Part shown: positions 1-15,663 of the stretch, one piece after another
How the letters are laid out: each line of letters begins with the position of its first letter
Numbering within the stretch: position 1 is the first letter of the stretch
Notes under the pieces: model-generated
Databases searched by the model: none
Told to the model about the DNA's origin: nothing
Seen by the model: the letters and a program-made list of their open reading frames with translations, nothing else
Translations under genes and position numbers: made by a program
Source of the DNA: Candidatus Saccharimonadota bacterium
Lineage (GTDB): Archaea > Nanobdellota > Nanobdellia > Pacearchaeales > GW2011-AR1
Reading direction: 5' to 3'
Length of the DNA: 15,663 nucleotides
Assembly: GCA_017609205.1 (NCBI GenBank)
Contig: JAFCEL010000002.1
Location: 1 to 15,663 of the forward strand

Positions 1-963
1 TCATCTGATTTCTGGGATGGTTTAAATTCTCCGAGCGATATTTATATTGGAAATTTAACAGATGATAATACATATGTAAGAGTTGATGGAGATAATATGA
101 CAGGTAATTTAACATTGGCAAATGACCCAAGTGATTTATTTCAAGCAGCAACAAAAGGTTATGTAGATATGGCTGTTGCTTCTCTTGGCTCAAGATATTA
201 CATGATTAATGATTCTTCTGGTATTGCTGATTATAAATTAACACAAACTACTGCATCTTCTGGAGCAGAGCAATCATTTAATAAATCAAATCTAGTAGAT
301 GGTGATTACATCATGGGTTGGATTTCACCAAATCCAAATGAACCAGGCACCTTGATTAAAGGAGTATATAGTTGGAATCTTTATGCTGAAAAAACAAGTG
401 GAACAAAGGAGTTAAGGTTATATTGGAAATTAATAGAGAGACTATCAAATGGAACAGAAATTGTAATAGGAACATCTGTTAATAGTAATGAGGTGTTAAA
501 TTCCAAAAATTCTTTTATAATCCCAATTATTTTATCAGATGACTATGCTTTGTCTAATGGTTCTTATGTTGTAGGTAAAATATATGCTTCTGTTGCTGGT
601 GGTGGCAGTGCTCCAAGTGTAGAATTATATTATGGAGGAGATTCTGATTCATATTGGGAAATCCCAACTAATTTGGAAGTATTATCAAGTCAATTTGTAA
701 ATTTAGATGGTGATACTATGACTGGAGCATTAAATGTTTCTAACATTAATACTAATAATTATGGTAACTTATCAATTGACGATGGAACCGTTTTTATTGA
801 TTCTTCAACTGATAGGATTGGAATAGGAACAACTACACCAAATGCTAAGTTGGATATTGTAGGAGAGGGGGGCGCTTTACTTAGTGTTACCCGATTAACG
901 ACTGGCAGCACATATTTTTATATTAATGGTTCTACAGGTCGGCAAGTCCGAGTCGGGCTTTAG
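1..963 (+). CDS. Tail-fibre-like fibrous surface protein (adhesin-like), 5'-truncated by the window edge; probably continues into 981..1412 across a frame break
   Basis: Frame 1 is open from nt 1 (no stop in the 32 codons before the ATG at 97), so the gene starts upstream of the window. It has two copies of the tail-fibre-type motif: 'VDGDNMTGNLTL...AATKGYVD' and 'LDGDTMTGALNV'. It also has the 'IGIGTTTPNAKLDIVG' motif typical of phage tail-fibre / endosialidase-chaperone-type fibrous proteins. Ends at TAG 961-963. Confidence 0.75.
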   Translation, partial: SSDFWDGLNSPSDIYIGNLTDDNTYVRVDGDNMTGNLTLANDPSDLFQAATKGYVDMAVASLGSRYYMINDSSGIADYKLTQTTASSGAEQSFNKSNLVDGDYIMGWISPNPNEPGTLIKGVYSWNLYAEKTSGTKELRLYWKLIERLSNGTEIVIGTSVNSNEVLNSKNSFIIPIILSDDYALSNGSYVVGKIYASVAGGGSAPSVELYYGGDSDSYWEIPTNLEVLSSQFVNLDGDTMTGALNVSNINTNNYGNLSIDDGTVFIDSSTDRIGIGTTTPNAKLDIVGEGGALLSVTRLTTGSTYFYINGSTGRQVRVGL

Positions 964-980
964 ATGTTGAAGGTGATTTT

Positions 981-1412
981 ATGGCTGTAAATTTATATCC
1001 GCAAGGTGGTATTAGATTCACTAACATAGCAGACCCTTCAATTTATAATGCTAATTCAGGGGCAGGAACAAATTTGAAAATTTATGGCGGAGGAGCTGAT
1101 GATTCATATTTATCACTTTATTCCGTAAGTTCTAGTCCAGCCAGCAAGTATGGCACGAGCGATTATATCAATTTCCATGTGGGCAATACAGCCGGCACCG
1201 CTCAAATTGAAGCCATGCGAATCGTTAATGGCGGCAATGTTGGTATAGGAACAACCACTCCTCTTGCTAAGTTGGATGTATCAAATTCAACACAGGGTTT
1301 AATCTTTAATCCGACTGGTGGTTCAGGAGATAGTCCAATTATAAATACAACTGGCTCTACAAATGTTACAATTACAAGCAGTGGTGGCTCTGTAATTATA
1401 CAGTTAGGTTAA
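981..1412 (+). CDS. Tail-fibre-like protein, C-terminal fragment or tip domain (frame is open upstream to 927)
   Basis: Carries a second 'VGIGTTTPLAKLDVSNS' motif, with DNA similarity between 817-855 and 1239-1277. The same frame upstream of the ATG reads 'SASPSRALDVEGDF', a third copy-like motif. Gly/Ser/Thr/Asn-rich composition. Locally higher GC than the rest of the window. Confidence 0.65.
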   Translation: MAVNLYPQGGIRFTNIADPSIYNANSGAGTNLKIYGGGADDSYLSLYSVSSSPASKYGTSDYINFHVGNTAGTAQIEAMRIVNGGNVGIGTTTPLAKLDVSNSTQGLIFNPTGGSGDSPIINTTGSTNVTITSSGGSVIIQLG

Positions 1413-1420
1413 TATATAAA
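1413..1420 (+). promoter_or_regulatory. TATA-box-like element (TATATAAA) upstream of the small membrane-protein gene
   Basis: 'tatataaa' lies immediately after the stop of the preceding ORF and 36-43 nt upstream of the ATG at 1456. A short leader containing a Shine-Dalgarno sequence follows. Confidence 0.3.
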
Positions 1421-1445
1421 TAATTTTATCAGGTAAATATTGAAA

Positions 1446-1451
1446 GGAGGT
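1446..1451 (+). promoter_or_regulatory. Shine-Dalgarno-like ribosome-binding site (GGAGGT)
   Basis: 'aaaGGAGGTaaaaATG': a perfect anti-16S core 4 nt upstream of the ATG at 1456. It is the only strong SD I see in the window. Confidence 0.55.
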
Positions 1452-1455
1452 AAAA

Positions 1456-1722
1456 ATGAGAAGAGATGGAAACAGGAACCAAATCTTGACGATTGTTTTG
1501 ATTGTTCTTTTAGCTCTTGCTGTTGGTTATATTGCTTTTGAGAAGATTTCTTTATGGAATCGGGTAAATCAGTTAGGAAACTTTCAGCAAGGAGCTCAGT
1601 ATGGATATCAGCAGGCAATTGTTGAGATAGCGCAGAAAGCAGAAGCATGTCAGCAAGTCCCTTTAGTAATAGGGAATAAGACCGTTAATGTTTTTGCTAT
1701 TAAATGTTTACAACAAAAATAA
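1456..1722 (+). CDS. Small single-pass membrane protein (88 aa), function unknown
   Basis: Strong SD. N-terminal basic stretch 'MRRDGNRN' followed by the hydrophobic helix 'ILTIVLIVLLALAVGYIAF'. Q-rich ectodomain with two Cys (possible disulfide). Stop lies 7 nt before the next start. Confidence 0.65.
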   Translation: MRRDGNRNQILTIVLIVLLALAVGYIAFEKISLWNRVNQLGNFQQGAQYGYQQAIVEIAQKAEACQQVPLVIGNKTVNVFAIKCLQQK

Positions 1723-1729
1723 TCTTAAA

Positions 1730-3058
1730 ATGGAGAATAAAAAGAAGTTTCTTTTAGTTATTTCTTTAGTATTAATCTTTTATTCAATTTTGCTTGTTTC
1801 TCCGATTGGAAGTGAAAATTATAATACTTCTGTGGCAATATCTTCAGGAGGAGGTAACATAAGTTCAGATAATCAGTCTCAGATTATTGTTGTTGGGCTA
1901 ATAAGTGGAAATGCTTCTTCAGGGAATTATAGCACTCATTTAGGTTTTTTGCAGGGTTCGTCAGATTTACTCCCCCCACGAGTTACAATCGTTAATCCTT
2001 TAGAAGCGACTTATGGTGTGAACTCTGTAAGTATTCAAATAAATCTTAATGAAGCTGGTTATTGCGAATATAGCCTTGACGCAGGAGTTACTAACCATAC
2101 TCTAACTGCTGATGCATCTAATTTGGTTTTTACTGGAACTTTGTCAGGACTTTCAAATGGAAATTATATTCTTAATGCGTATTGTAATGATAGTAGTGGG
2201 AATAAGAATTATACAGAAAGTGTTTCATTTACAATTAGTGTAGCGTCATCAACACCTTCTACAACATCTTCTGGCGGAGGGGGTGGTGGAGGCGGGGGTG
2301 TTGCAGAGTCTTTAGGGTTTTCTGTTAATCCTGAATCATATTCTAAAACAATTGTCTTGAATAGAACAGATTATGGGGGGATATTTATTACTAATGAGGA
2401 AAGTGTAGAGCGTGCTTATGATATTAACATAGAAGTTCTTGAAGGTATTTTGATTTTTGACAAAACTTCAGTTACTATTCCTCCTGGAAAAACAAAAAAC
2501 GTTGGGTTTAGAATTTATGCTCCTAGCAATCCTGGAATTTATACAGGAAAGATAATTGTAACTGCAGGATCTAAAAAAGCAGAGGTTCTTGTTACAATTA
2601 ATGTTAGAACTGAAAAGAGTTTGTATGATGTTCTTTTATCAATTCCCAAATCAATGAGGACTCTGCTTATTGGAAGGACGCTGAAGGCACAGGTGGATTT
2701 ATTGCAAATGGGTCTTAAGGAGAAAATGGATGTTGTTATAAAATATTTTATTAAAGGTTTCGATGGCAAGATTTATCTCTCTGAATCTGAAACAATAATG
2801 GTTTATGAGAAAAAATCTTTTGAAAGGGAGTTTCATACCCAGGATATTGCACCTGGAGATTATATTCTTGGAGTAGAGGTTATTTATCCTAGTGGTGTTG
2901 CAGTTGCGAGTTCTCAATTTAAGATAGTAGAAAAGTTGGGGGTTTTTAGATGCAATTTTTTTCTTATAATTTTATCTATAAGCCTGATAGCTCTTTTATT
3001 ATTTTTCTGGTTAATAATCAAAAGATATAAAAAAATAAGATTGCATAGACATAAATAA
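1730..3058 (+). CDS. Membrane-anchored surface protein with Ig/beta-sandwich-like domains, Gly9 linker and C-terminal TM anchor (paralog of 3062..4261)
   Basis: I prefer the ATG at 1730 ('MENKKKFLLVISLVLIFYSILLVS', signal-peptide-like) over 1688, which overlaps the upstream ORF. There is a 'SSGGGGGGGGGV' linker. The C-terminal hydrophobic helix 'FFLIILSISLIALLLFFWLII' is followed by the basic 'KRYKKIRLHRHK'. The two C-terminal domains align with the next gene. Confidence 0.8.
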   Translation: MENKKKFLLVISLVLIFYSILLVSPIGSENYNTSVAISSGGGNISSDNQSQIIVVGLISGNASSGNYSTHLGFLQGSSDLLPPRVTIVNPLEATYGVNSVSIQINLNEAGYCEYSLDAGVTNHTLTADASNLVFTGTLSGLSNGNYILNAYCNDSSGNKNYTESVSFTISVASSTPSTTSSGGGGGGGGGVAESLGFSVNPESYSKTIVLNRTDYGGIFITNEESVERAYDINIEVLEGILIFDKTSVTIPPGKTKNVGFRIYAPSNPGIYTGKIIVTAGSKKAEVLVTINVRTEKSLYDVLLSIPKSMRTLLIGRTLKAQVDLLQMGLKEKMDVVIKYFIKGFDGKIYLSESETIMVYEKKSFEREFHTQDIAPGDYILGVEVIYPSGVAVASSQFKIVEKLGVFRCNFFLIILSISLIALLLFFWLIIKRYKKIRLHRHK

Positions 3059-3061
3059 AAG

Positions 3062-4261
3062 ATGGTGTTAAAAAGGAGATTCTGGATAATAGGGCTTCTA
3101 ATTGCAGTAGCAATAGCAGTATTTTGTTTTTTTATAAATTCCGGACTTATAGGAAGGCAAGATTCTTATGAAAATGGTTTTGAAGTCAAACAGTTATTGT
3201 TAAGAGAAAATATCCTAGTTGGAGGAGGGGGTAGCAGTATAATTACTATAAAAAATTTAGAAAAAGATAGTCAGACTTTTAAGATAGGATTGTTTAATTT
3301 AGAGGGTATTGCTTCAGTTGAAGAGAGTCAATTCGTAGTTGGTTCGGGAGAGGAAAAAAAAGTTGCTATTTTGTTTAAGGATATTAAAAATAAAATTGAT
3401 GTTTATGTGGGAAGTATTGTTATTGAAGGGAATAAAGCCGTTAAGAAAATACCTGTTGTGGTTGGAGTAGAAAAGGAGAGCCCTTCTTTCACGATTATCC
3501 AAGAACCAATGCCAGCTTATGGTGAGGTTTATCCTGGTGGGAAATTAGGAATGGAAATAAAGATATTTAATTTAAAAGATTATGAAGAACACAAAGTTAA
3601 AATAAACTATTTCTTAAAAGATTTTAATGGAAATGTTCTAATGCCTGATGAAGAAAATAGGGTTGTGGGAGAGAGAACGTCTATTACAAAAATAATCAAT
3701 CTTCCTGAGGATATTGGGTATGGAAAGTATGTTTTTGTCACTCTTATAGATAATGAGAATATAGGGAGTTATATTTTTGATATAACTAAAAAAGATAAAA
3801 AGGTCTTCGACACTACAGAGTATCTTGTTTTAATTGTTTTAGTTTTTGTTATAGGGGTTTTTTTGATAATTTTCTATTTCTTTAGAGAAAGGGATAAATT
3901 CTTAATTGAGTTAAACAAACAACAGAATAGAGAAGTCAGAGAAAATCTTTCTGTTCTTAGGAAGTATAAAAAAGAAATTAATAAGATTAGGGATATAGAA
4001 GAGAAAAAACAAAAATTAAGGGCTCTTGAAAAAAATAGAAAAGAAATTCTTGCAAAAATAAAAAGAAAGCAGAAAATTCAGAAGAATGAATTATCTAAAT
4101 TAATAAGGGAGAATAAATTAAAGGAGGCTAAGAGAAAACTTGATTTATGGAAAAAAGAAGGATACAATTTTTCAGAGATTCATAGAGGGTTAAAAGGTTT
4201 ATCTAAGACAGATATACTGAATAAGATGAGACAATGGAAAAGACAAGGGTATAAGTTTTAA
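3062..4261 (+). CDS. Bitopic surface protein: N-terminal signal anchor, two beta-sandwich-like ectodomains, TM helix, 125-aa basic coiled-coil cytoplasmic tail
   Basis: Start is 3 nt after the upstream stop. N-terminal helix 'FWIIGLLIAVAIAVFCFFI'. The ectodomain is paralogous to the previous gene: 'KVKINYFLKDFNGNVLMPDEE..PEDIGYGKYVFV' versus 'DVVIKYFIKGFDGKIYLSESE..QDIAPGDYILGV'. TM helix 'YLVLIVLVFVIGVFLIIFYFF'. The K/R/E-rich tail (3884-4258) ends with the duplicated 'WKKEGYNF' / 'WKRQGYKF'. Confidence 0.8.
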   Translation: MVLKRRFWIIGLLIAVAIAVFCFFINSGLIGRQDSYENGFEVKQLLLRENILVGGGGSSIITIKNLEKDSQTFKIGLFNLEGIASVEESQFVVGSGEEKKVAILFKDIKNKIDVYVGSIVIEGNKAVKKIPVVVGVEKESPSFTIIQEPMPAYGEVYPGGKLGMEIKIFNLKDYEEHKVKINYFLKDFNGNVLMPDEENRVVGERTSITKIINLPEDIGYGKYVFVTLIDNENIGSYIFDITKKDKKVFDTTEYLVLIVLVFVIGVFLIIFYFFRERDKFLIELNKQQNREVRENLSVLRKYKKEINKIRDIEEKKQKLRALEKNRKEILAKIKRKQKIQKNELSKLIRENKLKEAKRKLDLWKKEGYNFSEIHRGLKGLSKTDILNKMRQWKRQGYKF

Positions 4262-4266
4262 TAATC

Positions 4267-4276
4267 TTTATAAAAA
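4267..4276 (+). promoter_or_regulatory. TATA-box-like element (TTTATAAAAA) upstream of the coiled-coil gene
   Basis: Centred about 24 nt upstream of the ATG at 4295 with no SD. This is consistent with an archaeal leaderless or short-leader promoter. Confidence 0.35.
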
Positions 4277-4294
4277 CAGTTGACATTAATTAAA

Positions 4295-5743
4295 ATGGTA
4301 AGGAAGAAACTAGAAGAAGGGGTGAGTAAGAAGGATTTTGCAAAGATTGAGTCAAAGATTCAAAGATTAAAACAGCTCGAGGATGAGTTGAATCTTCTTA
4401 ATCCTCAGGGATTTCCAGTTGAGGTTGCTTCTATACGTTCTAAGATAAAGAATGTTGCTAAAGTATCTGAAGTTGAAAGAGAGATGCGTGCTTTAAAGAG
4501 AAAAATAAATCTTCGACGAAAGAAAGAAGAAAAAGATGCAGGTAAGTTCTCTGATGTTAAAGAGAAATTAGATGATTTAGGGGAAGATGTTGAGAGCATA
4601 AAGAGTTCTCAGAAGAGAACTATCATTATAAGAAAAAAATTACAGGATTTGGAGAAAGATATTGAGGATGTGAAAGAATCTCAGGAAAAGGATCATCTTA
4701 TTAGAAAAAAACTAGAAGATATAGAGAATAATATTAGAGAGTTAGAAGAGTCTAGTTCAGAGATAAGTGATGTAAAGAGCGATCTATCTCGGATTAGGAG
4801 TGTTTTGTTGGACTTAAAAGAATCTCAAGAAAAAAAAGAAAAAGAGAAGAAGGCAAAGAGGTTGAAGATTGATAGGGGAGTTAGTGCAGTTGTCGAGGCA
4901 GATTTTAATGAATTTTTAACAGATATTGAATTGTCTCTTTCTGATAGATTGAAAAAGAGAGAAGAGGAGATTAATAATTTCTTGAAAAAGGATTTGATAA
5001 AGAGGAATAAAGAGTTCAAACAAAAACAAATTGATTTAGTTAAACAGTATGAGAGAGAGAAGAAGCGATTGGAGAAGAGGCTTAATAAACAATATGCAGA
5101 AGAAGTTCAGAAAAGATTGCATAAAGAGGTTAATGAGAGGTTTGGCAGTCTTTTGAATAAAAGTGTTGAAACAGAAAAAAGGAAATTAGAAGCAAAATAC
5201 AGAAAAGAATTAGCTTTACATTTAAAGGAGGAGCTTGAGAAAAGAAAAGAGTTGTTAAGACAGCGTATGCGAAGGGAGTTTGAAAATAAATTGAAAAAGC
5301 TTGAGAAAGAAAGAATATTAGAAAGAGAGGAGATTGAAGCAAGAGAAAGGAAGAAATTAGAGGAATTGAAAAAATTAGAGAAAGAAGAGCTTGAAAAGAA
5401 GAAGGAAGAGGTTGAGCTAGAAGAGAAGAAGAAATTAGAAGAATTGAAAAAAGCAAAACAGGCGCTTGAGAAGAAAAAGAGAGAACTTGAAGCAAAAGAG
5501 AAGAAGAAATTAGAAGAATTGAAAAAAGCAAAACAAGAGCTTGAAATTCAGAGAGAAAAAATAAAAGAAGGAATTAAAGAAGATTTAGTTAAACAGTTTA
5601 ATCAAATTCTCGAGAGGGAAGTTGCAAGGAAGGTTAATAAGATTAAAGTGAATATGAGAAAAGAGTTTAAGGAGAAATATGATAATAAACTAAAAAAGCA
5701 TGAAGCAGAATTGCATAAAAGATTGAAGCAACTTTTAAGTTAA
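4295..5743 (+). CDS. Long K/E-rich coiled-coil protein (about 482 aa), soluble, with internal tandem repeats
   Basis: Continuous ORF with extreme Lys/Glu/Arg/Leu heptad-like composition and no hydrophobic segment. I prefer the ATG at 4295 ('MVRKKLEEG') over the TTG at 4280. Repeated 'ESQEK..IRKKLxDxE' units and 25/26-aa 'KKLEELKKAKQxLE' repeats. Confidence 0.8.
   Translation: MVRKKLEEGVSKKDFAKIESKIQRLKQLEDELNLLNPQGFPVEVASIRSKIKNVAKVSEVEREMRALKRKINLRRKKEEKDAGKFSDVKEKLDDLGEDVESIKSSQKRTIIIRKKLQDLEKDIEDVKESQEKDHLIRKKLEDIENNIRELEESSSEISDVKSDLSRIRSVLLDLKESQEKKEKEKKAKRLKIDRGVSAVVEADFNEFLTDIELSLSDRLKKREEEINNFLKKDLIKRNKEFKQKQIDLVKQYEREKKRLEKRLNKQYAEEVQKRLHKEVNERFGSLLNKSVETEKRKLEAKYRKELALHLKEELEKRKELLRQRMRREFENKLKKLEKERILEREEIEARERKKLEELKKLEKEELEKKKEEVELEEKKKLEELKKAKQALEKKKRELEAKEKKKLEELKKAKQELEIQREKIKEGIKEDLVKQFNQILEREVARKVNKIKVNMRKEFKEKYDNKLKKHEAELHKRLKQLLS
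5343..5570 (+). repeat. Intragenic tandem repeat (units of 78/75/75 nt) including two identical 40-mers
   Basis: 5421-5460 and 5496-5535 are the identical 40-mer 'aagagaagaagaaattagaagaattgaaaaaagcaaaaca', 75 nt apart. A diverged copy ('gaaattagaggaattgaaaaaa') lies 78 nt upstream. The units encode the 'EKKKLEELKKAKQ' repeats. Confidence 0.85.
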
Positions 5744-5823
5744 TTTTCAGATTTATTGTTTTCTCGTCTTAATATGCCCGAATTTTGGGAGCAAGGTTTT
5801 TAAACTAATTTTCATTTATTAAG

Positions 5824-5833
5824 ATAAATTAAA
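5824..5833 (+). promoter_or_regulatory. Candidate TATA-like box upstream of gyrB
   Basis: 'ataaattaaa' lies 26-35 nt upstream of the ATG at 5859, and no SD is present. An alternative TATA-like 'tttttaaa' sits at about 5797-5804. The assignment is weak in this AT-rich spacer. Confidence 0.25.
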
Positions 5834-5858
5834 GAATCTCTGTCTTTTCGACGATAAA

Positions 5859-7745
5859 ATGTCTGTAAAACAATCTTATAACGCAGAATCAATTAGGGTA
5901 CTTGAAGGTCTGGAAGGTGTAAGAAAGAGACCTGCAATGTATATTGGATCAACAGGAAGAGAAGGTTTGCATCATATGGTTTATGAAGTTGTTGATAACT
6001 CTGTCGACGAGGCTCTGGCAGGTTTTTGCAAGAAGATAATTGTTAAAATTAATGAGGATGGTTCGGTTAGTGTTGAAGATGATGGGCGTGGAATTCCTGT
6101 TGATATTCATGCTCAGTTGAAAATCCCTGCTGTTCAGGTTGCTTTAACAAAACTTCATGCAGGAGGAAAATTTGATAAAAAATCTTACCAGATTTCAGGA
6201 GGTTTGCATGGTGTCGGAGTCTCTTGCGTTAATGCTTTGTCAAAAAAGTTAATCGTTGAAATTAGGAAAGATGGGAAGATTTATTCTCAAGAATATTCAA
6301 GGGGAAAAGTGAAGAGTAAGCTAAAAGTTATTGGGAAGTATAATGGTGGTTCAAGTGGGACAAAAATAACTTTCTGGCCTGATGGGGATATTTTCTCTAC
6401 GACAGTTTTTGATGCGAAACACTTAGAAACCCGGTTTAGAGAAATCGCTTTTCTTAATGCGGGGTTAAGGATAATCCTTATTGACGAGATAAAGAAACAA
6501 ACAAGTGAATTTTATTACTCTGGAGGATTAATTGAATTTGTAAAATGGATAAATAAATCCAAGGATGTTTTGCATAAGCCTATTTATTTTAAAAGAGAAA
6601 CAAATGGAACGATTGTAGAAATTGCTTTGCAGTATAATACAGGTTATCGAGAGAATATTTTTGGTTTTGTCAATACAATTAATACTGTCGAGGGTGGAAC
6701 GCATATTTCAGGTTTTAAAAGTGCTTTGACGAGAGTGATAAATGATTATGCTAAAAAGAAATGTAATCTAAAAAATGGGTCTCTCAGTGGAGATGATGCT
6801 CGTGAAGGATTAACAGCTATTGTTAGTATTAAACTTGCAGAGCCTCAATTCGAGGGACAAACAAAGACAAAGCTTGGAAATTCAGATATAAAAGGTTTTG
6901 TCGATTCTATTGTTACTTCTGTTTTAGCTGAATTCTTCGAGGAGAATCCGTCTGTTGCTAAAAAAATTGTTACTAAGGCCATGGATTCTGCAAAGGCACG
7001 ACTTGCTGCTAAAAAAGCAAAGGATTTGGTAAGACGGAAAAATGCTTTTTCAGTTGGAGGGTTACCTGGAAAATTGCATGATTGCTCAAGCAAAAAATCT
7101 GATAATACTGAGTTGTATATTGTTGAGGGGGAGAGTGCTGGGGGTTCTGCAAAAAATGCACGGGATAAGAACACTCAAGCTATTTTGCCTTTGAAAGGTA
7201 AGATACTTAATGTTGAGAAATCCAATCCTGCGAGAGCGCTTTCAAGCGAGGAAATTACAAATATGATTACTGCAATTGGAACTGGTGTTGGTGACCAGTT
7301 TGATATTAAAAAACTGAGATATGGCAAAGTAATTATAATGACTGATGCTGATGTTGATGGAGAGCATATAAAAACGCTTCTTTTAACATTCTTTTTTAGG
7401 TTTATGCCTGATTTAATCAAGGAAGGAAAAGTTTATGCTGCGATGCCTCCATTGTATAGAATTAGAAATAGAAAGGATTATTATGTTTATTCTGACGAAG
7501 AGTTAAAGAAAGCAGTAGGGAAACTTGGTGCTGGAAATGTTACGAGGTTTAAGGGTTTGGGAGAGATGAGTCTTCAGCAATTGTGGGAAACTACAATGAA
7601 TCCAAAGACAAGGAGAATTAAGAGAATTTTTATTGAGGATGCTCTTGAAGCTGATAGGGTTTTTTCAATGTTAATGGGCGATGACGTTCAAGCTAGGAAG
7701 GAATTTATACAAGAGAATGCTAAACAGGCGGAATTAGATGTTTAA
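5859..7745 (+). CDS. gyrB: DNA gyrase subunit B
   Basis: Full set of GHKL ATPase and Toprim motifs: 'HHMVYEVVDNSVDEA', 'EDDGRGIP', 'GLHGVG', 'QTKTKLGN', 'EGESAGGSA', 'PLKGKILNVEK', 'IMTDADVDGEHI'. At 628 aa it is the short form without the large enterobacterial insert. Confidence 0.97.
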   Translation: MSVKQSYNAESIRVLEGLEGVRKRPAMYIGSTGREGLHHMVYEVVDNSVDEALAGFCKKIIVKINEDGSVSVEDDGRGIPVDIHAQLKIPAVQVALTKLHAGGKFDKKSYQISGGLHGVGVSCVNALSKKLIVEIRKDGKIYSQEYSRGKVKSKLKVIGKYNGGSSGTKITFWPDGDIFSTTVFDAKHLETRFREIAFLNAGLRIILIDEIKKQTSEFYYSGGLIEFVKWINKSKDVLHKPIYFKRETNGTIVEIALQYNTGYRENIFGFVNTINTVEGGTHISGFKSALTRVINDYAKKKCNLKNGSLSGDDAREGLTAIVSIKLAEPQFEGQTKTKLGNSDIKGFVDSIVTSVLAEFFEENPSVAKKIVTKAMDSAKARLAAKKAKDLVRRKNAFSVGGLPGKLHDCSSKKSDNTELYIVEGESAGGSAKNARDKNTQAILPLKGKILNVEKSNPARALSSEEITNMITAIGTGVGDQFDIKKLRYGKVIIMTDADVDGEHIKTLLLTFFFRFMPDLIKEGKVYAAMPPLYRIRNRKDYYVYSDEELKKAVGKLGAGNVTRFKGLGEMSLQQLWETTMNPKTRRIKRIFIEDALEADRVFSMLMGDDVQARKEFIQENAKQAELDV

Positions 7746-8037
7746 GATGGCAAAGAAGTCAAGAGTTCAAACACCTGCGTGGATACTTGAAGGATATGAC
7801 TCTAGAGAGGAATATGAAAAAGCAAAAGGTAAGATAAGCAATAAGAAATCAGGAAAAACCTTTAAAATCAGAAGATGTCCTGATTGTAACAGCGACGAAG
7901 TTAGAGTCGTAGTCGGAGAAGAATCTAAAGGGCTTTGGGAATGCAGTAAATGTAATTGGAGAGGAAAGAATATTAAAGAAGAGGAATTAAATGAAGAAGA
8001 ATTCCTTAGGTATTTGGATAAAAAAGAAGGAAATTAA
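7738..8037 (+). CDS. Small zinc-ribbon protein (96-99 aa) embedded between gyrB and gyrA
   Basis: The ORF fills the whole gyrB-gyrA gap. The ATG at 7738 overlaps the gyrB stop by 8 nt; the alternative ATG at 7747 is 1 nt after it. Its stop lies 5 nt before the gyrA start. The 'CPDC..(18)..CSKC' four-Cys ribbon is at 7876-7953, flanked by charged regions. Confidence 0.7.
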
Positions 8038-8042
8038 ATAAG

Positions 8043-10493
8043 ATGACACCCAAGAAAGAAAATATTGAAGAGCAGAAGTCAGAAAAAGGAGTTTTTGATG
8101 CAGAGGTCTCTTCTGAAATGAAGAAATCTTATTTAGATTATGCTATGAGTGTTATTGTATCGAGGGCAATTCCTGCAATTGAGGATGGGTTAAAGCCTGT
8201 TCAGAGGAGAATTCTTTATGCAATGAATCAAATGGGGCTTAAGCCTGGAACACAGACAAAAAAATCTGCTCGTGTTGTAGGAGATGTCATTGGTAAATAT
8301 CATCCTCATGGCGATACTGCTGTTTATGATGCAATGGTTCGGCTTGCACAGGATTTTTCAATGAGATATCCTATTGTTTTTGGTCAAGGTAATTTTGGTT
8401 CAATTGATGGTGACCCTCCTGCAGCTATGCGTTATACAGAAGCACGACTTATGCCTATTGCTCTTGAACTCCTTCAAGATATTGAAAAAGAGACTGTTAA
8501 TTTTATTCCAAATTATGATGGGTCTTTAAAAGAACCTGAATTGCTTCCTGGGAAATTACCTGCTCTGATTTTGAATGGTGCTACGGGTATTGCAGTGGGT
8601 ATGGCTACTAATATTCCGCCCCATAATCTAGTCGAGGTTTGTAATGCCATTGTTTCTTATATTAAAAATCCGAATTTAAATTTTGAGGAATTAGTAGAAA
8701 TAATTCATGGTCCTGATTTTCCAACAGGGGGCTCTGTTACAGGTGATATGCTGGAGTTATATAAGACTGGAAAAGGAAAACTTGTTTTGAGAGGAAAGGT
8801 AAGCAATGAGACCATAAAAAAGAAAGATGCAATTGTTATAACAGAAATTCCTTATATGGTTAATAAATCAACTCTTGTTCAGCAGATTGCGGATCTTATT
8901 CAAAAGAAAAAGATAAGGGATGTTTCTGATTTAAGAGACGAATCTTCTAAGGGAAAGATTAGAATTGTTCTTGAATTGAGGAAAGGGGCAAACCCTAAAT
9001 TTATTATTAATTCTCTCTATAAGTATACACGACTTCAGGATGCCTTTCACGTCAATTTTCTTGCTCTTTCCGACGGGCAGCCTAAGATTATGAATCTTAA
9101 AGAGGTGTTAGAGGCATATGTGAGTTATAGAAAGAAGATTGTTACAAAAAGAACAAAGTATGAGCTGAGAAAAGCAGAGGAAAGGCAGGAAATAGTTAAT
9201 GGGCTTTTGATTGCTCTAAAAAATATAGATGCAGTTATTAGTCTTATAAAAAAATCTAAAGGAAAGGCAGAAGCATTAGGAGAACTTGTTAAGAAATTCA
9301 AACTTACGAGGAGACAGGCAGAAGCGGTTCTTGAAACAAAATTACAGCAGTTAACTTCAATGGAAGTTGATAAATTAAAAAAGGAAGCAGAGAATCTTAA
9401 GAAGAAAATTTCAGAGTATGAAAGAATTTTGGGTGATATTAATGAGGTTTTAAAAATTATCATTAAAGAAGTTACTGATTTGAAAAATAAGTACGGAGAC
9501 AGTCGAAGGACAACAATCTTAAAGAGTATTAAGGAGATTAAAGAAAAAGATTTAGTGCAGGATAAAGAGGTTGTTGTAACTATTACAGATAAGGGATATT
9601 GTAAAAGGATGGATCTTCAGTCTTATAGGGAGCAGAAGAGAGGCGGCAAAGGAGTTATTGGAAGTGGTTTAGCTACAGGGGATTTTGTAAAACAATTGAT
9701 TACATGTTCAACTCATGATTATCTGATGTTTTTTACGACGAGAGGAAGGGTCTTGTGGCTAAAGACATATGAGATTCCTTCTGCAGAGAGATATAGCAGG
9801 GGGAAGGCTATTGTTAATATGTTAAATTTAAAGGACGAGAATATCACAAAGGTTATCTCTATTAAAAAATTTGATAATTCTCTTTTTATGGCAACTAAGA
9901 AGGGAATTGTTAAGAAGATTTCTTTAAAACATTTTTCAAAACCTCGGGCATCTGGAATAAAGGCGTTGAATCTTCCGAATGATAATTCTGATTTCTTGAT
10001 TGGTGTGGAAATTGTAAAAGAAAACAGTGAAGTTCTTCTTGCTACTAAGAAAGGGCAGGCAATTAGATTTAGTAGTAGTGATGTCCGGGAGATGGGACGG
10101 GCAAGTTATGGTGTTACAGGAATAAAATTGAATAAGGATGATGAAGTTGTTAGTCTTGAAGTTTTAGAAACCGACGCTATCTTAACAATTACGAGAAAAG
10201 GTTATGGAAAGAGGACTTCTGTTGAAGACTATAGAAAAACTGCTCGTGCTGGAAAAGGAGTTATTAATTTGAAAGTCTCTGAGAAAACCGGAGAAGTTGT
10301 CACAACTGTTTCAGTGAATGATAATGACGGGGTTATAATTACAACAGCAAAGGGGATTGTTATGAGAACTTCACTTCAAAATATAAGAATAATGGGGCGT
10401 GCTACACAAGGAGTAAGAATTGTTAAACTCCAGCAAGGAGATTTTGTTACTGATTTAGTAAAGATTCCTGAGAATAACATTAATGGGAAATAG
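8043..10493 (+). CDS. gyrA: DNA gyrase subunit A
   Basis: '[29 protein letters not shown]', 'YHPHGD', and the catalytic-Tyr motif '[10 protein letters not shown]'. A GyrA-box 'QKRGGKG' at the start of the beta-pinwheel C-terminal domain argues for gyrase rather than topo IV. 816 aa. Confidence 0.97.
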
Positions 10494-10528
10494 TATACCT
10501 TCTTCATTTAGTTATTACATAAACAAAA

Positions 10529-11179
10529 CTAAAGAAGTCTCTTTCTTAACTTGAGAAAAGTTGAGTAAGCATTATTTTTTCCCTTTAAATTATTCTTAAA
10601 TAAATTTCTTATATATCTTCTGGATGTTACCCTAGAAATATATGCATTAAATAATTTTTCTCCTAAATTGTATCCTTGTTGATAGATAAGAAAATCTTCT
10701 GTATCCCATCCTTTTTTATTAATAATTCTCATACATTTATCTTCTTCATTTAATATATCAGGATATCTGTTAAGTGGATTTTTCCTATCCGGATTAATTA
10801 ATTTTGATGAAAAATAGCCTAACATTTCTGCGATAATCCATGAAGCTAGATAATCTTTTGTGTTTTTATCATAGAGAGTAAGATGAGAGTTGGTAATATG
10901 CAAGAAGTGGCCAGCTTCTTCAGAGATATGCTCTATGTTATTAGTTCCAATTAGAATAATCTTTTGTTTATGAAAGAATATACTTTGTCTCCCTTTTTTA
11001 ACAAGTTCGTAGTCTTCCCTTTCTTTTTCAGATAACCCAAGTGTCTCAAATTTAAAATTTCTTCCTATAAAATAAACTTCTGGTAGGAAAGGTATATTGA
11101 GACCTATTTCTTCAGCAATATCTTCTAAACATTCGAATAATTTGGTTTCTATTTTCTCTTGGAGTTGGGATGCTCTCAT
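10529..11179 (-). CDS. Hypothetical protein (216 aa) with a degenerate metallopeptidase-like 'EEAGHFLH' motif
   Basis: Clean ORF ending in TAG, with a TATA-like box 21-31 nt upstream. 'KIILIGTNNIEHISEEAGHFLH' resembles the strand plus HExxH-helix layout of ImmA/IrrE- or SprT-type proteases, but the first His is replaced by Glu. I recognise no family. Confidence 0.6.
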   Translation of the reverse strand: MRASQLQEKIETKLFECLEDIAEEIGLNIPFLPEVYFIGRNFKFETLGLSEKEREDYELVKKGRQSIFFHKQKIILIGTNNIEHISEEAGHFLHITNSHLTLYDKNTKDYLASWIIAEMLGYFSSKLINPDRKNPLNRYPDILNEEDKCMRIINKKGWDTEDFLIYQQGYNLGEKLFNAYISRVTSRRYIRNLFKNNLKGKNNAYSTFLKLRKRLL

Positions 11180-11194
11180 TTACGGAAAATTTTT

Positions 11195-11238
11195 TTGGTA
11201 ATATAAAAATTTGTATCTCTGGATAGATATATTACCAA
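11195..11238. repeat. Perfect 11-bp inverted repeat (ttggtaatata / tatattaccaa) with a 22-nt spacer
   Basis: 11195-11205 'ttggtaatata' is the exact reverse complement of 11228-11238 'tatattaccaa'. The right arm covers the nuclease stop codon (11232-11234). The left arm overlaps the TATA-like box of the downstream gene. Confidence 0.7.
11200..11210 (-). promoter_or_regulatory. TATA-box-like element (minus strand TTTTTATAT) upstream of the 216-aa ORF
   Basis: The minus strand reads 'acaaaTTTTTATATtaccaa'. The box is centred about 26 nt upstream of the ATG at 11179, i.e. leaderless geometry. It lies inside the 11195-11238 inverted repeat. Confidence 0.35.
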
Positions 11239-12083
11239 ATATCTAATAATTCTTCTTTTGAGATATCTTCTTCGCCATTAAGTTTTATTTGTTTTTCTTT
11301 TTTTGGGGAAGTTCCTCCAAATTCAGGACAAAAATCCTTATATTCACACCAGTCGCATAAGATGGATTTTTGTGGAGGAAATTCTTCTGTTTCTTCTATT
11401 TTTTTAATGAGTTCGAGAGTTTCTTCTTTTAGTTGCTGAAGTTGTTCATTTGTTCGACGAGAGTAAATCTTTAAGTTGTGTGCGAGATAATGCCATATCA
11501 GGCAGATATTTTTATCATGCCCAAAAATTTCCTTTACTGCTATTGAATAAAGTGCGAGTTGCCTGTCTTTTTCTATTTTTTCTTTTAGGGGCATTGAATT
11601 TGATGTTTTGTAGTCGTGAATTTCATACTCATTAGTTGCTTTGTTATAAACGAGTCTGTCTATAAATCCTTGTATTTTATATTCGCCTTCGGGGTCAAGG
11701 TCAAGCAATATTTTCTTCTCAACTTCTAATGTATTTTCATCAAAAGGATGGTTTTTTGTATAATAATTTAAGATAAATTGGACGCCTTTGTTGAAATAAT
11801 CTCTTTCTGTGAGATCTTCTTTAACAATTACTGTCTCTGGTTTTATTGTGTTTTCCCAATATTTTGTGTAGAATAATATTACCTCGTCAATTTCAGGAAT
11901 TTTCTTTTTGCTTATCTCCTTATAAAGCCATTCAAGTGTTGCATGAACTGTGCTTCCAAGATGGGACTCTATTGATTGTGTTTCAGGAGGGATTTTCTCA
12001 ATATAACGGAGTTTAAATTTATAGGGACATTGTTCAAATGTAGAAATCCGAGAATGTGAATATATCTTTGGTTTCTTTTTCAT
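11232..12083 (-). CDS. PD-(D/E)XK nuclease of the Cas4/AddB (RecB-family) type with a 4Fe-4S cluster cysteine signature
   Basis: N-terminal 'SHSRISTFEQCPYKFKLRY' (Cys19). Catalytic 'GFIDRL' (D142) and 'EIHDYKT' (D157, K159). 'QLALY' QxxxY motif. C-terminal 'CDWCEYKDFC' gives the pattern C-Xn-C-X2-C-X5-C. 283 aa. Confidence 0.85.
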   Translation of the reverse strand: MKKKPKIYSHSRISTFEQCPYKFKLRYIEKIPPETQSIESHLGSTVHATLEWLYKEISKKKIPEIDEVILFYTKYWENTIKPETVIVKEDLTERDYFNKGVQFILNYYTKNHPFDENTLEVEKKILLDLDPEGEYKIQGFIDRLVYNKATNEYEIHDYKTSNSMPLKEKIEKDRQLALYSIAVKEIFGHDKNICLIWHYLAHNLKIYSRRTNEQLQQLKEETLELIKKIEETEEFPPQKSILCDWCEYKDFCPEFGGTSPKKEKQIKLNGEEDISKEELLDIW

Positions 12084-12104
12084 AGTTTATGGAAAAAAGA
12101 GAAG

Positions 12105-12111
12105 TTTTAAA
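12105..12111 (-). promoter_or_regulatory. TATA-box-like element (minus strand TTTAAAA) upstream of the nuclease gene
   Basis: The minus strand reads 'ctataaacTTTAAAAc', 22-28 nt upstream of the ATG at 12083, with no SD. Confidence 0.3.
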
Positions 12112-12140
12112 GTTTATAGTGTTAGACTATTCTATATGTT

Positions 12141-12863
12141 TTATTCTTCTTCAATGTCTTTTGTTAAAAAACTCCACCAAGGGTTTTTTATCTTGATTAT
12201 TTCCCCTGTTTCAGGGTCCATTTGCATTCTTACCCTTTCTCTTATAGGAATTAATCCGAATAATCTTGCTTTTTTCCTTATTTGTATTTTATAATTTCCA
12301 TCTTCGTCTAATTCTATTGTTTGATTCTCTAATCTTGCTTTTATTCTTTGTCTTATTCTTTCTTTAACTTCATCTGGCATTATTTCTATTGCTTTTGTTT
12401 TATTATTTTTAAAGACGCCATATATTTTTCCTTCTGCTCTGTATAATTCTACTTTTGTTGTCATATTTTCTCCTTTAACTTGAATAACTGTATTTCCTGA
12501 TTTGCCTGCTCTAATTATCATCTCCCTTCCATCTTGTGTTTGGCATTTTGTTACAGAACCTGTGCATGTGCATCCATTAGGGCAATTACTTGGATCAGCA
12601 TTTGCCTGCAATCTGTTTTGTATTCTTCTGATAACTCTTGCTTTGTACTCTGATAACTCCCTTGATCTTGTTTGGGCATGAGCTTGTATTTGAGAGTTTT
12701 CTCCTGAATTTTGCGTTTGTACTGAATTTTGTATTGCAGAATTATTTGAATTATTATTTTTACCTTCGTTTGAATTAAGTGTTACAGAGCCTGTAATTCC
12801 TGCTGTAACAAAGCCAACTAAAAGGAATACTAGAATGATTATTGGTATTACTCTTTTTTGCAT
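12141..12863 (-). CDS. Secreted or membrane-anchored protein with an N/Q/S-rich linker, a 'CPNGCTCTGSVTKC' Cys motif and a C-terminal 'NPWWSFL' motif
   Basis: N-terminal 'MQKRVIPIIILVFLLVGFVTAG' is a signal or anchor sequence, followed by a low-complexity N/Q/S linker. Then comes a structured domain with four clustered Cys and 'ARLFGLIPIRERVRMQMDPETGEIIKIKNPWW'. I believe I have seen similar archaeal hypothetical proteins but cannot name a family. Confidence 0.75.
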   Translation of the reverse strand: MQKRVIPIIILVFLLVGFVTAGITGSVTLNSNEGKNNNSNNSAIQNSVQTQNSGENSQIQAHAQTRSRELSEYKARVIRRIQNRLQANADPSNCPNGCTCTGSVTKCQTQDGREMIIRAGKSGNTVIQVKGENMTTKVELYRAEGKIYGVFKNNKTKAIEIMPDEVKERIRQRIKARLENQTIELDEDGNYKIQIRKKARLFGLIPIRERVRMQMDPETGEIIKIKNPWWSFLTKDIEEE

Positions 12864-12883
12864 ATCTTATTTGTAACAATTCA

Positions 12884-12891
12884 TTTATAAA
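12884..12891 (-). promoter_or_regulatory. TATA-box-like palindrome (TTTATAAA) upstream of the secreted-protein gene
   Basis: Lies 21-28 nt upstream of the ATG at 12863 and just downstream of the aIF2-gamma stop at 12905-12907. Confidence 0.35.
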
Positions 12892-12904
12892 TTTTTTGCA
12901 ATTT

Positions 12905-14092
12905 TTACTCTTGAATTTTTCCGAACCCTATTAATCGCCAATGACCGTTTATATTTCGTGCAATTCCAACATTATCTCCTTTAAGTGCTATTATAGGAAT
13001 ATTGAGATTTAACTCTAATTCGGATTCTTTTATTCTCTCAATTATTCCGACGGTGATTGTTGTATCTACTGAGAGCATAAGCATTTCTTTTGTTTTTATT
13101 GGTTCAACTAGTTTTTTTTCTTCTGTTCCGAGGACTTCTTTAAATAGTTCGTATTTTATCTTCAGATGGTTTGTAATTTCTGGAAGGTTTCCTTTTGTTG
13201 AGACAACACAACCAGTTAATGAATCTGTTTTTGTGAGAAAGGGGTCGAGAGAAGTTTCTATTGAGATGCTTGCTCCAGGGGTTACTTCTTCGAAGGATTC
13301 TTTTCCTTTATGAAGTGATAGAATTTTTGTTGTTAATGTTTGATATATTTGTTGATTTTGTTTTTTTATGCTTAGTCCGGGTTTTATTTCTATTTCATCG
13401 TTGATTTTTAATTTTCCTTTTTTCAAGATCCCTCCTAAAACCCCTCCTTTTAGATTTTTTATTTCAGTTCCTGGTTTATTTATATCAAAACTCCTTGCGA
13501 TTAGGAAAATTGGTTTTGTGTTTATTTCTCTTTTTGGAATTTCTATTTTTATTAGTTCTTCTAGTATTTTGTCGATGTTTATCTTCTGTTGCGCTGATAT
13601 TGGGATTATTGGAGAGTTCTCAGCAAAGGTTCCTTTAACAAATTTCTTTATTTCGTGATAATTTTTTAATGCTTGCTCTTTTGTTACTAAGTCTATTTTG
13701 TTTTGGACAATTATTATATTCTTTATTTTTTTTGCCTGTAGTGCCATAAGGTGTTCTTTTGTTTGTGGCTTGATACCTTCGTTTGCTGCTATAACGAGTA
13801 TTGCAGCGTCGATAATTGCTGCCCCTGAAAGCATAGTCGCCATAAGCATTTCATGACCTGGGGCGTCAATAAAGCTAATATAACGAAGAGGCTTTCCTTT
13901 TTTTGTATTTAGTCTTCCATTATCATCGAAGATTGTTATTTCTGAGTAACCGAGTTTAATTGTAATACCTCTTTTGAGCTCTTCTGAGTGGGTATCTGTA
14001 AATTTTCCAGTTAGGCGATTGAGCAAGGTTGTTTTCCCATGGTCAATATGTCCTACGACCCCGACATTTATTTCAGGCAGGTTATTTTTCAT
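12905..14092 (-). CDS. eif2g: Translation initiation factor aIF2 gamma subunit
   Basis: GTPase motifs 'GHIDHGKTT' (G1), 'DAPGHE' (G3), 'QNKIDL' (G4), 'ISAQ' (G5). 'HSEELKRGITIKLGY' plus domains II/III ('IARSFDINKPG', 'LKGGVLGG', 'HWRLIGFG') match archaeal aIF2-gamma along the whole 395 aa. Confidence 0.95.
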   Translation of the reverse strand: MKNNLPEINVGVVGHIDHGKTTLLNRLTGKFTDTHSEELKRGITIKLGYSEITIFDDNGRLNTKKGKPLRYISFIDAPGHEMLMATMLSGAAIIDAAILVIAANEGIKPQTKEHLMALQAKKIKNIIIVQNKIDLVTKEQALKNYHEIKKFVKGTFAENSPIIPISAQQKINIDKILEELIKIEIPKREINTKPIFLIARSFDINKPGTEIKNLKGGVLGGILKKGKLKINDEIEIKPGLSIKKQNQQIYQTLTTKILSLHKGKESFEEVTPGASISIETSLDPFLTKTDSLTGCVVSTKGNLPEITNHLKIKYELFKEVLGTEEKKLVEPIKTKEMLMLSVDTTITVGIIERIKESELELNLNIPIIALKGDNVGIARNINGHWRLIGFGKIQE

Positions 14093-14113
14093 ATAGAATT
14101 TAGAGATAATTCA

Positions 14114-14120
14114 GTTAAAA
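14114..14120 (-). promoter_or_regulatory. Candidate TATA-like element (minus strand TTTTAAC) upstream of aIF2-gamma
   Basis: Lies 22-28 nt upstream of the ATG at 14092, within the 80-nt S6e/aIF2-gamma spacer. Confidence 0.25.
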
Positions 14121-14172
14121 GGTTTTTGGATATTCTATTTATGTATAATGATATTTTTTGTTTAAGAATATT

Positions 14173-14718
14173 TTAGTTTTTAGTCTCGTTGGTCTTTTCT
14201 TTTTCAGGTTCTTCTTTTTTTGGAGTTTCTTGCTTTTGTTCAGTAATTTGTGCTTTAGTTTGATTTTTATCAGAGGAAGCATTAGTTTGAGAATTTTCCT
14301 CTTGGCTTTTGTTTTGTTCAGGAAAAATCTCAGAGAGCTTTTTTGCACCTTCTTTTAAAACTTTAAGATTAATCTGAACAATTGCGTCAGAGATTGTGTT
14401 TCCTCTAACTGTTTTTCTAAGTCTTAGTCCTTTTGGTTTTTTACACAATGGTTTTTTCTTGCCTTCACGTCTTGGGCGTTTTCTCATTGCTTTACCATAG
14501 GTTAAAAGGACTCTTTTTAGGCCAACCCCTTCTATATCTTCCATTGCTGTAAATCCTGCCTTGTCACTTGCCCCTCTAATTTCAAATTCATAGCCTTCTA
14601 AATCAGGGGAAATCTCTTTGCCGTCAATTCTATCTCTGAGTTTTTTCCCTACTAAATTAGCTTCTGCTTCAATTTTGAATGTTTTTCCTTCTTTTGTTCC
14701 AATATTTATCTTGAACAT
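14173..14718 (-). CDS. rps6e: 30S ribosomal protein S6e with a low-complexity C-terminal extension
   Basis: 'MFKINIGTKEGKTFKIE', 'IRGASDKAGFTAM' and 'RKTVRGNTISDAIVQINLKV' match the S6e family. The S6e-aIF2gamma adjacency is a common archaeal arrangement. About 50 extra Q/E/K/T/N-rich residues lie at the C-terminus. Confidence 0.9.
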   Translation of the reverse strand: MFKINIGTKEGKTFKIEAEANLVGKKLRDRIDGKEISPDLEGYEFEIRGASDKAGFTAMEDIEGVGLKRVLLTYGKAMRKRPRREGKKKPLCKKPKGLRLRKTVRGNTISDAIVQINLKVLKEGAKKLSEIFPEQNKSQEENSQTNASSDKNQTKAQITEQKQETPKKEEPEKEKTNETKN

Positions 14719-14739
14719 GATAATTATTTGAAGAATGAG

Positions 14740-14746
14740 TTTAAAA
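14740..14746 (-). promoter_or_regulatory. TATA-box-like element (minus strand TTTTAAA) upstream of rps6e
   Basis: The minus strand reads 'ctcTTTTAAActcattcttcaaataattatcATG'. The box is 22-28 nt upstream of the ATG at 14718, with no SD. Confidence 0.35.
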
Positions 14747-14787
14747 GAGTTTTGATTTAGGTTTCTATTGTTTTGTATTAAGGTATA

Positions 14788-15432
14788 TTATTTTTTATTT
14801 ATTTTCCAAATTTTAATCGCCTCTATAACCTGCGAGATTGAAACACCCAAACCTTTTCTCCATAAACTAATGTAATTAAATAATTCATTTGTTTCTATGC
14901 TTCCGCTAGAATCAGTATCAGCTTCATGAATTGGCTGTTGAGGACAACTTCCACAATCCAGTTTGCAGTTTGAACAATTTTCTCCACTACTACAGATATT
15001 ATCTCCACAAATAGGATTTGTTGTTCCAGAAGATATATTAATTGGATAACCAACTTCATTGTAATTATTGTCTGCATCAAAAACGAATAGATAGGCTATT
15101 CCGCTGTCATTGAATTTTCCAAGATTCACTGTTACAGAAATAGAATTGTCTGACCATGCAAATGGAATCTGGGGTTCTATGATTGTTGCATTTGAATAAT
15201 TCTGGCTGTTTGCGAGCATTACTCTTGCGAATGTATCGTCTATATAAATATCGTCAAAATATCTGAAAGCATTGTTATTCTGATAGCCTGGATTAAAGTA
15301 GGCTAAGATATACCCGTCCCCATTCTCCCATTGGTTATCAGTTCCTCCTGACAAGCCATTGGCGCAAGTAATTGATGTTGCATTATTTGAAGTAGCAATA
15401 CATGTGCTGCTGTCAGATGTGTTTTTTATCAA
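14788..15432 (-). CDS. Surface protein C-terminal portion: beta-rich domain, Cys-knot 'CGDNICSSGENCSNCKLDCGSC', dockerin/EF-hand-like tail. Probably the 3' part of a disrupted larger gene.
   Basis: The track ORF starts at a TTG; the frame is open to 15456 and is preceded by an in-frame TAG at 15457-15459. 'IPFAWSDNSISVTVNLGKFNDSGIAYLFVFDADNNYNEVGYPINI' is followed by the six-Cys motif and 'DTDSSGSIETNELFNYISLWRKG', a Ca-binding-loop-like segment. Confidence 0.7.
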   Translation of the reverse strand: MIKNTSDSSTCIATSNNATSITCANGLSGGTDNQWENGDGYILAYFNPGYQNNNAFRYFDDIYIDDTFARVMLANSQNYSNATIIEPQIPFAWSDNSISVTVNLGKFNDSGIAYLFVFDADNNYNEVGYPINISSGTTNPICGDNICSSGENCSNCKLDCGSCPQQPIHEADTDSSGSIETNELFNYISLWRKGLGVSISQVIEAIKIWKINKK

Positions 15433-15459
15433 TGCACCAACCCAATAATCAATTGCCTA

Positions 15460-15663
15460 ATTTGCAGTGTAATTTACTAAGGTAGTTGAGGAAGTTTCTC
15501 CTTCATGGGTTCCATGCACTCGGGTTCTGCACCTGCGGTCTCATCTTCACCATCATCCCACATCAAAGGCCTTGCAGGATCTTTTATTCCAAAATCAGTT
15601 CCAGAAATTGTTAAATTATCTTTATGTACAACAGCCCCTGTAACAGAATTTATAGAAGGTGTT
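15460..15663 (-). pseudogene. Upstream fragments of the same surface-protein gene (frame-shifted and nonsense-interrupted), running off the right edge
   Basis: One minus frame is open from the window edge to a TAG at 15477-15479 and reads 'TPSINSVTGAVVHKDNLTISGTDFGIKDPARPLMWDDGEDETAGAEPE...'. The frame of the downstream ORF reads 'VHGTHEGETSSTTLVNYTAN*AIDYWVGALIKNTS'. Together they look like one protein broken by one frameshift (about 15500-15540) and one TAG. Confidence 0.45.

What the first reader, a model, noticed from the sequence alone, without database searches (positions are those of the whole stretch)
1..5743. Co-directional cluster: tail-fibre-like adhesin, small TM protein, two paralogous bitopic beta-sandwich proteins and a giant K/E coiled-coil. 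Candidate trans-envelope attachment/scaffold module.
Six same-strand ORFs are packed with gaps of 17, 43, 7, 3 and 33 nt.

Seen directly:
- A fibrous tail-fibre-like protein with GDxMTGxL and IGIGTTTPxAKLD motifs.
- An 88-aa single-pass protein carrying the only strong SD in the window.
- Two paralogs with the layout signal anchor, two beta-sandwich-like domains, TM helix.
- The second paralog adds a 125-aa basic coiled-coil cytoplasmic tail (3884-4258).
- The next gene is a 480-aa soluble K/E coiled-coil protein of similar composition.

Inference: the architecture reads as extracellular fibre, membrane-spanning anchors, then a cytoplasmic coiled-coil scaffold. In an episymbiotic small-genome archaeon that would fit a host-attachment or cell-contact apparatus linked to an internal filament. 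I recognise no characterised system with this composition.
Basis: partly seen in the sequence, partly recalled or inferred. Interest (0 to 1): 0.75.

Follow-up and report, generated by a model that had tools for sequence, protein, structure and literature searches.

The report
Conserved surface-anchor gene triad in nanoarchaea
Three of the six flagged genes form an undescribed module kept together across tiny symbiotic (DPANN) archaea: a size-variable surface protein, its membrane-spanning paralog with an internal tail, and a long basic helical protein that may link the cell surface to the interior; the "tail-fibre" genes are fragments of one broken, unconserved gene.

Summary
All six ORFs, their spacing, TM segments, motifs and the P4/P5 paralogy are present as described. 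Two points need correcting.

- The two "fibre" ORFs (1-963, 981-1412) are halves of one gene. A 16-nt deletion relative to a 99.4 %-identical contig splits them, and upstream that contig's fibre gene carries further frameshifts.
- The fibre gene and the 88-aa TM gene have no counterpart in any of 36 related loci.

The real unit is P4 (1730-3058), P5 (3062-4261) and P6 (4295-5743).

- A P6-like gene follows P5 in 30/30 related Nanoarchaeota/Woesearchaeota/Pacearchaeota loci.
- A P4-like gene precedes P5 in 24/27 loci, often with a 4-nt overlap.
- gyrB follows in only 9/20.

P4 orthologs range from 442 to more than 4,300 aa (Ig-like/lectin repeats). All end in the same double beta-sandwich + TM module, which is anciently paralogous to the P5 ectodomain. 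P5 is uniform (~400 aa), with a cytoplasmic basic helical tail ending in two W-x3-G-Y motifs. P6 is all-helical and strongly basic, with a confident N-terminal three-helix domain. No Pfam, NCBIfam, PDB or literature assignment exists for any of the three; the module family has about 3,580 50 %-identity clusters.

Best reading: an envelope-spanning anchor/adaptor/scaffold module for variable adhesins. The P5-P6 contact and the attachment role are inferred, not shown.

The parts
1..963 (+). Fibre-like gene, fragment A. Its 5' end lies outside the window, and it ends because of a frameshift. Not part of the conserved module.
   Evidence: Translation. PHROG tail-fibre and phrog_5906 hits. It is continuous with 981-1412 in L001. 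No homolog in 36 related loci.
939..940 (+). Site of a 16-nt deletion (TACGTCGGCATCGGTA in L001) that splits the fibre gene into two ORFs.
   Evidence: Window versus L001 alignment; sequences.
981..1412 (+). Fibre-like gene, fragment B (the C-terminal 143 aa of the 507-aa ORF of L001).
   Evidence: Weak PDB hits of the fused protein to the Bdellovibrio MAT fibres 8OND and 8OML, E=0.005 and 0.011.
1456..1722 (+). P3: an 88-aa single-pass membrane protein with a GGAGGT Shine-Dalgarno sequence at 1446-1451. Specific to this lineage or strain; not part of the conserved module.
   Evidence: The only family hit is DUF7190 at E=0.034. No homolog in related loci.
1730..3058 (+). P4: a short member of a surface-protein family of variable size. 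Layout: N-terminal signal/TM (residues 4-29), low-complexity region, Ig-like domain (residues ~76-170; nt 1955-2239), Gly-rich linker, double beta-sandwich module (residues 193-400; nt 2306-2929), TM (residues 402-433; nt 2933-3028), and a short basic 'KRYKK' tail.
   Evidence: Orthologs are 442 to >4,319 aa and share the same C-terminal module at 41-49 % identity. Laminin_G_3 and Big_13 domains occur in the giant orthologs.
3062..4261 (+). P5: the adaptor paralog. Layout: N-terminal TM/signal anchor (residues 2-32; nt 3065-3157), double beta-sandwich ectodomain (residues 37-246; nt 3170-3799), TM (residues 248-277; nt 3803-3892), and a cytoplasmic basic helical tail (residues 278-399; nt 3893-4258).
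   Evidence: The AF2 model gives pLDDT ~88-91 for the ectodomain. Foldseek finds generic tandem Ig/PapD/ASH-like folds. About 105 of the top 150 cluster representatives share this architecture.
4148..4252 (+). Two W-x3-G-Y motifs (WKKEGY at residues 363-368; WKRQGY at residues 392-397), 29 residues apart at the end of the P5 tail. W363, G367, W392 and G396 are invariant in 20 diverse members.
   Evidence: Alignments; motif spacing in cluster representatives.
4267..4276 (+). TTTATAAAAA, a TATA-box-like element 19-28 nt upstream of the P6 ATG. It may be P6's own promoter (low confidence).
   Evidence: Sequence. Similar A/T boxes lie 20-40 nt upstream of most P6 orthologs. Not tested against the AT-rich background.
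4295..5743 (+). P6: a 482-aa all-helical basic protein. Features: conserved N-terminal three-helix domain (residues 12-78; nt 4328-4528), heptad-periodic segment (residues 80-190; nt 4532-4864), conserved block 2 (residues 182-300; nt 4838-5194), variable K/E repeats, and a conserved C-terminal block (residues 454-478; nt 5654-5728).
   Evidence: Orthologs lie directly downstream of P5 in 30/30 loci. Alignments. Net charge is +31 to +106. AF2. Heptad test. No Pfam, PDB or Foldseek match.

Best explanation
Window 1730-5743 encodes a conserved three-gene envelope module of Nanoarchaeota-type DPANN archaea (Woesearchaeota/Pacearchaeota).

Shown:
- P4 is the local, unusually short member of a family of size-variable surface proteins. 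In relatives these carry Ig-like and lectin repeats and reach more than 4,000 aa. All end in the same membrane-proximal double beta-sandwich + TM helix + very short basic tail.
- P5 is an ancient paralog of that anchoring module. It has a constant size and adds a ~125-aa basic helical tail ending in two invariant W-x3-G-Y motifs.
- P6 is a basic, elongated, all-helical protein with no hydrophobic (signal or TM) segment, so presumably cytoplasmic. It has a small conserved N-terminal helical domain.
- The three genes stay adjacent and co-directional across deep divergence.
- Charge distribution puts the P5 tail in the cytoplasm.

Inferred mechanism:
- The P4 module and the P5 ectodomain pair side by side at the membrane as a heteromer of paralogous Ig tandems.
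- The P5 tail recruits P6 through its juxtamembrane segment and/or the W-x3-G-Y pair.
- P6 oligomerises into a submembrane scaffold, or binds an anionic partner such as DNA or lipid.
- The result fixes or clusters the variable adhesin at a defined site, plausibly for contact with a host cell.

The upstream fibre-like gene and P3 are neighbouring, non-conserved surface-protein genes. They are not components of the module.
For: Synteny:
- P6-like follows P5-like in 30/30 loci.
- P4-like precedes P5-like in 24/27 loci, with a 4-nt overlap in 11 of them.
- gyrB follows in only 9/20, so the triad persists where the surrounding synteny decays.
- No other recurrent neighbour was found.

Paralogy is old and maintained:
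- 54/54 modules have a nearest neighbour of their own class.
- Mean identity is 39.6 % within P4 modules, 31.1 % within P5 modules and 22.7 % between classes.
- Same-locus P4-P5 identity is 23.4 %.

Family size and architecture:
- The exhaustive profile search found 3,580 cluster representatives at E<=1e-3 and 535 at E<=1e-30.
- They fall into two architectures: ~400 aa with a ~125-aa tail, or the module at the C-terminus of proteins up to 4,472 aa with an 8-15 aa tail.

Structure:
- The P5 ectodomain is two beta-sandwiches (pLDDT ~90), and the TM helix continues into long helices.
- P6 has an N-terminal domain at pLDDT 93-96, followed by helices 98-189, 194-362 and 374-481.

Topology: charge pattern in 93 P5-like proteins.

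Tail conservation: W363, G367, W392 and G396 are invariant, and the juxtamembrane segment is conserved (consensus 'Y..K.RD.LL.ELKKQQ..E').

P6 is a genuine conserved protein: three conserved blocks appear in 29 orthologs.

The outer parts of P4 relatives carry adhesin-type domains (Laminin_G_3, Big_13).
Against: - No physical P4-P5 or P5-P6 interaction was tested.
- No P5-P6 fusion protein was found among 160 family members.
- Toxin-antitoxin genes sit between P4 and P5 in two loci, and P4 is absent next to P5 in 3/27 loci, so strict co-translation is not required.
- P6 may have its own promoter.
- Coiled-coil periodicity is significant only for P6 residues 80-190.
- The sampled loci belong to one phylum-level group (GyrB is 74-81 % identical in the nearer set), so some synteny could be inherited rather than selected.
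- The host-attachment role rests only on the DPANN lifestyle and on adhesin-type domains.
- P4 in this window is short (a single Ig-like domain).
Confidence: 0.45

Rival explanations
1. General envelope or S-layer-type architecture. P4 and P5 would be structural wall or canopy proteins (anchor plus stalk, as in SlaA/SlaB) with no role in host contact. P6 would be a separately acting cytoplasmic protein that merely shares an inherited gene order.
For: - The tandem Ig-like, membrane-anchored design is typical of archaeal envelope proteins, and the fold matches are generic.
- P5 is highly uniform in size, as expected for a structural part.
- P6 probably has its own TATA-like element.
- Toxin-antitoxin insertions between P4 and P5 are tolerated.
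Against: - P4 orthologs vary tenfold in length (442 to >4,300 aa) and carry lectin/Ig repeats. That does not fit a lattice-forming S-layer subunit.
- The helical region of P5 lies after the TM helix, on the positively charged (cytoplasmic) side. The extracellular coiled coil of SlaB lies before it.
- P5-P6 adjacency is 30/30, while adjacency to gyrB drops to 9/20.
Confidence: 0.2
2. Membrane-nucleoid tether. P6 would be a nucleic-acid-binding, histone-H1-like basic protein, and the P5 tail would dock the chromosome (or incoming or outgoing DNA) at the envelope. That would explain the frequent placement next to gyrB-gyrA.
For: - All P6 orthologs carry a large net positive charge (+31 to +106).
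- The L002 and L012 versions replace the K/E helices with a K/R-rich stretch and a small C-terminal domain.
- The P5 tail averages a net charge of +24.7.
- gyrB lies directly downstream in 9/20 loci, including this window.
Against: - No DNA-binding domain was detected. The best is RPA_C (a winged helix) at E=0.099 in one ortholog.
- There are no PDB or Foldseek matches.
- gyrB is absent downstream in 11/20 loci.
- Basic K/E-rich helices could equally bind acidic lipids or self-associate.
Confidence: 0.15
3. The six-gene apparatus: fibre, small TM protein, two anchors and a coiled coil form a single machine.
For: - All six ORFs are co-directional and tightly spaced.
- In L001 the upstream neighbourhood holds further surface-protein genes: an FG-GAP repeat protein and a second fibre-motif ORF.
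Against: - P1, P2 and P3 have no homolog in any of 36 related loci, whereas P4-P6 do.
- The fibre coding region is broken by a 16-nt deletion in the window and by at least 3 frameshifts or stops in L001.
- In L009, ribosomal-protein and Kae1-type genes lie directly upstream of the P4 ortholog.
Confidence: 0.05

Closest known systems
WxL-interacting protein (WxLIP; DUF916-DUF3324-TM) of Firmicutes WxL/Csc surface-protein clusters (PMC10599100)
   Same: - Signal sequence, two tandem Ig-like domains acting as one unit, and a C-terminal TM helix.
- Encoded next to small and large surface proteins that it is proposed to hold on the cell surface.
- WxLIP structures are among the top Foldseek hits of the P5 model (9i25_C E=2.4e-10; 9i1y).
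   Different: - No sequence match to DUF916 or DUF3324, and TM-scores are low (0.21-0.36).
- There is no WxL partner and no peptidoglycan in archaea.
- The abstract of PMC10599100 lists no cytoplasmic domain after the WxLIP TM helix and no P6-like gene in the cluster, whereas here the partner (P4) carries the same module as a paralog and is itself membrane-anchored.
Mycoplasma pneumoniae attachment (terminal) organelle: TM adhesins P1/P30/P40-P90 linked to an internal core of coiled-coil proteins such as HMW2 (own knowledge, not tested here)
   Same: - A small-genome, host-attached, wall-less cell.
- Transmembrane surface adhesins coupled to a cytoplasmic scaffold of long helical, charged proteins.
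- This is the closest functional analogy to the proposed mechanism.
   Different: - Bacterial, not archaeal.
- No sequence or fold relationship was detected by Pfam or PDB searches.
- It has many more components.
- The interaction between P5 and P6 is only inferred here.
Sulfolobales S-layer pair SlaA/SlaB (own knowledge)
   Same: - Adjacent genes for a large outer protein and a smaller membrane-anchored partner.
- The partner is built of beta-sandwich domains plus a long helical segment and a C-terminal TM helix.
   Different: - The SlaB coiled coil is extracellular and precedes the TM helix. The P5 helical tail follows the TM helix and carries the inside-positive charge.
- P4 orthologs vary tenfold in size, unlike a lattice subunit.
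- No third cytoplasmic gene.
Bdellovibrio MAT (mosaic adhesive trimer) fibres and phage tail fibres (PMC10769870). Relevant to the P1/P2 gene only.
   Same: - Repeated GDxMTGxL and (I/V)GIGTxxPxxxLDV units.
- The fused 507-aa protein hits tail-fibre PHROGs (phrog_9942 5e-13; also phrog_5906, function unknown, 1.7e-15) and the beta-helix regions of Bd2133 (8OND, E=0.0047) and Bd1334 (8OML, E=0.011).
- Both are phage-like fibres borne by a cell that lives on other cells.
   Different: - Only motif-level similarity: 7-21 % query coverage against phage genomes.
- No S74 chaperone domain.
- No phage context, and no relatives in IMG/VR.
- The gene is fragmented in both assemblies.

Membership tests
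WxLIP (DUF916 + DUF3324 + TM) | Sequence match to Pfam DUF916 and DUF3324 | tested here: not met
   Pfam scan of P4 and P5 at E<=1 lists neither family. Remote family members likewise.
WxLIP (DUF916 + DUF3324 + TM) | Two tandem Ig-like domains followed by a C-terminal TM helix | tested here: met
   AF2 model of P5; hydropathy; Foldseek hits 9i25_C and 9i1y at E~1e-10 but TM-score 0.21-0.36.
WxLIP (DUF916 + DUF3324 + TM) | Gene cluster with WxL-domain proteins | tested here: not met
   No WxL domain in any window protein. The recurrent neighbours are only P4-like, P6-like and gyrase.
Phage tail fibre / MAT fibre (P1+P2 only) | Repeated fibre (beta-helix) sequence units shared with tail fibres | tested here: met
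   Matches are at motif level only. phrog_9942 (tail fibre) 5e-13 and phrog_5906 (function unknown) 1.7e-15 for the fused ORF. 8OND E=0.0047. tblastn against phages covers only 7-21 % of the query.
Phage tail fibre / MAT fibre (P1+P2 only) | C-terminal S74 intramolecular chaperone or a recognised tip domain | tested here: not met
   No Pfam family at E<=0.01 in the 507-aa ORF.
Phage tail fibre / MAT fibre (P1+P2 only) | Homotrimeric fibre | not testable with these tools
Phage tail fibre / MAT fibre (P1+P2 only) | Intact open reading frame | tested here: not met
   A 16-nt deletion in the window and at least 3 frame breaks in L001 2608-5443. Assembly error was not excluded.
SlaA/SlaB-type S-layer pair | Anchor protein with an extracellular coiled coil before the C-terminal TM helix | tested here: not met
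   The P5 helices follow the TM helix, and the charge pattern puts them in the cytoplasm.
SlaA/SlaB-type S-layer pair | Outer subunit of conserved size that forms a lattice | tested here: not met
   P4 orthologs range from 442 to >4,300 aa. Lattice formation itself is not testable here.
PapD-like / ASH (MSP) Ig-fold superfamily | Beta-sandwich fold similar to PapD-like chaperones, CEP192 SPD-2 and hydin/CFAP65 ASH domains | tested here: inconclusive
   Foldseek probability is 1.0 with E down to 6e-12, but TM-scores are 0.2-0.5. Sub-threshold Pfam hits to Ig_CFAP65_4th, FixG_C and fn3_5; one remote member passes Cep192_D3 at 28.6 bits against a cut-off of 27.
Canonical coiled-coil / intermediate-filament-like proteins (P6) | Heptad (a/d) hydrophobic periodicity over long helices | tested here: inconclusive
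   Residues 80-190 give z=6.8, the whole protein z=4.6, and residues 190-482 are not significant. AF2 predicts helices of up to 169 residues. Oligomeric state is untested.
DPANN-specific 'dark matter' clusters of Makarova et al. 2019 (cls.004340/NEQ484, 'alpha-helical protein in housekeeping context') | Sequence similarity of P6 to NEQ484 | not tested
   The family is only named in PMC6393860.

The most novel reading that the evidence does not exclude
The P4-P5-P6 triad is a new kind of archaeal trans-envelope coupling device. A hypervariable, often giant host-contact adhesin is held by a paralogous adaptor. The adaptor's conserved cytoplasmic W-x3-G-Y tail docks a long basic helical protein that forms a submembrane filament or binds the nucleoid. 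Events at the host-contact surface would thereby be linked physically to the interior of Woesearchaeota/Pacearchaeota-type DPANN cells, as a prokaryotic, non-homologous counterpart of adhesin-cytoskeleton linkages.
Probability: 0.3. Interest if true: 0.85.

Novelty: new variant of a known kind. Interest (0 to 1): 0.62.

Why it matters
How uncultured DPANN archaea of the Woesearchaeota/Pacearchaeota type attach to and exchange material with hosts is unknown, and their surface proteins are mostly unannotated.

This analysis gives three things:

- **A defined target.** The vague "cluster of odd ORFs" becomes a three-gene unit: about 3,580 sequence clusters for the shared module, and 30/30 P5-P6 linkage.
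- **Concrete parts to test.** These are a common membrane-proximal module on proteins of 0.4-4.5 kaa, a constant adaptor with an invariant cytoplasmic motif pair, and an orphan basic helical protein.
- **Enough natural sequence pairs for co-evolution analysis.**

If the inferred coupling is real, it would be the first envelope-to-cytoplasm adhesin linkage described in archaea. It would also give a handle for annotating the giant surface proteins of these genomes by their shared C-terminal anchor.

The analysis also shows that the eye-catching tail-fibre-like gene is a fragmented, non-conserved neighbour.

Tried and rejected
- **Exact look-up of the window's P5.** Nothing was found. The 99 % relative P0001 gave the source-like contig L001 instead.
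- **Word-index homolog searches.** They badly under-sampled the families: 9 hits for P5, 2 for P6, and only 67-122 aa fragments for the P6 N-domain. The exhaustive profile search was needed.
- **The search for related loci with diverse alignments.** Solved by using closer subsets.
- **Family and sequence-to-structure searches.** Pfam, NCBIfam, PHROGs and PDB-sequence searches of P3-P6 gave nothing above threshold.
- **Foldseek.** The P6 model gave nothing at E<1. The P5 model gave only generic Ig tandems.
- **Rosetta-stone test.** No P5-P6 fusion was found among long-tailed family members. A second tail subtype turned up instead.
- **Winged-helix idea for the L002/L012 P6 variants.** Not supported (RPA_C E=0.099).
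- **Viral origin.** No relatives of P5 or of the fibre protein in IMG/VR contigs. Against phage genomes the fibre protein gave only short motif matches; P5 was not searched there.
- **Search for a fourth conserved neighbour.** None beyond gyrB/gyrA.
- **Literature searches for a description of the triad.** Nothing found.
- **First heptad script.** It timed out and was rerun in vectorised form.

Full report
**1. What is in the window**

- Downstream lie gyrB (5859-7745), a 99-aa zinc-ribbon gene and gyrA.
- On the other strand lie a PD-(D/E)XK nuclease, aIF2-gamma and ribosomal protein S6e.
- This is therefore a chromosomal archaeal region.
- Related loci come from MAGs labelled Nanoarchaeota, Woesearchaeota, Pacearchaeota and Nanoarchaeia, so the "small-genome DPANN archaeon" guess is right.

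**2. The fibre gene**

The window is 99.4 % identical to a JGI contig (L001), apart from a few indels.

- The largest indel is a 16-nt deletion after window position 939.
- With those 16 nt, L001 reads straight through as one 507-aa ORF. The deleted stretch encodes a third copy of the '(I/V)GIGTxxPxxxLDV' unit.
- ORFs 1-963 and 981-1412 are therefore two halves of one gene.
- Upstream in L001, fibre-type coding sequence continues back to a 280-aa ORF with a signal/TM segment. It is interrupted by at least three more frame breaks and contains 45-94-nt near-perfect internal repeats.
- The gene could be a decaying pseudogene, a variable gene, or an assembly casualty of repeats. I could not distinguish these.

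Similarity to tail fibres is real but only at motif level:

- PHROG tail-fibre families score down to 5e-13 for the fused ORF.
- There are weak PDB hits to the beta-helix parts of the Bdellovibrio MAT fibres Bd2133 and Bd1334 (PMC10769870).
- Only 7-21 % of the query is covered against phage genomes.
- There are no relatives in IMG/VR.

**3. The paralogs**

- P4 and P5 align at 22 % identity over 222 aa, E=9e-9.
- Both have an N-terminal hydrophobic segment and a C-terminal TM helix.
- P4 also has an N-terminal Ig-like domain (Y_Y_Y at 25.4 bits, just under the cut-off) and a poly-Gly linker.
- An AF2 model of P5 gives two beta-sandwiches at pLDDT ~90. The TM helix runs on into long helices, followed by three short helices.
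- Foldseek finds only generic tandem Ig/PapD/ASH-type folds: RbmA, FimC, the CEP192 SPD-2 domain, hydin-type proteins and WxLIP.
- No Pfam, NCBIfam or PDB sequence family covers the module, either here or in remote members.

**4. Family size and architectures**

The word-index search found only 9 P5 homologs. An exhaustive profile search with the ectodomain alone (both TM segments and the tail removed) found 3,580 cluster representatives at E<=1e-3 and 535 at E<=1e-30. The top 150 fall into two architectures:

- About 105 are P5-like: ~390-425 aa, module at residues ~30-245, and a tail of ~120-130 aa with two W-x3-G-[YF] motifs 29 residues apart.
- About 41 are P4-like: the module sits at the extreme C-terminus of proteins up to 4,472 aa, followed by a TM helix and an 8-15 aa tail.

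In 20 diverse P5-like sequences, W363, G367, W392 and G396 are invariant and the juxtamembrane segment (consensus 'Y..K.RD.LL.ELKKQQ..E') is strongly conserved. A second tail subtype ends in 'EKEFMKKFYSxLGKK'.

**5. Neighbourhood conservation**

I gathered 10 loci from species-representative genomes and 27 from metagenomes, using a distant P5 subgroup as the query. I annotated all ORFs with HMMs built from the module, the tail and P6. After removing duplicates:

- A P6-like gene lies directly downstream of P5 in 30/30 loci with enough sequence. Gaps are mostly 9-140 nt.
- A P4-like gene lies directly upstream in 24/27 loci, 11 of them with a 4-nt overlap.
- gyrB follows within 5 kb in only 9/20.
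- All-against-all clustering found no other recurrent neighbour.
- P1, P2 and P3 have no homolog in any related locus.
- In L009, housekeeping genes directly precede the P4 ortholog.
- Toxin-antitoxin genes are inserted between P4 and P5 in two loci.

The conserved unit is therefore P4-P5-P6, with P5-P6 as the invariant core. The fibre gene and P3 are local additions.

**6. P4 is the variable element**

- Orthologs are 442 aa (here), 979 aa, 3,258 aa and more than 4,319 aa.
- The long ones carry Laminin_G_3 lectin domains and Big_13 repeats.
- All share the C-terminal module at 41-49 % identity to the window's P4.
- Module sequences separate cleanly into P4 and P5 classes: 54/54 nearest neighbours are of the same class, and same-locus P4-P5 identity is 23 %.
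- The duplication is therefore old, and both copies are kept side by side. That pattern is expected of non-redundant partners.

**7. P6**

- It is not a compositional artefact. Twenty-nine orthologs share an N-terminal block (window residues 12-78), a second block (182-300) and a C-terminal block (454-478), separated by variable K/E repeats.
- Every ortholog is strongly basic, with a net charge of +31 to +106.
- AF2 gives a confident three-helix N-terminal domain (pLDDT 93-96), then helices of 92, 169 and 108 residues.
- Heptad periodicity is clear only for residues 80-190.
- No Pfam, PDB-sequence or Foldseek match was found.
- The gene was not called in the JGI annotation of L001, and no near-identical protein is in the protein collection.

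**8. Topology**

In 93 P5-like proteins the mean net charges are as follows:

| Region | Net charge |
|---|---|
| N-terminal flank | +2.3 |
| 15 residues after TM2 | +1.9 |
| Whole tail | +24.7 |
| Ectodomain | -10.1 |

By the positive-inside rule the ectodomain is outside and the tail inside, whether or not the first hydrophobic segment is cleaved. This is an inference from charge, not the output of a dedicated predictor.

**9. Mechanism**

Shown:

- A conserved, co-directional triad.
- Anciently paralogous membrane-proximal modules on P4 and P5.
- A cytoplasmic, motif-bearing P5 tail.
- A conserved, elongated, basic P6.

Inferred:

- The P4 and P5 modules pair at the membrane.
- The P5 tail recruits P6.
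- P6 forms a submembrane scaffold or binds an anionic partner.
- The assembly positions a variable adhesin, plausibly for host contact.

Rivals:

- A purely structural envelope role with P6 unrelated. This is disfavoured by the P4 size range, by the helices lying on the cytoplasmic side, and by 30/30 P5-P6 linkage.
- A membrane-nucleoid tether. This is suggested by charge and by the gyrase neighbourhood, but no DNA-binding domain was found, and gyrB is absent downstream in 11/20 loci.
- The original six-gene machine. This is contradicted by the synteny data.

**10. Comparison with known systems**

- The nearest architectural analogue of P5 and the P4 module is WxLIP of Firmicutes: two Ig-like domains plus a TM helix that hold WxL surface proteins (PMC10599100). 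Its defining Pfam domains and WxL partners are absent here, and its published description lists no cytoplasmic tail.
- SlaA/SlaB resembles the large-plus-anchor pairing, but its coiled coil is outside the membrane.
- The closest functional analogy to the proposed coupling is the Mycoplasma attachment organelle (own knowledge). No homology was found.
- I found no description of this triad in the searchable literature.
- P6 might correspond to the DPANN-specific 'alpha-helical protein in housekeeping context' (NEQ484 cluster) listed as enigmatic in PMC6393860. I could not test this.

**11. Verdict**

- The triad is an undescribed, widely conserved DPANN module built from generic part types (Ig-fold surface proteins, TM anchors, a charged helical protein). 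I rate it a new variant of a known kind, not categorically new.
- Interest is moderate to high because it offers a concrete, testable candidate for the surface-to-interior link in uncultured episymbiotic archaea.

Noticed in passing
window 7738-8037 (+): A 99-aa zinc-ribbon gene is wedged between gyrB (8-nt overlap) and gyrA (5-nt gap). The same small gene sits between gyrB and gyrA in L002, L009, L010, L011 and L012 at 43-66 % identity. It may be a lineage-specific gyrase accessory protein.
   Followed up: partly
L001 2608-5443 (upstream of and overlapping window 1-1412): Fibre-type coding sequence continues across at least 3 frame breaks from a signal-bearing 280-aa ORF into the 507-aa ORF. 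It contains 45-94-nt repeats at 98 % identity (3307/3575; 3390/3937). It could be a pseudogene, cassette-type variation or a repeat mis-assembly.
   Followed up: partly
L012 752-860; L006 4698-4820: Giant P4-like proteins, and another large ORF downstream of P6, begin with a conserved cytoplasmic motif 'MVYK(R/K)YIKK(G/N)GK.YGPY.Y....NGKVV.EY(L/I)G' before their first TM segment. Several representatives of 1,969-4,472 aa have that first TM at residues ~42-80.
   Followed up: no
L010 1905-3051; L013 1637-2859: Toxin-antitoxin-like genes are inserted between the P4 and P5 orthologs. By sequence resemblance only (no domain scan was run on them), they look like a HicA/HicB-like pair and a HEPN / minimal-nucleotidyltransferase pair.
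   Followed up: no
window 3024-3035 and the equivalent positions upstream of P5 in many loci; window 4267-4276: The conserved P4 tail motif (K/R)RYKK is encoded as AGATATAAAAA, a TATA-box-like string 25-45 nt upstream of the P5 start in many loci. P6 orthologs usually have TTTAAAAA or TTTATAAAA 20-40 nt upstream of their ATG. This may be dual coding/promoter use or just AT-rich codon bias.
   Followed up: partly
window 12141-12863 (-): A 240-aa secreted or membrane protein with a weak PepSY hit (E=0.004), conserved in L002. It may belong to the DPANN-specific double-PepSY cluster cls.004634 highlighted in PMC6393860.
   Followed up: no
window 4295-5743 / L001 8326-9774: The P6 ORF is intact in L001 (one substitution), yet it was not called as a gene in that contig's annotation, and no near-identical protein exists in the protein collection. 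K/E-rich genes of this family may be systematically under-annotated.
   Followed up: partly
L009 12726-13685: A 319-aa ORF starts with a copy of the first 24 residues of GyrB and then diverges. It lies immediately upstream of the real gyrB (13672-15555). In L022, gyrB (775 aa) and gyrA (>1,286 aa) are unusually long.
   Followed up: no
window 14788-15432 (-): A Cys-rich 214-aa ORF with a dockerin/EF-hand-like 'DTDSSGSIETNELFNYI' segment near its C-terminus. It has weak similarity (E 1e-6 to 5e-5) to P4-like ORFs in L024 and L034.
   Followed up: no
Contig of P0009 (JGI 3300072015; no DNA held): A distant P5 relative has three TM segments and a 296-aa K/E-rich tail. It follows a 1,756-aa Laminin_G_3/beta-helix surface protein but has no P6-like gene downstream; SSB and RFC genes follow on the opposite strand. 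The longer tail may replace P6 (n=1).
   Followed up: no

What the first reader, a model, noticed from the sequence alone, without database searches (positions are those of the whole stretch)
7738..8037. Small four-Cys zinc-ribbon gene wedged inside the gyrB-gyrA operon with translational-coupling geometry
Seen directly: a 96-99 aa ORF exactly fills the gyrB-gyrA gap. Its start overlaps or abuts the gyrB stop ('gATGtTTAAgATGg') and its stop lies 5 nt before the gyrA ATG. It encodes a CPDC-x18-CSKC ribbon flanked by highly charged segments.

Established knowledge: E. coli YacG is a small zinc-finger protein that binds GyrB and inhibits gyrase.

Inference: stoichiometric co-expression with both gyrase subunits suggests a dedicated gyrase partner. 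It could be a regulator, an assembly factor, or a DNA- or subunit-bridging module. Such a partner would be undescribed for archaeal gyrases.
Basis: partly seen in the sequence, partly recalled or inferred. Interest (0 to 1): 0.7.

Follow-up and report, generated by a model that had tools for sequence, protein, structure and literature searches.

The report
Zinc-ribbon gene inside archaeal gyrase operon
A small zinc-binding protein gene sits between the two DNA gyrase genes here and in every sampled relative among about 185 related species of tiny (DPANN) archaea, which points to an undescribed partner of the enzyme, though no function or binding has been tested.

Summary
The layout is gyrB (5859-7745), a 96/99-aa four-Cys ORF (7747 or 7738 to 8037) and gyrA (8043-10493), with 1-nt and 5-nt spacers.

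The ORF is a real gene under purifying selection. It founds an unannotated family with no Pfam, NCBIfam or PDB membership. The family is narrow: 81 cluster representatives among 1.84 billion proteins.

A genome scan found relatives in 185 species, labelled Pacearchaeota, Woesearchaeota or Nanoarchaeota. In the 80 loci retrieved, the order is always gyrB, ribbon gene, gyrA. This holds even though unrelated genes (NUDIX, HD, cytidylyltransferase and others) are variably inserted on either side. Five loci chosen through GyrB alone also carry it. A sister clade has a shorter form in the same slot. Sixteen more distant gyrB-gyrA pairs lack it.

It is not a YacG homologue (hhalign probability 3.9%). 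The protein is bipolar: a basic N-terminal half with an invariant TPxWI motif, a Zn ribbon, and an acidic C-terminal helix. A second small acidic protein often follows it and is once fused to it.

Best reading (about 0.55): a lineage-specific, gyrase-dedicated small partner. Physical binding, and whether it helps or inhibits, remain untested.

The parts
5859..7745 (+). gyrB (DNA gyrase subunit B, 628 aa)
   Evidence: ORF. Pfam HATPase_c, DNA_gyraseB (2.6e-60), Toprim and DNA_gyraseB_C.
7747..8037 (+). Zinc-ribbon gene (96 aa from ATG 7747; alternative ATG 7738 gives 99 aa and overlaps gyrB by 8 nt)
   Evidence: Homologues start MAKK. 80 homologues with E<=5e-20. Median dN/dS 0.24.
7771..7803 (+). 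N-terminal conserved motif [11 protein letters not shown] (family consensus [11 protein letters not shown]; T, P, W, I and G invariant)
   Evidence: Invariant columns T12 P13 W15 I16 G19. Present in 87 of 90 distinct family members. Absent from the short forms of the sister clade.
7843..7875 (+). Basic linker and first strand: [11 protein letters not shown]
   Evidence: K36, K37, K40, F42, K43 and R45 are nearly invariant. The region N-terminal to the ribbon has median net charge +7.
7876..7887 (+). Zinc knuckle 1, CPDC (Cys47/Cys50 in 99-aa numbering)
   Evidence: Read directly. C47, P48 and C50 invariant. Kept in 90 of 90 sequences.
7942..7953 (+). Zinc knuckle 2, CSKC (Cys69/Cys72), preceded by invariant Trp67
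   Evidence: The spacer between knuckles is 16-25 residues across the family.
7978..8025 (+). Acidic C-terminal segment [16 protein letters not shown] (family consensus ELTEDEFMKYLDEKGEE), predicted helix 86-97
   Evidence: E86 is invariant; E83, L84, E88, Y92 and L93 are nearly invariant. AF2 predicts helix H86-97. Median net charge C-terminal to the ribbon is -5.
8043..10493 (+). gyrA (DNA gyrase subunit A, 816 aa, GyrA-box present)
   Evidence: ORF. Pfam DNA_topoisoIV (2.1e-160) and six DNA_gyraseA_C stretches. 'QKRGGKG' visible in the translation.

Best explanation
The ORF encodes a founding member of an unannotated, lineage-specific family of small bipolar zinc-ribbon proteins. The family is a fixed resident of the gyrB-gyrA operon of Pacearchaeota-type DPANN archaea.

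Shown: it is a real gene under purifying selection. It is placed so tightly between gyrB and gyrA that co-transcription, and probably translational coupling, follow. Its distribution matches one gyrase clade.

Inferred: it is a gyrase-dedicated small partner made together with both subunits. The proposed mechanism has three parts:
- The Zn ribbon, with the conserved TPxWI and W-x-C surfaces, docks on the enzyme. A weak evolutionary-distance signal points to GyrB (Toprim/ATPase).
- The lysine-rich N-terminal half contacts DNA.
- The acidic C-terminal helix engages a basic DNA-binding surface of gyrase. In about a fifth of relatives an extra acidic partner protein would add to this.
Together these would tune DNA binding or wrapping.

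Constant co-production with an essential enzyme argues more for an auxiliary or regulatory subunit than for a plain inhibitor. The sign of the effect is unknown.
For: - Geometry: the spacers are 1 nt and 5 nt in the window. Across 92 loci the median spacer is 1 nt on both sides, and 76-80% are within 10 nt.
- Conservation: 80 homologues at 42-76% identity, with 13 invariant columns including the four Cys. Median dN/dS is 0.24, falling to 0.09-0.13 in two of the closest pairs (L010-L018, L018-L033).
- Synteny: 185 species genomes carry a relative. In the 80 retrieved loci, gyrB is upstream on the same strand in 79; in the 80th the gene lies about 60 nt from the contig start. gyrA is downstream in 72. 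Six more are cut by the contig end, and two lack gyrA within 5 kb.
- Persistence: unrelated genes are variably inserted on either side, up to 10 genes in L168, yet this gene is always kept.
- Ribbon-blind sampling through GyrB: 5 of 5 loci carry it. So does L084, found through GyrA.
- Sister clade: short forms without the N-terminal motif occupy the same slot. Their GyrB/GyrA are about 60-65% identical to the window's.
- Outgroup: 16 more distant gyrB-gyrA pairs less than 250 nt apart have no such gene.
- Family breadth: only 81 representatives among 1.84 billion proteins.
- Charge: N-terminal part +7, C-terminal part -5.
- Exploratory mirror-tree: ribbon-protein distances track GyrB Toprim (partial r 0.24, 0/300 permutations) and GHKL (0.23, 1/300) better than the GyrA domains.
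Against: - There is no direct evidence of binding. No multimer model could be run.
- The AF2 monomer is only moderately confident (pLDDT 69). It matches only generic zinc ribbons.
- In this clade the gyrB-gyrA gap is an insertion hotspot for plainly unrelated housekeeping genes. Operon membership is therefore not proof of shared function.
- No fusion to GyrA or GyrB exists among the hits.
- GyrB and GyrA of the carrier clade show no large clade-specific insertion that could mark a docking site.
- Most loci were ascertained through the ribbon gene itself. The blind sample is small.
- All data come from metagenome assemblies of uncultured organisms.
- The mirror-tree signal is weak and confounded by phylogeny.
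Confidence: 0.55

Rival explanations
1. It is a YacG-like reversible inhibitor or protector of gyrase (an analogue, not a homologue). The small Zn domain plus acidic aromatic tail would occupy the DNA-binding region at the GyrB Toprim/GyrA interface and keep idle enzyme off DNA.
For: The architecture is analogous: a small Zn-binding domain followed by an acidic tail with aromatic residues. According to PMC10886550, the YacG zinc finger contacts GyrB with a critical Trp insertion, and its C-terminal region spans GyrB and GyrA. The ribbon protein has invariant Trp residues. The weak distance correlation with GyrB Toprim fits. An extra, very acidic partner protein could act as a DNA mimic.
Against: There is no sequence relationship to YacG. 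YacG is stress-induced (PMC10886550) and, from my own knowledge, is encoded away from gyrA and gyrB. This gene is locked into the operon at a position implying constant, roughly equimolar synthesis, which is costly for an inhibitor of an essential enzyme. The basic N-terminal half looks like a DNA-binding element rather than a DNA competitor.
Confidence: 0.17
2. It is an unrelated housekeeping zinc-ribbon protein, for example an RNA-, ribosome- or RNA-polymerase-associated factor of the Elf1 / TFS / eL43 type. It would merely be fixed in a compact multi-purpose operon.
For: The gap between gyrB and gyrA carries many unrelated genes. The operon often follows L7Ae-S28e-L24e. There are weak sub-threshold ribbon similarities to Elf1 (11/35 members in Pfam, 13/35 in NCBIfam), eL43 and TFS. 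Some JGI annotations read 'Elf1' or 'RNA polymerase subunit M'.
Against: All those hits are far below curated cut-offs, for example 20 bits against 87-109. hhalign against human ELOF1 gives 3% probability. Other inserted genes come and go, while this one is constant. It stays between gyrB and gyrA even across 4.4 kb of insertions (L168), and stays next to gyrB when gyrA is not nearby (L008, L019, L169). Its distribution coincides with one gyrase clade, whereas a general translation or transcription factor would be expected more widely. Its near-neutral pI (median 7.6) and acidic tail are unlike ribosomal proteins.
Confidence: 0.17
3. It is a DNA-binding autoregulator of the gyrBA operon: a small zinc-ribbon transcription factor that senses supercoiling or binds the operon's promoter.
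For: The N-terminal half is basic and joined to a Zn ribbon. Regulators are often encoded within the operon they control. Gyrase expression is supercoiling-sensitive in bacteria (established knowledge).
Against: A position in the middle of the operon with coupling-type junctions implies levels similar to the enzyme, which is unusual for a repressor. No helix-turn-helix or known archaeal transcription-factor domain is present. No conserved operator was looked for or seen. The upstream region of gyrB is not conserved between the window and its relatives.
Confidence: 0.08
4. It is a chance ORF or annotation artefact in an AT-rich spacer.
For: The ORF is short, low-complexity and K/E-rich, in a genome of about 33% G+C.
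Against: 80 homologues with E<=5e-20. The four Cys are kept in 90 of 90 sequences. Mean pN is 0.25 against pS 0.67. AF2 predicts a zinc-ribbon fold. There is no Rfam hit.
Confidence: 0.01

Closest known systems
YacG (E. coli; Pfam PF03884), endogenous zinc-finger inhibitor of DNA gyrase
   Same: Both are small (65 aa against 96 aa) four-Cys zinc proteins with an acidic C-terminal region bearing aromatic residues. Both are linked to gyrase: YacG biochemically and structurally (PDB 4TMA, reviewed in PMC10886550), this protein by gene position. The weak distance correlation with the GyrB Toprim domain points to the region where YacG binds.
   Different: There is no detectable homology (no PF03884 hit in 35 members; hhalign probability 3.9%). 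Here the fold is a classical two-knuckle ribbon with a 16-25 residue spacer. YacG occurs in many proteobacteria and is stress-induced (PMC10886550); it is encoded apart from gyrA and gyrB (my own knowledge). This family is archaeal (DPANN), sits inside the gyrBA operon, and has a long basic N-terminal half with a [11 protein letters not shown] motif that YacG lacks.
Generic archaeal/eukaryotic zinc ribbons: Elf1 (PF05129), eL43/L37ae, TFS/RpoM C-ribbon, IS1595 transposase ribbon (PF12760), Lar
   Same: They share the CPxC...CxxC ribbon with a strand before knuckle 1. Elf1 also has a basic N-terminus and an acidic C-terminus. Sub-threshold profile hits exist.
   Different: All scores are well below the families' curated cut-offs. 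The flanking conserved motifs ([11 protein letters not shown], ELTEDEFMKYLDEKGEE) are absent from those families. hhalign against human ELOF1 gives 3%. The genomic context is gyrase, not the ribosome, RNA polymerase or a transposase.
Zinc-ribbon DNA-binding modules of type IA topoisomerases (topo I C-terminal zf-C4, PF01396; reverse gyrase zinc fingers)
   Same: The concept is the same: zinc ribbons serving as accessory DNA- or partner-binding modules of a topoisomerase (established knowledge; PMC3553957 for reverse gyrase).
   Different: Those ribbons are covalent domains of type IA enzymes. Here the ribbon is a separate polypeptide next to a type IIA enzyme. No PF01396 hit was seen, and no fusion to GyrA or GyrB exists among the hits.
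Three-subunit type IIA topoisomerase of phage T4 (gp39/gp60/gp52)
   Same: It is a precedent for a small third polypeptide encoded with the two large subunits of a type IIA topoisomerase (my own knowledge).
   Different: gp60 is a split-off piece of the GyrB-like subunit. Here GyrB (628 aa) and GyrA (816 aa) are complete by Pfam domain content, and the ribbon protein is an addition, not a fragment.

Membership tests
YacG (PF03884) | Sequence or profile match to the YacG zinc-finger family | tested here: not met
   No PF03884 hit for the window protein or any of 35 members. YacG chains (e.g. 4TMA) are not among the PDB sequence hits at E<=10.
YacG (PF03884) | Binds GyrB and inhibits supercoiling by blocking DNA binding | not testable with these tools
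   This needs biochemistry or multimer modelling.
Elf1 (PF05129 / NF011482) | Score above the curated cut-off of the Elf1 models | tested here: not met
   The best Pfam E-value is 9.1e-5, in 11 of 35 members. NCBIfam NF011482 scores 15.3 bits against a cut-off of 109 for the window protein. hhalign against human ELOF1 gives 3% probability. No Elf1 chain appears among the PDB hits.
Ribosomal protein eL43 (L37ae) | Score above the curated cut-off; basic ribosomal-protein character | tested here: not met
   NF003058 scores 20.3 bits against a cut-off of 87. The best PDB match is E=0.035, over the ribbon only. The family has a median pI of 7.6 and an acidic C-terminus.
Topoisomerase IA zinc ribbon (zf-C4_Topoisom, PF01396) | Profile match to PF01396 | tested here: not met
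   Not among the Pfam families hit by any of 35 members at E<=0.01.
Proposed new family: gyrase-operon zinc-ribbon protein of Pacearchaeota-type archaea | CxxC-x16-25-CxxC ribbon with invariant W two residues before Cys3, basic N-terminal part, acidic C-terminal helix ELxExEF..Y | tested here: met
   The window protein has all of these features. 90 of 90 distinct members keep the ribbon. Median charges are +7 and -5.
Proposed new family: gyrase-operon zinc-ribbon protein of Pacearchaeota-type archaea | Encoded between gyrB and gyrA on the same strand | tested here: met
   Met in the window, in the 80 genome loci, in L001-L002, in L084, in the short forms L163-L166, in the GyrB-ascertained loci L168-L172 and in L173.
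Gyrase accessory subunit (functional class) | Physical association with GyrA and/or GyrB and an effect on activity | not testable with these tools
   Only indirect evidence is available: synteny, junction geometry, distribution, and a weak mirror-tree signal towards GyrB.

The most novel reading that the evidence does not exclude
The gyrase of Pacearchaeota-type DPANN archaea is a three-component enzyme. The zinc-ribbon protein would be an obligate, stoichiometric third subunit, joined in some lineages by the small acidic protein that is sometimes fused to it. It would supply in trans a DNA-binding ribbon and an acidic regulatory tail, and would be needed for normal supercoiling or for coupling gyrase to another machine. 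This would be the first accessory subunit described for any archaeal gyrase.
Probability: 0.25. Interest if true: 0.8.

Novelty: new variant of a known kind. Interest (0 to 1): 0.62.

Why it matters
Gyrase is regarded as a two-subunit A2B2 enzyme. The known protein modulators reviewed in PMC10886550 (YacG, GyrI, MurI, pentapeptide-repeat proteins, toxins) are bacterial or plasmid-borne, and the examples I know are encoded away from the gyrase genes.

Here a small protein has been kept inside the gyrBA operon across an entire archaeal lineage with very reduced genomes. In such genomes, dispensable genes are expected to be lost. The obvious candidate explanation is a dedicated partner.

If it binds gyrase, three things follow:
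- It would show how a horizontally acquired bacterial-type gyrase was adapted in DPANN archaea.
- It would add a new, non-homologous solution to gyrase control.
- It would give a simple recombinant system (three small genes) for testing that control.

It also defines a new protein family, plus a second acidic one, for annotating several hundred metagenome-derived proteins now labelled 'hypothetical' or mislabelled Elf1, TFIIS or transposase-like.

Tried and rejected
- Homology to known families. I checked Pfam, NCBIfam and PDB sequences, for single proteins and for all 35 members. Only sub-threshold generic ribbon hits appeared. YacG and Elf1 were rejected by hhalign.
- Structure. The AF2 monomer has pLDDT 69. 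Foldseek against the PDB gave nothing below E=1e-3, only generic ribbons such as Rpb2 and RPA70.
- Gyrase fusions. A profile search of 1.84 billion representatives found none. The longest hit (432 aa) is a tandem-ribbon protein, probably unrelated.
- Interface modelling. I tried a GyrB(395-628)-GyrA(1-525)-linker-ribbon chimera with 7 paired sequences. It would in any case have returned only pLDDT.
- Clade-specific indels or specificity positions in GyrB and GyrA, carriers against non-carriers. There are no large insertions, and the differences are scattered. This is uninformative.
- Converse test through a metagenome scan with the GyrA N-terminus. It returned mostly distant gyrases, so it served as an outgroup rather than a within-clade sample. 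I replaced it with five GyrB-ascertained look-ups.
- The weakest relative, P0145 (65 aa), is not gyrase-linked. I treat it as outside the family.
- The acidic companion protein gave no Pfam or PDB match. A weak ZPR1 hit (E=0.029) is considered noise.
- There is no Rfam family in the window.
Full report
**The observation**

The window is AT-rich archaeal DNA at about 33% G+C. It carries eIF2-gamma and ribosomal protein S6e. On the + strand it holds three genes:
- gyrB at 5859..7745 (628 aa)
- a 99-aa ORF at 7738..8037
- gyrA at 8043..10493 (816 aa)

Pfam confirms a complete GyrB and a complete GyrA with six CTD blades. A GyrA-box (QKRGGKG) is visible in the translation, so this is a gyrase.

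An ATG at 7738 overlaps gyrB by 8 nt, and a second ATG at 7747 lies 1 nt after the gyrB stop. The ORF's stop is 5 nt before the gyrA ATG. The protein contains CPDC-x18-CSKC. Homologues almost all begin MAKK, so 7747 (96 aa) is the likely start.

**It is a real, conserved gene**

A search of 5.8 billion proteins returned 80 homologues, all with E<=5e-20 and 42-76% identical. Where named, they are 'hypothetical protein, Candidatus Pacearchaeota'.

An alignment of 35 members shows 13 invariant columns: T12 P13 W15 I16 G19 C47 P48 C50 W67 C69 C72 G76 E86. It also shows three conserved blocks:
- an N-terminal [11 protein letters not shown]...Y.KAKG
- a basic KK.GKTFKIR strand leading into the ribbon
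- an acidic C-terminal ELTEDEFMKYLDEKGEE

Across 90 distinct sequences, all keep CxxC-x16-25-CxxC. The part before the ribbon has median net charge +7, and the part after it -5.

Nei-Gojobori estimates give mean pN 0.25 against pS 0.67. Median dN/dS is 0.24 over 2046 pairs with dS<2, and 0.09-0.13 in two of the closest pairs (L010-L018, L018-L033). dS is near saturation, so these values are rough, but purifying selection is clear.

AF2 predicts two short N-terminal helices, a four-stranded ribbon and a C-terminal helix, with pLDDT 69.

**It belongs to no described family**

Pfam, NCBIfam and PDB sequence searches give only sub-threshold generic zinc-ribbon similarities: IS1595, Elf1, eL43, TFS and Lar. 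Foldseek against the PDB finds nothing below E=1e-3.

Profile comparison with E. coli YacG gives 3.9% probability, and with human ELOF1 3%.

A profile search of 1.84 billion cluster representatives finds only 81 hits at E<=1e-3. None is fused to a gyrase subunit.

**Genomic context is the key result**

A scan of one genome per species (185,579 species) found relatives in 185 stretches. The 80 best were retrieved. In these loci:
- gyrB lies upstream on the same strand in 79 of 80. In the remaining locus the gene is about 60 nt from the contig start.
- gyrA lies downstream in 72.
- Six more are cut by the contig end.
- Only L008 and L019 lack gyrA within 5 kb.

The spacing is variable because other genes are inserted on either side. 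These include DUF1653, a cytidylyltransferase/cupin, NUDIX, HD, PNPOx-like and tRNA_bind proteins, among others.

So in this clade the gyrB-gyrA gap is an insertion hotspot. Operon residence by itself is therefore weak evidence of shared function. What matters is that these other genes come and go while the ribbon gene is constant.

Junctions remain tight throughout. Median spacers are 1 nt, and 76-80% are within 10 nt.

Because those loci were found through the ribbon gene itself, I also sampled blind. Five GyrB homologues at 77-79% identity were chosen only for contig length. All five have the ribbon gene downstream, although one of them is the same contig as L021. In L168 it persists among ten genes inserted between gyrB and gyrA. 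In L169 it stays one gene after gyrB although gyrA is not within 4.5 kb.

A locus found through GyrA (L084) has the order gyrB, ribbon gene, acidic gene, gyrA.

Shorter relatives lack the N-terminal motif (P0113, P0164). They come from a sister clade whose GyrB and GyrA are about 60-65% identical to the window's. They occupy the same slot. P0186 (L165/L166), from the main clade (GyrB/GyrA about 75-77% identical), has a truncated N-terminal motif (TPDWILKGEK) and occupies the same slot.

As an outgroup, 16 more distant gyrB-gyrA pairs less than 250 nt apart have no such gene. Their GyrA is about 43-61% identical to the window's.

Carriers have GyrB 67-84% and GyrA 62-78% identical to the window. 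The family is thus coextensive with one archaeal gyrase lineage.

**A second player**

In 18 of the 80 genome loci, and in L001, L084 and L168, a very acidic protein of 55-114 aa directly follows the ribbon gene. Its core motif is EVEVxEFSL...EIxEWIxKL...FEIDDENELxINYEE. In P0096 it is fused to the ribbon protein's C-terminus. It has no Pfam or PDB match, and it is absent from the window.

**Mechanism**

Three things are shown:
- The gene is real and under selection.
- Its geometry implies co-transcription, and probably translational coupling, with both gyrase genes.
- It has strict long-term linkage to one gyrase clade.

What is inferred is a gyrase-dedicated partner. The bipolar design suggests a basic arm on DNA and an acidic helix on a basic surface of the enzyme.

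An exploratory mirror-tree analysis of 38 loci shows that ribbon-protein distances track the GyrB Toprim and GHKL domains. The partial correlations are 0.24 and 0.23, reached by 0/300 and 1/300 permutations. They track the GyrA domains less well. This is a weak hint only, confounded by phylogeny.

Carriers and non-carriers show no large indels in GyrB or GyrA that would mark a docking site.

Constant operonic co-production with an essential enzyme argues for an auxiliary or regulatory subunit rather than a simple inhibitor. A YacG-like protective inhibitor, an unrelated housekeeping ribbon protein, and an operon autoregulator all remain possible.

**Literature**

The archaeal gyrase survey (PMC9348778) reports gyrase in most Pacearchaeota and Woesearchaeota, and gyrBA operons. 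It does not contain the words 'zinc' or 'intergenic', and the operon and synteny passages shown do not mention an intervening gene.

The review of gyrase-binding proteins (PMC10886550) mentions archaea only once, in a general remark on toxin-antitoxin systems, and not for any gyrase partner. It describes YacG as occurring in many proteobacteria. No paper combining Pacearchaeota and gyrase mentions this gene.

**Verdict**

This is a new small-protein family with unusually strong gyrase linkage. It is not a YacG relative, and its function is still inferred.

Noticed in passing
L032:5379-5576, L084:~3020-3220, L001:6512-6706, L168:~10064-10225; fused form P0096: A second small, very acidic protein family directly follows the ribbon gene in about a fifth of relatives. 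Its core motif is EVEVxEFSLxxxEIxEWIxKLxxLKxxKxxIxFEIDDENELxINYEE. It is fused to the ribbon protein in P0096 (178 aa). It has no Pfam or PDB match and is absent from the window.
   Followed up: partly
L003-L082 and L168 (between gyrB and gyrA): In this clade the gyrB-gyrA gap is an insertion hotspot for unrelated small genes. These include DUF1653, a cytidylyltransferase+cupin, NUDIX, HD, PNPOx-like, tRNA_bind, HIT, HAD, ACT and deoxyribosyltransferase-like proteins. L168 has up to ten genes (about 4.4 kb) inserted.
   Followed up: partly
e.g. L014, L026, L029, L043, L045, L053 (gyrB >1000 aa); L043, L054, L058, L063, L082, L168 (gyrA about 1200 aa): Many relatives have much longer gyrB and/or gyrA ORFs, consistent with inteins. 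Intein_splicing is annotated in the L168 GyrA and in GyrB hits P0284 and P0346. The window's genes are intein-free.
   Followed up: no
L001, L163-L165, L169-L173 upstream of gyrB; window 1688-5743: Relatives share a conserved upstream block, Kae1/TsaD - L7Ae - S28e - L24e - gyrB. The window instead has predicted secreted or membrane proteins and a 487-aa K/E-rich coiled-coil ORF (4280..5743, internally repetitive) upstream of gyrB. This indicates a rearrangement at that point.
   Followed up: no
window 11232-12083 (- strand); also L002, L170, L172, L173: A Cas4-like PD-(D/E)XK nuclease (PDDEXK_1, 4.7e-35) recurs on the opposite strand downstream of gyrA in several relatives. In the window one gene separates it from gyrA. 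It is a second conserved neighbour of the gyrase operon.
   Followed up: no
window 97-963 and 981-1412 (+ strand): Two adjacent ORFs with no Pfam match share a 'GIGTTTPxAKLD[IV]' motif near the C-terminal part. They may be paralogous surface or fibre-like proteins.
   Followed up: no
window 7738-7746: The annotated 'MFKM' N-terminal extension of the ribbon protein (also in P0006 and P0038) arises from an ATG embedded in the last gyrB codons (...tta gat gtt taa). It is probably not the true start. The database entry P0001 (99 aa) is likely 3 residues too long.
   Followed up: yes
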